Below are positions 1 through 64,000 of a stretch of 64,000 nucleotides of DNA, in pieces. The first letter of the stretch is position 1; each line of letters starts with the position of its first letter. The position numbers were made by a program, and so were the translations under genes. Where the stretch lies: contig OY969695.1 of assembly GCA_963701965.1 (NCBI GenBank), positions 4,512,001 through 4,576,000 of the forward strand, written 5' to 3'. The notes beneath the pieces were generated by a model. The model was not told the origin of the DNA. It did not search any database and was given only the letters and a program-made list of their open reading frames with translations. This stretch comes from an uncultured Gemmatimonadales bacterium. Its GTDB lineage: Bacteria > Gemmatimonadota > Gemmatimonadetes > Gemmatimonadales > Gemmatimonadaceae.

Positions 1-77
1 GCGCTCGGTGTCATGCGCGTGCCCGCGGAATGGTGCGATGCGCAGGCGGAGCGCGCCGAGCGCTACCGTTCGGATCT

Positions 78-806
78 ATGGATCTCACCGGGCGCGTCGC
101 CCTCGTAACCGGCGCCGGCCGTCGGGTCGGCCAAGCGCTGGCCTTGGATCTCGGTGGCGCCGGCGCTCGCGTCGCCGTGCACTATCACGGTTCGGCTACC
201 GGCGCCGGTGAGACGGTCTCCCGGCTTCAGGCGCTGGGCGTCGAAGCCCGGACATTTGCCGCCGACTTGAGTGACGCCCGCGCCGCGGGCGCGCTCGTGG
301 ACAGCGTCGCCGATGCGTTCGGCCAGCTCGACGTGCTGGTCAACTCGGCGGGCATCATGCAGCACGTGGCCGTCGCCGACGTCACGCCCGAGGATTGGGA
401 CACGACGTTCGCCATCAACCTCCGGTCCCAATTCTTCACGTCGCAGGCCGCGGCGCGCCGGATGGGCGCGGGCGGCGTCATTGTGAACATGGCGGACCTC
501 GCCGGGTTCGAGGCGTGGACCGGATACGTGCCGCATTGCGTGAGCAAGGCCGGCGTCGTCGCCCTGACCCGGGCCTTGGCCCACGCCCTGGGCCCCGGCA
601 TCCGGGTGAATGCCATAGCCCCTGGCGCCGTCCTCTTGCCCGAGGGCATGGACCACGCCATGGCCGACCGCCTCACCCGCACCACGCCGCTCAAACGACT
701 CGGCTCGCCCGGGGATGTCGTGCGCGCGATGCGCTATCTGATCGATGCCGACTACGTGACGGGCGAGACGCTCATCGTCGACGGCGGCCGCCATGTCCGA
801 ACGTGA
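78..806 (+). CDS. SDR family oxidoreductase, pteridine reductase/FolM-like
   Basis: TGAGRRVG Rossmann variant typical of PTR1/FolM, LVNSAG, HCVSK at the YxxxK position, VNAIAPG, VDGG; ATG at 78. Confidence 0.85.
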   Translation: MDLTGRVALVTGAGRRVGQALALDLGGAGARVAVHYHGSATGAGETVSRLQALGVEARTFAADLSDARAAGALVDSVADAFGQLDVLVNSAGIMQHVAVADVTPEDWDTTFAINLRSQFFTSQAAARRMGAGGVIVNMADLAGFEAWTGYVPHCVSKAGVVALTRALAHALGPGIRVNAIAPGAVLLPEGMDHAMADRLTRTTPLKRLGSPGDVVRAMRYLIDADYVTGETLIVDGGRHVRT

Positions 807-1593
807 CGGTCGCTCGTATGGTCGCATCACCATCGTCGGCGGTGGCTGCTACGGCTCGTACTATCTGCGCCAGCTGGGTCGTGCGCGCGCCGCGGGCGCG
901 CTGACCTGGACCCGTCTCACGGTTGTCGATCGAGATCCAGATTGCCGGGTCAGCCCCGAGCTCGGCGAGGCCGGAGGCGACGCCGAATTGGTGACCAGTG
1001 ATTGGACAACGTACTTCCGTGAGTACCTGGACGCGGGGTGCGATGCACCCGCGTCGATTGTCCACGACGCCATCGTGCCGTCCCCACTGATGCCGCACCT
1101 CATGTACGAATGGCTCCGGGATCGCGCCCGGGCGCGGTGGCCCGAGCGCGAGGTGGCGACACGCCCGCTGTCGGCACCACCGCCGACCCCCTGGGAACGC
1201 GCGGCGCCCGACGGCACACACTACGTGAGTTTCGCGACCTGGATCTGCCCGGTGAACTGTATCGAGCCCGCAACGTGCCCGCATACGCGCGGCCCCCGCA
1301 CGTGGACGATGCCGGCGGCCGCCCGCGAATACGTGGACGCCGAGCGGGCCCGGGGGCGATCTATCGCCGGCCCGGCGCTGTTTCCCGTCACCCACCGCGC
1401 CTATGGCGTCGGGATGCTCGACACCCGCGACGTCGTCGCCGCCGACGCGCTCGTTCGCGAGTGCGCCGCGGGCGGTCCGGCCGACGTCCTCGTGGGCACG
1501 GTCTCACACTGTCACGGCGCCCTCTCGGTCCTCTCGATCTCGGCCCCGGTTAATATTCAAGCATGGCGATCATTCGCGACTACGAGATCGTAA
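793..1593 (+). CDS. Hypothetical protein with N-terminal Rossmann-like motif and Cys-rich motifs
   Basis: IVGGGCYG...VVDRD, CPVNCIEPATCPH, TVSHCHG; overlaps both neighbours. Confidence 0.75.
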   Translation: MSERDGRSYGRITIVGGGCYGSYYLRQLGRARAAGALTWTRLTVVDRDPDCRVSPELGEAGGDAELVTSDWTTYFREYLDAGCDAPASIVHDAIVPSPLMPHLMYEWLRDRARARWPEREVATRPLSAPPPTPWERAAPDGTHYVSFATWICPVNCIEPATCPHTRGPRTWTMPAAAREYVDAERARGRSIAGPALFPVTHRAYGVGMLDTRDVVAADALVRECAAGGPADVLVGTVSHCHGALSVLSISAPVNIQAWRSFATTRS

Positions 1594-2594
1594 TCGTCGG
1601 CGCCGGTCCCGCGGGCATGACCGCGGCGCTCTATGCCGGCCGCGCGATGCGGAACACCGTGGTGCTGGAGTCGATGGCCGATGCGGGCGGCGAGTTGCTG
1701 CGCACGGAGTATCTCGACGACGTCATCGGCTTCCCGATGATCAAGGGCGACGACCTCGCCAAGCGGTTCGAGGAGCACGCCAAGAAGTTCGGCGCCGAGT
1801 TCGTCTATTTCACGGATGTCGCCTCGGTCCGGAAGCTCGACGACGATGTGAATTTCGCGACGGAAACCGTCAACGGTGACGTCTACGAATCGCCGGTCGT
1901 GATCGTGACGTCGGGTGGCACGCCGGTCAAGCTCGGCATTCCGGGCGAGCTCGAGTACGCGGGGCGGGGCGTCAGCTATTGCGCCATCTGCGACGCGAAT
2001 TTCTTTCGGCGGCACACGATCGCGGTGGTGGGCGGCGGGGACGCCGCGTGCGAGGAGGCGGACTATCTCACGCGGTTCGCCGACAAGGTGTATCTGATCC
2101 ACCGGCGCAACGAGTTCCGCGCGTCCAAGGTCATCCAGAAGCACGTCTTCGCGAACCCGAAAATCGAAGTCGTGTTCAACACGGTCGCCGAGGAAGTGCT
2201 GGGCGTCGAGACGCCGACCGGACCGACGATGACGGGCCTGCGCCTGCGCGATGCGGTCACGGGCGCGACGCGCACGCTCGATGTGACCGGGCTCTTCGTG
2301 TTCATCGGGTTCAAGCCCAACACGGGCGTGATCAAGGGGCATTTCGCCCACGACGCGCTGGGTTACGTCATCACCGACAATGCGATGATGTCGTCTATCC
2401 CGGGTCTCTACGTCGCCGGCGACCTGCGGTCGCAGCTCACGCGGCAGGTGACGACGGCGTCCGGCGACGCGACGACGGCGGCCATCGCGGCCGACAAGTA
2501 CATCAAGGATTTGGTCGAGGCGGACGGGCAGGCCGACGACGGTGTCGATGAGGCCGTCAAGGCCTCACACGTCAACCTTGGCGGGTGGACCTGA
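1563..2594 (+). CDS. trxB: Thioredoxin-disulfide reductase
   Basis: GAGPAG, GVSYCAICD, VGGGDAACEEA, HRR, GLYVAGD. Confidence 0.93.
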   Translation: MAIIRDYEIVIVGAGPAGMTAALYAGRAMRNTVVLESMADAGGELLRTEYLDDVIGFPMIKGDDLAKRFEEHAKKFGAEFVYFTDVASVRKLDDDVNFATETVNGDVYESPVVIVTSGGTPVKLGIPGELEYAGRGVSYCAICDANFFRRHTIAVVGGGDAACEEADYLTRFADKVYLIHRRNEFRASKVIQKHVFANPKIEVVFNTVAEEVLGVETPTGPTMTGLRLRDAVTGATRTLDVTGLFVFIGFKPNTGVIKGHFAHDALGYVITDNAMMSSIPGLYVAGDLRSQLTRQVTTASGDATTAAIAADKYIKDLVEADGQADDGVDEAVKASHVNLGGWT

Positions 2595-2597
2595 GAC

Positions 2598-3257
2598 ATG
2601 GCCGCGGCCGATCTCATCATTCGCCCTACGACTGTCGGCGCGTTCGAGGAGAACGCCTATCTCCTCGTCGATCCGGACACCAACGATGCGGTGTACGTGG
2701 ATCCCGGTGCCGAGGGCGATGAGCTGCTGGCCGTGCTGGGCGATACGGGCGCGACGTTGCGCGCGATCTGGCTGACGCACGGCCACGTCGACCACGTGGG
2801 CGGCATCGCCGCCATCCGCCGCGTGCATGATGTCCCGATCTATCTCCATCCCGCCGACCGCCCGCTGTACGATGAGGCGGCGCAGGTCGCCGAACGGTAC
2901 GGGATTCCCTTCGAGGTGCCGCCACCACCGGATCTCGAGCTCCGCGAGGGCCAACGCCTCACCGTCGGCGGCGTGGCGTTCGATGTCGCGCACACGCCCG
3001 GGCACGCGCCGGGCCATGTCGTCTTCCTGGGCCCCGGGCTGGCGTTTGGCGGCGATTTGTTGTTCGCCGGGTCGATCGGCCGCACGGATCTCCCGTTGAG
3101 CGATCCCGCCCGGATGGTGGAGTCGCTGGAGCGGGCCGCGACATGGGATGGCGCGTTGGTGATTCATCCCGGACACGGCCCCTCGACGACGATCGACGAA
3201 GAGCGGCGCTCGAACCCGTTCCTGAGGGGCCTGGCGCGCCCGTTGGCGCGGCGCTGA
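2598..3257 (+). CDS. MBL-fold metallo-hydrolase (glyoxalase II/YcbL-like)
   Basis: THGHVDHVG, HTPGHAPG, GDLLFAGSIGRTD, PGHG, ExxxNPF. Confidence 0.9.
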   Translation: MAAADLIIRPTTVGAFEENAYLLVDPDTNDAVYVDPGAEGDELLAVLGDTGATLRAIWLTHGHVDHVGGIAAIRRVHDVPIYLHPADRPLYDEAAQVAERYGIPFEVPPPPDLELREGQRLTVGGVAFDVAHTPGHAPGHVVFLGPGLAFGGDLLFAGSIGRTDLPLSDPARMVESLERAATWDGALVIHPGHGPSTTIDEERRSNPFLRGLARPLARR

Positions 3258-3261
3258 GGCC

Positions 3262-3699
3262 GTGCGCGCCTTCGTGGTGGTCTCGGTCGTATCGGCGTGG
3301 CTCGGTGCCGCGCTGCTCCTCGCCGCGTCGGTGGCGCCGGCTGCGTTCGGCGCGTTGCCGTCGCGGGATCTCGCCGGCGCCGTGATCGGTCGCGTGTTGC
3401 CCGTGGTGTTCATCTCGGGCGCGCTCGCCGGCCTCTTCGCCTTTCTCCTGACGCGCTCCTGGCCCGGGCTGGCGATGGCGGTCGCCTGTGCGATCGCCCA
3501 GTTCGGCGTGGACGCGCGCATCGCGCGGCTTCGGGCGGCGATCGGCGGCCCGGTCGACGCGCTGGCCGCGGACGATCCGCGCCGGGTCGCCTTTGGGCGG
3601 CTCCACGGCGTGAGTGTCACGCTCTTGGGCCTAGCCATGATTGGCGCCGCGGCGGTCGTCGTGGGCGCCGCACTCGCTGCCCGCCCAAGACCTACATAG
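3262..3699 (+). CDS. Membrane protein, DUF4149-like
   Basis: Four hydrophobic segments, VAPAAF..L..R..AG, FGRLHGVS. Confidence 0.75.
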   Translation: MRAFVVVSVVSAWLGAALLLAASVAPAAFGALPSRDLAGAVIGRVLPVVFISGALAGLFAFLLTRSWPGLAMAVACAIAQFGVDARIARLRAAIGGPVDALAADDPRRVAFGRLHGVSVTLLGLAMIGAAAVVVGAALAARPRPT

Positions 3700-3710
3700 G
3701 AGACGCGCAC

Positions 3711-4244
3711 GTGGAGACGGCACGACTTCCGATGATACCCGTTGACGCCGATGTCCCCGAGGGGACACGCGCCGTTTTCCAGGCCTTTGTCCGCGAGCGC
3801 GGCGGCGTGCCGAATTTGTTTCGGATCGCGGCGCTGCGGCCGCCGATCGTCGAGACGCTGCAGGCGCACCTGCGCGCGGTGATGGGGCCGGGCGAGGTCG
3901 ACGTGCTGCTCAAGGAGTTGGTCGCCTGCCGCGTGTCGCAGGTGAACGGCTGCGAGTACTGCCTGGCGTCGCACGGGAAGCTGGCGCGCCGGTTCGGCGG
4001 AAACGAGGGCCAAATCGCGGCGCTGGCCGCCGAGGATTACACGAGCTTTGCCCCGGGGTGGGCGGCCGCTTTCGCCTATGCCACCGAGGTCGCCGGTCCC
4101 GGTGGGTGCGTGACCGACGCGACGTTTGCCGCGCTGTCCGAATACTGGAGCGCGCCGCAGATCGTCGAGATCACCGCGGTCGCCGCGGTGTTCAGTCTCT
4201 TCAATCGTTTTGCCAACGCCTTGCAAATTCCGATCACTCTATGA
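3711..4244 (+). CDS. AhpD/carboxymuconolactone decarboxylase family protein
   Basis: VSQVNGCEYCLASH (CxxC-H), GGVPNLF, NRFANAL; AGGAG before GTG 3711. Confidence 0.85.
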   Translation: METARLPMIPVDADVPEGTRAVFQAFVRERGGVPNLFRIAALRPPIVETLQAHLRAVMGPGEVDVLLKELVACRVSQVNGCEYCLASHGKLARRFGGNEGQIAALAAEDYTSFAPGWAAAFAYATEVAGPGGCVTDATFAALSEYWSAPQIVEITAVAAVFSLFNRFANALQIPITL

Positions 4245-5669
4245 ACGACGCGTTCCGTACCGAAAAGGATCCTCTCGGCCCCCTCGAAGTGCCGGCCGAG
4301 GCGCTCTATGGGGTCCAGACTCAGCGTGCCGTGCAGAACTTCCCGATCAGCGGGCTGCGCGCCCGGCCGTCGTTCATCGACGCGACAGTGCAGATCAAGC
4401 GCGCCGGGGCGCTGACGCACGCGCAGACCGGACGCCTCGACCGCCGCTTGGCGGACGCGATCATTCAGGCGGCCGACGAGGTGTTGCGGGGCGAGTTCCG
4501 CGATCAGTTCGTGGTCGACGTGTATCAGGCCGGGGCCGGCACGTCGCACAACATGAACGTGAACGAGGTCCTGGCGAACCGCGCCAACGAGTTGCTCGGC
4601 GGCCAGCGCGGGACATATACGCCGGTGCACCCGAACGACCACGTCAACATGGCGCAGTCGACGAACGACGTCGTGCCGACGGCGATTCGCCTGGCGTGTC
4701 TCGCCGAGGCGCACCATGTGGCGCGCGAGGCGACGCGGCTGGTGGGCGCGCTGGCGGAGAAGGGCGCCGAGTTCGACGGGGTGATCAAGGCGGGCCGGAC
4801 GCACTTGCAGGATGCGATGCCGATCCGCCTCGGTCAGGAGTTCGCCGCGTACGCGGGCACGATCGCGCGCGGGCTGCAGCGGGTGCAGAGCTCCACGGAG
4901 TTCTTGCGCGACTTGGGGATCGGCGGCAGCGCGGTGGGGACGGGCGTGAACGTGGAGCCGGAGTATCCGGCGCTCATGGTCAAGCATTCTGTCCGATATG
5001 ACGGGCCAGACCCTGCGCGCCGGCGCCGACCGCGTGCAGCTGATGCAGAGCATGGGGGATGTCGCGGGCTACAGCGCGCAGCTCCGCGTGCTGGCGTTGG
5101 ACCTGAGCAAGATCGCCAGCGATCTGCGCCTCTTGGCGAGTGGGCCGCGCACGGGGCTCGATGAGATTCGCATGCCGGCGGTGCAGCCGGGATCGTCGAT
5201 CATGCCGGGCAAGGTGAATCCGTCGATGGCCGAGATGGTGAATCAGGTGTGCTTCCAGGTGATGGGCTGCGACGCGTGCGTGGCGATCGCCGCGGAGCAT
5301 GGCCAGCTCGAGCTCAACGTCATGATGCCGGTGATCGCGTTCAACGTCCTGTTAGCGAGCCAAATCCTGGCCAACGCCATGAAGGAGTTCGCGGATCGTT
5401 CGGTGATCGGTATCGAGGCCAACGTCGAGCAGTGCGCGTACTGGGTGGAGCGGTCGGCGGCGCTGGCGACGGCGCTGGCTCCGCAGATTGGCTACGCCAA
5501 GGCGGCGCAGTTGAGCAAGGAGTCGGTCCTCAAGAACGAGCTGATTCGCGACTTGGTGCGGCGGCTCGAGGTGTTGCCGGCGGAGCAGATCGAGGAAATC
5601 CTCGATCTGCGCAAGATGACGGAGATCGGGGTGCCGGGTGGCGCTCACGGGGGTGTCGCGGCTGGCTAG
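4241..5669 (+). pseudogene. aspA: Aspartate ammonia-lyase (fumarase/aspartase family), split by a +1 frameshift near 4988; probably a sequencing error
   Basis: N-half has YGVQTQRA, GAGTSHNMN, HPNDHVN and GRTHLQDA; C-half has GSSIMPGKVNP and GQLELNVM; removing one T from CATTCTG restores KHLSDMTG. Confidence 0.85.
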
Positions 5670-5702
5670 CCCGAATACACAAAAAGAGTTAGAGTTAGGT
5701 TC

Positions 5703-6158
5703 GTGCGCATCACCACGTGGGCAGAGTACGGCCTGATCTGTGCGCTGCACCTGGCTAAACGGGCTGCAGAGGGTCCGGTGACTGGGCGCGACCTCGCCGA
5801 GCGCGAGAAGCTGCCCGCGGATTACGTCGAGCAGATCCTGCTGCGGCTCCGCCGGGCGGACGTGGTGCGGAGCACGCGCGGCGCGCACGGTGGGTACGTC
5901 CTGGCACGGCCGGCCGAAGCGGTGTCGGTGCGCGATGTGATCACGGCGTCGGAAGGCGCGACGTTCGATCTGCACTGCGTGAGTCATCCGGTCGAGGAGT
6001 CACGCTGCTCGGAGTCGCATAGCTGCAGCATCCGGCCGGTGTGGCTGCTGTTGCAGGCGAGGATCGACAATGTGCTCGAGGGCATCCACCTCGCGGATCT
6101 GCTGGAGCAGGAGCAGGTCGTGCGGCAACGGGTTGGCCTGCCGGTCCTCCAGGCGTAG
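5703..6158 (+). CDS. Rrf2 family transcriptional regulator (IscR-like, three Cys)
   Basis: YVEQILLRLRR..VRSTRGAHGGY; three C-terminal Cys in HCVS..RCSE..SCSI. Confidence 0.92.
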   Translation: MRITTWAEYGLICALHLAKRAAEGPVTGRDLAEREKLPADYVEQILLRLRRADVVRSTRGAHGGYVLARPAEAVSVRDVITASEGATFDLHCVSHPVEESRCSESHSCSIRPVWLLLQARIDNVLEGIHLADLLEQEQVVRQRVGLPVLQA

Positions 6159-6176
6159 CTCGCTCCGCGGTCCGCG

Positions 6177-6755
6177 ATGAACATCACGACGCTCTGGCGT
6201 CGCTGGACGTCGGGCCGGATGTCGGATGGCACGCTGCGCCAGCGGGCGACCGCGGTCGCGCGCGCCGCCTTGGTCGAACCCGACGCATTGGATGTGCAGT
6301 GGCTGGCCGACCGGGGCACGCACGGCGACGAGGACCACGCGCGCTGGGAATGGCGCTACGCACGCCGCGCATTCACGATCATCGTGGCCCAACGCGACGC
6401 GCTCGACGACCGCACGGGATCTTTGGTCGCCGCCGCCGTCGGCTCTCTTTTGGCCCGCGACCCTTTGATCGATGCCTCGAAACGCACCGTAGCCACGCGC
6501 CAATTCAACGATCGCCTAGCGGACTACTCGGCGATTCTCCGCGACCGCGATCCCGCGGTCCCGACAGCCGAGCGCTTAGCCCGCGCGCTGTTCTCTTTCG
6601 CCGGCACACCAAACCCGACCCCGGCCGACATGCTGCGTGGCGGCACCGCGCTTTCGTCGATGGTGGCCGACACGAATGCCACGCTAGCTCACCATTTCGG
6701 CAACGCCGAGCTCCCGGCCGACCTGCCGCCCTCGGCTATAGGTCGCCGGTCCTAG
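6177..6755 (+). CDS. Hypothetical protein
   Basis: 192-aa ORF following Rrf2 with protein-like composition; start uncertain. Confidence 0.65.
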   Translation: MNITTLWRRWTSGRMSDGTLRQRATAVARAALVEPDALDVQWLADRGTHGDEDHARWEWRYARRAFTIIVAQRDALDDRTGSLVAAAVGSLLARDPLIDASKRTVATRQFNDRLADYSAILRDRDPAVPTAERLARALFSFAGTPNPTPADMLRGGTALSSMVADTNATLAHHFGNAELPADLPPSAIGRRS

Positions 6756-6874
6756 TTTGACGCAAGGTTCTAGTCGTCGGCCGACCCGCGCCAGGATTCC
6801 GCGCAGCGGAATCCCTCCAAAAAGGATGCGTTGATGCGCCACCGGCGCCATCAACGCCCCCCCTGAGGCCATAA

Positions 6875-6905
6875 CAGGGTCCCAGCGCACCGCGCTGGGA
6901 CCCTG
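6875..6905 (-). terminator. Perfect 14-bp hairpin just 3' of tRNA-Leu
   Basis: cagggtcccagcgc-acc-gcgctgggaccctg; only a short T tail follows. Confidence 0.55.
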
Positions 6906-6907
6906 CT

Positions 6908-6992
<85 letters not shown>

Positions 6993-7003
6993 GAGGAGGG
7001 GGT

Positions 7004-7032
7004 AACATACGGGCCCCCTCTGGCAGGGTCAA
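7004..7032 (-). promoter_or_regulatory. Sigma70 promoter of tRNA-Leu
   Basis: Minus strand TTGACC-N17-TATGTT, 11 nt upstream of the tRNA. Confidence 0.75.
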
Positions 7033-7092
7033 CGCGCTACCCAACGCCTGGGTGCACAAAGCGTATATTCTTGATAATCGGAGGTTCCAAAC

Positions 7093-7602
7093 ATGCGGAC
7101 CGCAGCGCTCGTTCTGGTAGGGGTCGTCGCCGCGACCACGGCCCAGGCTCAGGGCAACATGTTCGCGCCCATGGCCATGTACGCCACGCAGGCGCAGCAG
7201 ATGGCGCCGATGTTCAACATGCAGTCGCCGACGCGGAGCTTCTTCACCGCGAAGGACCAGCTCATGATGATGAAGTCGGACAACGAGTCGATGGCCAACC
7301 TGACGACCGGCGAATCCCGGCCTCAGCCGGTGAAGGTCGAGGACGCCTCGGAGCGGATGGCCGAGGTCCCGACCGTCTCGCCCCAGGCCGGCTCCTATCA
7401 GGGCACGACGATGGTGACGATCGCCAGCAGCGTTCCGGGCGCGACGATCTACTACTCGCTCGACGGCACGTTGCCGCACTGGGGCTCCCCGCAGTACACG
7501 GGACCCATCAAGGTCTCGCACTCCGCGCACTTGCTGACGTTCGTGGTGCCACCGCACGGCCTGCGGAGCCCCACGGTCGACGTCCAGTACGAGATCCGCT
7601 AG
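7093..7602 (+). CDS. Secreted protein with Met-rich region and C-terminal Fn3-associated/chitobiase-C-like domain
   Basis: Signal peptide ending AQA; PTVSPQAGSY..VTI..GATIYYSLDG..P..YTGPI; GGAGG RBS. Confidence 0.8.
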   Translation: MRTAALVLVGVVAATTAQAQGNMFAPMAMYATQAQQMAPMFNMQSPTRSFFTAKDQLMMMKSDNESMANLTTGESRPQPVKVEDASERMAEVPTVSPQAGSYQGTTMVTIASSVPGATIYYSLDGTLPHWGSPQYTGPIKVSHSAHLLTFVVPPHGLRSPTVDVQYEIR

Positions 7603-8112
7603 TTAGGCGACTCCGACCACTCGGCGTCCCGGGCGAGGCAGGCGACCTGGCTCGGGACGCTATTTGCGTGTGCCGGATCCAAACGCCATCCGGTTGTGGT
7701 GTAAGTGTTTGGAGCCGATGCACTGCGGGCCCAGTCTGCCGGCTAGCAACCCCATGGACATCGACAGGCATCGCATCGCCTGCGGTGGTCACTGAAACAG
7801 TCGGCTTTGCGGATGGCGAGAGCAGACTCGCGGGAGTGGTTGAAGGCGCGCTGGTAGCGGCCGGCGCAGAATGACTTGAAGCGACTCCACCGTTGGTTGA
7901 TGGCGCCGCTGTCGATGTCGTCGACGGACCAGGTGCCGAGGAACCTGCCACGCCACCGTGGTGCGAACACGTGCCCCGCCCGTGAGCTTCGATGTCCACC
8001 CATTGGCACATGTCGCCTGCGCTGCGAGTGGTGACGCACCAGCGACCCAAAGCGACGCGAGGACCGATACGGTGCGTCGAATAGGGACTCTGATTCGTCG
8101 GGTCGTTTCCAA
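7603..8112 (-). pseudogene. DUF3761-like secreted protein, frameshifted near 7980; 3' end uncertain
   Basis: Signal-like N-terminus and ATCANGWTSK in one frame; RGTCSHHGGV and a Ser/Thr/Pro linker in the adjacent frame; one extra G joins them. Confidence 0.6.
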
Positions 8113-8121
8113 CGGCCAGCC

Positions 8122-8346
8122 CTAGTGCGACTTCGGGTGCGGATAGCGCCTCGTGTAGGGCGCTACGTGTGTGCCGTTCTTCTTGGTGTATCCTCTCACG
8201 TGCACGCGTGGGCCGGCGGCGTGAGGCACCTTCGGATGCGAGGTGGCAGGATGATGATGGCCGCTTCCACCTGGACCTGAACTCGCTGCTGCAACGCCCG
8301 CCGTGAGACCGAGTCCAAGCAATGCGATAACAAGGCGACGGGCCAT
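8122..8346 (-). CDS. Small secreted basic His-rich protein with VRGYTKKNGTHVAPY motif
   Basis: 74 aa; signal peptide; matches the recurrent V.GY.(R/K)K(D/N)GT.V motif. Confidence 0.7.
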   Translation of the reverse strand: MARRLVIALLGLGLTAGVAAASSGPGGSGHHHPATSHPKVPHAAGPRVHVRGYTKKNGTHVAPYTRRYPHPKSH

Positions 8347-9042
8347 TGAGCGGACAGTGACCATCACGACCCCCTGAGACGAGAACAGTCGATACCGGGA
8401 TAGAACATGGCACAAATACGGAGTAGGACAAGGGCACAATTGTGACACCCTGCGTCCGGCCCGGGCGACCACACATTGCTGTCTTGCAATATGAGCGCAC
8501 GTCGCTCGTTTCCTCCCCAACGAATACGCCGGCGACTTCGGCGCCGCGAGCGTACACGGATCTGGGGTGGTTCCGCACAAGGGCGCGCGACGACTTGGAA
8601 CATCGAGGGGAGCGGGGTCCTCCCGGGCGATCAATTATCTCATCGTCGAGGGCCGACGACTGCACCGATCCGTGGCGCAGGAGGCTTGGGTGCCAAGATC
8701 TTTCGAGCCGAGAACGCTCCGGAGCCACGGGCGGGGTTTCGGTCACACCGCTTGAGCCGCACAAAGCGCGTCGTTGCTGGTTGGCATTCGTGGTTTTCGG
8801 TTGACCACCGCGCTCGGGACCATAAAGATTTTGACGGCGCCAAATGCGCCGCCGACTGCTTAGAACGGTTTCCCGATCCACCTGTTAGATCGTCACGCCG
8901 AACTCCCGGCGGCCGGCTACTACTGCCGCCAGGATCAGAGACGCCGGGAATGGGTAGGGTGAATCCTCCCGCTTAGCAGTGCCAACGTAGTGGGCGGCGC
9001 CACGGCAACGCCCCGATGCATAATCCCTGAGAAAACCAGTCG

Positions 9043-10494
9043 ATGGACGAAGAACGAGCTATCGCGATCGTTGAGGATCTGCGCGGACAGCCGGAATGGC
9101 ACTGCGTAGAGTTCAAGCGGAACTACGCCGAGCCGGAGAAGATCGGGAGGCTGGTATCGGCGATCTCCAATGCCGCGCGCCTGTCAGATCGTTCGTACGG
9201 GTACGTGATATGGGGGGTGGAGGATAGCACCCGCGACATCGTTGGAACCAACTTCCATCCGGCGACCGCGAAGGTAGGGAATCAACCACTCGAGTTCTGG
9301 CTGTCGAGCATGCTCAAGCCAGACATCGCGGTCGAGTTTGTTCCAATGGTTCACCCCAAGGGTGACCCAGTCGTACTCCTGAAAATACCGGCAGCGTGCG
9401 ATGTGACGACCAAGTTCGAAGAAATCGCCTACATTCGCATCGGCAGCGCGACGCCAAGGTTGTCTGACTACCCCAAGCGAGAGGCCGAGCTGGTGGCCAA
9501 GCTGCGTCCGTACGTTTGGGAGCGGGGCGTGGCCGCCGAATTCAGGTCCGAGGTAGATGTCGAGTTATTGTTCGACACTGGGGGCTACTTCGCGCTCACC
9601 CGCCGCCGGCCACCCAGCACTTATGCCGCGATCCTGCGCCAACTCGCAGACGAGCACCTCATTGCCGTGGACGTCGGAGTCCGTCGGAACATTCATAACC
9701 TTGGTGCAATCCTGTTCGCTCGGAATCTTGGTGCCTTCGATTCGACGGCGCGGAAGGCCGTGCGAGTGATTCAGTACGATGGCACCAGCAAGGAGAAAAC
9801 CAAAAGGCAACAGACTGGAAGACTTGGATACGCCACGAGCTTTGAGAACATCATCTCGTTCATTGATACGCTCTTGCCGAGCGAAGAACAGGTGCTGCCC
9901 GCCTTGCGAACTCGCCGGAGGATGTATCCGCCGATCGCCATTCGCGAGCTCGTCGCCAACGCACTCGTGCATCAAGACTTCACTATCTCTGGCGCAGGCC
10001 CGATGGTTGAGCTGTATGACGACCGGATCGAAATTTCGAACCCGGGCGTGCCCGTTACGGATATGCTCAACAAGCTCTTCGGCGCTCCGCCGCAGTCACG
10101 AAATGAGCATATCGCGAGACTGATGCGGCGAATGGGAATCTGCGAGGAACAGGGATCTGGATTGGTCAAAACTATATCGGCCCTTGAGGAACACCGCTTG
10201 CCGGCACTCGATCTGCGCGTCGTCGATCATCACATGCGAGTCACCCTGTACGGGCCGCGCCCGTTTAGCGCCCTGAGCAAGCAACAGCGTCTTCAGGTCT
10301 GCTATCAACACGCCGCGCTGCAGCACCACAGAGGGAGGCCGATGACCAACGCTTCGCTACGGGATCGCCTCGGAATAGAGGGGCGGAACGCGGCGCAGGT
10401 CTCCAGAGTGATTAAGGAGACTTTGGAGTCACGTCTGATTCGCGTCGAGGACCCGCAACGACCACGCTCTGGATACGTGCCGTTCTGGGCCTAG
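9043..10494 (+). CDS. AlbA_2 (Schlafen-like) + HATPase_c_4 + C-terminal wHTH protein
   Basis: VEFKRN, SAISNA..GYVIWGVED; YP..AIRELVANALVHQDF, DRIEISNPG, SRNE..MGICEEQGSG; terminal YVPFWA. Confidence 0.88.
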   Translation: MDEERAIAIVEDLRGQPEWHCVEFKRNYAEPEKIGRLVSAISNAARLSDRSYGYVIWGVEDSTRDIVGTNFHPATAKVGNQPLEFWLSSMLKPDIAVEFVPMVHPKGDPVVLLKIPAACDVTTKFEEIAYIRIGSATPRLSDYPKREAELVAKLRPYVWERGVAAEFRSEVDVELLFDTGGYFALTRRRPPSTYAAILRQLADEHLIAVDVGVRRNIHNLGAILFARNLGAFDSTARKAVRVIQYDGTSKEKTKRQQTGRLGYATSFENIISFIDTLLPSEEQVLPALRTRRRMYPPIAIRELVANALVHQDFTISGAGPMVELYDDRIEISNPGVPVTDMLNKLFGAPPQSRNEHIARLMRRMGICEEQGSGLVKTISALEEHRLPALDLRVVDHHMRVTLYGPRPFSALSKQQRLQVCYQHAALQHHRGRPMTNASLRDRLGIEGRNAAQVSRVIKETLESRLIRVEDPQRPRSGYVPFWA

Positions 10495-10886
10495 AATCCG
10501 GTACAGGATCCTTTATTGATTCCGGCGCCAGCCGCGGAGCCGGGTTTGTCGTAACACGCTGTATGGCAACAGGTTGCGCAAGGTCCGATATTTGATTGGG
10601 AATTGACTGCGCGTTGGGATCGCTCCCAGCTGTGGGACGACGGGCGTGACGACCAGGGCAGCGCTTCTGAGATCTGTGCTTGTCCCGCGTCAGTAATGCG
10701 CATAAGCACCTCGCATTCCGGACTGTTCGGCACGACAATGATCTTCAAATTAGAGCGGACGGCCATCATCGCCGTATCGTTGATTTTTGTGTGAATTGCC
10801 ATCCTACCTGAGCGGCGGGCCACTATGGCTCGCGGTCCGCGAGGCGTTTGGCCAACACACGTAGAATTTCGTGCTCACCGTCCTGG

Positions 10887-10928
10887 TCACAGTTGGATTC
10901 ACAGTTGGATTTGGATTCACAGTTGGAT
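10887..10928. repeat. Three direct repeats of TCACAGTTGGAT
   Basis: Exact copies at 10887, 10899 and 10917. Confidence 0.9.
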
Positions 10929-11064
10929 ATGGTATGGAGCGTTTTTTTGCACTCCGCGCCCGGGCAGACTACGCCAGCGCCAGAGGGCAACCCAGCAGCC
11001 CGCCGGTACGAGAAGGCTAAACCCGTTATCTTGTGACGGTTTACGCCTTTTCTCCGTCAACGTC

Positions 11065-11529
11065 ATGGCCCAGGGCGAGAGCGACACCGAAGCGATCGCG
11101 CGCAACCGGCGCGCCCGACACGACTACCACATCCTCGAGACGTGGGAAGCCGGTCTGGTGCTCACGGGGACCGAGGTCAAGGCGCTGCGCGAAGGCAAGG
11201 CGACCATATCGGATGCCTACGCGGTGGTGAACGGAAGCGAGGTGTTCCTGCTCAATCTCCATATCGGCCAGTACGACCAGGGTCACCAGTTCAATCACGA
11301 GCCCACGCGGACGCGGAAGCTGCTGCTGCACAAGAAGGAGATTCGCAAGATGATCGGGGCCGTCGAGCGCCAGGGACTCACATTGATCGCGCTCGACTTG
11401 TACTTCAAGCGCGGCCGCGCCAAAGCGTTGATCGGCCTGGCCCGCGGCAAGAAGCTCCACGACAAGCGCGCCGACGCCAAGCGCCGCGACGACGAGCGCG
11501 ACATCGCTCGCGCGGTCCGCGTCCGGTGA
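11065..11529 (+). CDS. smpB: SsrA-binding protein
   Basis: NRRARHDY, EAGLVLTGTEVK, RKLLLHKKEI, GKKLHDKR. Confidence 0.97.
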   Translation: MAQGESDTEAIARNRRARHDYHILETWEAGLVLTGTEVKALREGKATISDAYAVVNGSEVFLLNLHIGQYDQGHQFNHEPTRTRKLLLHKKEIRKMIGAVERQGLTLIALDLYFKRGRAKALIGLARGKKLHDKRADAKRRDDERDIARAVRVR

Positions 11530-12794
11530 TCGCCGCCCTCGGCCTGTGCTTTCAGCTCGCCAGCCCCCAGGCCGGGATCTCGGTGTTGTCCGTCAAAGCC
11601 AACGGCACCGAATACCATATTCCTGTCGTCGACGGCGGCGGCACCCTGTCTATTCGCGCCGACCTTCTCACGAACGCTCTCGGCGGGTCGACCCGGCGTA
11701 TGCCCGACGGACGCTACTCCGTCGCGCTCCCCGGGATCACGCTCGTCGTCTCCGATCATAACCCCTTCGCCAAGGCCGACACCGCCGTCATCCCGTTGGG
11801 TGGCGAGGCTTACGTTGCCGGCGGACACGTCTACCTGCCCTTCACGGTCGTCACCGACGTCGCCCCCCGCGTCGGCAGCGGCGTGCTCTACGATACCAGC
11901 CTCGTCCAGCTGCGCCTTTTCTCGGCGTTCGTCTCGTCCTCGTCCCACGCCACGGGGCGCACCCTGGGGTCGGGCGACGTCCTCGTGCCCGACTCCACCG
12001 ATCTCGACGAGAGCGCCACTCCCGGCCGTACCCACCTCGTCGTCGTCGACGCCGGCCACGGTGGCCCTGACCATGGGATGAGCGGGCCCATCGGATCCAC
12101 GCACCCCATCTACGAGAAGGACATCACCCTCGCCGTCGCCCAGCGCGTGTCGAGCGCCCTCCGCGCCCGCGGCATCGACGTCGTGATGACCCGCACGCGC
12201 GACACCCTGATCGCGTTGTCCGACCGCGGCCGGATCGCCAACGAGCACCACGCCGATCTCTTTCTCTCGATCCACGTCAATGCCGCCAACCCCGGCTGGC
12301 ACGATCCCGCCGGCGCCCGCGGATTCGAGACCTATTTCCTCGCCGAAGCCAAGACCGAGGATGCCCGCCGCGTCGCCCAGATGGAAAACGAAGCCGTCCG
12401 GTTCGAGAGCGGCAGCGACGGATCGAAAAACGATCCGCTCGACTTCATTCTCAAGGACATGAAGCAGAACGAGCACCTTCGGGAGTCGAGCGACCTGGCC
12501 ACCATTATCCAAAAGCACTTGGGCCGCATCGAGCCCGGTCCCGATCGCGGCGTCAAGCAAGCCGGATTCCGGGTCCTCGTCACCGCCTACATGCCCGCGG
12601 TGCTCGTCGAGATCGGGTTCGGCACCAACGCCGCCGAGGCGCGCTATCTGTCGAGTCCCGCCGAGCAACGCGAGATTGCGCAGTCGATCGCCGGCGCCAC
12701 GGCGCAGTACCTGGCGCGCTACGAGCGGCGGATCGGCGGCGGACGGACGGCCACGGTGGCCGACAATGGCGGCAAGCCCGCCGGAGCCCAGTGA
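11526..12794 (+). CDS. N-acetylmuramoyl-L-alanine amidase (Amidase_3)
   Basis: VVDAGHGG, EKDITL, SIHVNA, PAVLVEIGF. Confidence 0.92.
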   Translation: MIAALGLCFQLASPQAGISVLSVKANGTEYHIPVVDGGGTLSIRADLLTNALGGSTRRMPDGRYSVALPGITLVVSDHNPFAKADTAVIPLGGEAYVAGGHVYLPFTVVTDVAPRVGSGVLYDTSLVQLRLFSAFVSSSSHATGRTLGSGDVLVPDSTDLDESATPGRTHLVVVDAGHGGPDHGMSGPIGSTHPIYEKDITLAVAQRVSSALRARGIDVVMTRTRDTLIALSDRGRIANEHHADLFLSIHVNAANPGWHDPAGARGFETYFLAEAKTEDARRVAQMENEAVRFESGSDGSKNDPLDFILKDMKQNEHLRESSDLATIIQKHLGRIEPGPDRGVKQAGFRVLVTAYMPAVLVEIGFGTNAAEARYLSSPAEQREIAQSIAGATAQYLARYERRIGGGRTATVADNGGKPAGAQ

Positions 12795-12795
12795 C

Positions 12796-13731
12796 GTGAC
12801 CACTGCCCTCGCGGTGGACGCCGCGGGGCTCCACTTCCAAAATCCCGTCTTGCTCGCCGCCGGCACCGCCGCTTACGGCCGCGAGCTCGCCGGCGTGGTG
12901 GATCTCGATCGCCTCGGCGGCCTCGTGACCAAAGCCGTGAGCGTCGAGCCCCGCCACGGCAATCCCGCGCCGCGCGTTGCCGAATTCTCCGGCGGGATGC
13001 TGAACGCCATCGGCCTCGCCAATCCCGGCCTCGACGCGGTGCGTCGCGAGCACCTGCCGTGGCTGGCCGAGCATGTGCGGCACGCCCAAGTGCTCGTCAA
13101 CGTGGTAGGGAACACGGTCGGCGACTTCGTCGCCGTCGTGTCCGGCCTGACCGACGCGCCAGGGTTCGCCGGGTTCGAGATCAATGTCAGTTGTCCCAAC
13201 GTGCATTGTGGCGGCATGGAATTCGGCGCCGACCGCAAGGTCCTCGGGGATTTGATCGCTGCTGTCAGGGGGGCGACCAGACGACCGATCTTCGTGAAGC
13301 TTTCGCCGACATTGCCGGAGATCGGTGAGACCGCGAAGGCCGCCGTGGGAGCAGGAGCCGACGGCATCACCGTGGTCAACACGCTCCCCGGCCTCGTGGT
13401 CGACGTGGAGACCCGGCGGCCCGCCCTCGGCTTCGGCACCGGCGGCATCAGCGGATCCGCCGTGTTGGCCGTGGGCGTGCTCGCGACCTATCGCGTCGCC
13501 CGCGCGGTTCCGGTGCCGGTCATCGGCGTCGGAGGCATCGCGACGGCGGAAGATATCGTGCAGTATTTGTTGGCCGGCGCCACGTTGGTGGGCGTCGGTA
13601 CCGCCGCCCTCATCGATCCACGGGTGCCGGAACGCCTCGTTCGCGGGCTCGCGCGCTGGTGCACACGCCACGGCGTGCGGACGCTGAACGACATCATTGG
13701 ACGTCTGGACTGGGGAGGTGGGGCACCGTGA
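12796..13731 (+). CDS. pyrD: Dihydroorotate dehydrogenase family 1 catalytic subunit
   Basis: GMLNAIGLANPG, EINVSCPN, VKLSP, GGISG. Confidence 0.93.
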   Translation: MTTALAVDAAGLHFQNPVLLAAGTAAYGRELAGVVDLDRLGGLVTKAVSVEPRHGNPAPRVAEFSGGMLNAIGLANPGLDAVRREHLPWLAEHVRHAQVLVNVVGNTVGDFVAVVSGLTDAPGFAGFEINVSCPNVHCGGMEFGADRKVLGDLIAAVRGATRRPIFVKLSPTLPEIGETAKAAVGAGADGITVVNTLPGLVVDVETRRPALGFGTGGISGSAVLAVGVLATYRVARAVPVPVIGVGGIATAEDIVQYLLAGATLVGVGTAALIDPRVPERLVRGLARWCTRHGVRTLNDIIGRLDWGGGAP

Positions 13732-14423
13732 AGACCATACCAATCGTGGCGCTGGATGTCCCGAGCCAGGAAGCCGCCTCGATCATCGTGTCCGCCCTCG
13801 GCGACCTCTGCCGGTTCTACAAGGTCGGCAGCGAGCTGTTCACGGCCGGCGGGCCCGCCGTCGTGCGCTCCCTGCGGGAGCACGACTGCGAGGTCTTTCT
13901 CGACCTCAAATGGCACGACATCCCCAACACGATCAAGGGTGCAGCCCGGAGCGCGGCCCGGATCGGCGCCCGGCTCGTCACCGTGCACGCCACCGGCGGC
14001 ATCTCGATGATGCGCGCCGCGGTCGAGGGAGCCAGCCAGGGCGGCGCCGGCTGCAAGGTCTTCGCGGTCACGGTGTTGACCTCGCTTGACGCGCAGCGCA
14101 TCGGCCAAGCGTGGGGGCGACCCAATATCGTGGTGATGGATGAAGTCCTGCGGCTCGCCGATCAGGCGCTCGAGGCCGGTGTCCGCGGGATCGTCTGCGG
14201 CGGCACCGAGGCGGCCGCCGTTCGCGCGCGCCACGGTGAAGCCCTCGAGCTCCTCGTGCCCGGCGTCCGTCTGGCCGGCAGCGCGTCCAACGACCAGGTG
14301 CGGGTCGTGACGCCCGCCGAAGCCGTAGCCGCCGGCGCCAACTACATCGTCGTCGGTCGAACCGTCACCGCGGCCCCGGCCCCGCGCGAAGCGATGCGCT
14401 CCGTCATTGACGCGGTAACCTAA
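13728..14423 (+). CDS. pyrF: Orotidine-5'-phosphate decarboxylase
   Basis: VALD, FLDLKWHDIPNT, VTVLTS, PGVR, VVGR. Confidence 0.95.
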   Translation: MKTIPIVALDVPSQEAASIIVSALGDLCRFYKVGSELFTAGGPAVVRSLREHDCEVFLDLKWHDIPNTIKGAARSAARIGARLVTVHATGGISMMRAAVEGASQGGAGCKVFAVTVLTSLDAQRIGQAWGRPNIVVMDEVLRLADQALEAGVRGIVCGGTEAAAVRARHGEALELLVPGVRLAGSASNDQVRVVTPAEAVAAGANYIVVGRTVTAAPAPREAMRSVIDAVT

Positions 14424-14478
14424 GCCGAATAATATTATGAGCTTGCCTAGAATTTTAACGTACTTGTAGGAGCAGCCA

Positions 14479-14595
14479 GTGAAAGTTCGGAGCAGCGTCA
14501 AGCCAATCTGCGAGCACTGCAAGGTGATCAAGCGGAACGGCGTGATGCGCATCATTTGTAAGCGCAACCCGAAACACAAGCAGCGGCAAGGGTAA
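14479..14595 (+). CDS. rpmJ: 50S ribosomal protein L36 (absent from the ORF track)
   Basis: Manual translation [46 protein letters not shown]. Confidence 0.97.
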
Positions 14596-14598
14596 CCC

Positions 14599-14976
14599 AT
14601 GGCGCGCATTGCCGGCATCGATCTCCCTCGCGACAAAAAGGTCGAGATTGGGCTGACGTACATTTACGGGATCGGCCGCGCGAATGCGCGCAAGATCCTC
14701 CTGTCCACCGGAGTCAACTCCGCCCTGCGCATTCGCGAGCTCTCCGACGCCGACGTCAATCGTCTGCGCCAGGCGATCGAGCGCGACTTTCGCGTCGAGG
14801 GGGCGCTCCGGACCGAGGTCGCGATGAATATCAAGCGCCTCATGGATATCGGGTCGTACCGTGGCATCCGGCACCGCAAGGGGCTTCCGGTGCGTGGACA
14901 ACGGACCCACACGAACGCGCGCACGAAGAAAGGACCGCGTCGCGCCATTGCCGGGAAGAAAAAGGTGACCAAGTAA
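14599..14976 (+). CDS. rpsM: 30S ribosomal protein S13
   Basis: [28 protein letters not shown]. Confidence 0.98.
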
Positions 14977-14977
14977 C

Positions 14978-15355
14978 ATGGCGACCGCGAAGAAATCGAA
15001 GCGCATCGTAGAGGCGGAGGGCATCGCTCACGTCAACGCGACGTTCAACAACACGACGGTGACGATCACCGATCCGCGCGGGAATACCGTGTCCTGGGGA
15101 TCGTCGGGCAAGGCGGGGTTCAAGGGGTCGAAAAAGTCGACGCCATTCGCCGCCACGGTCGCGGCCGAGCAGGTCGCCCGCGAGGCGATGACGCTCGGCG
15201 TCCGCCGCGTGCACGTGCGCGTGCAGGGTCCCGGCTCGGGGCGCGAGTCCGCGATCCAGGCGCTGGCGACGGCCGGATTGCAGGTCAAGTCGATCAAGGA
15301 CGTCACGCCCATTCCGCACAACGGTTGCCGGCCGCCTAAGCGGCGGAGGGTCTGA
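14978..15355 (+). CDS. rpsK: 30S ribosomal protein S11
   Basis: [31 protein letters not shown]. Confidence 0.98.
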
Positions 15356-15358
15356 CCC

Positions 15359-15991
15359 GTGCGGTATCTGGGACCGAGTTGCCGGCAGTGCCGGCGCGAA
15401 GGCACGAAGCTGTTTCTCAAGGGCACCAAGTGCTTCACCGAGAAGTGCCCCGTCGAGCGGCGGCCATATGCGCCTGGCCAGCACGGTCAAAGCACCGCGC
15501 GGCGCCGGAAGTCGTCGGAGTATGCCAAGCAGCTGCGCGAGAAGCAGAAGATCAAGCGCATCTACGGCGTCAGTGAGCGGCAGTTCCGCAACACGTTTCA
15601 GCGCGTCGTGAAGCTGCCCGGCATCACCGGCCACGAGCTCCTCGCTTCGCTGGAGAGCCGGCTCGACAACATGATCTATCGGATGGGATTCGCGTCCAGC
15701 CGGAAGGCGGCGCGCCAGCTGATCCGGCATCGGCACGTCGAGATCAATCAAAAGACTGTCGATGTCCCGAGCTATCATGTCCGGCCCGGGCAGGAAGTCC
15801 GCGTGCGGCCCAAGTCGCGCGAGCAGGCGTCGATCCTCGTCGCCATGGAGCAATCATCGCGCGGCGCGTCCCTCTCGTGGCTCGCCGTCGACAGGGAGTC
15901 GTTCAGCGGCCGCATGCTGGAGCGTCCGGCCCGCGCGAACATCCCGATCGCGGCCCAGGAGCAATTGGTCGTCGAGTTGTACTCGAAGTAA
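15359..15991 (+). CDS. rpsD: 30S ribosomal protein S4
   Basis: CRREGTKLFLKG, QLREKQK, LESRLDN, VVELYSK. Confidence 0.98.
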   Translation: MRYLGPSCRQCRREGTKLFLKGTKCFTEKCPVERRPYAPGQHGQSTARRRKSSEYAKQLREKQKIKRIYGVSERQFRNTFQRVVKLPGITGHELLASLESRLDNMIYRMGFASSRKAARQLIRHRHVEINQKTVDVPSYHVRPGQEVRVRPKSREQASILVAMEQSSRGASLSWLAVDRESFSGRMLERPARANIPIAAQEQLVVELYSK

Positions 15992-16136
15992 AAGACGTTT
16001 TTCACAGACGCGGCCCCGAAAGGGTCCGCGCGCTGGTCGGGACTCTGACTCCCGTACGAGCCTACCGCGCGTCAGAGGCGGGGTGGGGCGTTGCCGGGCA
16101 CGGTCGCCCGGTATGACCACTGAGAGGAATAGCACC
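15992..16136 (+). ncRNA. Candidate structured cis-regulatory RNA with four hairpins and a 7-bp kissing loop
   Basis: Hairpins at 16009-16030 (GAAA loop), 16032-16061 (loop CTCTGAC), 16062-16086 (loop GTCAGAG) and 16092-16113. Confidence 0.6.
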
Positions 16137-17204
16137 ATGGCACAGACTATCGATCTTCGCGGCCTCGTCCGCCCCCAGCTCGTCGAAGCGACGAAGCGTG
16201 AGGACAATCCGAACGTCGCCGAGTTTCGCCTCCAGCCCCTCGAGCGCGGCTTCGGCCACACGCTCGGCAACGCGATGCGCCGCCTGCTGCTGTCGTCCCT
16301 CCGGGGCACCGCAGTCTGGGCGTTTCGCGTCGATGGCGTCGTCCACGAGCACCAGACGATCTCCGGCGTCGTCGAGGACGTCCATCAGATCATCGGCAAC
16401 CTGAAGACCCTGACGCTGGTGCTCGACGAGGGCCTGGAAGACGCCACGCTGCGCATCCAGCGCACCGGCGCTGGCCCAGTGACCGCGACCGATATCAATG
16501 TCGGCTCCGGCGTCCGGATCATCGATCCCTCGCACCACCTATTCACGCTGCAGGACGATCGCGACATCACAATGGACCTGTACGTCAAGCAGGGCCGAGG
16601 CTACACCGAGTCCGACCAGCACACGCTGGAGCGCGGCATGCCGATCGACGTCGTGCGCATCGACGCCATTTACAATCCGGTCCGCCGCGTGAACTTCTCG
16701 GTGGCCGAGACCCGCGTCGGTCAGCGCACCGACTACGACCGGCTCACGCTCACGGTCGAGACGAACGGCACGATCAGTCCGGAAGAGGCCGTCAGCTACG
16801 CGGCGGCGCTCGCGCAGACGCACTTCCAGTACTTCGTGGGTTTCGGTTCCCACACGTCGGCACCAGTCGGCGCCGGCGCCGATCTCGGCGGCGGCGACAG
16901 CGTCCGGCTCGCCGAGTTGCAGACGCCGATCGACGACCTCGAGCTGTCGGTCCGGTCGGTGAACTCACTCAAGAATTCCAATATCCGGTCCCTCGGCGAT
17001 CTCGTGCGCCAGACCGAAAGTCAGATTCTCCAGGTCAAGAATTTCGGCAAGAAGTCCCTGCAGGAGATCGCCGACCTGCTGGAACGCAAAGGGTTGAACT
17101 TCGGGATGCGGTACGAAGAGACTCCGGATGGCGTGCGGATCACCGATTGGGGCACGCCGCCGAGCCGGGCCGCCGCGAACGCGCCAGACGACGACGAGGA
17201 GTAG
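16137..17204 (+). CDS. rpoA: RNA polymerase subunit alpha
   Basis: PLERGFGHTLGNAMRRLLLSS, RVGQRTDYD, LELSVRS, NFGKKSL. Confidence 0.98.
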   Translation: MAQTIDLRGLVRPQLVEATKREDNPNVAEFRLQPLERGFGHTLGNAMRRLLLSSLRGTAVWAFRVDGVVHEHQTISGVVEDVHQIIGNLKTLTLVLDEGLEDATLRIQRTGAGPVTATDINVGSGVRIIDPSHHLFTLQDDRDITMDLYVKQGRGYTESDQHTLERGMPIDVVRIDAIYNPVRRVNFSVAETRVGQRTDYDRLTLTVETNGTISPEEAVSYAAALAQTHFQYFVGFGSHTSAPVGAGADLGGGDSVRLAELQTPIDDLELSVRSVNSLKNSNIRSLGDLVRQTESQILQVKNFGKKSLQEIADLLERKGLNFGMRYEETPDGVRITDWGTPPSRAAANAPDDDEE

Positions 17205-17210
17205 CACGCC

Positions 17211-17582
17211 ATGCGACACCGAAAGGCCGGACGGCAACTCCGCCGGACAAGCGAGCAACGGCTGGCGCTGTTGCGGAATCTCGCGATCTCGCTGATCGAG
17301 AGCGGCGCCATCGAGACGACCGAGGCCAAAGCCAAAGAGCTGCGCCCGTTCGTCGAGAAGCTCATCACCAAAGGCAAAGCCGGCACGCTGCACGCCCGGC
17401 GACTCGCGGCGCGCGATGTGCACAAGCGGTCCGCGGCTGATAAACTGTTCCAGGATGTCGCGCCCAAATTCGCGACCCGGACCGGTGGGTACACGCGCAT
17501 TCTCAAGACCGGGTTCCGGAAAGGCGATGGCGCGGAGATGGCGCGCATCGAGTTGATCGGCCTGTCCGAGGTGTCGTCATGA
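17211..17582 (+). CDS. rplQ: 50S ribosomal protein L17
   Basis: [28 protein letters not shown]. Confidence 0.98.
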
Positions 17583-17800
17583 TCGCGCGCAACCGATGCT
17601 ACTCGTGCGGTCGCGGCGTGGCGTTCGGCAACAACGTCTCGCACGCCAACAACAAAACCCGCCGCGTGTGGAAGCCCAACCTGCAGGTGGCCCGCGTTCT
17701 CCACGACGGCGTGATCACGAAGGTCAAGGTGTGCACGCGGTGTCTCCACGCGGGCAAGATCCAGCGCGCGCCACGGGGCGGCGGCGTTCCCGCCGCCTAG
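17579..17800 (+). CDS. rpmB: 50S ribosomal protein L28
   Basis: [20 protein letters not shown] with two CxxC pairs. Confidence 0.95.
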
Positions 17801-17832
17801 CGGCGGCGATCCCAAGGCCGGCAGCGCACTGA

Positions 17833-18798
17833 ATGCCGACCGCGCTGATCACGGGCATTACCGGCCAGGACGGCTCGTACCTGGCCGAATTGCTGCTCGA
17901 AAAGGGCTATCGTGTCGTCGGCATCGTCCGCCGCAGCTCCACGACGCCCTACGAGCGCATTGGGCATCTCGTCGATCGCGTCGAGTTGATCTCGGCTGAT
18001 CTCCTCGACCAGCATTCGCTGGTCGATGCCATGGCCGAGTGCCGGCCGGACGAGATCTACAATCTCGCCGCCCAGAGCTTCGTGCAGACATCGTGGACGC
18101 AGCCCGTCCTCACCGGGGAGTTCACGGCCCTCGGCGTCACGCGGATGCTCGAAGCCATGCGCAAAGCCGCGCCCCGCGCCCGATTCTACCAGGCCAGCTC
18201 CAGCGAAATGTTCGGCATGGTGCTGGAGACGCCGCAGCGCGAGTCGACCCCGTTCTACCCGCGTTCGCCCTATGGCGTCGCCAAAGTGTATGGGCATTGG
18301 ATCACGGTGAATTACCGCGAGAGTTACCGCCTCTACGCGGTCTCCGGCATCCTGTTCAATCACGAGTCCCCGCGGCGCGGCTTGGAGTTCGTGACGCGCA
18401 AGGTCACCGACGCCGCCGCGCGCATCAAGCTCGGTCTCGCGCGCGAGGTCAAGCTCGGGAATCTCGAATCGCGGCGCGACTGGGGCTACGCCGGAGACTA
18501 TGTCGACGCCATGTGGCGCATGCTTCAAGCCGACACTCCCCGCGATTTCGTGATCGGTACCGGGGAGACCTGGTCCGTGCGCCAGCTCTGCGAGATCGCA
18601 TTTCAACACGTCGGGCTCGACTACCACGACTATGTCGTGCAGGATCAGCGATTCATGCGACCAGCCGAAGTCGATCTTCTCGTCGCCGATGCGACGCACG
18701 CGCGCCAGCAGCTTGGCTGGGCGCCCTGTATCTCGTTCCGCCAACTGGTCGCGATGATGGTCGACGCCGACCTGGCGCGCCACGGTCCCCGGTCATGA
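17833..18798 (+). CDS. gmd: GDP-mannose 4,6-dehydratase
   Basis: [39 protein letters not shown]. Confidence 0.95.
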
Positions 18799-19766
18799 AG
18801 GCGCTGGTCACGGGTGCCGGCGGGTTCGTCGGACAGTGGCTCTGCCGCGCCCTGCTGGAAGCCGGACATACGGTCGCGGGCGGCACACCGGACAATCCGG
18901 CGGCAGCGACGATGCTCGCCGAGGACGAGCACGCCGGGATCACCTGGGTGCGGGGCGATATCCGCCGCGCCGATGATGTCCGCGCCTTTCTCGATGCCGC
19001 GACCCCCGACGTCGTGTTCCACCTGGCGGGCGTGAGCTCGGTCACCGGCGCCGCGCTCGATGCGGGGACCGCGACCGATGTCAATGTCGTCGGCGCCGCG
19101 CGCCTCATGGCCGAGATCCGCGTGCGGCGCCGGACCGGCGTCCTCGACCCACTGGTCCTCATTGTCGGCAGTGCCGAGCAGTACGGACGCCACGACCCGT
19201 CGGAACAGCCGTTGTCCGAGGATGCCGAGCAGTGTCCCTTGAGCGTCTACGCCGCCACCAAAGCTGCCCAGGAAGTCGTGGCGCTGGAAGCCTTTCGGAG
19301 CGAGGGCGTCCGCGTCGTCTGCACCCGGAGCTTCAATCACAGCGGCGCCGGCCAGTCGCCGACGTTCCTGCTCCCCGCGTTGGTGAGCCGCGCGCTGGCG
19401 GCCCGGACGCAACGCCCGCCGAAGCTCACGATCGGATCGCCGACCATCGTCCGGGACTTTCTCCATGTGAACGACGTGGTCGACGCCTACATGGCCCTCG
19501 CCACCCGGGGCCGTCCCGGCGAGGTCTATAACATCTCCAGCGGGCGCGGCACGTCCGTGAAAGACCTGGCCGTCGCCATCCTGGCCGCCGCGGGTGTCAA
19601 GGCGCCCATCGTGACCGACCCGGAGCTCGTGCGCGGCGCCGACGTGCCGTCGTTGGTGGGCGACAACAGCAAGCTGCGCGAGGCCACCGGCTGGTCGCCG
19701 GAACACGGAATACCCGACATTATTGAGGATCTGATCGCACACACCGCGCATGCCTCGACGCACTGA
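18795..19766 (+). CDS. NAD-dependent epimerase/reductase, Rmd-like (GDP-4-keto-6-deoxy-mannose reductase)
   Basis: [36 protein letters not shown]; coupled to gmd. Confidence 0.8.
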
Positions 19767-22700
19767 CCTGCACCGCATTCTGCTCCTCGGCTCCGGTCCG
19801 ATCATCATCGGCCAGGCGGCGGAGTTCGACTATTCCGGCACGCAGGCGGCGCGCGCGCTCAAGGAGGAAGGCTATTTCGTCATCCTCGTGAACTCGAACC
19901 CGGCCACGATCATGACCGATCCCGAATTCGCGGATCGGACCTATATCGAGCCGGTGACGCCCGAGTTCGTGGAGATGGTCATCGCCGAGGAGCGGCCCGA
20001 CGCCCTGTTGCCGACGATGGGCGGCCAGACGGCGCTCAACGTCGCCATGGCACTCCACAAGAACGGTGTCCTGGAGCGCTACGGCGTGGAGCTGATCGGC
20101 GCCAACGCGCGCGCGATCGAGCTGGCCGAGGATCGGGCCCTGTTCGCCGACGCCATGCGGCGGATCGGACTGTCGGTGCCGCTCGGCGGCATCGCCACGA
20201 CGTGGGACGAAGCCGAGGCGCTGGCCGACACCGTGGGCTTTCCCGCGATCATCCGCCCTTCGTTTACGCTGGGGGGCACCGGCGGCGGCATCGCCTACAA
20301 CCGCGACGAATACGAAGCCATCGTCCGGCGCGGATTGGAGCTGTCGCCCACCACGCAGGTCCTGATCGAAAAGAGCGTACTGGGGTGGAAGGAGTTCGAG
20401 TTGGAAGTCATGCGCGACGGCGCCGACAACGTCGTCATCGTGTGCTCCATCGAGAACCTCGATCCCATGGGCGTGCACACGGGCGACTCGATCACGGTCG
20501 CGCCGGCCATGACCCTGACGGATCGCGAGTATCAGCACATGCGGGACGCGGCCATCCGGGTCATCCGCGAGATCGACGTGGAGGCCGGCGGCTGTAACAT
20601 CCAGTTCGCGGTCGATCCGCGCACCGGCACCATGCTGGTGATCGAGATGAATCCCCGCGTGTCGCGCTCCTCGGCGCTGGCCTCCAAGGCGACGGGATTC
20701 CCGATCGCCCGCATCGGCGCCAAGCTCGCGGTCGGCTATCTCCTGCACGAGATCCGCAACGACATTACCAAGACGACCCCGGCATCGTTCGAGCCCGTGC
20801 TCGACTACGTGGTGGTCAAGGCGCCGCGCTTCGCGTTCGAGAAGTTCGCGACAGCGAACCCGCAGCTCACGACGCAGATGAAGTCGGTGGGTGAGTCGAT
20901 GGCGATCGGGCGCACGTTCAAGGAGGCATTTCAGAAGGCGTTGCGCGCGCTCGAGGCCGGCCGCACAGGCTGGACGATTGGCGCCACCCCGGCCGAGGAC
21001 CGCCTCACGGACGATAGCGTGGAATCCTTGCGCTCGGCGCTGCGCATGCCGACGCCCGAGCGCGTGTATCAGCTCAAGCGCGCCATGCAAGCCGGTATTG
21101 CATTGGCCGACCTGTACGACATGACCGCGATCGATCCGTGGTTTTTGTCGGAGATGCACCAACTGATGGACGCCGAGCGCCGCTACGCGGCCCTGGCGTC
21201 CCCTGGTGGCTCGGACCTCCGCGACATGAAGCGCATGGGGTTCTCGGACGTCCAGCTGGCGAAGTTGCGCGGTGAAGACGAGAGCAGCGTGCGCCGAAGG
21301 CGTCACGCCCTCGGCTTGCGCCCCGCCTACAAGATGGTCGACACCTGCGCGGGCGAGTTTCCGTCGGCCACGCCCTACTTGTACGGCAGCTACGACGACG
21401 AGAGCGAAGCGCCGCGCAGCGGGCGCCCGTCGGTCGTGATCCTGGGCAGCGGTCCCAATCGGATCGGGCAGGGGGTCGAGTTCGACTACTGCTGCGTGCA
21501 GGCCGCCATGGCGCTGCGCGGCCGGTTCGAGACGATCATGATCAACTCGAACCCCGAGACCGTCTCCACCGACTACGACATCTCGGACAAGCTCTATTTC
21601 GAGCCGCTGACGTTCGAGGACGTGCTGGAGATCGTCGAGCGGGAGCAGCCGATCGGCGTGATCGTGCAGCTCGGCGGCCAGACCCCGCTCAAGCTGACCC
21701 GCGCGCTGGAGGCGGCGGGCGTGACCATTCTCGGCACGTCGCCCGACGCGATCGACATCGCGGAAGATCGCCGGCGTTTCGAGAAGATCACACGCGAGCT
21801 GGGCCTCACCCAGCCGCCGAATGGCACGGCGGTAAGCGTCGATGAAGCGGCGACGATCGCGGCGGGCATCGGGTATCCGGTGATTCTGCGTCCGTCCTAC
21901 GTGCTCGGTGGGCGCGCGATGGAAGTCGTGTACGACGAGCCTTCGCTGCGCCAGTACTTCACGCGCGCCGTCCAGGTGTCGGAAGCGCGGCCCGTCCTGA
22001 TCGACCACTTCCTCGAGGACGCCTTCGAGGCCGACGTCGATGCGATCGCCGACGGCGCACGGGTAGTCATCGGCGGGGTGATGCAACATATCGAGGACGC
22101 CGGGATTCACTCCGGGGACTCGGCCTGCGTGCTGCCGCCCTACTTGATCGAAGACCACGACGCCGATCTCATGCGCGAGCAAACCGTCGCGCTGGCCCGC
22201 GCCCTCGGCGTCGTAGGACTGATCAACGTGCAGTTCGCGATCAAGGACAAGGTCGTCTACGTCCTGGAGGTCAATCCGCGGGCCAGCCGCACGATCCCGT
22301 TCGTGTCGAAAGCCGCGGGCGTGTCACTGGCGGCGATCGCGGCGCGCGTGATGACGGGCGAGTCGCTGGAGGCGATCGGCTATACGAAGGAGGTCATCCC
22401 GCCGTACGTCGCGGTGAAAGAGGCCGTGTTCCCGTTCAACAAATTCCGCGAGTTCGACCCCGTTCTCGGACCCGAGATGCGGTCGACGGGCGAAGTCATG
22501 GGCATCGCCGATTCGTTCGGGAGCGCCTTCGCCAAGGCGCAGGTCGCGGCCGACAACAGCCTGCCGGCGACGGGCGCGGTGTTCGTGACCGTCAACGACG
22601 CGGACAAGCGCACCGTCCTGCCGATCGTCCGGCGCTTTCACGAGATGGGATTCCGGTTGTTCGCCACCGAAGGCACCGCGCGGTACCTGCGGCGCCACGG

Positions 22701-22995
22701 CGTGCGTGCCGAGCGCGTGTTCAAGGTCCACGAGGGGCGGCCGCACGGGATGGATCTGATCGTCAACGGCGATGTGCAACTCCTCATCAACACGCCGTTG
22801 GGCAAGCATGCGTTCCGCGATGACTATTCGCTGCGCCAACAGGCGATCGCCCACGGGGTGCCGTATACGACGACGTTGACCGCCGCCGAGGCCGCGTGCA
22901 ACGCCGTGCTCGCGCTGCGCTCCCGTCCCCAGTCGGTGCGCTGCCTCCAAGAGTGGCACGCGCTCATTCAGGATGCGCAGGAGGCGGTGCTGTGA
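19750..22995 (+). CDS. carB: Carbamoyl-phosphate synthase large subunit
   Basis: [17 protein letters not shown], two ATP-grasp domains, MGS domain. Confidence 0.98.
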
Positions 22996-23582
22996 TCGCC
23001 GCCGACGCGTTCGTGCACGAATCCGCCTACGTGGACGACGGCGCGGTGGTGGGCTCCGGCACCAAGATCTGGCACTTTTGCCACGTGCTGTCCGGCGCCG
23101 TCATCGGCAGCCGGTCGAGCCTGGGCCAGAACGTGGTCGTCATGGGCGGGACGCGCATCGGCGACAACGTGAAGATCCAGAACAACGTGTCGGTGTACGA
23201 AGGCGTCGAGCTCGAGAATGATGTGTTCTGCGGACCGTCAATGGTGTTCACCAACGTCATCAACCCGCGGAGCCACGTCTCGCGCCGGCACGAATATCGA
23301 CGCACCCTGGTGGGCCGCGGTGCCACGATCGGCGCCAACGCGACGATCGTGTGCGGCGTGACGCTCGGGGAATATGCGTTCATCGGGGCGGGAACGGTCG
23401 TGACGAAAGACGTGGCGCCGTTCGCGCTGGTCGTCGGCGTCCCGGGGCGGCGCCTCGGGTGGATGTGCCGGTGCGGCGAGCGCCTCGGCGATGGGACGGC
23501 CGCGAGCGGCGGGGCGTGTGACGTGTGCGGCACTCGGTACGTCCCGGCCGGGGGAGGAATCGCCATCGTGGAGAGCCCGTGA
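22992..23582 (+). CDS. Hexapeptide-repeat N-acetyltransferase, WbpD/WlbB-like
   Basis: [36 protein letters not shown]. Confidence 0.88.
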
Positions 23583-24643
23583 ACAGAGTGAGCGACCAGG
23601 TGCCCGTGCACAGGTTTCGCATCGCCGTCGTGGGCGCCGGACGTATCGCGCGCAACCACTACGACGCGATCGCGAAAGTGGAGGGTCTGGAGCTGACGGC
23701 CGTCTGCGACGTCGACGCCGAGCGGGCGCGCGAAGCGGGAGAGGCGCAGGGGGTGCCGTGGTTCCGGTCCTACGAGGAGATGCTGGCACAGGCGCCGTGC
23801 GACATCGTCGCCGTGGCGACGCCGTCCGGGCTCCATCCCCGCCACGGCATTCTCGCCGCCCATGCCGGCAAGCACGTGGTGTGCGAAAAGCCAATGGCGA
23901 TCACCCTGTCCGCCGCGGATGAGCTCGTACAGGCGTGCGACGATGCCGGGGTGCAGCTGTTCGTGGTCAAGCAAAACCGGTTGAACGCGACCATCCAGCT
24001 GCTCAAGCGGGCGATCGACAAGCAACGGTTTGGTCGCATTTACATGGCGAACTGCACGGTCCGCTGGGCGCGGCCCCAGGAGTATTACGATTCCGCGCCT
24101 TGGCGCGGGACCTGGGAGTTCGACGGCGGGGCGTTCATGAATCAGGCGTCACACTACGTCGACCTCATTCAGTGGCTCGTCGGTCCGGTCGAAAGCGTCA
24201 TTGCCAAGACGGCCACGCTCGCCCGGCGGATCGAGACCGAGGATTCCGGGATCGCCATTCTCAAATTCCGGAGCGGCGCCCTCGGTACCATCGAAGTCAC
24301 CATGCTCACGTATCCCCGGAATCTCGAGGGTTCCATCACGATTCTCGGGGAGAAGGGCACCGTGAAAGTCGGCGGCACGGCGGTCAACAAGATCGAGCAT
24401 TGGACCTTTGCCGAGTACGACGACGACGACAAGCTCGTGGATGCCGCGGCCAGCAATCCGCCCAACGTCTATGGGTACGGCCACGAGGGGTACTACCGGA
24501 ACGTGCTGTCCGTCCTGCGGGGCGAGGCCAAGGCCGACACCGACGGCCGCGCGGGCCGCAAGTCGCTCGAGCTGATCCTCGGTATCTACCAATCGGCCAA
24601 AGCGGGCCGCGAGATCCCGCTGCCGCTGCAAGCCAAGATCTAG
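23579..24643 (+). CDS. Gfo/Idh/MocA oxidoreductase, WbpB/WlbA-like
   Basis: [31 protein letters not shown]. Confidence 0.88.
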
Positions 24644-24749
24644 GCGCGGACCCGCTTTCCGGCGCGCCGGTGTGATGCCAGTCACGGCGCCCCCAAGCCG
24701 TCGCCGTTGATTGACAGCGCCCCCCCGAGACCGGCAGCTTTCATCTGCT

Positions 24750-25856
24750 ATGGCAGTGCCTCTCCTCGACCTGCGCGCGCAGCACGCGACGATCCGCGAC
24801 GAGGTCGTCACGGCCATGATGCGCGTAGTCAATGATCAAGCGTTCATCCTCGGCCAACCCGTCGCCAAGCTGGAAGCGGCGGTGGCGAGTCTGTCCCGGA
24901 CCCGGTTCGCGATCGGTTGCGCCAACGGGACGGACGCGATCATTCTGGCCCTGCGGGCCCTCGACATCGGACGCGACGACGAAGTCATCACGACGCCGTT
25001 CACGTTCTTCGCGACGGCGGGCACGATCCACAACGTGGGCGCCCGCCCGGTGTTCGTGGACATCGACCCCGCCACGTTCAATATCGACCCGGCCGCGATC
25101 GCCGCCGCGGTGACCCCGCGGACCCGCGCGGTCATCCCCGTCGATCTCTTCGGGCAAATGGCCGCGTTGGATCGCGTCGCTGGCGCGGCGCGCGGTCTCC
25201 CCATGATCGAGGACGCCGCGCAATCGATCGGCGCCCGACGGGCCATCGACGGCGAATGGCGGATGGCCGGCGAAGCGGCCACTATCGGTACCTTCTCGTT
25301 CTTCCCCTCCAAGAACCTGGGCGGTTGGGGCGACGGCGGCATGGTGGTCACGCAGGACGAGCGCCTGGCGCAGCGTCTCATGCGCCTCCGCACCCACGGC
25401 GGCACCAAGACGTACTATCACGAGGAAGTCGGGTACAACTCGCGCTTGGACACCCTGCAGGCCGCGGTGCTGGACGCCAAGCTTCCGCACCTCGCGCGGT
25501 GGAGCGCCCGCCGCCGCGAAAACGCCGCCTACTATACGGCGGCATTCGCCGACCTGGGCGATGTGCGGACGCCGGTGATCGCGCCCGAAAACGAGTCGAT
25601 CTTCAATCAATACACGATCCGCGTGCCCCGGCGCGACGATCTGGCGCAGCACCTCAAGTCGCGGGGCATCGGGTCGGCGATCTACTATCCGCTGCCGTTG
25701 CACCTCCAACCCTGCTTTGCCTATCTCGGGTACAAGGCGGGACAACTGCCCGAGTCCGAACGCGCGTCGCGCGAAGTCTTGTCGCTGCCCATTTATCCGG
25801 AGCTCACACGGGGCCAGTTGGACGAGGTGGTCGCCGCCGTGCGCGAGTTCTTTTAG
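24750..25856 (+). CDS. DegT/DnrJ/EryC1/StrS aminotransferase, WbpE/WlbC-like
   Basis: EDAAQSIG, SFFPSKNLG..GDGG, NSRLDTLQAA. Confidence 0.9.
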   Translation: MAVPLLDLRAQHATIRDEVVTAMMRVVNDQAFILGQPVAKLEAAVASLSRTRFAIGCANGTDAIILALRALDIGRDDEVITTPFTFFATAGTIHNVGARPVFVDIDPATFNIDPAAIAAAVTPRTRAVIPVDLFGQMAALDRVAGAARGLPMIEDAAQSIGARRAIDGEWRMAGEAATIGTFSFFPSKNLGGWGDGGMVVTQDERLAQRLMRLRTHGGTKTYYHEEVGYNSRLDTLQAAVLDAKLPHLARWSARRRENAAYYTAAFADLGDVRTPVIAPENESIFNQYTIRVPRRDDLAQHLKSRGIGSAIYYPLPLHLQPCFAYLGYKAGQLPESERASREVLSLPIYPELTRGQLDEVVAAVREFF

Positions 25857-25868
25857 CCCAGGATCCCA

Positions 25869-27188
25869 ATGAAAGAACAGTTGCTCGCGAAGATCAACGA
25901 CCGGACGGCCGTGATCGGCGTCGTGGGTCTTGGGTACGTGGGTTTGCCGCTGGCCGTGGAGTTTGCCAAGGCGGGCTTTCACGTGATCGGCTACAATGTG
26001 AGCGCCCGGGTCGTGTCGGCGCTGAACGCGGGGCGGTCGCACATCCAGGACGTGCCGTCGGCCGAGGTCGCGGCCCTGGTCTCCGCGGGCAAGCTCGAGG
26101 CGACGACGGACGGCAACCGCCTGAGTGAAGTCGACACCGTCTCGATCGCCGTCCCGACGCCATTGGTCAAGACGCGCGATCCCGACATGAGCTTTGTCGA
26201 CAAGGCGACCGACACGATCGCCGAGCAATGCCATCCCGGCACGTTGATCGTGTTGGAGAGCACGACCTATCCGGGTACCACCCGCGAGCTGGTGTGGCCC
26301 AAGTTCGAGGCGCGCGGTCTCAAGGCCGGCGTCGACGTCTTTTTGGCATTCAGCCCCGAGCGCGTCGATCCGGGCAACGAGAAGTACAATACCCGCAACA
26401 CGCCCAAGGTCGTCGGCGGCCTGACTCCCGCCTGCATGGACGTCGCCTACGCCCTCTACGCCACCTGCGTCGACAAAGTCGTCCGTGTGACCAGCCCGGA
26501 AGTCGCCGAACTGGTCAAGTTGCTGGAAAACACCTTCCGCTCCGTCAACATCGCCCTCGTGAACGAGACGGCGATCGTCTGCGACCGGCTCGGTGTTGAC
26601 GTCTGGGAGGTCATCAATGCCGCCGCCACGAAGCCCTTCGGCTTCATGAAGTTCACGCCGGGTCCCGGGATTGGCGGACACTGTATTCCGCTCGATCCCC
26701 ACTATCTCGCATGGAAGATGCGGACGCTGAACTACAAAACGCGTTTCATCGACTTAGCCAGCGAGATCAATAGCCAGATGCCCGACTACGTAGTGGAGAA
26801 AGTGGCGCACGCCCTCAACGATGCCCGGAAAGCGGTGAACGGTAGCCGGGTACTGGTGATTGGGGTGGCCTACAAGAAGAACATCGACGACATCCGGGAG
26901 AGCCCGGCACTCGACGTGATCCGACTGCTCGAGGGGCGCGGCGCCACGGTCGCCTACCATGATCCGTTCATTCCCCGTTTCCGCGAGGAAGGGCACGAAC
27001 GGGTCGGTGTCGCCTTGAATGCCGCGGAGTTGGAGCGGTCGGACGCCGTCGTCATCGTCACCGATCACACGGGCGTCGACTATCAGCTCATTGTCGACCA
27101 CACGGATGTGGTCGTCGATACCCGAAACGCGACTGCGGGCGTTCGGAACCCGTCCGCCCGGATCGTGTCGCTTTCGACCGCGGCCTGA
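25869..27188 (+). CDS. UDP-GlcNAc 6-dehydrogenase, WbpA-like
   Basis: GLGYVGLPLA, ESTTYPGTT, SPERVDPGN, GGHCIPLDP, DIRESP. Confidence 0.9.
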   Translation: MKEQLLAKINDRTAVIGVVGLGYVGLPLAVEFAKAGFHVIGYNVSARVVSALNAGRSHIQDVPSAEVAALVSAGKLEATTDGNRLSEVDTVSIAVPTPLVKTRDPDMSFVDKATDTIAEQCHPGTLIVLESTTYPGTTRELVWPKFEARGLKAGVDVFLAFSPERVDPGNEKYNTRNTPKVVGGLTPACMDVAYALYATCVDKVVRVTSPEVAELVKLLENTFRSVNIALVNETAIVCDRLGVDVWEVINAAATKPFGFMKFTPGPGIGGHCIPLDPHYLAWKMRTLNYKTRFIDLASEINSQMPDYVVEKVAHALNDARKAVNGSRVLVIGVAYKKNIDDIRESPALDVIRLLEGRGATVAYHDPFIPRFREEGHERVGVALNAAELERSDAVVIVTDHTGVDYQLIVDHTDVVVDTRNATAGVRNPSARIVSLSTAA

Positions 27189-27200
27189 CGGGCCTCCGGC

Positions 27201-28502
27201 ATGAACATCACAGTAGTGGGTAGCGGGTACGTGGGCCTCGTCGTGGGCGCGTGCTTTGCGGAGACCGGGAACGACGTCACCTGCGCGGACGTCGATCCGA
27301 AGAAGATCGAGGGCCTCAAGCACAACCGGCTCCCGATCTACGAGCCTGGCCTGTTGCCGCTCGTGGAGCGGAACCAACAGCAAGAGCGGCTCGCGTTCAC
27401 GACCGACATCGCGGGCGCGATCGCGTCGGCCAGCGTCGTGTTCATCGCGGTGGGCACCCCGCCCGACGAGGACGGCTCGGCCGATCTGCGTCACGTGCTC
27501 TCCGTGGCCGAGGAGATCGGCCGGCACGCGACGCGCGAGCTCGTGGTGGTGACCAAGTCGACGGTCCCGGTGGGCACGGCGGGCAAAGTCGCCGAAGCGA
27601 TGGCCCGCCACGCGAAGCACAAGTTCCACATGTGCAGCAACCCCGAGTTTCTGAAGGAAGGGGCCGCGGTCGACGACTTCATGAAGCCCGACCGCGTCGT
27701 CCTGGGCGTGGCCACGGATTTCGCGCGCTCGGTGATGGCGGAGCTGTATGCGCCGTTTGTCCGCACGGGCAAACCGATCATCTTCATGGATATCGCCTCG
27801 GCCGAGATGACCAAGTACGCGGCCAACGCGATGCTGGCAACGCGTATTTCGTTCATGAACGAGATCGCGCGTCTGTGTGAGATTGTCGGCGCCAATATCG
27901 ACTCCGTCCGCCGGGGTATCGGCAGCGACGCGCGAATCGGATCCTCGTTTCTGTTCCCCGGGCCCGGCTACGGCGGGTCGTGCTTCCCCAAGGACGTCCA
28001 AGCCTTGGTCCGGACCGCCCAGTCCGTGCACGTGCCGCTCGAAGTTGTCGCCGCCGTCGAGCGGGCCAACGAGCGCCAGAAGCACGTGCTGTTCGAGAAG
28101 GTCAGCCGGGCGCTCGACGGCTCGCTCAACGGTGCCCGCATCGCGGTCTGGGGGCTGGCGTTCAAGCCGCAGACCGACGACATGCGCGAGGCGCCGGCGC
28201 TGACCCTGATCGATGAGCTGCTGGCGGCCGGCGCCACCGTGCGGGCGCACGACCCGGTCGCCGAGCACGAAGCCCGGCGGCGCCTCGGCGACCGTATCGC
28301 CTATGCCGACTCGAACTACAATGCCGCCAATGGCGCGGACGCGCTGATCGTCGTCACCGACTGGAACGAGTACCGCCATCCCGATTTCCGGCGGATCAAA
28401 GAGGCTCTCAAGCGCCCGGTGTTGATCGACGGACGCAACCTGTACGATCCGCAGCAGATGCGATCACTGGGGTTCATCTACGACTCGATCGGACGCACCT
28501 GA
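27201..28502 (+). CDS. ugd: UDP-glucose 6-dehydrogenase
   Basis: GSGYVGL, KSTVPVG, SNPEFLKEG, GYGGSCFPKD. Confidence 0.93.
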   Translation: MNITVVGSGYVGLVVGACFAETGNDVTCADVDPKKIEGLKHNRLPIYEPGLLPLVERNQQQERLAFTTDIAGAIASASVVFIAVGTPPDEDGSADLRHVLSVAEEIGRHATRELVVVTKSTVPVGTAGKVAEAMARHAKHKFHMCSNPEFLKEGAAVDDFMKPDRVVLGVATDFARSVMAELYAPFVRTGKPIIFMDIASAEMTKYAANAMLATRISFMNEIARLCEIVGANIDSVRRGIGSDARIGSSFLFPGPGYGGSCFPKDVQALVRTAQSVHVPLEVVAAVERANERQKHVLFEKVSRALDGSLNGARIAVWGLAFKPQTDDMREAPALTLIDELLAAGATVRAHDPVAEHEARRRLGDRIAYADSNYNAANGADALIVVTDWNEYRHPDFRRIKEALKRPVLIDGRNLYDPQQMRSLGFIYDSIGRT

Positions 28503-28505
28503 CCT

Positions 28506-29453
28506 ATGCGCGTGCTCATCACCGGCGCCGCGGGCTTCCTCGGCTCGCATCTGGCCGACCGTTTTCTGGCTGAGGGGCACAGCGTCGTAGGGTTGGACAA
28601 TTTCGTCACCGGGCATCCCGAGAACATCGCCCATCTCATCGGGCGGCCCGATTTCTCGTTCTTGCGGCACAACATCTCGACCTTCACGTTCGTCGCCGGG
28701 CCGCTCGACGGCGTGCTCCATTTCGCGTCGCCGGCGAGCCCCGTCGACTACCTCGAGCACCCCATCCCCACGCTCAAAGTCGGGGCGCTCGGCACCCACA
28801 ATGCGCTGGGGCTGGCCAAGGCCAAGGGGGCGCGGTTCTTTCTGGCCTCCACATCCGAGGTCTATGGGGATCCGCTGGTGCATCCCCAGACCGAGTCCTA
28901 TTGGGGCAACGTCAATCCCATCGGGCCCCGCGGCGTCTATGACGAGGCGAAGCGCTTCGCCGAGGCCATCACCATGGCCTATCACCGGTTCCATGGCGTC
29001 GATACGCGGATCGTGCGGATCTTCAATACGTATGGCCCGCGCATGCGCCCGCGGGACGGCCGCGTCGTCTCCAATTTCATCGTGCAGGCGCTGACCGGCG
29101 AGCCGATCACGATCTACGGCAACGGTGCGCAGACGCGCAGCTTTTGCTACGTCGACGACGAAGTCGATGGCATTTACCGGCTTTTCATGAACGGCGACGC
29201 CGATCCCACCAACATCGGCAACCCCGACGAGTACACGGTGAAGGAGCTGGCCGAGATCGTCGTGGAGCTGACCGGGACGCGGTCGCCCATCGTGTACCGC
29301 GACCTGCCCGTGGACGATCCGAAGGTCCGGCGCCCCGACATCACGCGCGCCTGCACCATGCTCGGATGGACGCCGAAGGTGCCAGTCCGCGAAGGCGTAA
29401 CCCGGACGATCGAGTATTTCCGGTCGCTGATCGGCACGGATCGCATGGCATGA
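28506..29453 (+). CDS. UDP-glucuronate decarboxylase (UXS-like)
   Basis: [43 protein letters not shown]. Confidence 0.92.
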
Positions 29454-30187
29454 CCACCGGGGTGCGTGACCTCCTCGATCTCGCGCCCGATCCCGTCGAG
29501 CGGGCCCGGGAGCGGTTCGCGGTCCGCGACTACCACGGCGCTGTCCTCTTGCTGGCCGAGGCGATCGGCGGCGGATGCGGGTATGCCGACGCCTACAACC
29601 TGTACGGGTTGGCGCTGGCCATGGTCGACCGGCCCCTGGAAGCCCTGTATCAGTTCGACCAGGCCCTGGAACGCAATCCCCGCTACGTCGAAGCGCACCT
29701 CAATCGGGCCGTGCTGCTCAACGGGCTAGGGCGCACCGAGGAGGCCGCCGCGTCATTCGCGATGGCGGAGGCGTTCGGCCGGCCGGACGAGACCGGCTTT
29801 CCGGTCGTGGTCGGCAACCGGCTGGCGAACGCCCATGCCGCACTGGCGGATGAGTACCGGAACGCCGGGGCGTCGGAGGAGGCCATCACGCAGTACCGCC
29901 GGGCCTTGGCGCTGAGGCCCGGATACGTGGACATCGGGCTGTCGTTGTCCCGCACCCTCCTCGAGGCGCAGCGGTACGAGGAAGCCGCGGAGTCCCTGGA
30001 TGCGGTGCTGGCCGTGCGCCCCGAATTGCTGGATGCCCTCTTATTGCGCGGTTTGACATCGTATCTTCGAGGAGAGCACGCGACCGCCGGACGGGTCTGG
30101 GATCGCGCCGCTGTTGCCCACCCCGGCGATCCGCGGGTAGAGACCTATCGATCCATGCTCGCCCGCCACTCGGCGGGAGGGCAGTGA
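29450..30187 (+). CDS. Tetratricopeptide repeat protein
   Basis: Repeated TPR-like helices ([22 protein letters not shown]); ATGA overlap. Confidence 0.85.
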
Positions 30188-30223
30188 ACCAGAGCCAGAG
30201 TGTCGGGTATCAATAACATCACA

Positions 30224-30994
30224 ATGTCACGCCTGCGCACCACGTTGGCCGTTGCCGGCACCGCGGCCCTCGGACTCATCGCCGGATCGTGCGCCGGCCA
30301 TCTCGATCTCGCGAAGTTTCACGGGACGAACGAGGAGCTGTATGCTCGCTCGGTGCACGCGTTCACCAAGCACAACTGGGATGACGCGGTCGCCGGGTTC
30401 GAGAAGTTGACGCTCGAGCTTCCGGCCCACGACACGCTGCTGTCCCGCGCCCATTTCTATCTCGGCGCGGCGCACGAGCACCGCTCCGAGTATCTGCTCG
30501 CGGCCCAAAGCTACTCGCGCTTGGCCGAGTCGTTCCCCGACGACTCGTTGGCCGACCGCTCGCTCTACAACGCCGGCCGCTGCTATCAAAAAATGTGGCA
30601 TCGCCCCGACCTGGACGCCCAGAATGGCGAATCGGCGCTGACATCGTACCAGCAGCTGCTGTCCCTCTACCCGGGTTCGCCGCTGGCGCCGGACGCGCAG
30701 AAGCAGATCGGGCGCTTGGACGAGTGGTTCGCGCAGAAGGACTACACGAACGGGGTGCACTACTACAAGCGCAAGGCCTACGACTCGTCGATCATCTATT
30801 TCAAAGACGTCGTCAAGAACTACCCGACGACGGCAATGGCGCGGCGGGCGCAGCTCAAGCTCGTCGATGCCTATCGGGCGATCCACTACCGGGACGACGC
30901 CAACGACGTGTGCACGTCGCTCCGCACGGCGTATCCGGGCGACCGGGAAGTCCGCGATCACTGCGGGATCGCGGTCAGCGCGCAACGGCCTTGA
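30224..30994 (+). CDS. bamD: Outer membrane protein assembly lipoprotein BamD
   Basis: Lipobox AGSC, TPRs, PDLDAQ, AQKDY..G.HYYKRKAY. Confidence 0.85.
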   Translation: MSRLRTTLAVAGTAALGLIAGSCAGHLDLAKFHGTNEELYARSVHAFTKHNWDDAVAGFEKLTLELPAHDTLLSRAHFYLGAAHEHRSEYLLAAQSYSRLAESFPDDSLADRSLYNAGRCYQKMWHRPDLDAQNGESALTSYQQLLSLYPGSPLAPDAQKQIGRLDEWFAQKDYTNGVHYYKRKAYDSSIIYFKDVVKNYPTTAMARRAQLKLVDAYRAIHYRDDANDVCTSLRTAYPGDREVRDHCGIAVSAQRP

Positions 30995-31020
30995 GCCCCG
31001 GCCCGGCGCCACGCTAGGGC

Positions 31021-31617
31021 GTGCGGCTCGGCATCTTCGGGGGGACGTTCGATCCCCCCCATATCGGCCACCTGCTCGTCGGCACCGACGCGGTCGAAGC
31101 GTTGGGCCTCGATCGGCTCCTGTGGATACCGGCCGCCCGGCAACCCCTCAAGGCCCACGCCCATCTCGCCCCGGCGGCCGCCCGTCTGGAGATGACGCGA
31201 CGACTGGTCGGGGACGACCCGCGATTCGCGGTGGACGCCATCGAAATCGACCGGGATGGGTTATCTTTCACGGTCGATACACTCGCCGCGCTTGCCGAAC
31301 GTGAGCCGGACGCGGAGCGGTTTCTTCTGCTCGGTGCGGACGCGTGGGCGCTGTTCCGGCAATGGCGGGAGCCCGCGGCGATCCTGCGGCTGGCCACCGT
31401 CGTGGTCCTGACGCGGGGCGAGGCGGTCGCCGACACGCTGGTGGAACCGGCGCCGCGGGTGCTGCCGAGTCGCCGTATCGACGTATCTTCGACCGAGATC
31501 AGGGCGCGCGTGCGCGCGGGACGTTCGATCCGCGGGTTCGTGCCGGAAGCGGTACGCGACTACATCGAGCGCAGCGGGCTGTACCGAGAGAACGGGTATG
31601 CTGAAACGACTGATTAG
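31021..31617 (+). CDS. nadD: Nicotinate-nucleotide adenylyltransferase
   Basis: GGTFDPPHIGH, SFTVDTL, VSSTEIR. Confidence 0.95.
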   Translation: MRLGIFGGTFDPPHIGHLLVGTDAVEALGLDRLLWIPAARQPLKAHAHLAPAAARLEMTRRLVGDDPRFAVDAIEIDRDGLSFTVDTLAALAEREPDAERFLLLGADAWALFRQWREPAAILRLATVVVLTRGEAVADTLVEPAPRVLPSRRIDVSSTEIRARVRAGRSIRGFVPEAVRDYIERSGLYRENGYAETTD

Positions 31618-34600
31618 CGGGGTCTTCGGAACCCGTCACGAGCGCGAGCGGAAGCGCATCCAACCGCTCGTGGACGATATCAACGCGCACTACGAGCGCC
31701 TGCACGGCATCTCGGAGGACGAGCTGCGCGCGCAAACCGCGCGCTTTCGAGAGATCTTGGCCGAGCGGACCAGTGACCTCGAGGGAAAGGTCGCCGAGCT
31801 CAAGGCGGCCAAGCGCGTCGCCCCGGATCCCGCGGAGCGCGAGCGCATCGACACGGAGCTGGTCGGCGGCGATGGGCGCGGAGGCGCCGAGGGCGCGCTT
31901 CGCGAAGCCGTCGGGGAGACGCTGTACGAGCTCCTGCCCGAGGCCTTCGCCACGGTACGGGAAGCGTGTCGGCGCCTCGTCGGCACGTCGGTACCGGTCA
32001 CGGGCCATGAGACCGAGTGGAACATGGTCCCGTACGACGTCCAGCTCATGGGCGGCATCGAGCTGCACCTGGGCCGGATCGCCGAGATGGCGACGGGCGA
32101 GGGCAAGACCCTGGTGGCGACGCTGCCGCTCTATCTGAACGCGTTGGCCGGTCGGGGCGCCCACCTGGTGACGGTGAACACCTATCTCGCCCGCCGTGAC
32201 TCCCAGTGGATGGGGCACGTGTACCGCTACCTCGGGCTGACCGTGGGTTGTCTCGACGACACGGAGCCCGGTACGCCCGAGCGCCGCGCCGCCTACGCCT
32301 GCGACATCACGTACGGCACGAACAACGAGTTCGGGTTCGACTATCTGCGCGACAACATGGTGATCTCGCTCGATCAGCGCGTGCAGCGGACGCACGCCTA
32401 CGCGATCGTCGACGAAGTCGACTCCGTGTTGATCGACGAAGCGCGGACGCCCCTCATCATCTCGGGGCCGGTCGGGAACGAGAGCGATGCCCAGTACGCC
32501 GAGTTCAACGCGGCGGTCGCGCGCTTGGTCCGGCGCCAGACCGATCTGGTCAACAAGCTCGTGGGCGATGGCGAGGGCAAGCTGGAGGCCGACGAGACGG
32601 GCGACGCCGGCCTGCTCCTCTACAAGGCGCAGCTCGGGAGTCCCAAGAACAAGCGGCTGCTCAAGGTGATGCAGGAGACGGGCGCCAAGACGCTCGTCCA
32701 GAAGATGGAGCTGGACCACATCGCCGATCGGAAGCTGCCGGCCGCCAAGCAGATGTACCGCGATCTCGAGGATGACCTGCTCTTCGTGCTGGACGAGCGG
32801 GGGCACACGGTCCATCTCACCGATCGCGGTGTGGACTTCATGTCGCCGAACGATCACGACGCGTTCGTGATGCCGGACATCTCGGGCGAAGTGCATCGCA
32901 TCGACAAGGACGAGTCGATGAGCCCCCAAGAGAAGCTGGAGGCCAAGCGGCGGATCGAGGGCGAGTACGCGGCCAAGAGTGAAAAACTGAACATCGTGCA
33001 CCAGCTGCTGCGGGCGCACGTGCTCTACGAGCGCGATGTGAACTACGTCGTGCAGGAAGGCCAGGTGTTGATCGTCGACGAGTTCACGGGTCGCACGATG
33101 CCGGGGCGGCGGTGGTCCGAGGGCCTGCACCAAGCCGTCGAGGCGAAAGAGGGCGTGCAGGTCAAGGGCGAGACCCAGACGATGGCCACGATCACCATCC
33201 AGAACTATTTCCGGATGTATGACAAGCTGGCCGGCATGACGGGCACCGCCGAGACCGAAGAGACGGAGTTCTTCGAGATCTACAAACTCGAGGTCTCCGT
33301 CATCCCCACCAACAAGAACGTAATCCGCGAGGACCGCCACGACCTGGTCTACAAGACGCGCCGGGAGAAGTACAACGCCATCGTCGACGAAGCGCGGCGG
33401 CTCCACGACTTGGGCTATCCGGTGCTCGTCGGCACGGTCAACGTCGACGTCTCCGAGACGTTGTCGCGCATGTTCAAGCGGGGGGGCATCGATGTCCAGG
33501 TGCTCAACGCCAAGTATCACCAGCGCGAGGCGGAGATCGTGGCCATGGCGGGCCAGTTCGGCGGCGTCACCATCGCGACGAACATGGCCGGCCGCGGCAC
33601 CGACATCAAACTCGGTGCGGGCGTCATCGAGTCCAAGCCGTCGAAAGTGAAGGACGATAACGGGAAGGATGTCGACGTCATCGAATGCGGCGGGCTCCAC
33701 ATCATCGGGTCCGAGCGCCACGAGTCGCGGCGGATTGACCGGCAGCTGCGCGGTCGCGCTGGCCGCCAAGGCGATCCCGGCGCGTCGCAGTTCTTCCTGT
33801 CGCTGGAAGACGATCTGATGCGACTGTTCGGGTCGGAGCGGATCGCCAAGCTCATGGACAGCATGGGCGCGCAGGAAGGCGAGATGCTGACCCACCCGCT
33901 CATCACCCGGTCGATCGAGCAGGCGCAGAAGCGGGTCGAGCTCCAACACTTCCAGTCGCGCAAGCGCTTGCTGGAGTTCGACGATGTGATGAACCAGCAG
34001 CGGGAAGTCATCTACTCGCTGCGGTCGTTCGCGCTCGAGGGCGGGGAAGAGCTCAAGGGCGAAGCCCAACGGATGGTGGAACGGGCCGTCGCACGCCGCA
34101 TCGAGGTGTCGTTGGCGGACTACGACTCCGAGCCGGAGCTGGACCTGTCGCTGATCCGGCAGGAACTGCTCATGCACTATCTCATGATCGTGCCCGGGCT
34201 GGAAGGCGAGATCCGGCCGGCGGCGTTGATCGATATCGTGCACGAGGCCACGGACGCGGGGCGGGCCGCCTTCCAGGCGAAGATCGCGAGCCTCGCCGAG
34301 TTCGCGGATCAAATCCTGTCGCTCGTGATGCTCCAGGTGTTGGACGAGAAGTGGAAGGACCACCTCTACGATCTCGATCAGCTGCGGAACGGCATCAACT
34401 ACCGGGCCTGGGGCCAGAAGGACCCGCTGATCGAGTACAAGGAGGAAGCGTACAAGATGTTCGTCGATCTCATGACGGACATCTACAACACGTTCACCGA
34501 GCGGTTCTTGCGAGCCCAGATCATGTTCGAGCCGCCGCAGCCGCCACCCCAAGCGGCGCGGTCCACGGCGCCCCAGCGTCCGACCAAGCGATACGACGCG

Positions 34601-34795
34601 ATGGGCGTGTTGGAGGACGTGCCGGCGGAAGCGGTGGACTCCGGCCCCGCGGAATCGCCGCCGTCCGGGAAGGTCAAGACCAGCCCGGATCCCGTCGTGT
34701 CATCGCGGTCCGAGTGGTCGAATATCGGCCGGAACGATCCCTGCCCGTGCGGCTCGGGCAAGAAATTCAAGAAATGCCACGGGGTCGCCGCGTAG
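31598..34795 (+). CDS. secA: Preprotein translocase SecA
   Basis: MATGEGKT, DEVDSVLIDEAR, QLRGRAGRQGD, SEC-C motif GRNDPCPCGSGKKFKKCH. Confidence 0.98.
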   Translation: MLKRLISGVFGTRHERERKRIQPLVDDINAHYERLHGISEDELRAQTARFREILAERTSDLEGKVAELKAAKRVAPDPAERERIDTELVGGDGRGGAEGALREAVGETLYELLPEAFATVREACRRLVGTSVPVTGHETEWNMVPYDVQLMGGIELHLGRIAEMATGEGKTLVATLPLYLNALAGRGAHLVTVNTYLARRDSQWMGHVYRYLGLTVGCLDDTEPGTPERRAAYACDITYGTNNEFGFDYLRDNMVISLDQRVQRTHAYAIVDEVDSVLIDEARTPLIISGPVGNESDAQYAEFNAAVARLVRRQTDLVNKLVGDGEGKLEADETGDAGLLLYKAQLGSPKNKRLLKVMQETGAKTLVQKMELDHIADRKLPAAKQMYRDLEDDLLFVLDERGHTVHLTDRGVDFMSPNDHDAFVMPDISGEVHRIDKDESMSPQEKLEAKRRIEGEYAAKSEKLNIVHQLLRAHVLYERDVNYVVQEGQVLIVDEFTGRTMPGRRWSEGLHQAVEAKEGVQVKGETQTMATITIQNYFRMYDKLAGMTGTAETEETEFFEIYKLEVSVIPTNKNVIREDRHDLVYKTRREKYNAIVDEARRLHDLGYPVLVGTVNVDVSETLSRMFKRGGIDVQVLNAKYHQREAEIVAMAGQFGGVTIATNMAGRGTDIKLGAGVIESKPSKVKDDNGKDVDVIECGGLHIIGSERHESRRIDRQLRGRAGRQGDPGASQFFLSLEDDLMRLFGSERIAKLMDSMGAQEGEMLTHPLITRSIEQAQKRVELQHFQSRKRLLEFDDVMNQQREVIYSLRSFALEGGEELKGEAQRMVERAVARRIEVSLADYDSEPELDLSLIRQELLMHYLMIVPGLEGEIRPAALIDIVHEATDAGRAAFQAKIASLAEFADQILSLVMLQVLDEKWKDHLYDLDQLRNGINYRAWGQKDPLIEYKEEAYKMFVDLMTDIYNTFTERFLRAQIMFEPPQPPPQAARSTAPQRPTKRYDAMGVLEDVPAEAVDSGPAESPPSGKVKTSPDPVVSSRSEWSNIGRNDPCPCGSGKKFKKCHGVAA

Positions 34796-34834
34796 CGATG
34801 ATGCCTGTCGGATCGCCCGGCGGCAGATTACGGC

Positions 34835-35539
34835 ATGCCTGGCGAGTCTCATATTCCGACGTTAGCTATTAAGCGGTTACCCAAGAGTGACAGGCCGCGC
34901 GAGCGGCTCTACCAGTTTGGTGCTGAACGGCTGGCGACAGCCGAACTTCTGGCGATCGTTGTCGGAAGTGGAAGCACCGGTCGCTCAGCTCTCGATACTG
35001 GAGCCGCCATTTTGGCAGCGGCGGGCGGGTCGCTTCGGCGGCTGCGCTCGCGGCCGATCGCCGAACTGACGCAAATTTGCGGCGTCGGGTCTGCACGAGC
35101 AGTAACCATACATGCGGCACTCGAGCTTGGCCGTCGATGGTCGCAAGAAGCGCCGGAAGTGCGGCTGCCCATGCGTTCGCCGTACGACATCGTCGATCGG
35201 TTTGCCCCGGTGATGCAAGACCTGCCTGTGGAGGAATTTCACGTGATCGTCCTGGATACGCAGCACTGCCTGCAGCAGGACATCACGCTTACCCGGGGGG
35301 TACTCAACTCGGCGCCCGTGCACGCGCGCGAGGTGTTCAAGGCGGCGATCATCGAAGGCGGGGCCGCCATTGTCCTGCTGCACAATCATCCCAGCGGCGA
35401 TCCCACACCGTCGCCCGATGATCGGACCCTCACGGAGCAGCTCGTCGCCGCCGGCCGACTGGTGGACATCCCGGTCTACGACCACATCATTATCGGACGA
35501 GGCCGATACACGAGCTTCCTGGAGCAACGGTGGCTGTAA
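34835..35539 (+). CDS. radC: RadC family JAB-domain protein
   Basis: DRPRERL, ELLAI, HAREVF, HNHPSGDPTPS.DD, DHIIIG. Confidence 0.93.
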   Translation: MPGESHIPTLAIKRLPKSDRPRERLYQFGAERLATAELLAIVVGSGSTGRSALDTGAAILAAAGGSLRRLRSRPIAELTQICGVGSARAVTIHAALELGRRWSQEAPEVRLPMRSPYDIVDRFAPVMQDLPVEEFHVIVLDTQHCLQQDITLTRGVLNSAPVHAREVFKAAIIEGGAAIVLLHNHPSGDPTPSPDDRTLTEQLVAAGRLVDIPVYDHIIIGRGRYTSFLEQRWL

Positions 35540-37707
35540 CCGAGGGCGCCGTCCCTCTCGCCGCGGTCATTCCAAACTGGACGACCACGAGCGAGGAGCG
35601 GCTTGACCGCGAATTGCTCGTGCGCGCCTACCACTACAGCCATCGCGCGCACCTCGGCCAGAAACGCTTCTCGGGCGATGACTACGTCTCGCACTGCGTC
35701 GAGGTGGCCAAGATCCTGGCCGACCTGCAGCTGGACTCGGTCACGGTCGCCAGCGGACTGATCCACGATGTCGTCGAGGATACCGCGGCCTCGATCGCGG
35801 ATGTCGAGCGCGAGTTCGGGAAAGAGATCGCCGACATCGTCAATGGCCTCACGAAAATCGGCACGCTGCCCCAGCACTCGTCCCAGGAACGGCAGGTCGA
35901 GAATTACCGGAAGCTGCTGCTCTCCATCGCCAAGGACGCGCGGGTCATCATCATCAAGCTCGCCGACCGTCTGCACAACATGCGGACGCTCGAGTACCTG
36001 CGGCCCGAGAAGCAGCGCCGGATCGCCCAGGAGACCCGCGATCTCTACGCGCCCCTGGCCCACCGCTTTGGTATGGCCAAGATGCGGTGGGAGCTCGAGG
36101 ATCTCGCGTTCAAGCACCTCGAGCCCGACGAGTACAAGGGACTGGCCAAACTCGTCGCCACCAAACGGGGCGAGCGCGAGGCCCTGATCGCGCAGATGCG
36201 CGAACCGCTGGAGCGCGTGGTGCGCGATGCGGGCCTGCTCAACGCCGAGGTCACCGGCCGGCCCAAGCACCTGTGGTCCATCCACAAGAAGATGCAAAAG
36301 CGCCAGAAGCCGTACGACGAGATCTACGACTTGCTGGCCATCCGCGTGCTCGTCAACTCGGTCCCCGACTGCTATCACGCGCTCGGCGTGATCCACGACG
36401 GGTGGACGCCGCTGCAGGAGCGCATCAAGGACTACATCGCGCAGCCCAAGTCGAACGGGTATCAGTCGCTGCACACCACGGTCTTCGGCCCGGGCAAGCA
36501 GTTGTTCGAGATTCAGATCCGGACGCGCGACATGCACCGGACGGCCGAGTTCGGGATCGCGGCACACTGGCTGTACAAGAACAGCGCGGCGGCCGGCGAC
36601 ATCGAGCGCCACCTGTCCTGGTTCCGCCAGATCCTCGAGCTCCAACTTGACGCCAAGACGCCGGACGAGTTTTTGGAGTTCCTCAAGCTCGACCTGTACC
36701 AGGACGAGATCTTCGTCTTCACGCCCACCGGCGACGTGATTCAGCTCCCGAAAGGGGCGACGCCGCTGGACTTCGCGTTCGCGGTGCACACGGAAGTGGG
36801 ACTGCATTGCCAGGGCGCGAAGATCAACGGCAAGATCGCGCCGCTGTCCCGCACGCTCAAGAATTCCGAGACGATCGAGATTCTCACGGGGCCGGGCGCG
36901 CGGCCGAGCCGGGACTGGCTCGCCCACGTCCGCACGGGACGGGCGCGCCACAAGATCCGGCAGTGGCTGCGGCACGAGGAAGAGGAAACGTCCCAGAAGG
37001 TCGGGCGCGAGATTCTGGAGCGCGAGATCAAGCGCCGGCGCCTCGCCAAGCCGTCCGACGAAGAGCTGGAGCGCATCGCGCGCGAGCTGGCCCTGACCGA
37101 TACCGAGCATCTGATGGCGTCGATCGGCCAGGGCGACGTGCACGCGCTGCAGGCCCTCAAGGTGCTGCACCCCGATCTCGACCAAACCGACGGCGGCACC
37201 GCCAAGCCCAGCGCTTTGGAGCGACTCGTCGACCGGGTGCGCCGTGGCAGCAAAGGCGTGCGCATCCAGGGCGTCGATGGGCTCATGGTCCGCTACGCGC
37301 AGTGTTGCCAACCGGTGCCCGGCGACCCGGTGGTGGGCTACGTCACGCGCGGCCGCGGGGTGAGCATCCATCGGGGCGATTGCCCGAACCTCCTGGTGCT
37401 GGCGCACGAGCCGGAGCGCCGGTTGGATATCGACTGGCAGGAGGTCGAAGGCGAGCGCTTCACGGTGCGCCTCACGCTCGAGGCCAATGACCGCCGCGGC
37501 CTCTATGCCGACCTGGCGGCCGCCGTCAGCGCCACGGGCACCGACATTCGGAGCATGGAGCTCCAGACGCACGATGGACGCGTCACGGGATCGGCCCTCG
37601 TCGAGGTCGAAAATCTCGCCCACCTCGAGCGCATCATGAAGGCGGCCCGCCGCGTCAAGGGCGTTTCCGAGGTCGCCCGGCGAGACCGGATCACGACGGA
37701 CGAGTGA
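35530..37707 (+). CDS. rel: Bifunctional (p)ppGpp synthetase/hydrolase (RelA/SpoT)
   Basis: HDVVED, KLADRLHNMRT, NGYQSLHT, EIQIRT, TGS and ACT domains. Confidence 0.95.
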   Translation: MAVTEGAVPLAAVIPNWTTTSEERLDRELLVRAYHYSHRAHLGQKRFSGDDYVSHCVEVAKILADLQLDSVTVASGLIHDVVEDTAASIADVEREFGKEIADIVNGLTKIGTLPQHSSQERQVENYRKLLLSIAKDARVIIIKLADRLHNMRTLEYLRPEKQRRIAQETRDLYAPLAHRFGMAKMRWELEDLAFKHLEPDEYKGLAKLVATKRGEREALIAQMREPLERVVRDAGLLNAEVTGRPKHLWSIHKKMQKRQKPYDEIYDLLAIRVLVNSVPDCYHALGVIHDGWTPLQERIKDYIAQPKSNGYQSLHTTVFGPGKQLFEIQIRTRDMHRTAEFGIAAHWLYKNSAAAGDIERHLSWFRQILELQLDAKTPDEFLEFLKLDLYQDEIFVFTPTGDVIQLPKGATPLDFAFAVHTEVGLHCQGAKINGKIAPLSRTLKNSETIEILTGPGARPSRDWLAHVRTGRARHKIRQWLRHEEEETSQKVGREILEREIKRRRLAKPSDEELERIARELALTDTEHLMASIGQGDVHALQALKVLHPDLDQTDGGTAKPSALERLVDRVRRGSKGVRIQGVDGLMVRYAQCCQPVPGDPVVGYVTRGRGVSIHRGDCPNLLVLAHEPERRLDIDWQEVEGERFTVRLTLEANDRRGLYADLAAAVSATGTDIRSMELQTHDGRVTGSALVEVENLAHLERIMKAARRVKGVSEVARRDRITTDE

Positions 37708-37723
37708 CGTCTATATTTAGAGT

Positions 37724-39751
37724 GTGGCCGGTCCCTCCTTTGACCTCCAGGCGCCGTTTCAGCCGGCCGGCGATCAGCCCCGCGCGATCGCCGAGCTGAC
37801 GGCAGGTCTGAGCCGGGGCGACCGGTTCCAGACGCTGCTGGGCGTGACCGGATCGGGTAAGACGATGACGGTCGCCAACGTCATCCAACACTTCGGCCGT
37901 CCCACGCTGGTCCTGTCACACAACAAGACCCTGGCGGCCCAGCTCTACGGAGAGCTCAAGAGCTTCTTCCCGCGGAATGCGGTCGAGTACTTCATCTCGT
38001 ATTACGACTACTACCAGCCGGAAGCGTACGTCCCGACGACGGACACGTACATCGAGAAGGACGCGTCGATCAACGAAGACATCGACCGGTTGCGTCTCCG
38101 CGCCACGTCGAGCCTGATGGAGCGCGAGGATGTCGTCATCGTCTCCACGGTGTCGGCGATCTACGGCCTCGGCGACCCGCTCACGTATCGTGATACGATG
38201 GTCACGATCGAGCGCGGCCAGAAGATCGCCCGCGATGACATCCTGCGGTCCCTGGTGCGGATCCAGTATGCCCGGAACGACGTGGCCTTCGAGCGCGGCA
38301 CATTCCGCGTGCGCGGGGACACGGTCGAGATCTTTCCGGCGTACGAGGAGCAGGGGGTCCGCGTCGAGATGTGGGGCGACGAAGTCGAACGCATCTCGAA
38401 GATCAATGTGGTCACCGGCAAGACCATCACGTCGCTGGATCGCGCGGCGGTCTATCCGGCGAAGCATTTCATTACGTCGCGTCCGTCGCTCGAGCGCGCG
38501 GTGGGTCTGATCCGCACCGAGCTCACCGAGCGGCTCGATCTGCTGCGCCAGAACGGCAAGCTGCTCGAGGCCCAGCGACTCGAGTCCCGCACGAACTTCG
38601 ACATCGAGATGATGTTGGAGATCGGTACCTGCGCGGGCATCGAGAACTACTCGCGGCACCTCTCGGGTCGCTCGGCGGGCGAACGGCCGGCGTGTCTCTT
38701 CGACTACTTCCCGGAAGACTTCCTCCTCGTCGTCGACGAGTCGCACGTGACGCTGCCGCAGGTGCGGGGCATGTACAACGGGGATCGCGCCCGCAAACTG
38801 ACACTGGTCGACTACGGCTTTCGCCTGCCCAGTGCGCTCGACAATCGTCCGCTCATCTTCGATGAGTTTTTGGCGCTGACGCCGCGGGCGATCATGGTGT
38901 CGGCCACGCCCAGCGAGCTGGAGTTGGAGTTGTCCCAAGGGGTCATCGTCGAGCAGATCATCCGCCCGACGGGCCTGGTGGATCCGGAGATCGACGTGCG
39001 CCCGGTCCGGGGTCAGGTGGACGATCTCCTGCACGAGATTCGGCAGCGCGAGACGCGCGGCGAGCGGGTGTTGGTCACCACGCTGACCAAGCGCATGGCC
39101 GAGGATCTCACCGATTATCTCCAGCAGATGGGCGTGCGGGTGCGGTACATGCACTCCGACATCGACGCGATCGAGCGCATGGAGATCGTGCGGGGGTTGC
39201 GGTTGGGCGACTTCAATGTGCTGGTCGGTATCAACCTGCTCCGCGAGGGGTTGGATCTGCCCGAGGTCTCTCTGGTCGCCATCCTCGATGCGGACCAGGA
39301 GGGGTTCTTGCGCAGCGATCGCTCCTTGATCCAGACCATCGGCCGCGCGGCCCGCCACGTGTCGGGCCGCGCCATCCTGTATGCGGACCGGATGACGGGC
39401 TCGATGCAGCGCGCGATGGACGAGACAACGCGCCGGCGGACGCTGCAGCGGGCATTCAACACGGAGCACGGCATCGTGCCGCGGTCGGTGATCAAGAGCG
39501 TGGATCAGGTCCGCCTGATCACGCGCGTCGCCGACGCGCGCATCGAGCGTCCGCCGCGCGAGGTCGCCGCGCCCCGCGCGCCCACCGGCGACGTCGTGGC
39601 GCTCATCGCCAAGCTGGAAAAAGACATGAGGGAAGCGGCGGCGGCGCTCGATTTCGAGACGGCGGCCCGGCTGCGCGACGAGCTTTTCGAGGTGCGGGCG
39701 GCGGGCAGCAAGGCGCAGGCGACGGCCGCGTCGGCGTTGGGAGGCCGGTGA
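37724..39751 (+). CDS. uvrB: Excinuclease ABC subunit B
   Basis: [23 protein letters not shown]-terminal UVR domain. Confidence 0.98.
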
Positions 39752-40206
39752 TGGCGGCCGGCCCGCACGTCGTGCCGCCGCGCGCCGCGCGGGGGCGCCT
39801 GGCCGTCACGCAAGCGGAGTTGATCGCCTGGGGCGAGCGGTTCGGCCGCGCGCTGGTGCCGCCGGTCGTCGTCGCGATCTCGGGCGACCTCGGGGCCGGG
39901 AAGACGACGCTGGTGCAGGCGATCTGTCGGGGATACGGCGTGACGGAACCGGTGACGAGTCCGACGTTCGCGTTGGTGCACGAGTACCACGCGCCGCGGT
40001 CGCGAGTGTATCACATCGATCTGTATCGCGTGGAGCGCGTCGACGAGCTGACCGGCATCGGCTGGGAGGAGATCGTGAGCGCCGAGGCGGTCATCCTCGT
40101 CGAGTGGCCGGAGCGCGCGGCCGGCCGGCTGCCGACAGGTCACGTGCCGATCGATCTCGAGCACCTGCCTGGCGAGCCGGATAAGCGGGTGTTGTTGGCC
40201 GGGTGA
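39748..40206 (+). CDS. tsaE: t6A biosynthesis ATPase
   Basis: [24 protein letters not shown]. Confidence 0.95.
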
Positions 40207-40850
40207 CCGGCCGGTCCCTTCCTGCCGTCGCGTTGGCCATGGACGCGTCGACGCCTCGCGCCACCGTCGCGGTGATCCGCGGCACCACGGTCGTTGCCGA
40301 GACCGAGGTCGCCGAACGCTCGGAGCACGTGGAACCGCTGCTCCCGGCCGCGCTCGCGTTGCTGGCGGAAGCGGCGATCCCGCTTTCGGCGCTGGAGGCG
40401 ATCGTCTGCGGCGCGGGGCCGGGCGGCTTCACGGGCCTTCGGACCGCGGCATCCATCGCGAAGGGCATGTGTTCCGGCCTTTCGATCCCGTTGTACGCGG
40501 TGCCGTCGCTGGCGCTCATCGTGGCCGGGGCGCGGACGGTGCCGCCGCCTTCCCCGGGTGGGTATTTGGCGGTGCTCGATGCGGGGCGCGACGAGCGTTT
40601 CGTGTCACGCGTCCCGGCGGGCGACGAGATGACCGTCGACCCGCCACAACTCGTGGCGGCTGCCGCGATACCGGAGCTGGCGGCGCGATTGGGCGCCCGG
40701 GTCATTGGTCCGGCCACCGGTGCCTGGCCGCATGTGCGCGGGGTGGCGCGACTGGATTGGGGCGCGCCGGTCGACCTGGCGTCCTGGGAGCCGGACTACG
40801 GCCGCCGCTCGGCGGCCGAGGACCGCCGGCGCGCGCAGGCGGCGATATGA
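40203..40850 (+). CDS. tsaB: t6A biosynthesis protein
   Basis: LAMDAS, GPGGFTGLR, EPDY. Confidence 0.9.
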   Translation: MTGRSLPAVALAMDASTPRATVAVIRGTTVVAETEVAERSEHVEPLLPAALALLAEAAIPLSALEAIVCGAGPGGFTGLRTAASIAKGMCSGLSIPLYAVPSLALIVAGARTVPPPSPGGYLAVLDAGRDERFVSRVPAGDEMTVDPPQLVAAAAIPELAARLGARVIGPATGAWPHVRGVARLDWGAPVDLASWEPDYGRRSAAEDRRRAQAAI

Positions 40851-41326
40851 CGGTGCGTCCGGAGCGCCAGGCGATCGCCCTGCGCCGGGCGGCGGTGGGC
40901 GATCTCGACGCGGTTGTGTCGATCGAGCGGGCGGCGTTCTCGGACCCGCCGTGGTCCCGGGAGTCCTTCAACGCGCTGGTGGGCAGCCCGCGGGCGTACT
41001 TCACCGTGGCCTGCGATGGGTCGCCGACGGGCGCGGTGATGGGCTACGTCGTCGCGTGGTTTGTCGCCGACGAAGCGGAGATCGCGAACCTGGCCGTGGC
41101 GCCGGACCGTCGCCGGAGAGGCATCGGTTCCCGCCTGCTGGACGCCGCGCTCACCGAGGCCCGGTTGGCGGGCGCCAACGTGGTGCATCTCGAGGTGCGC
41201 GACTCGAACGCCGCGGCCCGCGCGCTGTATGGATCGCGGGGATTCAGCACGGTCGGCCGCCGGCGCCGCTATTATCGGGATCCGGTCGAGGACGCCCTTT
41301 TGTTGCGCTGTGATTTTGGGATATGA
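40847..41326 (+). CDS. rimI: Ribosomal-protein N-acetyltransferase
   Basis: IE..F..PW, EAEIANLAV, LEVRDSN, RRRYY..EDA. Confidence 0.9.
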   Translation: MTVRPERQAIALRRAAVGDLDAVVSIERAAFSDPPWSRESFNALVGSPRAYFTVACDGSPTGAVMGYVVAWFVADEAEIANLAVAPDRRRRGIGSRLLDAALTEARLAGANVVHLEVRDSNAAARALYGSRGFSTVGRRRRYYRDPVEDALLLRCDFGI

Positions 41327-41389
41327 CTTTCGCCAGGGCGATGACGCCGGCGTCGCCCAGGCTGATACATTTCCGGAAAAGGAGTCTCA

Positions 41390-41881
41390 ATGGGCCGCAG
41401 CCTCAATAAAGTCACGTTGATCGGCAACCTCGGCGGTGATCCCGAGGTGCGCTCCACGTCCAACGGCAGCCGGGTGGCGAATTTTTCGCTCGCCACGAGC
41501 CGTCAGTGGAATTCGCCTTCGGGGGAAAAGCAGGAAAAGACCGAGTGGCACAAGTGCATCGCCTGGAACTCGAAGAGCTACAACCTCGCCGACATCGTCG
41601 AGCGCTATTGCAAGAAGGGCAAGCAGGTGTACGTCGAGGGCGAGATCGAGTATCGCCAGTACCAGGACAAGGATGGCCAGACGCGGTACGTCACCGAGAT
41701 CCGCGTGCGTGAGCTGATCCTCCTCGGCGGCCGCGGCGGCGACGAGGGTGAGGGTCCGCCCTCCGAGCGACCCGCGCGTTCTGCCCGTCCGCCCGCCAAG
41801 AGTGGCGCCAAGTCGGGGAACGAGGACTTCGACGATTTCCCGGGAGCGTTGCAAGACGGAGACGACGATCTACCGTTCTAG
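41390..41881 (+). CDS. ssb: Single-stranded DNA-binding protein
   Basis: NKVTLIGNLG.DPE, TEWH, terminal DDDLPF; AAGGAG RBS. Confidence 0.97.
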   Translation: MGRSLNKVTLIGNLGGDPEVRSTSNGSRVANFSLATSRQWNSPSGEKQEKTEWHKCIAWNSKSYNLADIVERYCKKGKQVYVEGEIEYRQYQDKDGQTRYVTEIRVRELILLGGRGGDEGEGPPSERPARSARPPAKSGAKSGNEDFDDFPGALQDGDDDLPF

Positions 41882-41884
41882 GAC

Positions 41885-42883
41885 TTAGCGCTCGAACGTC
41901 GCGGTCGCGCCCGGATAGTCGAGGGTCACACGGAAGGAGCGGAGCACCGAGCCGCCTAGCGCGCCCTCCACGCGGCGGTCCATCCACTGTGACATGAACT
42001 GGTGGAAGTTCTTGTCCGGGCGCATCGTAAACCACGCGGGCCCGACCGCGTACCCGCCGACGTGTATTTCGGGGACCAGGATCATCGGCATGTCGAGCAC
42101 GCGGTCCGCGTGCTCGACGACGCGCCAGTCGGGGTGCCGCTGCCGCCACCGCTCGAAGACGTTCTGCGCGATGAAGCTCGTGCCCCGTTCCTGGGGCTCG
42201 CCGTCGCCGCGCAGCGCTGCCCACGCCGCGTCCGTCAGAGTGACCGTGGCGCCGGTGTCGAAGAGGAGGTCGAGGGAGTCGCCGTCGATCTCCACGCGGA
42301 TCCGCGGGAACTGCGTCGTCCGTTGGCAGGCGGAGTCGACCTGGAAGCCGAGCCGCACCCCATGTGGGTCGCGCGTGCGCGCGCCGGTGGCGGAGGCCGC
42401 CGCCATCCCGTCGCCGACGAGGGCGAGCGTGTGGCCCAGATAATCGAGGCGCCAGACGCGGTCGGCGAACCACGTGCGTCCGAGGAACCCGTCGCCGCCC
42501 AAGGCGTACTCCGGTGCTAGCACCAGGAATTTTGCCCCGATTGGCGATGCCGGGCCGGGCAGCGGAATGGAGGTCCCCGCCCCCAGGGGCGGCAGCGCCA
42601 CGACCTGTATCGAGTCATTGCCCTGGCGCACCCAGTCAGCACGGAGCCCCAGACGCACGAGCGTCCGAGGGTAGAGCATGTTGACGCCGCTGCCCGTGTC
42701 GAGATACAGGAGCAGTGTGTCGCCCCGCGCGGTGACCGGCGCGGCGTACATGCGATCAGCGATGAATCGTGCGGGCAGCGCCCGGACGCGGCCAAGGTCG
42801 GGCTGCGCCAGGTGGCCAGGGTACGCCAACACGATCGAGGCCGCGGTGGCCGCGAGTGCAGAGTAGAGAATGGTCGTTCGCAT
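41885..42883 (-). CDS. Secreted two-domain retropepsin-like aspartyl protease
   Basis: Signal peptide; LYLDTGSG..DGFLG and LLFDTGAT..GALGG..VTLDY. Confidence 0.75.
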   Translation of the reverse strand: MRTTILYSALAATAASIVLAYPGHLAQPDLGRVRALPARFIADRMYAAPVTARGDTLLLYLDTGSGVNMLYPRTLVRLGLRADWVRQGNDSIQVVALPPLGAGTSIPLPGPASPIGAKFLVLAPEYALGGDGFLGRTWFADRVWRLDYLGHTLALVGDGMAAASATGARTRDPHGVRLGFQVDSACQRTTQFPRIRVEIDGDSLDLLFDTGATVTLTDAAWAALRGDGEPQERGTSFIAQNVFERWRQRHPDWRVVEHADRVLDMPMILVPEIHVGGYAVGPAWFTMRPDKNFHQFMSQWMDRRVEGALGGSVLRSFRVTLDYPGATATFER

Positions 42884-43215
42884 GGGTATTCGACACCCGG
42901 CCAAGTCACACGATTGGGTTGGCCGTCCGAAGTCGACGGCTTACGACGAGCCAAAATCTGGGTATGTCTACGGAACCTGTGTCCGCCCGGTTTCGAGCTC
43001 GCTCGAGCGGTTCTCGCCGTTTTGTCGGGCGACTCGCAGTGAACGATACGGCGACGGCCGCCGACGCTCTGCGCCGCGTTCCCGAGTGAAAATGGCAGCT
43101 ACGTTACGACCACCGACACTACAGAGAACCGTTCTGAGGCGCTATAGCCAGTCGAGATTGGTTGAGCCCTCCACGGTGAGTGGTGAATATTGGGCACTCA
43201 CCATCAGGGGCGACC

Positions 43216-44103
43216 ATGCGTACTCTATGTCTCGCTGCGGCGCTCACGCTCTCGGCGTCCCCCGCCGCGCTTCGCACACACGACTCGAACCGGATCACGA
43301 TTCTCTACAATGCCTTCGGCGTCGCCCCCGGTCTCACGCGAGACTGGGGGTTCTCGGCGCTGATCGAGTACCAGGGCAAGCGGATCCTGTTCGACGCGGG
43401 GAACAACGCCGAGATCTTTGCCCGCAACGTGCGCGCACTGCACGTCGATCTCCGACGACTGGATTTCGTCGTGATCTCCCACCGTCACGGCGATCACACC
43501 GCGGGGCTGAGCTACCTGCTGCAGGTCAACCCCGGCGTCCGCGTGTATGCGCCCAAGGAATCGTTCGGCGTGTTCGGCGCGGCCCTGCCGGGCACGTTCT
43601 ACCGCCGCGACTCCACCTTGCCGCCGCGCATGCGCTATTTCGCCGGCGAGCCGCCCGAAGAATTGCGGTTCGGCACGCCCTGGCCCGCGGGCCATTTCGT
43701 GTGGGTCGACACCCTCACCGAGATCGCGCCCGGCCTCTCGATCATCTCCACCGTCTCGCAAACACCCGGCACGCTGGAGCTCCGCGAGCTGTCGCTCGCC
43801 ATTCGCACCCCACAGGGCCTCATCCTCGTCGTGGGTTGCTCGCACCCCGGCATCGAGACCATCGTGCAGGCCTCGGCGCCGCTCGGCGACCACGTGCACC
43901 GGATCTTCGGCGGTCTGCACTTAGTGACGACTCCAGACGCCGAGATCGCCCGGATCGCCGGCGCACTGCACGACCGCTGGCGCGTGGACGCCATAGCGCC
44001 CGGGCACTGCACTGGTGAACCCGCCTTCGCGACGCTCCGGCGCGTGTTCGGGGACCGCTATGGCTACGCCGGACTGGGCGAAGTGATCGCACTGGACGAC
44101 TGA
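43216..44103 (+). CDS. Secreted MBL-fold metallo-hydrolase
   Basis: WGFSALIE, LFDAG, SHRHGDH, GCSHPG, GGLHL, PGHCTG; signal peptide. Confidence 0.9.
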   Translation: MRTLCLAAALTLSASPAALRTHDSNRITILYNAFGVAPGLTRDWGFSALIEYQGKRILFDAGNNAEIFARNVRALHVDLRRLDFVVISHRHGDHTAGLSYLLQVNPGVRVYAPKESFGVFGAALPGTFYRRDSTLPPRMRYFAGEPPEELRFGTPWPAGHFVWVDTLTEIAPGLSIISTVSQTPGTLELRELSLAIRTPQGLILVVGCSHPGIETIVQASAPLGDHVHRIFGGLHLVTTPDAEIARIAGALHDRWRVDAIAPGHCTGEPAFATLRRVFGDRYGYAGLGEVIALDD

Positions 44104-44127
44104 CGCCCGCGCGGCGATTGTACGCGT

Positions 44128-44547
44128 GTGATTCGCGCCGCGACGCCCCAGGATGCCCCCGCGATCGCCGAGCTGCTTGGGCAGCTCGGGTATCCGACGC
44201 CGGTGCCCGACATCCCGCCGCGTCTCATGCGGTTGGCGGCGCGGGAGGGTGTGGCGTACCTCGCGGCGGACGGGGAGGCTGTTAATGGTCTCATCGCCGG
44301 CGAGCGGTTGGTGCCGCTGACGGGGCAGGACCCGGAGGTGATGCTGATGGCGCTCGTCGTGCGCAATGGGGTGCGCGGATCGGGCGTTGGGCGGGCGCTC
44401 GTCGAGGCGCTCGCGTCGTGGGGGCGGACGTTCGGCGCCGATAGGATCATGGTGACGACCCACGTGAGGCGCGCCGACGCGCACGCGTTCTACGAGCGGC
44501 TCGGTTTCGAGTTCACGGGACGCCGTTACGTCCGGCGGCCACTGTAG
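44128..44547 (+). CDS. GNAT family N-acetyltransferase
   Basis: LLGQLGY, RGSGVGRAL, AHAFYERLGF. Confidence 0.9.
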   Translation: MIRAATPQDAPAIAELLGQLGYPTPVPDIPPRLMRLAAREGVAYLAADGEAVNGLIAGERLVPLTGQDPEVMLMALVVRNGVRGSGVGRALVEALASWGRTFGADRIMVTTHVRRADAHAFYERLGFEFTGRRYVRRPL

Positions 44548-44808
44548 CGCCCTCGTTGGCGTGCGCTGTCGCGTTTCGCGCCGCCGTATTGTGTAACACA
44601 TTCAGCTCGCGGCGCCGCGCGGTCTTTCGCGGCTGAACGCGTGGTCGCCGGTCAAGTTTTCCGCGCCAATCACCACCCGTCATTCCGTCAGGTATCTGCC
44701 ATTTTTCGTGCCGCACTGTTGACGTGACGGTGCGTATATCGGGCAGTCATGACTGTGCGAACGCGATGAGCGATCGCTGCGCGCCCTCCCGCCACGAGAC
44801 GAGTCGTC

Positions 44809-47412
44809 ATGATTGCGCTCCCGAATCTCAAAAAGCGCGTCCCGGATAACGGGGCGCCCAGCGCGCCCGCCTACGATGCGGCGGCGTTGGAGGCGCTGGT
44901 GCGCCGCGCCGAGTCCGCCGCCGGGGAGCTCCGCGCGTTGGACGCGCGCGCGGCGCAGGTGGCGGCGATGGAAGAGCGCATGACCCGACTTGCCGCGGCG
45001 CTCGCCGGCGCCGACCGCGTGGCCACGCAACTGGCGACGCTCGAGGAGCGCACCACGCGCCTCGGCACCGCGCACGAGCGGGCCCAGACGCAGCTCTCCG
45101 CGGCGACGGCCGACGTCGAGCGCGTGCGCGGCGCCTGCGGCACGCTGATCTCGAAAGTCGACTCCGCCCTCGAGCTGCGCGACCAACTCGACCGCCTGCT
45201 GGCGCTCCAGCCGCGGCTCGACGCGCTCCGCGGCGAGGCCGACGCGATGACGGGTGAGATGGGCGACCTGACGGAGCACGTCGGTCGCCTCCGCGCGTTG
45301 CACGAAGACGTGTTGCGCGCCCATAAGCACGCGACGTCGCGCCTCGACGGCATGGACCAGCGCTGGCAGGCGACGGGCAGCAAGATGGACCAGATCGAGC
45401 GCCGCGCATCGTCCGCCGAGCAGGCGCTCGACTCGCTGCTCCGTATCGCCAGCGGCATTCCCGACGTGCAGCACCAGCTCGCCGTGCTCAAAGCGATCGC
45501 CGAGCAGGTCGCGCAAAAGACCGCCGTGCTGGAACAGCAGCGCGACGTCGTCGACCGGGCCGCGAACCAGGTGGCTCACGTCGTGGCCCTCACCGGGCAG
45601 CTCGAGAGCTCCGTGCGCCGGCAAGACGAGCAGGCGCGCTCCTTGAGCGCGCTCGATGCCCGGATGTCCGAAGTGCAAGCGATGCACGCCAAAGTGCTCG
45701 GCCGCTCCGAGGAGATCTTGAGCGGCCAGCGGGAGCTGGACGAGACCGAGCGCGAGGCGACGCGGGTGCTGGCCGATCTCAAAGGCGAGATGCGCACCAG
45801 CATCGAGCGGTTCGAGCTGGAGAATCGCACGCTGGACGCCGTCAGCGAGCGGATCGCCGAGCTGCGGGGCGGCGTCAAGGAATGCGAGACGCGGATCACG
45901 GCGCTCGACGCCACGACGCGGGCCGTGGCCGACACCGAGGCCCGCGCCCGCGCGCTGGCGGCGCAGGTCACAGGCGTGGGCGAAGACGTGCACCGGATCG
46001 CGGCGCAAGCCGACAAGCTCCGGGCGGTGCGCGACAATGTCGGGCAGTTGGAGCGGCAGTTGGACGACATGTCGCAGCGCATGGACCGCGTGGAGAAAGT
46101 GCGGCCGCTCGTCGATGGAATCACGCGCGATCTGGCGACGCTCAACGGGACGCACGAGTCGATTCGTGATGGGCTGGAGCAGGTGCGCGTCGCCTATGCC
46201 GAGATGACGCGGTTGCGCGAGCGCCAGGGCGAAACGGACGCGTGGCTGGCCGAGGCGGACGAGCGGACCACGAGCCTCATGGCGCACGTCGCCGAGCTCG
46301 AGCGCATGCGGCCGGGCATGGACGCGCTGCGGGGACAGGTCGACCATCTCACGTCGGCAATGGCATCGCTGGATGAGCGGCGCGGCGTGGTCGATGCGCT
46401 GTACCAGCGCATGGGCGAGCTCGAGTCCACCGTGTCGCAGCTGGACGAGCGCAGTGAGAACGTGCGGCAGCGGATGGACGCGGCCGAGGGGCGGTTTACC
46501 GATCTGTCGCGCCAGGCGGCCGAAGCGCAGCGTGTCGCCGCGACGATTGCGTCGGTGACGACGGCGGTCGAGTCGGCGGAACGGCGCATGCGCACCGTGA
46601 ACGGCACCATCGAGGGCGTCGAGTCGAAGGCACAAGCGCTCGATGGGTTGGGGGAGCGGATGCGGTTGCTCGGCCAGGAGTTGGAGCAGCGCCAAGGGGC
46701 GCTCGACAAGGCGACCGAGCATCTGGCGCGGGCCTCGGACGTGCGGCGCGAGGCGGCCGACGCGGCCCAGCATCTCGACGATCTCACGCGCGGCATCGCC
46801 GGGCAGTTGGCGGCGGCCAATGGGCGCGCCACGTCGCTGGAGCAGATCCTCCAAGGCCTCGACGGACGCGTGGCGTCGCTGGGCGACGTCGAGAAACGCA
46901 TGGCGCGGTTCGAGGAGCTGCTCGGCCGGTGGGAGTCGGCGCAGGCCTTGGCGGCCAATGCGCTGGAGCAGATCGTCAGCCGGCAGGCAATGGTCAATGC
47001 AGTGCAGGCGCAGATCACGCACGCGTCCGAGATCGCCGAGCGGACGGCCGAGAATGTCCGGTCGATCACGGCGTCGCGGCAGGAGATCGAAGAGACCCGG
47101 GGCATCCTGGAGACCACCCGCGAGCAGCTGCGCGGGGCGACGGAGACCATGCGGGATCTCAGCGATCGGCGGCGGCAGCTCGACGAGCTCGAGGGCCGGC
47201 TGGCGCGCGCCGACGCGCTCGCGGTCAGCGTGCGCTCTACGATCGAAGTCATTGCGGCACAGCGCTCGGTGGTCGACCAGGTCCTGGAACGGTCTGGCAC
47301 GCTCGCCTTCCAAATGAAGCAGGCCGAGAATCTGGCGGAAGCCTTGCGCACCGAGTGCCTCCTGGCCGCCCAGCTGCGCTCGACGGTCGAGGAGCTCCGG
47401 CGGGACAGCTAG
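44809..47412 (+). CDS. Long coiled-coil protein of unknown function (867 aa)
   Basis: Near-continuous A/E/L/R/Q heptads; no Walker motifs or TM segment seen. Confidence 0.85.
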   Translation: MIALPNLKKRVPDNGAPSAPAYDAAALEALVRRAESAAGELRALDARAAQVAAMEERMTRLAAALAGADRVATQLATLEERTTRLGTAHERAQTQLSAATADVERVRGACGTLISKVDSALELRDQLDRLLALQPRLDALRGEADAMTGEMGDLTEHVGRLRALHEDVLRAHKHATSRLDGMDQRWQATGSKMDQIERRASSAEQALDSLLRIASGIPDVQHQLAVLKAIAEQVAQKTAVLEQQRDVVDRAANQVAHVVALTGQLESSVRRQDEQARSLSALDARMSEVQAMHAKVLGRSEEILSGQRELDETEREATRVLADLKGEMRTSIERFELENRTLDAVSERIAELRGGVKECETRITALDATTRAVADTEARARALAAQVTGVGEDVHRIAAQADKLRAVRDNVGQLERQLDDMSQRMDRVEKVRPLVDGITRDLATLNGTHESIRDGLEQVRVAYAEMTRLRERQGETDAWLAEADERTTSLMAHVAELERMRPGMDALRGQVDHLTSAMASLDERRGVVDALYQRMGELESTVSQLDERSENVRQRMDAAEGRFTDLSRQAAEAQRVAATIASVTTAVESAERRMRTVNGTIEGVESKAQALDGLGERMRLLGQELEQRQGALDKATEHLARASDVRREAADAAQHLDDLTRGIAGQLAAANGRATSLEQILQGLDGRVASLGDVEKRMARFEELLGRWESAQALAANALEQIVSRQAMVNAVQAQITHASEIAERTAENVRSITASRQEIEETRGILETTREQLRGATETMRDLSDRRRQLDELEGRLARADALAVSVRSTIEVIAAQRSVVDQVLERSGTLAFQMKQAENLAEALRTECLLAAQLRSTVEELRRDS

Positions 47413-47424
47413 GCGCGCCGAGAA

Positions 47425-47667
47425 GGCGCCGCGAGGGGCAGGGGGCTGGGCTTTTGACGAGCCGCAGGCGCCGCGCGGGGCACGGGGGCTGGCCGTGTGC
47501 AGGGCGCAGCGGCTCAGCCGCCTGCGCTTCAAACCGAGTGGCCTTTTGACGAGCCGTGGGCGCCGCGCGGGGCACGGGGCTGGCCGTGTGCAGGGCGCAG
47601 CGGCTCAGCCGCCTGCGCTTCAAACCGACTGGCCTTTTGACGAGCCGCAGGCGAGTCAAAACGGCCG
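47425..47667. repeat. Tandem ~92-bp palindromic (REP-like) repeats
   Basis: Near-identical units at 47451-47542 and 47543-47633, with partial copies on both sides. Confidence 0.9.
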
Positions 47668-47727
47668 GCGCGTTTCGTCCGATACGTCTAATCGTCTGGA
47701 GATTATCACTAAATGGAGAGAGGGGAG

Positions 47728-48708
47728 ATGACACGACAGAGCCTCGCGGGGATACGGGTCGCCGCGGGTATGGCGCTTTCCGTCGCCGTGATGAGCGCAT
47801 GCGCCCACCACGCGCGCCAACACGTTGTCGCCGCACGCGTCGCACCGGTCGATAGCACGCCCGCCGCGGCACCAGCCGCGCCGCCGGCTGCCGCTCCGGC
47901 CGCCGAGGTCGCGGCGACACCCGCGCCCGCGCCCGCCGCACCGGCGCCGTCCACCTTCGCGCACAGCCTCGCGCTGACCAAAGAGCGCGGATCCCGCTCG
48001 CAGGTGCGAAAGGGCGAACACGCCGCCGCGCCGTATATCGATCGCGACGGCGGTCCCAAGAACGCTGGCATGATCCTCGGGTCGAGCGAGATCTCCGGCA
48101 TTCAAGCGATCGCCCCGCGCGAGCCCTACATGCTCCACGAGGTGCTGTATATCCGCATGCCCAAGGGCGTCACCCCGACCGTCGGGATGCGCCTCTCCAC
48201 CGTGGAGCTCGGCCCCGAGTTCGAGAGCCGCGGTCAAGTCATGGTCCCGAGCGGAGAGCTCGTCGTGGTTGCCGCTGGCGGCGACGCCGAAGCGACCAGC
48301 GCCGAGATCGTGCAGCAGTTCGGTGAAATCGAGCCCGACCATCTGGTGGTCCCGCTCGAGACGCCCGCCTATCCCCCCGTCGGCGACCGCGCCGTCGCCG
48401 CACCGGATGGCGTCAAAGGCTCCGTGCTCTGGGTGTCCAGCAACCCCGTACTGCCAAGCCTCGGCTACTACGTCGTGCTGACGCCAACGGAAGCCGACGG
48501 CGTGCGCCTCGGCGATCAGTTCTCGATCATCCGACCGCGGATGCGCGATGAAGCGACCGGTCTTTGGCTCCCCGAGCAGGACATCGCCACCACGCAAGTC
48601 GTGCGCGTCGGACCCAAGAGCGTGACCGCCGTGGTCATCGCGCAGACAATGCCCGCGATCATGGCTGGTGATGCCGTGCGGCTAACCGCGCGGATGGCCG
48701 CGCGATAG
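47728..48708 (+). CDS. Putative lipoprotein with Pro/Ala linker and beta-rich C-terminal domains
   Basis: MSAC lipobox-like; long PAAAP linker; GGAG RBS. Confidence 0.75.
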   Translation: MTRQSLAGIRVAAGMALSVAVMSACAHHARQHVVAARVAPVDSTPAAAPAAPPAAAPAAEVAATPAPAPAAPAPSTFAHSLALTKERGSRSQVRKGEHAAAPYIDRDGGPKNAGMILGSSEISGIQAIAPREPYMLHEVLYIRMPKGVTPTVGMRLSTVELGPEFESRGQVMVPSGELVVVAAGGDAEATSAEIVQQFGEIEPDHLVVPLETPAYPPVGDRAVAAPDGVKGSVLWVSSNPVLPSLGYYVVLTPTEADGVRLGDQFSIIRPRMRDEATGLWLPEQDIATTQVVRVGPKSVTAVVIAQTMPAIMAGDAVRLTARMAAR

Positions 48709-48774
48709 GCGAATTGACGTAGTCCGGAGAGGCGGCGCGCCCGGGCGGCCCTGGTTACATTAGACCGGGACGCC

Positions 48775-49587
48775 ATGATTGCGACCGCCCTCTTCTGTGC
48801 CGTCCTCTGCTACGCCGCGGCCGTAGCGTTGGCGGCGATGCCATTTGCCCGCCCCGTCGGCGCGCCCGTACGCGCCGTCGTGGCGGTCTTGGGGACCGGT
48901 GTCGCTGCCCACCTCGCCGCCGTGATGACCGCGGCCTGGCTGTCCGGTCAGCTCCCCCTCATGGGCTTGGGACCGGCCCTCTCGTTCGCCGCGCTGGCCC
49001 TGGCCACCGCCGTGCTGGTCGTCGAGCTCCTCGCCCACGAAGTCACGCTCACCCTGGTCGCCGTCCCCCTGGCCGCCGTCGCCACGGGCGCGGCCGCCGT
49101 GCTGTGGCAAAGCGCCGGCCCGGACGTCCTTCCTACGGGCCTCCGCGGCGCCTGGCTGGCCGCGCACATCGCCCTGTCGTTCGCCGGCATCGCGGCCCTG
49201 GGCACCGCCGGCGCCGCCGGCGCGCTGTACCTGATCGAACGCCACCAACTCAAGGCCCGGCGGTTCGGCGCCGTGTTCCGCCTCTTTCCGCCACTCGAGA
49301 CCCTCGATCGCGTGAACCACATCGGCGGCGTCACCGCGTGGATCGCGCTGACGGGCGGCGTGGCCCTCGCGGTGTCCTATTCGGCGACCTACCACGTCGC
49401 CGATCTCTCGCAGATCCTGTGGGGCGTAGGGGCGTGGGTCGCCGCCAGTGCGGTCGCGCTGGGCCGCATCGTCGGCGGCTGGCAGGCCCGGCGCGCCGCG
49501 GTCGTCGCCAGCGTCGCCTTCGCGCTCGTCATCGCCTCGTACGTCGCGGCCCGGGCGCTGGCGGCCCGGCCCGGTCAGTTCTTGTGA
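48775..49587 (+). CDS. Cytochrome c assembly membrane protein (CcsA/HemX-like)
   Basis: About 8 TM helices, WLAAH, L..RRFG..F..FPPLETLD; upstream of hemA. Confidence 0.8.
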   Translation: MIATALFCAVLCYAAAVALAAMPFARPVGAPVRAVVAVLGTGVAAHLAAVMTAAWLSGQLPLMGLGPALSFAALALATAVLVVELLAHEVTLTLVAVPLAAVATGAAAVLWQSAGPDVLPTGLRGAWLAAHIALSFAGIAALGTAGAAGALYLIERHQLKARRFGAVFRLFPPLETLDRVNHIGGVTAWIALTGGVALAVSYSATYHVADLSQILWGVGAWVAASAVALGRIVGGWQARRAAVVASVAFALVIASYVAARALAARPGQFL

Positions 49588-50195
49588 GCGCGTATCCCCT
49601 CGTGATCGACGGGACGCGCATCCGGGCGCTGGTTGTCGGTGGCGGCGCCGTCGCCCACCGCAAGGCCGCGGCCCTCGTCGAGGCGGGCGCGACGCTGCGT
49701 GTCGTGGCTCCGACGATCGCCGCGCCAATGCGCGACCTCGCCGCGGCGGCGCCGGCGCGTGTGAGCGTGATCGAGCGCCCGTATGCGGCGGCCGACATTG
49801 ATGATGCCACGCTGGTCGTGGCGGCCACCGACAGCCGGGACGTCAACGCGCGTGTGGCACGAGACGCGCGCGCCGCGGCGCGTCTTGTGAACGTCGCCGA
49901 CGAACCCGCCGACGGCGATTGGACGACGGCCGCGGTGCATCGCGCCGAGCCGCTGGTGATCGCCGTGACCGCCGGTGTGCCCGCCGCATCGGCGCGCGTT
50001 CGCGACGCCCTCGCCGGACGCTTCGACAGCCGCTATGCGCGCTCCCTCGGCGCGCTGGCCGCCCTTCGCCGTCGGCTCCTCGACGCCGCGGGCCCCGCCG
50101 CCTGGCGCGACGCCGAGCAGGCCCTCGTGGGCGCCGATTTCTGCGACGTCATCGAGCACGGGCAATTCGCATCCCGGCTGGCCGCATGGCAGTAA
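49584..50195 (+). CDS. Precorrin-2 dehydrogenase/sirohydrochlorin ferrochelatase (SirC/CysG-N-like)
   Basis: YP, VGGGAVAHRK, AATD..VN, VNVAD.P. Confidence 0.85.
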   Translation: MSAYPLVIDGTRIRALVVGGGAVAHRKAAALVEAGATLRVVAPTIAAPMRDLAAAAPARVSVIERPYAAADIDDATLVVAATDSRDVNARVARDARAAARLVNVADEPADGDWTTAAVHRAEPLVIAVTAGVPAASARVRDALAGRFDSRYARSLGALAALRRRLLDAAGPAAWRDAEQALVGADFCDVIEHGQFASRLAAWQ

Positions 50196-51466
50196 TCGTC
50201 GCCGGAATCAGTCATCGCACGGCGCCCATCGAGGTGCGGGAACGCTGCGTGTTCGGCCCCGCCGCCGTGGGACCGGCGCTGGCGGCCTTGCGGGCGCACG
50301 CCGAGGCCCGCGAAGTGGCCGTGCTGTCCACGTGCAATCGCACCGAGTTCTACGTCGTCGAGGGCGAACGCGACGCCGTTCCGGCCATCGCGGCGCTCCT
50401 GTCGGAGCGTTTGGGGGAGGACGCCGAGGCCCAAGTGCCGGCGGCCGTGTACGTCCGGCGCGATCGCGAAGCCGTGCAGCACCTGATGCGCGTGACGGCG
50501 GGACTCGACGCCATGATCGTCGGCGAAGCCCAGATTCAGGGTCAGGTACGGGACGCGTGGGAAGGCAGCCGCGCCTACACCGGACCCATTCTCAATCGGG
50601 CATTCCAGTCGTCGCTCTCTGTCGCCGGCCGTGTGCGCACCGAGACGGCAATTGGCCGCGGCGCCGCGTCCGTCAGCTCGGCCGCCGTGCAACTCGCCAA
50701 GCAGATCTTCGGGACGCTGCAGGGCCGTCCCGCGATGGTGCTCGGCGCCGGCGAGATGGCCGAGCTGGCCCTCGAGTGCCTGATCGGCGAAGGCGTGCGC
50801 GCGACGTTGGTGGCCAACCGCACGTTCGAGCGCGCCCAGATCCTCGCCCAGCGGCACGGCGCCACCGCCGTCCGCTACGAGGACTGTTGGCAGCGGTTGG
50901 TCGGCGTCGACGTGCTCCTGTGTTCGACGGCCGCGCCCCATCCGATCGTGCTGCCCGAGCACGTGCGGCCCGCGTTGGCCAGCCGTGGCGACCGGCCGTT
51001 GTGTATTCTGGACATCGCGCTCCCCCGCGACGTCGATCCCGCGGTGGGATCACTGGACAACGTATTCCTGTACGATCTCAATGATCTCCGCGCCGTCGTC
51101 GCCGCGAATATCGAGCGGCGGCGGGAGCAGTTGCCGACCGCCGAGCAGCTGATCGCGACGGAAGTCGAGAAGTTCTGGCAGTGGTTGGCCGGGCTCGCCG
51201 CCGTGCCCGTGGTGACCGATGTGCGGGCGGCGATGGAACGACTGCGCGAGGCCGAATTGTCCGCCGCATTGCGCCGGCTCGGGGATCTGACGCCCGAGCA
51301 ACGCGAGGCCATCGACCATTTCTCCAAGGCCCTGATGAACAAATTCCTTCACGAACCGTCCGTGCGCCTGCGCGCCGCGGCCGGCAACGGCCGCGGGCTC
51401 GGCATCGTCGATGCCGCCCGCTATCTGTTCGCCATCGACGAACCGTCCCACTCCGACGAATCGTGA
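50186..51466 (+). CDS. hemA: Glutamyl-tRNA reductase
   Basis: HRTAPIEVRE, STCNRTE, GEAQIQGQV, GAGEM, DIALPRD. Confidence 0.96.
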   Translation: MAVIVAGISHRTAPIEVRERCVFGPAAVGPALAALRAHAEAREVAVLSTCNRTEFYVVEGERDAVPAIAALLSERLGEDAEAQVPAAVYVRRDREAVQHLMRVTAGLDAMIVGEAQIQGQVRDAWEGSRAYTGPILNRAFQSSLSVAGRVRTETAIGRGAASVSSAAVQLAKQIFGTLQGRPAMVLGAGEMAELALECLIGEGVRATLVANRTFERAQILAQRHGATAVRYEDCWQRLVGVDVLLCSTAAPHPIVLPEHVRPALASRGDRPLCILDIALPRDVDPAVGSLDNVFLYDLNDLRAVVAANIERRREQLPTAEQLIATEVEKFWQWLAGLAAVPVVTDVRAAMERLREAELSAALRRLGDLTPEQREAIDHFSKALMNKFLHEPSVRLRAAAGNGRGLGIVDAARYLFAIDEPSHSDES

Positions 51467-52452
51467 GTCAACGCGTCCTGGTTACCGGCGGCGCGGGCTT
51501 CATAGGCTCCCACGTTGCCGACGCGTTTCTGGCCGCGCAGTGGGACGTCACCATCGCCGACAATCTGTCCAGCGGCCGGCGGGAAAACGTGCCGGAGCGC
51601 GCCACCTTCGTCGACATCGACGTCACGAGCCCGGACGCCGCGCGCCTCGTGCGCGATGGCCGCTTCGACGTCATCACGCATCTCGCCGCCCAGATCAATG
51701 TCCGCAAGAGCGTCGCCGATCCAGTGCACGATGCGGCGATCAACGTGCTCGGCACCCTCAATCTGATCGAGGCCGTGCGCGCCTCGGGCGGCGCCGGCCG
51801 GACGCGGTTCATCTTCTCGTCAACCGGCGGCGCGCTCTACGGCGACTTCGTGACACCGCCGAACGATGAGGCGGCGCCCAAGGACCCGGAGTCGCCCTAC
51901 GGCATCGCGAAACTGAGCGCCGAGTACTATCTCGCCTACTACGCGCGGCTCCACGCCCTTGATACGGTCGCCGTGCGTTACGCGAACGTCTACGGCCCGC
52001 GGCAGGACCCCCATGGCGAGGCCGGTGTCGTGGCGATTTTCTGCAACCGCATCCTGGAGGGACGACCCCTGACGGTATTCGGAGACGGACGACAGACGCG
52101 CGACTATGTGTTCGTCAAGGACGTGGCCCGCGCCAACCTCGCCGCCGCGACGCGCCCGCTGCCGCCGGCCGGACGGCTCGATGCGCGCGGTTTCAACGTT
52201 GGCACCGGCGTCGAGACCAGCGTCTTGGATCTGGGACGGACGTTGAACGCCGTCGCGGGAAAGAACGTGCCCATCGAACACGCGCCGGCCCGCCCCGGCG
52301 AGCAGCTCCGTTCCTCGGTGCGCATCGCCAAGATCGCCCAACAGCTCGATTGGCGTCCCACGGTGTCGCTGGACGCCGGTCTCGCCGAGACCTTCGCCTG
52401 GTTCGCCCAGTTCGCCCAGCAACGCGCCGGTCAGAACCGGCAGCCGGCATGA
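51463..52452 (+). CDS. NAD-dependent epimerase (UDP-glucose 4-epimerase-like)
   Basis: TGGAGFIGSH, SSTGGALYG, YGIAK, NVYGPRQDPHGEAGVV. Confidence 0.9.
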   Translation: MSQRVLVTGGAGFIGSHVADAFLAAQWDVTIADNLSSGRRENVPERATFVDIDVTSPDAARLVRDGRFDVITHLAAQINVRKSVADPVHDAAINVLGTLNLIEAVRASGGAGRTRFIFSSTGGALYGDFVTPPNDEAAPKDPESPYGIAKLSAEYYLAYYARLHALDTVAVRYANVYGPRQDPHGEAGVVAIFCNRILEGRPLTVFGDGRQTRDYVFVKDVARANLAAATRPLPPAGRLDARGFNVGTGVETSVLDLGRTLNAVAGKNVPIEHAPARPGEQLRSSVRIAKIAQQLDWRPTVSLDAGLAETFAWFAQFAQQRAGQNRQPA

Positions 52453-53204
52453 GCCCGGCGCTCCTGATCCAGGTCGGTGCCGCGATCCCGACATCGCCAC
52501 TCGGTCTCATCATCGCGTCGACGATCTCGACGAAGATCATCCTCGGCCTGCTGGCTACGCTGTCGCTCTTGAGCTGGACGATCATGTTCGCCAAATGGCG
52601 GCAGTTCTCGTCCCTGCAGAGGATCTCGCGCGATTTCCTGGGTCGCTTCGAGCATGCCGAGCGGTTCGACCAGGCGGCGGCGCTGGGCGCGCGGTCGTTG
52701 TCCAACCCCTACACGCGCGTCCTCGCCCGCGCCGCGCAGTTCATCTCGGTCGGTCGGACCAGCCAATCCCTGCCGGCGGGAGGAGGCGGCACGGCCGTCG
52801 CCGCCCCTCCGACCCGGAGCGCCGGCTCCGTGACCGGGGCCCAGGTCGAAGCCATGCGCCTCTTGCTCGACGCCGAGACCAACGTCGAGCGCGACCGCCT
52901 GGCCCACTTCATTCCCTCTCTGGGAACGATTGGCTCCGTGAGCCCGCTCATCGGCCTCCTCGGGACGGTACTGGGCGTCATCGACGCCTTTGTCGGGTTA
53001 TCCGCCAAGGGATCGGGGAACATCGGGGCCGTGGCGCCCGGCGTCGCCGAGGCGCTGATTGCCACGGCCGCTGCACTGTCCGTGGCCATTCCCGCGGTGT
53101 TCGGGTATAACGTCTTCGCCAATCGCCTCAACCGGTTCGACAACGAGCTGGAAGGATTCGGATCGACCGTGATCGCGCTGGCCGTGCGCGAAGGGAAGAT
53201 CTGA
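52449..53204 (+). CDS. tolQ: MotA/TolQ/ExbB proton channel
   Basis: SPLIGLLGTVLG, VAPGVAEALIATA; tol-pal context. Confidence 0.88.
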   Translation: MSPALLIQVGAAIPTSPLGLIIASTISTKIILGLLATLSLLSWTIMFAKWRQFSSLQRISRDFLGRFEHAERFDQAAALGARSLSNPYTRVLARAAQFISVGRTSQSLPAGGGGTAVAAPPTRSAGSVTGAQVEAMRLLLDAETNVERDRLAHFIPSLGTIGSVSPLIGLLGTVLGVIDAFVGLSAKGSGNIGAVAPGVAEALIATAAALSVAIPAVFGYNVFANRLNRFDNELEGFGSTVIALAVREGKI

Positions 53205-53620
53205 TGGCCGGGCGCCGGCGGGGCGAGCGCCTCGCCCTCAACGCGGAGATCAACGTCGTCAGCTTGATCGACGTCATGATGCTCCTCATGATCATCTTCA
53301 TGATCACGGCGCCGATCATGCAGGGCGGCGTCGACGTCGCGCTGCCCAAGGCCGAGGCCAAGCCCCTCGAGCCCAAGAGCGGGTTGGTGGTGACCATCGA
53401 CCGGGCCGGGCAAATCTCCGTCGATGAGACGAAGCTCACGTATGGGGAGTTCCGGGCCAGCTTCAAAGCACTGGCCGCCCAGCGCGGGAAGGATGGCGTG
53501 TATCTCCGGGCCGATGCCGGTGTTCCCTACGGGACCGTCGTGGAGGTCCTGGCCGTGATGCGCAACACCGGCGTGGGTGACATTGGCCTGGTGGCCGAGC
53601 CGGAGGACGTCAAGCAGTGA
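53204..53620 (+). CDS. tolR: TolR/ExbD
   Basis: EINVVSLIDVMMLLMIIFMITAP, LRAD..VPYG. Confidence 0.88.
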   Translation: MAGRRRGERLALNAEINVVSLIDVMMLLMIIFMITAPIMQGGVDVALPKAEAKPLEPKSGLVVTIDRAGQISVDETKLTYGEFRASFKALAAQRGKDGVYLRADAGVPYGTVVEVLAVMRNTGVGDIGLVAEPEDVKQ

Positions 53621-54348
53621 CGTCGGCGCCGCGGCTCGCGCCAGCCGCACGGGCTCCGTTCGGGACCTCGTTCGGTGCGGCGGCGTTGTTGCACGCCGCC
53701 TTCGTCGGGGTGCTCATTTTCATTGCCAACCGCAAGCCGCCGGACATGCCGCCGGTCTATCGGGTGAACATCTTGGCGGCCCCACCCGGGCCCCGGGCGA
53801 TTGGCGTCGTCTCGCCGACGCCGCCGCCCGAGGCGCCGCCGCCGGAGCCCACGACACCGCCGCCGCTGACCCAGCCGCCGCCGGTCGTACCCACGTTCAC
53901 CCCGCCCAAGAAGGCCCCGCCGCCCGTCAAACCCCAGCGCGCGACGCCCACGACGGCGCCGCCGCCGACCAAGCGTCCCCCGCCCCTTCCGCCAGCCGGC
54001 GGCGGGCCGACCGGCGGGACGGGGACCGACGTCGCGACGGTGCAGCTGGATCAGGGCATAGACTTTCCTTATCCGGCTTACCTCAATAACATCGTCCGTC
54101 AGGTGGCGCTCAACTTCAAACCCGATGACCCGAACACCGCCTTACGCGCGGTGGTCATGTTCGTCATTCGACGGAACGGTACGATCAGCAAGCCGCAATT
54201 CTCGACGCGGTCCGGCGACTACGCCTTCGACCTCGAGGCACAGGGGGCCATCGAGAAGGCGGCCACCGCGTTCGGGCCGCTCCCCGATGGGTTCAAGGAC
54301 GACGCGCTACCCGTGTATTTCAGCTTCGATCCCCGCATCCTCCATTGA
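53617..54348 (+). CDS. TolA/TonB C-terminal domain protein
   Basis: N-terminal TM with His, Pro-rich linker, SG..FD..A..AI..FGPLP. Confidence 0.8.
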   Translation: MTSAPRLAPAARAPFGTSFGAAALLHAAFVGVLIFIANRKPPDMPPVYRVNILAAPPGPRAIGVVSPTPPPEAPPPEPTTPPPLTQPPPVVPTFTPPKKAPPPVKPQRATPTTAPPPTKRPPPLPPAGGGPTGGTGTDVATVQLDQGIDFPYPAYLNNIVRQVALNFKPDDPNTALRAVVMFVIRRNGTISKPQFSTRSGDYAFDLEAQGAIEKAATAFGPLPDGFKDDALPVYFSFDPRILH

Positions 54349-54355
54349 CGTCCTG

Positions 54356-55648
54356 ATGTCGAGATTTCTGCTCGGTGCCGGCGCCGTGCTTCTGCTGACG
54401 ACGGTCGCCGCTTCACCGGCGTTCGCGCAGGACAGCACGCAGCGCGGCGTCCATATTGGCCTGACCTATGCGCCCGGCACCCGTCCCGGCGTCACCGTGT
54501 TGCCGATCCTCGGCGTGGGCGGTGACTCGGCGCAGGCGCTCCTCCAACGCGATTTGGACTACGGGGACCGGGTAACGATCATCGCCACCACCGGCGTCGC
54601 CAGTACCGGCTCGCCGGACGTCAACTACCCCCTGTACGCCAAGCTCGGCGCCGCGGCCGTGGTGCAAGCATTCCTGGCGCCGACCACCCTGCACGTGCTG
54701 GTGCACGATGTGCGCGGGCAGAAAATCCTGCAGACCCGCGACTTCCCCGTGCCGTCGACGGTCGGGTCGCCGGAATGGCGCTTCGCGATCCACGCCGCCT
54801 CTGACGCCATCGAGCAGACCATCACGGGCACCAAGGGGATCGCCGCCACCCGCATTCTCTTCGTGCGCGACGGGCAGATCTACGTGTGCGATGCGGACGG
54901 CGCCGACGTGAAGGCGCTAACCCCCAAGGAGGGGGCCCTGTCGCCAGCCTGGCATCCCTCGGGCCGGTACATCGCCTACTCGGTATTCACCAACGCGGGG
55001 ACATCGATCGTTGTCCAGGATCTGACCAACGGTTCGACGCGACATCTCGTGGGGACGCCAGGCGGACTCAACAGTGCTCCGGTCTTCTCGCCCGACGGCA
55101 AGACTATCGTCTATGCCCACGGCGACGAAGTCGGCACCGATTTGTTCGCCGCGAATCCGTTCACCAACGATCCCGCGCGCCGGATCACCGTGGGACATGG
55201 CACGGACAACACCCAGCCGACATTCAGTCCCGACGGCCAGCAGATCGCGTTCACCTCGGGTCGTGCCGGACACCCTGAGATATATATTACCGACGTCGAC
55301 GGGACGAACACGGACTTGCTGACGCCATATCAGTTCGGTGGGGAATTTTACCGTGCCGGGGCCGACTGGTCGCCGGATGGGCGAACGATTGCTCTGCAGT
55401 CGTTCGTGTCGAGCGTATTTCAGATCGAGACCATCAGCCTGCGCGATCGCAGCATGAAGCAGCTGACGAGCGAAGGGCGCAACGATGATCCCGCGTGGGC
55501 GCCCGACAGCCGGCACATGGTCTTCACGTCGACGCGTTCGGGCCTCCGGCAGCTGTGGGTGTTGGATGTCGAATCCGGCCGCGTGCGGCAGCTCACGTTC
55601 GGCAGCGAGGCTCGCATCGCTGCCTGGTCGCGCGCACTCGTGCCATGA
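54356..55648 (+). CDS. tolB: TolB beta-propeller protein
   Basis: PD40 repeats (P.FSPDG, WSPDG), signal peptide. Confidence 0.88.
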   Translation: MSRFLLGAGAVLLLTTVAASPAFAQDSTQRGVHIGLTYAPGTRPGVTVLPILGVGGDSAQALLQRDLDYGDRVTIIATTGVASTGSPDVNYPLYAKLGAAAVVQAFLAPTTLHVLVHDVRGQKILQTRDFPVPSTVGSPEWRFAIHAASDAIEQTITGTKGIAATRILFVRDGQIYVCDADGADVKALTPKEGALSPAWHPSGRYIAYSVFTNAGTSIVVQDLTNGSTRHLVGTPGGLNSAPVFSPDGKTIVYAHGDEVGTDLFAANPFTNDPARRITVGHGTDNTQPTFSPDGQQIAFTSGRAGHPEIYITDVDGTNTDLLTPYQFGGEFYRAGADWSPDGRTIALQSFVSSVFQIETISLRDRSMKQLTSEGRNDDPAWAPDSRHMVFTSTRSGLRQLWVLDVESGRVRQLTFGSEARIAAWSRALVP

Positions 55649-55686
55649 ATGTTGGTTTCCGTTTCCTTCCTATTGGAGAGCATGCA

Positions 55687-56289
55687 ATGACCCGCTTGTC
55701 ACGCGTCGTCGTCCCTTCAGTGGTGGTCCTGGCAGTGGCCGCGGCCGCCTGCGGGAAATCCGCGCCTCCACCGGCCACCACGCCGGCCCCGGCGCAGGCG
55801 CCGGCGGCACCGCCCGTGGATAACGACGCGGCCCGTCGGGACTCGATCGCGCGCGCCCAGCGGATCGCCGACAGCCTGCGCGCCGAGCAGGATCGCCTGG
55901 CGGCGGCCATCGCCGCGGCGCGGAATACGATCACGGCGACGATCTATTTTGATCTCGACAAGTCCGACCTGACGGACCAGGACAAGGCGTCGCTCGATCA
56001 GAAAGTCCCGATTCTCAACGCCAACAGCGGCCTCCGGATTCGCGTCGCCGGGAATTGCGATGAGCGCGGCTCCGACGAATACAATCTGGCCCTGGGCCAG
56101 CGCCGGGCGGCGGCTGCCAAGCGCTATCTCACCGATCATGGCGTCGACGGCTCGCGGATTGACGTGATCTCGTACGGGAAGGAACGGCCCGTGGCTCCCG
56201 GTCACGACGAAGGCGCTTGGGCGCAGAACCGGAACGATCAGTTCGAGATCACGGCGGGCGGCGACAACCTGAAGACGGCGGGACAATGA
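55687..56289 (+). CDS. pal: Peptidoglycan-associated lipoprotein
   Basis: Lipobox AAAC, IYFD.D, CDERGSDEYNLALGQRRA, SYGKERP. Confidence 0.93.
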   Translation: MTRLSRVVVPSVVVLAVAAAACGKSAPPPATTPAPAQAPAAPPVDNDAARRDSIARAQRIADSLRAEQDRLAAAIAAARNTITATIYFDLDKSDLTDQDKASLDQKVPILNANSGLRIRVAGNCDERGSDEYNLALGQRRAAAAKRYLTDHGVDGSRIDVISYGKERPVAPGHDEGAWAQNRNDQFEITAGGDNLKTAGQ

Positions 56290-57125
56290 TCCACGGGACT
56301 CGCCTCGCGCGGGTCCTTCGCTGTGCCCTCGCTCCGGTCGCCGCGTTGGCGGCCGGAGCGTGTTTTGCGACGCGGGAAGACGTCCGTCTGCTCCAGAGCC
56401 AGATGCAGGCCACCCAGGCCCAATCGGCGCAGGCCGACTCCCAGCGCAAGGCGCAGCTCGACCGCGTGGTCGAGCAACTGGGGCTGGTCACCGACTCGCT
56501 GGGCGGGCTCGCCGAGCGCCTCGCCAAGTTTCAGGGCGACGTGGAAGGGTCGGTGTACTCGATGGGCCAGCAGTTGATTCAGATTCAGGAGCTTACCGGA
56601 CAGAGTCAGCGGCGCCTGCAGGAGCTGCGGGCCGGGCTCGAGGTGCAACGGGGGACCTTCGGCCCGCCGACCCTCCAGAACGGGACGGCCGGGGGCGCGA
56701 CGCCCTCCGACAGCACCCGCCCGGCGGGTGCCGCGGCGGGGGCGGGAACGCCGGGACCCAACGAGTTGTACCAGTTGGCACTCGAACAGCTGCGCCGGGG
56801 TAGTACGGGCGCGGCACGGACGGCCTTCTCGGATCTGCTGCGGCAGTACCCGAACGCCAATGTTGCATCGGACGCGCAGTTCTACGTCGCGGACTCGTAT
56901 GACCGGGAAGGGAACACCGCGGCGGCCGATTCGGTGTACCAGCTCGTCGTGCAACGCTATCCGTCGTCCGAGCGGGCGCCGACGGCGCTGTACAAGCACG
57001 CCTCCGCGTTGCAAGCGTCGGGCAAGACGCAGGCGGCGCGGGCCGCGCTGCAGCAAGTGATCGCCAAGTACCCGCGGTCGGACGAGGCGGTGCTCGCCAA
57101 GGATCGGCTGCGGACGTCGAAGTAA
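56286..57125 (+). CDS. cpoB: Tol-Pal protein CpoB/YbgF (TPR)
   Basis: Lipobox AGAC, coiled coil, YP-type TPRs; follows pal. Confidence 0.85.
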   Translation: MIHGTRLARVLRCALAPVAALAAGACFATREDVRLLQSQMQATQAQSAQADSQRKAQLDRVVEQLGLVTDSLGGLAERLAKFQGDVEGSVYSMGQQLIQIQELTGQSQRRLQELRAGLEVQRGTFGPPTLQNGTAGGATPSDSTRPAGAAAGAGTPGPNELYQLALEQLRRGSTGAARTAFSDLLRQYPNANVASDAQFYVADSYDREGNTAAADSVYQLVVQRYPSSERAPTALYKHASALQASGKTQAARAALQQVIAKYPRSDEAVLAKDRLRTSK

Positions 57126-57191
57126 AGTCGTTCGCCCGTCAGGCCGTTCCTCGTTCCTAAAAGTCGGGCCGTTCCCGCCGCCAGCCTCCTC

Positions 57192-57995
57192 GTGACACCG
57201 AGCCGCACCCCCGCCGCCGAAATGCCGTTCCTCGACCATCTCGAGGAGCTGCGCTGGCGCATCATCAAATCCCTCGGGGCGCTGGTGGTGACGGTCGGGG
57301 CGTCGTTCGCCGTGCTCTACCAATTCGACATCGTGCCCATCCTGGCCCGGCCCATCCTGCCGTTGTTGCACGGGCACAAGCTGATCTTTCTGCACCCGAC
57401 CGACTCGTTCACGATCTACATGACGATCTCGATCATTCTCGGCGTGATCGTCGCCTCGCCCGTCGTCGTCTACCAGGCGTGGGCGTTCCTGTCGCCGGCG
57501 TTGTACAAGCACGAGAAGCGCCTGGTGACGCCGGTGGCCATTGGCGCGGTGCTGCTCTTTCTCTGCGGCGTCAGCGTGTCCTACTTCGGGGTCATGCCCC
57601 TCGCGCTCCAGTGGCTGCTCGCGTTTCAGACGCAATCGCTGGAGCCGATGATCAGCGTCCTCGAGTACTTTGATTTTCTGCTGACCATGTCCCTGGCGTT
57701 CGGGCTCTGCTTCGAGTTGCCGATCGTCATTCTGGTGCTGACCGCGCTCGGCCTGGTCACCCCGATGTTTCTCCGGAAGTACCGGCGGCATGCCGTCGTC
57801 CTGTGTACGTTCGTCGGCGCGTTCCTCACGCCCGGCGATCTCGTCTGGACCACGCTGGCCATGGCGGTGCCGCTCTATCTCTTGTACGAGCTGAGCATTC
57901 TGCTATCGAGCGTGATCTATCGGCGGCAACAGCGCAAGACGGACGCCGATGACGAGAACGACGACGTGCAGCAGAAGCGTCTGATCACGGCGTGA
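57192..57995 (+). CDS. tatC: Twin-arginine translocase TatC
   Basis: MPFLDHLEELRWR, WAFLSPALY..E, FELP, LYELS. Confidence 0.95.
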   Translation: MTPSRTPAAEMPFLDHLEELRWRIIKSLGALVVTVGASFAVLYQFDIVPILARPILPLLHGHKLIFLHPTDSFTIYMTISIILGVIVASPVVVYQAWAFLSPALYKHEKRLVTPVAIGAVLLFLCGVSVSYFGVMPLALQWLLAFQTQSLEPMISVLEYFDFLLTMSLAFGLCFELPIVILVLTALGLVTPMFLRKYRRHAVVLCTFVGAFLTPGDLVWTTLAMAVPLYLLYELSILLSSVIYRRQQRKTDADDENDDVQQKRLITA

Positions 57996-60900
57996 CGGGA
58001 ACCGCGTGCGCGCGCGCTCTGGCGCTCGCCGTCGCGCTCGCCCTCGCATTCCTGGCGTGGGCGCAACCCGCGGCGGCCCAGGTGCCGACCCGGCCCGCCC
58101 TCCCGCAGCAGTATCCTCCGACGCAGAACCAGCGGCGCACCACCCGCGACTCCATCATCGCCGACTCGCTGCGTAAGCTGTACGCCTCGGATTCGGTGAA
58201 GCACGCGGTGCACTGGGTGGAGCCCGATTCGATGGCCCAGGCCCTCCTCGACCGGGAAGGCTACTCCATCACCCGGTACCAGGGCCGCGAAGCCAAGCTC
58301 AACGCCGACACGCACGACTTGCAGGTCGAGGGCGAGAAGCACGTCAACGTCGGACGCGCCGCCGTCCAGCGGGACACGACGCTGATCATCGGCAACACGC
58401 TGCATTACAACGACAGCACGCAGCAGGTCGACGCCAAGGGCGACACGATCGTGCTGCACGATCCCACGCAGAACGAGAGCGACGTGTTCTCGTTCGGCCA
58501 TCTGACGTACAATGTGGCGAACCACACCGCGGTCGTGACCACGGTGTCGACCGAGTACACGCAAAGCGGCCAACGGTGGTTCATCGCCGCCAAAAAGGCG
58601 GCGTACGTCGGCGACACGACCAAGGGGAAGGAGGGCGGTCACAGCGTGTTTTATGGCCGCGACGCCGACATCACGACGTGCGACGACTCGTTTCCCCACT
58701 ATCACATCAAGGGTGGGGAGATGAAGTACGTCTCCAAACGGGTGCTCGTCATCCGGCCGGCCGTGCTCTACATCGCCGACGTCCCGATTCTCTGGCTGCC
58801 GTTCATGTTCCAGGACCTGCGGCGCGGGCGCCGGAGCGGCATCTTGACGCCGCACTTCGGATTTACGGAGCTGATCCGCAACAACCCGGACTATCGTCGC
58901 CACCTCGAGAATCTCGGCTACTACTTCGACCTGGGCGAATACGCCGACGCGACCGCCTGGCTGGATTGGCGGAGCGGCGCCCGCCCGACGGTGGGAGACC
59001 CGGGGTACGTCCAGTACAATGGCGAATTCCGGTATCGGTGGCTGAACCGGTTCCTCAATGGCGATCTGGCGATGAATTACCGCAGCCAACAGGACGGATC
59101 GACGAACACGTCGATCTATTGGAACCACCGCCAGGACTTCTCGCTGCACTCCCATCTGCAGCTGAACATCAACTACGTCACCAGCACGATCGTCCAGCAA
59201 CAGGCCTATCTCAACCCCTACGCCGCGCTGGCCAACATCAATTCCCAGCTCAATTTCCAACAGGATCTGGGACCGACGTCGATCAGCATCGGCGGCACGC
59301 AGACGCAGTATCCGGGTCAGACGCGTCTCGATCGGACCTTTCCGACGGTGAGCCTGTCGTCGAAGCCGGTGCAGCTCGGCAACGTGTTCACGTGGTCTCC
59401 GTCGCTGTCGCTCACCAATGCCCAGAGCTTCAACATCAATCAGACGGGCGATTTCCAGTCCTTCTACCTGATCACGCCCCAGGGAAACCTGGACAGCACC
59501 ACGCTCAACCGCGACACGCGGAACACCACCGCATCGTTCGACACGCCGATCAAGTTCTTCGGGTTCAACCTGCGCAACTCGTTCAACGTCCGCGACCAGT
59601 TCAACAACTTTCCGCAGACGGACATCATCTACACGCCCGCCCGGATCAACGGCCGCGACACGACCGTCCAGTCGACGCGCGTGTTCCGCACCACCTACGC
59701 CACGGCGCTCGACTGGGACACGGGCCTCGACCTCCCGCCGATCGGCCAGGGCAAGTGGAACATCATCCCCAGCGTGTCGATCGTGAACGCGGACGCCCAG
59801 GCGCCGTTCCTCCAACGCACCGAGCTCTCGGGCGCCGATTTCGTCACGCAGTCCAAGCGTCTGGTCTACGGGGTCAGCGCGTCGCCGACGTTCTTCGGGC
59901 TCTTCCCGGGGTTCCTCGGCATCTCGCGGTTCCGCCACTCGATCACGCCGACGGTGTCGTTCAACTACTCCCCAGAGGCGCACGTGGACGACACGTTCCT
60001 GCTCGCCAACGGCCAGAACCCGTCGGGCTACCTGGGGAACCTGGAACAGGAGTCCATGACGATCGGGTTGTCGACGAACATCGAGGCCAAGTTCCGCGAC
60101 GGACCGGACACCGCGCCGGACAACGGGACCAAGATCAAGCTGCTGTCGCTCAACTTCGATCCCGTGACCTACGATTTCGCGCGAGCCCGGGCCACGCACT
60201 CCACGGGCCTCACCACCAATTCGTTCGGCTACGATCTCCGCACCGAGATGATCCCCGGGTTCGATTTCCGGGAGACGTACTCGCTGTTTCAGGGGAATCC
60301 CGAGAGCGACACGGCGGTGTTCAAGCCGTTTCTGACGTCGGTCAGCGCGAGCTTTTCGTTCGGCGCGAACTCGCGCCTCCTCGACCCGTTCAAGAAACTC
60401 CTCGGCATTCCCGTCAAACCCGCCAAGCCCGACTCCATGGCGGGACGCGATCCGTTCTTCGCCCAGCAGGCCGCGGCGGCGCACGTCGCCGGCCAAGGGG
60501 CCCAGTACGCGCAGTACGCCATCCCCCAGGCCGGCCAAGGATGGAACGTGTCGGTGACGTACACCGAGAACCGCCAGCGGCCCCCGGTGGGCAACCTCCA
60601 GAACGCCATCACGTTCGATCCGCTGTCGCAGTGTACGCAGTTCCAGACCACGAACCCCTCGCTGTACGCGATCTGCGTCAACACGCACCGCTATCAATCG
60701 TTCGCCGCGGATTCCCTCGGCGGCATCAATGCGACCACGCAAGGCGCGCCGTTTCTCATCGTCCCGCCGCAACAATCGGTGTCCGGGTCCCTCTCGTTCA
60801 ACATCACGCCGCGATGGTCGGCCCAGTGGCAGACCACCTACGACTTCACGGGGCACAACTTCGCGAGCCAGGTCGTCACGTTGCAGCGCGACTTGCACGA

Positions 60901-61051
60901 CTGGCGCGCCGTGTTCTCATTCACCCAGTCGCCGACCGGGAGTTTCGGCTTTACGTTCTTCGTGGCCCTCAAGGCCGAACCGGCACTCAAATTCAACTAT
61001 GACCGAAGCTCGTACCGCGCGCCGACCGGCAGTAGCGGGACACAATTCTGA
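57992..61051 (+). CDS. Putative LPS-assembly outer-membrane protein LptD
   Basis: Signal peptide, ITTCD..PHY, VPILWLPF, RRSGILTP, C-terminal RDLHDW beta-strands. Confidence 0.75.
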   Translation: MTGTACARALALAVALALAFLAWAQPAAAQVPTRPALPQQYPPTQNQRRTTRDSIIADSLRKLYASDSVKHAVHWVEPDSMAQALLDREGYSITRYQGREAKLNADTHDLQVEGEKHVNVGRAAVQRDTTLIIGNTLHYNDSTQQVDAKGDTIVLHDPTQNESDVFSFGHLTYNVANHTAVVTTVSTEYTQSGQRWFIAAKKAAYVGDTTKGKEGGHSVFYGRDADITTCDDSFPHYHIKGGEMKYVSKRVLVIRPAVLYIADVPILWLPFMFQDLRRGRRSGILTPHFGFTELIRNNPDYRRHLENLGYYFDLGEYADATAWLDWRSGARPTVGDPGYVQYNGEFRYRWLNRFLNGDLAMNYRSQQDGSTNTSIYWNHRQDFSLHSHLQLNINYVTSTIVQQQAYLNPYAALANINSQLNFQQDLGPTSISIGGTQTQYPGQTRLDRTFPTVSLSSKPVQLGNVFTWSPSLSLTNAQSFNINQTGDFQSFYLITPQGNLDSTTLNRDTRNTTASFDTPIKFFGFNLRNSFNVRDQFNNFPQTDIIYTPARINGRDTTVQSTRVFRTTYATALDWDTGLDLPPIGQGKWNIIPSVSIVNADAQAPFLQRTELSGADFVTQSKRLVYGVSASPTFFGLFPGFLGISRFRHSITPTVSFNYSPEAHVDDTFLLANGQNPSGYLGNLEQESMTIGLSTNIEAKFRDGPDTAPDNGTKIKLLSLNFDPVTYDFARARATHSTGLTTNSFGYDLRTEMIPGFDFRETYSLFQGNPESDTAVFKPFLTSVSASFSFGANSRLLDPFKKLLGIPVKPAKPDSMAGRDPFFAQQAAAAHVAGQGAQYAQYAIPQAGQGWNVSVTYTENRQRPPVGNLQNAITFDPLSQCTQFQTTNPSLYAICVNTHRYQSFAADSLGGINATTQGAPFLIVPPQQSVSGSLSFNITPRWSAQWQTTYDFTGHNFASQVVTLQRDLHDWRAVFSFTQSPTGSFGFTFFVALKAEPALKFNYDRSSYRAPTGSSGTQF

Positions 61052-61189
61052 CCGCTTTTTGTGTCCTGATTCGAGGACAGCAGCGCGAGCTTAACACTTG
61101 CATCAACCTGTGCGTCATAGGGTTAGAGTCGACTGTCTCTTTGGCCCACCGGCTGCGAGAGCACGGGTAGCCATTACAGAGGAGCACAC

Positions 61190-62017
61190 ATGATTCCGGT
61201 ACGTCTGGGACTTGGCGCCATGGTCGTCATCGGCGCCCTCGTCGCATGCAACGATAACAACAACTTGAGCACGGTTCCGTCGAACGTGACGCTGCCGGTC
61301 CCGACCGGTCTCGTGTACCAGCTCAACATCGGCGAGCAGGTGGGCTCCGACTCTATCATCTACCCGGGCGTGCTCCTCAGCTGGATCCCGGGCAATGACC
61401 CCGACACCCTGGTCAACGATTTCGCGGTCTACGGGAGTCAGGACACGTCGAACACGGCCAACTCGACGCTGCGGGCCATCACGACGTCCCCGTCGTTCCA
61501 CGACGCCGGCACGCCGCAGAATTTCTACTTCGTCACGAGCCAGGACGTCGCCGGCGACCAGAGCGGGGCGTCCAACGTCGTCAAGATCAACGCCGCGGAC
61601 ACGGTCCGGACACCGGCCGGCGTGGTCGGCACCGCGCTCGACTCGGCCGTGGAGCTCGCCTGGCAGCCGAACTCGATCACCGGCCCCAACGGCAACCGGT
61701 TCGACTTTTATCGGGTCTACTCGGACGATGTGAGCGGGGGCCAGTGCGTCGCCAATGCGTTCGTGCTCGAAGGACAGAGTGTCTCCAACGCCTTCGTGAT
61801 CACGGGCATCGCCAACAATGTCCCGCGCTGTTACTGGACGTCGGCCGTCACGCTGAGCGGCCACGAGAGTGCATTTTCCAACGTCGTCGTCCTGACGCCC
61901 TCCGCTTCGCAGCCGCCGTTCTCCGCCGAGCACATCGCGGCGAATGCCACGGTGATCGTGCACCACCCGGTGGTCCTGCATAAGGCGCACGCCATCGTGC
62001 GTGTCATGCCCCACTAA
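61190..62017 (+). CDS. Lipoprotein with fibronectin type III-like domains
   Basis: Lipobox LVAC; P.GL..LSW..Y..Y.VT..D.SG.SN pattern twice; GAGGAG RBS. Confidence 0.78.
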   Translation: MIPVRLGLGAMVVIGALVACNDNNNLSTVPSNVTLPVPTGLVYQLNIGEQVGSDSIIYPGVLLSWIPGNDPDTLVNDFAVYGSQDTSNTANSTLRAITTSPSFHDAGTPQNFYFVTSQDVAGDQSGASNVVKINAADTVRTPAGVVGTALDSAVELAWQPNSITGPNGNRFDFYRVYSDDVSGGQCVANAFVLEGQSVSNAFVITGIANNVPRCYWTSAVTLSGHESAFSNVVVLTPSASQPPFSAEHIAANATVIVHHPVVLHKAHAIVRVMPH

Positions 62018-62089
62018 CGGTGATGGCGCACTGATGCAACCGACGCCGTACCCTTGAACGACAGGGTACGGCGTCCGACATTCCGGGCG

Positions 62090-63623
62090 ATGCCCGAGAC
62101 CGTGGTCCTCGACGGGCGCACACTGACCGTCGATGAAGTGTTCGCCGTCGCCACCACCGCCGCGCCGGTGCGCCTGGCCCCCGAAGCGCGGGCGCGCATG
62201 GAGCGCACCCGCGCCATCGTCGAGCATATCGTCGATCGCCGGGATGTGGTCTACGGGGTCACGACCGGATTCGGCAAGCTGTCCGAAGTCGCCATCCCGC
62301 TCGACCGCCTGGCCGACCTGCAAGTCAATCTCATCCGCAGTCATGCCGCCGGTGTGGGTGCTTTCCTGCCGGAACGGGAAGTGCGCGCGATGATGGTTCT
62401 GCGCGCCAACGTCCTGGCCACCGGCCGGGCCGGGTGCCGGCCGGCACTCGTCGAGCTGCTCATCGGGATGCTCCAGGCGGGCCTCTACCCGCCGATTCCG
62501 GAACAGGGCAGCGTGGGCGCCAGCGGCGACCTGGCGCCGCTCTCGCATTTGGCCTTGAGCCTCATCGGCGAAGGTACGCTGCGCCACGGGACCCGCGCCG
62601 GCCCGGCGAGCGCCATGCTCCGCGAGCAGGGGCTGGCGCCGGTCGTACTGGGACCGAAAGAGGGTATCTCGCTCGTCAACGGCACGCAGGCGCACACCGC
62701 GGTCGGCTTGCTGGCGCTCGTCGATGCGCGGCGCCTGTGGCACGTCGCGCACGTCGCCGGCGCCATGACGCTCGAAGGTCTGCTCGGCACGCCGGTGGCG
62801 TTCGATGACCGGATCCAGGAGGCGCGCGGACAACACGGCCAGCGTTCGTCCGCCGCGCTCCTGCGCGAGCTGCTCGAGGACAGCCAGATTCGCGAGTCGC
62901 ACCGGCACAACGACCCGCGCGTCCAGGATGCGTACGCGCTCCGCTGCATGCCGCAGGTGCACGGCCCGGTCCGCGATGCCATCGACTTCGCCGCGACGAT
63001 CATTGGACGCGAAGTGAACGCGGCGACCGACAATCCGCTCGTGTTCGACGACGGAACGATGCTGTCGGGAGGCAACTTCCACGGGCAGTCGGTGGCGATG
63101 GTGCTGGACTTCCTGGCGATCGCGCTCACCAACCTGGCCACGATGGCCGAACGCCGCATTGACCGCCTCGTCAACCCGGATCTCAACCAGGGACTGCCGC
63201 CGTTCCTCTCCCGCGATGCGGGAGTGAACTCGGGGTACATGATGGTCCAGGTCACCGCCGCGGCCCTGGCCAGCGAATGCAAGGGACTGGCGCACCCGGC
63301 CAGCGTCGACAGCATCCCCACGGACGGGAACAAGGAAGACGTGGTGCCCATGGCGATGGGCGCGGCCTGCAAACTGCGGCGCATCGTGCACAACGTCCGC
63401 CACGTGTTGGCGATCGAATTGCTCTGCGGCGCCATGGCCATCGACTACCGCGCGCCGCTCACCCCAGGCATCGGCGTCCGCCGCGCCCACCGGCGCATCC
63501 GCGAGCTGAGTGGACCCGCTCGGCGACGATCGCGTGCCGAGCGGCGACATTGCCGCGCTGGCCGACGCCATCGCCGCTGGCGACTTCGATTGGGTACTCT
63601 CCGATGACTACGCTCGCGCCTGA
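62090..63623 (+). CDS. hutH: Histidine ammonia-lyase, with apparent +1 frameshift near 63509 in the last ~38 codons
   Basis: [20 protein letters not shown] (MIO), [14 protein letters not shown]; the corrected tail reads [17 protein letters not shown]. Confidence 0.93.
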
Positions 63624-64000
63624 GTCGGTCCGCGCGCCGCGCGGGACGACCATCACGTGCCGCGGCTGGCAACAGGAAGCCGCGATGCGGATGCTCATGA
63701 ACAATCTCGATCCCGATGTCGCCGAACGCCCCGAGGACCTCGTGGTGTACGGCGGAACGGGCAAGGCAGTCCGCAACTGGGCCGCGTTCGACCGCACGGT
63801 GGAAACGCTGCGGCGCCTGGGCGACGACGAGACGTTGATCATGCAGAGCGGGAAACCGGTGGCCGTCTTTCGGACGCATCCGGGCGCACCACGGGTGTTG
63901 ATCGCCAACAGCAACCTGGTCCCGCGCTGGGCGAACTGGGAAGAATTCCGGCGCCTCGAAGCGCTCGGCCTCACGATGTACGGCCAGATGACCGCGGGCT
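63604..64000 (+). CDS. hutU: Urocanate hydratase, 5' part (runs off the window; absent from the ORF track)
   Basis: Manual translation [68 protein letters not shown]. Confidence 0.96.

Follow-up and report, generated by a model that had tools for sequence, protein, structure and literature searches.

A conserved RNA with a predicted kissing-loop four-way junction upstream of rpoA in one family of Gemmatimonadota

Introduction

Why should a bacterium of the order Gemmatimonadales keep a long, apparently structured spacer between rpsD and rpoA, and which of the surrounding genes does this spacer serve? The question touches on how bacteria balance the synthesis of RNA polymerase against that of ribosomes, a matter understood only in part. 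The E. coli rpoA gene belongs to an operon repressed by uS4 and yet is regulated independently (PMC10931766). A preliminary description of the locus had proposed four hairpins in this spacer, two of them joined through their loops, and had read them as a cis-regulatory leader. Here we describe a dedicated RNA element that is near-universal at rpoA across one Gemmatimonadota family, and which would represent either a new architecture and position for a ribosomal protein leader (r-leader) or a structured translational enhancer.

The rpsD-rpoA spacer and its operon

The window analysed is a stretch of 64,000 nt from a 5.1-Mb genome with 67% G+C. The genes downstream of the spacer are taken, from their translations, to be rpoA, rplQ and rpmB. 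The features of the locus are as follows.

14407-14435, + strand: sigma-70-like promoter match, heading the rpmJ-rpsM-rpsK-rpsD-rpoA-rplQ-rpmB operon
15359-15991, + strand: rpsD (uS4 with a cysteine-rich N-terminus), the upstream gene, stop codon at 15989-15991
16009-16030, + strand: hairpin P1 of the preliminary description, a real hairpin lying in variable 5' filler outside the conserved element
16119-16136, + strand: rpoA translation initiation region, predicted open, with the Shine-Dalgarno (SD)-like GAGAGGA at 16122-16128
16137-17204, + strand: rpoA, RNA polymerase alpha subunit, ATG at 16137, the first cistron after the element
17211-17582, + strand: rplQ (bL17), 6 nt past the rpoA stop
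17579-17800, + strand: rpmB (bL28), overlapping the rplQ stop

Three promoter-like sites were found where 0.4 were expected, all of them in the 14407-14435 region, and rpmJ starts with a GTG at 14479. No promoter-like site was found in rpsD or in the rpsD-rpoA spacer of the window, nor was a terminator-like site found in that spacer. The spacer measures exactly 145 nt between the rpsD stop (15991) and the rpoA ATG (16137), as first described. The four hairpins reported at 16009-16030, 16038-16054, 16062-16086 and 16092-16113 were recovered with identical strings and coordinates, as were the GAGAGGA ribosome-binding site at 16122-16128 and the 7-nt loops of the second and third hairpins (16043-16049 and 16071-16077), which are exact reverse complements. 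The accompanying statement that this junction is usually short holds for sister families but not for the window's own family (f1, whose closest RpoA relatives are mostly Gemmatimonadaceae), where the spacer has a median of 181 nt and a range of 81-367 nt.

Evidence for an element from the window's genome alone is modest. Folded by itself, the region reached z = -2.3, with 3 of 200 shuffles equally stable, and a loose pattern of two hairpins with complementary 7-nt loops 20-40 nt apart occurred 75 times on both strands of the genome, or about once per 136 kb. It is the comparative data from homologues, trees and metagenomes, given below, that remove a chance origin. An open frame at 15762-17204, running from the interior of rpsD through the spacer and in frame with rpoA, was also considered and is probably fortuitous because its length varies among homologues. 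As for RNA, a homologous stretch (L009) is present in 14 RNA runs of four studies, and in four runs contigs span its spacer unbroken, such contigs carrying no end, strand, level or single-transcript information.

The 5' part of the rpsD-rpoA spacers (L001-L110) is a highly variable filler of 4-274 nt between the rpsD stop and the element start, often consisting of long imperfect hairpins made of short tandem repeats. These filler hairpins are possibly family-typical extragenic palindromes.

The spacer could serve mRNA processing or stability, as had been suggested, with the hairpins and the fold marking a cut or protecting the rpoA-rplQ-rpmB part of the transcript and so altering its level relative to the upstream genes. 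Because rpsD and the spacer lack a promoter-like site, a separate rpoA message would need such a cut, and 55 of the 77 upstream fillers of at least 40 nt fold better than shuffles (z below -2). We nevertheless judge this role unlikely: spacing is held to the start codon and not to an upstream site (see below), the window's spacer has no terminator-like site, and none of the 61 genomes searched in the order yielded an RNase J over the TIGR00649 cut-off, which 8 of 14 control genomes exceed. The last result also weakens a reading in which the fold blocks a 5'-to-3' exonuclease.

Architecture and covariation of the element

A total of 110 loci were gathered by RpoA similarity, some representing the same genome twice. 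The rpsD end was present and the spacer extractable in 99 of them, and all 99 spacers contained the element; so did the 11 loci set aside, in which either the contig ended before rpsD (six) or rpsD was gone from the operon (five). The 86 distinct element cores were aligned with MAFFT (alignment A1). Mutual information ranked the true pairs first and exposed an additional pair at the base of P3. In the coordinates of the window, the predicted structure is composed of the following parts.

16035-16118, + strand: conserved element of 84 nt, a four-way junction (P0, P2, P3, P4) with a kissing helix between loops L2 and L3
16035-16038, + strand: P0 5' strand, pairing with 16115-16118 and closing the junction (92.8% paired)
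16039-16053, + strand: P2 hairpin of 4 bp (16039-16042 with 16050-16053) with the 7-nt loop L2
16043-16049, + strand: loop L2, 5' strand of the kissing helix, pairing with 16071-16077
16056-16091, + strand: P3 hairpin, made of 3 bp, a 2x1 internal loop, 6 bp, a mismatch, 3 bp and the 7-nt loop L3
16071-16077, + strand: loop L3, 3' strand of the kissing helix, pairing with L2
16092-16113, + strand: P4 hairpin, variable in length and sequence and missing in a minority subtype
16115-16118, + strand: P0 3' strand, with which the element ends, 18 nt ahead of the rpoA start

Over all 33 pairs, 97.3% of the cells in the 86 homologues are paired and 24 pairs show two-sided changes. None of 500 shuffles reached this level and slid controls gave 39-47%, a comparison that favours the structure since the structure was derived from the same sequences. 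By helix, two-sided changes occur in two of the four pairs of P0, four of four in P2 (99.7% paired), seven of 12 in P3 (98.7%) and six of six in P4 (91.9%). The mismatch in P3 is purine-purine (G.G, A.A or G.A) and the 3 bp beyond it are near-invariant.

Parts of the fold first proposed had to be revised. P1 does not belong to the element: with up to 4 mismatches it matched only the window's own spacer among the 99, and it has one copy in the genome. For the suggested extension of P2 (16032-16038 with 16054-16061), the homologues that pair at a given position number no more than 31-68 of 86; its bases instead form P0, which had been missed, and the 3-bp base of P3 (16056-16058 with 16089-16091). 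In 19 of the 99 spacers, as classified by script, P4 was scored as absent; this subtype has neither P0 nor P4 and its P2 is longer. P2, P3 and the kissing helix thus make up the core, and the lengthening of P2 where P0 is gone suggests that P0 stacks on P2.

The loop-loop pseudoknot of 7 bp that had been predicted from the window gained support from each comparative data set. Among the 86 homologues, 99.7% of the cells of the kissing helix are paired, 78 of them by two-sided change, and 14 loop types occur. Changes were counted on trees of rpoA DNA and of RpoA protein. Alignment columns 19 and 46, which form one kissing pair, each underwent 20 changes, and on the RpoA trees all 20 fell on branches shared by both columns; for pair 18-47 the shared changes were 5/5, and 4/4 on the protein tree; and eight shared changes were counted for pair 17-48 on the rpoA trees. 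Unpaired control columns gave 0-7 shared changes (DNA tree). An independent test was made by scanning metagenomes with a pattern in which the three middle loop positions were left free on both sides, which returned at least 120 stretches. Among the matches listed, 359 of 360 free middle-loop cells pair and all seven kissing pairs are intact in 119 of 120. When partners were shuffled, all three middle pairs formed in 32 of 120 on average. Of the 75 distinct cores among these matches, 52 were new with respect to the earlier set. Across homologues, trees and metagenomes, the predicted four-way junction and its 7-bp loop-loop helix are conserved with compensating changes.

Loop covariation and a search of Rfam had been set beforehand as checks, and neither came out against the element. 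The view that it belongs to no known family was borne out with Rfam 15: for window positions 15700-16400, the only match at E up to 10 was to a CRISPR repeat (E 2.5) and is put down to chance, and ten of the metagenome matches listed, searched with E up to 1, gave only sub-threshold microRNA matches on hairpins.

Kissing-loop aptamers are found in the lysine and purine riboswitch classes, and a multi-helix junction with a loop-loop contact directly before a start codon could in principle be a metabolite- or ion-sensing riboswitch of this kind. The alignment makes this very unlikely. The invariant columns are almost all paired, lying in helices and not in an unpaired core, and the junction strands, at 0-2 nt and variable, leave little room for a ligand pocket. 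One subtype does without P0 and P4, no riboswitch of Rfam was matched, and no expression platform was found, the window's spacer having no terminator-like site and the first 24 nt of the element no tendency to pair with the rpoA start (mean z 0.0).

Distribution across genomes

Model R1 gave a single match in the window's own genome (E 1.7e-18) and matched 146 of 150 family genomes in 63 of 64 genera, a tally that includes the unpublished genome G157. There is one copy per genome in 145 of the 146; the other (G171) has two, and also two rpoA matches. Three of the four genomes missed by R1 also lack rpoA in the assembly. The remaining one, G098, branches from within the family tree and has therefore probably lost the element. 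Its 128-nt spacer (L131/L335) keeps a P4-like hairpin and an SD sequence, and no kissing loops were found in it.

In a sample of the phylum, R1 matched 30 of 31 f1 genomes and none of 48 genomes of ten other families. Two of 70 genomes of f2 gave weak matches away from rpoA (E 0.007-0.009); located on other contigs than rpoA, they were taken as chance. No element was found at rpoA in the other families searched within the phylum. In 35 genomes of f2 and f3 the rpsD stop overlaps the rpoA start or lies within about 45 nt of it, and the spacers of about 5-185 nt in 30 genomes of f4-f12 contained no element by eye. R1 had no match in viral contigs, and in all the metagenome pattern matches listed RpoA is at least 72% identical to that of the window. 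On the sequences searched, the element is thus restricted to one family, where it occurs in single copy and fixed context, as opposed to the many copies in varied contexts of a repeat or mobile element.

Gene order and natural loss of rpsD

The downstream context of the element is constant. Among the metagenome matches listed, rpoA follows in all 115 that have room for it. In the family loci rplQ comes after rpoA (111/111) with a gap of -1 to 16 nt (109/110), and rpmB lies close behind rplQ on the same strand in all 106 loci where it was found. In f2 and f3, which have no element, rpmB is inverted relative to rplQ (19/19), and in more distant families it is separated from rplQ by another open reading frame (ORF) or was not found nearby. 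A shared terminator-like hairpin lies between rplQ and the inverted rpmB of f2 and f3 (L182-L201), and f4-f8 often have, between rplQ and rpmB, an ORF with a hydrophobic N-terminus. Relocation of the element to a position before rpmB in f2 and f3 was considered and rejected, rpmB being inverted there and R1 finding none in 20 loci (best E 0.34).

The upstream context does vary. Five genomes, which group as a single clade with support of 100, have no rpsD in the operon: there the element and rpoA come immediately after rpsK. The element is intact in these five genomes, scoring 89-92 bits with R1. The only match to uS4 in these genomes is encoded at another locus; it shares 43-48% identity, lacks the cysteine-rich N-terminus, and R1 found no element upstream of it. 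This divergent cysteine-free uS4 stands behind a pyrimidine-rich, SD-poor leader (L052, L062, L076, L084, L092; L353-L357). Among the metagenome matches listed, rpsK is upstream of the element in nine of 120, and two of these nine, which differ in loop type and RpoA N-terminus, may be separate events of rpsD loss; the sample of losses is accordingly one well-supported event plus two contigs outside the tree. Since it survives the loss of rpsD, the element belongs to rpoA-rplQ-rpmB and not to rpsD.

This persistence also bears on uS4, the sensing of which had been proposed at the outset. Alpha operons have uS4 as their known repressor, and four other leaders are predicted to bind it (PMC10931766, PMC7247131). 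The 5' leaders of the operon that were viewed are mostly short with no common fold by eye, no shared leader was seen there, and loss of rpsD does not preclude uS4 from acting in trans. Against uS4, the element stands downstream of rpsD, stays unchanged after rpsD is deleted and replaced, has no copy at the replacement gene, and lies in a region without Rfam S4 leader matches. Survival through deletion and replacement weakens uS4 as the ligand; on these comparisons it is an unlikely one, and a uS4 operator of the kind present in other alpha operons is barely plausible here.

In three genomes of genus g9, rpmJ is preceded by a separate, shared multi-helix leader in which the start region is predicted to be enclosed; the rpmJ leaders of the other 13 genomes viewed are mostly short and unstructured. 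We regard the g9 leader as a candidate second alpha-operon leader.

L340, 3608-3705, - strand: rpmJ leader of g9
L341, 3452-3549, - strand: rpmJ leader of g9
L342, 3386-3483, - strand: rpmJ leader of g9

Position at the rpoA start and proposed function

Between the end of the element and the rpoA ATG there are 13-25 nt in 77 of the 80 spacers that a script classed as four-helix, and 17-19 nt in 18 of the 19 that it classed as lacking P4. A site about 18 nt ahead of a start codon corresponds approximately to the upstream edge of the 30S footprint. Together with the covariation, this fixed spacing bears out the earlier proposal of a conserved cis-acting RNA tied to rpoA-rplQ-rpmB. The rpoA start region is predicted to be open (mean unpaired probability 0.69 across homologues), and pairing between the first 24 nt of the element and the start did not exceed that of shuffles (mean z 0.0; 2 of 99 below -2). 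Since the start is open and no conserved pairing of the 5' half with it was found, the element should be no SD-sequestering switch, and a two-state switch is not supported. From its placement, we consider that the element probably acts on rpoA translation initiation.

Predicted SD duplex energies add to this picture. In f1 the rpoA SD has a median of -4.1 kcal/mol and is weaker than -2 in 29 of 99 starts (the window's own is -6.0 kcal/mol), and the rpsD SD of the same loci stands at -10, with 37 of 37 strong. In f2 and f3, where the genes abut, the rpoA median is -2.2 kcal/mol. In f4-f12 it is -10 kcal/mol, with 29 of 30 at or below -4, although all these energies are crude predictions and the outgroup values lean strong because the starts were picked by a best-of rule.

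Our preferred reading, held with somewhat less than even confidence and by analogy with known operators, is that the element is an operator bound by a surplus ribosomal protein, most likely bL17, which throttles initiation on rpoA-rplQ-rpmB. P0 would stack on P2 and P3 on P4, placing P2 and P3 side by side so that the kissing helix could make a rigid module of them, bordering the 30S footprint on its upstream side. The surplus protein, bL17 in the likeliest case, would bind the folded element and block or trap the 30S subunit sterically without masking the SD; translational coupling would extend the repression to rplQ and rpmB. The choice of bL17 is a guess, made by elimination and from prior expectation. 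Of the two ribosomal proteins encoded downstream, it is the one that binds early, and salt-washed cores lack bL28 (PMC9687910); covarying motifs before ribosomal protein genes have been taken as r-leaders, with L17 among the predicted ligands (PMC7247131). Mycobacterial rpsO pseudoknots lying upstream of the initiation site still confer repression (PMC10931766). Within the phylum, an operator is consistent with the tight coupling of rplQ and rpmB in f1 and with the inverted rpmB of the element-less f2 and f3, a link that amounts to one evolutionary event. It fits less well with G098, which is without the element and yet retains a coupled rplQ-rpmB, with the adjacent gene being rpoA and not a ribosomal protein gene, and with the escape of E. 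coli rpoA from the ribosomal protein repressor (PMC10931766).

The weak rpoA SD of f1, set against the -10 of the distant families, fits a constitutive translational enhancer at least as well as it fits an operator. In such an enhancer, which we regard as a lesser but serious possibility, the rigid fold would dock on the 30S platform or on bS1 and let rpoA initiate alone now that this lineage no longer couples it to the gene upstream, even where the SD is weak or missing. In f1, rpoA is uncoupled from rpsD by 81-367 nt and yet 29 of 99 starts are almost SD-less, so that it may need help in initiation, whereas the abutting genes of f2 and f3 have weak SDs and strong ones serve rpoA in f4-f12 and rpsD in f1. 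The fixed spacing and the open start region suit docking equally. Pseudoknots are preferred ligands of bS1 and the 30S subunit, and structured mRNAs with a weak SD need bS1 to dock (PMC3858243, PMC10931766). However, a usable SD is present in 58 of the 99 family starts, the window's included, and the element is unchanged there; a simple hairpin would insulate the start; and the SD energies are crude, with a choice of outgroup starts that favours strong values. The enhancer and the operator bound by bL17 can coexist.

Binding of the fold by the alpha subunit, by RNA polymerase or by another non-ribosomal protein would be a form of autoregulation, in keeping with rpoA being the adjacent gene in every case with room among the matches listed, and with an element that is single-copy and independent of rpsD. 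We think it quite improbable, as no precedent was found in the literature searched and the window's genome has no second copy before its other RNA polymerase genes.

A broader and rather speculative possibility is that we are looking at a natural bacterial internal ribosome-entry element. It would have arisen when rpoA became uncoupled and would recruit the 30S subunit by shape to an often SD-less start, setting alpha synthesis apart from that of the small-subunit genes; gated possibly by bL17, it would tie polymerase output to 50S assembly.

These readings can be approached from several sides. The unusually clean covariation of the 7-bp kissing helix offers ready-made compensatory mutants, the P4-less form, the rpsD-less lineage, the loss in G098 and the SD-less starts are natural controls, and RNA libraries exist for one carrier.

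Comparison with known systems

The literature searched, as titles and abstract openings and with few subscription papers, contained no description of the element. It is not among the 20 r-leaders of PMC7247131, the main text of which makes no mention of Gemmatimonads or pseudoknots. The main text of PMC11109978 and the text of bioRxiv 10.64898/2026.10.21.760802 contain no Gemmat-, rpoA or rpsD, and the motif could be included in the 30 ribosomal-leader candidates of the former's supplement or in the supplements of the latter.

Likeness to ribosomal RNA was looked for in the window's genome. With filters off, R1 gave at best E 0.18, on the wrong strand, against the genome's own 16S/23S rRNA operon, and a second R1 match, to a P3-like hairpin in the 16S leader, was absent from ten loci of relatives and is attributed to chance; the 8-mers common to the element and rRNA are G+C-rich and uninformative. 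By eye, the shape of the element resembles two junctions of the window genome's 23S rRNA, at the 5' and the 3' end, which we take to be helices H5-H7 and H99-H101 with their protein partners. As the two junctions are different, mimicry does not assign a ligand. Mimicry of rRNA sites is frequent among r-leaders, though not universal.

The 16S rRNA leader has a structure of its own, a long hairpin directly after the 5' strand of the processing stem, with an internal loop that looks kink-turn-like by eye.

G000:C1:345667-345742, - strand, outside the window: 16S leader hairpin, also in L203-L207 and L210-L214

Its apical loop can pair just downstream by 4-8 bp in 11 leaders; in several the nearby partner changes with the loop, and three rows were scored with a farther partner. 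This loop pair resembles that of the rpoA element, and R1 does not detect it.

Junction hairpins joined by loop-loop pairs are known from the lysine and purine riboswitch aptamers, the SRP Alu domain and 23S H5-H7. The 5' junction of the window genome's 23S rRNA likewise presents a short hairpin followed by a long one, the latter capped by a short stem with a small loop. The element differs from such RNAs in having no sequence or model match to them, in a full 7-bp kissing helix with a freely covarying middle, and in the near absence of a conserved unpaired core.

New lineage-restricted leader motifs are found regularly. Like other r-leaders, the element has a covariation-supported structure and lies consistently upstream of ribosomal protein genes, with the difference that the adjacent gene is non-ribosomal. 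The r-leaders of Eckert and Weinberg (2020) are likewise lineage-restricted, supported by covariation and located at ribosomal protein genes of the alpha operon; they include predicted S4 leaders in Bacteroidia, Flavobacteria, Clostridia and Fusobacteriales, L17 leaders in Actino-Proteobacteria and the L17DE motif (PMC7247131). Those alpha-operon leaders stand before rpsM, rpsD or rplQ, or after rplQ, and none described in the main text starts at rpoA (PMC7247131). The L17 leader and L17DE adjoin rplQ, and the present element is set apart from them by its position before rpoA (PMC7247131) and, as far as Rfam 15 includes their models, by the lack of a match there.

The uS4 operator of E. coli is presumably the Alpha_RBS family of Rfam (RF00140). 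This nested pseudoknot at rpsM belongs to the same operon and is also a pseudoknotted element at a translation start; it covers the first cistron's ribosome-binding site and leaves rpoA unregulated (PMC10931766). The element described here is, in contrast, inside the operon and wholly upstream of the rpoA ribosome-binding site, is predicted to form a four-way junction with a kissing helix that has no Rfam match, and outlasts the loss of rpsD.

By analogy, the pseudoknot operators of rpsO (uS15) may offer the best functional model. In E. coli the rpsO pseudoknot adjoins the start and docks on the 30S platform with bS1 (PMC3858243); it has a part in translation as well as in repression, and the mycobacterial one is located upstream of the initiation site (PMC10931766). 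The rpsO operator is a simple pseudoknot before the ligand's own gene, whereas the present element appears as a kissing four-way junction before a non-ribosomal gene. The element is likely to be a translational control RNA of the leader type, new in both its architecture and its position.
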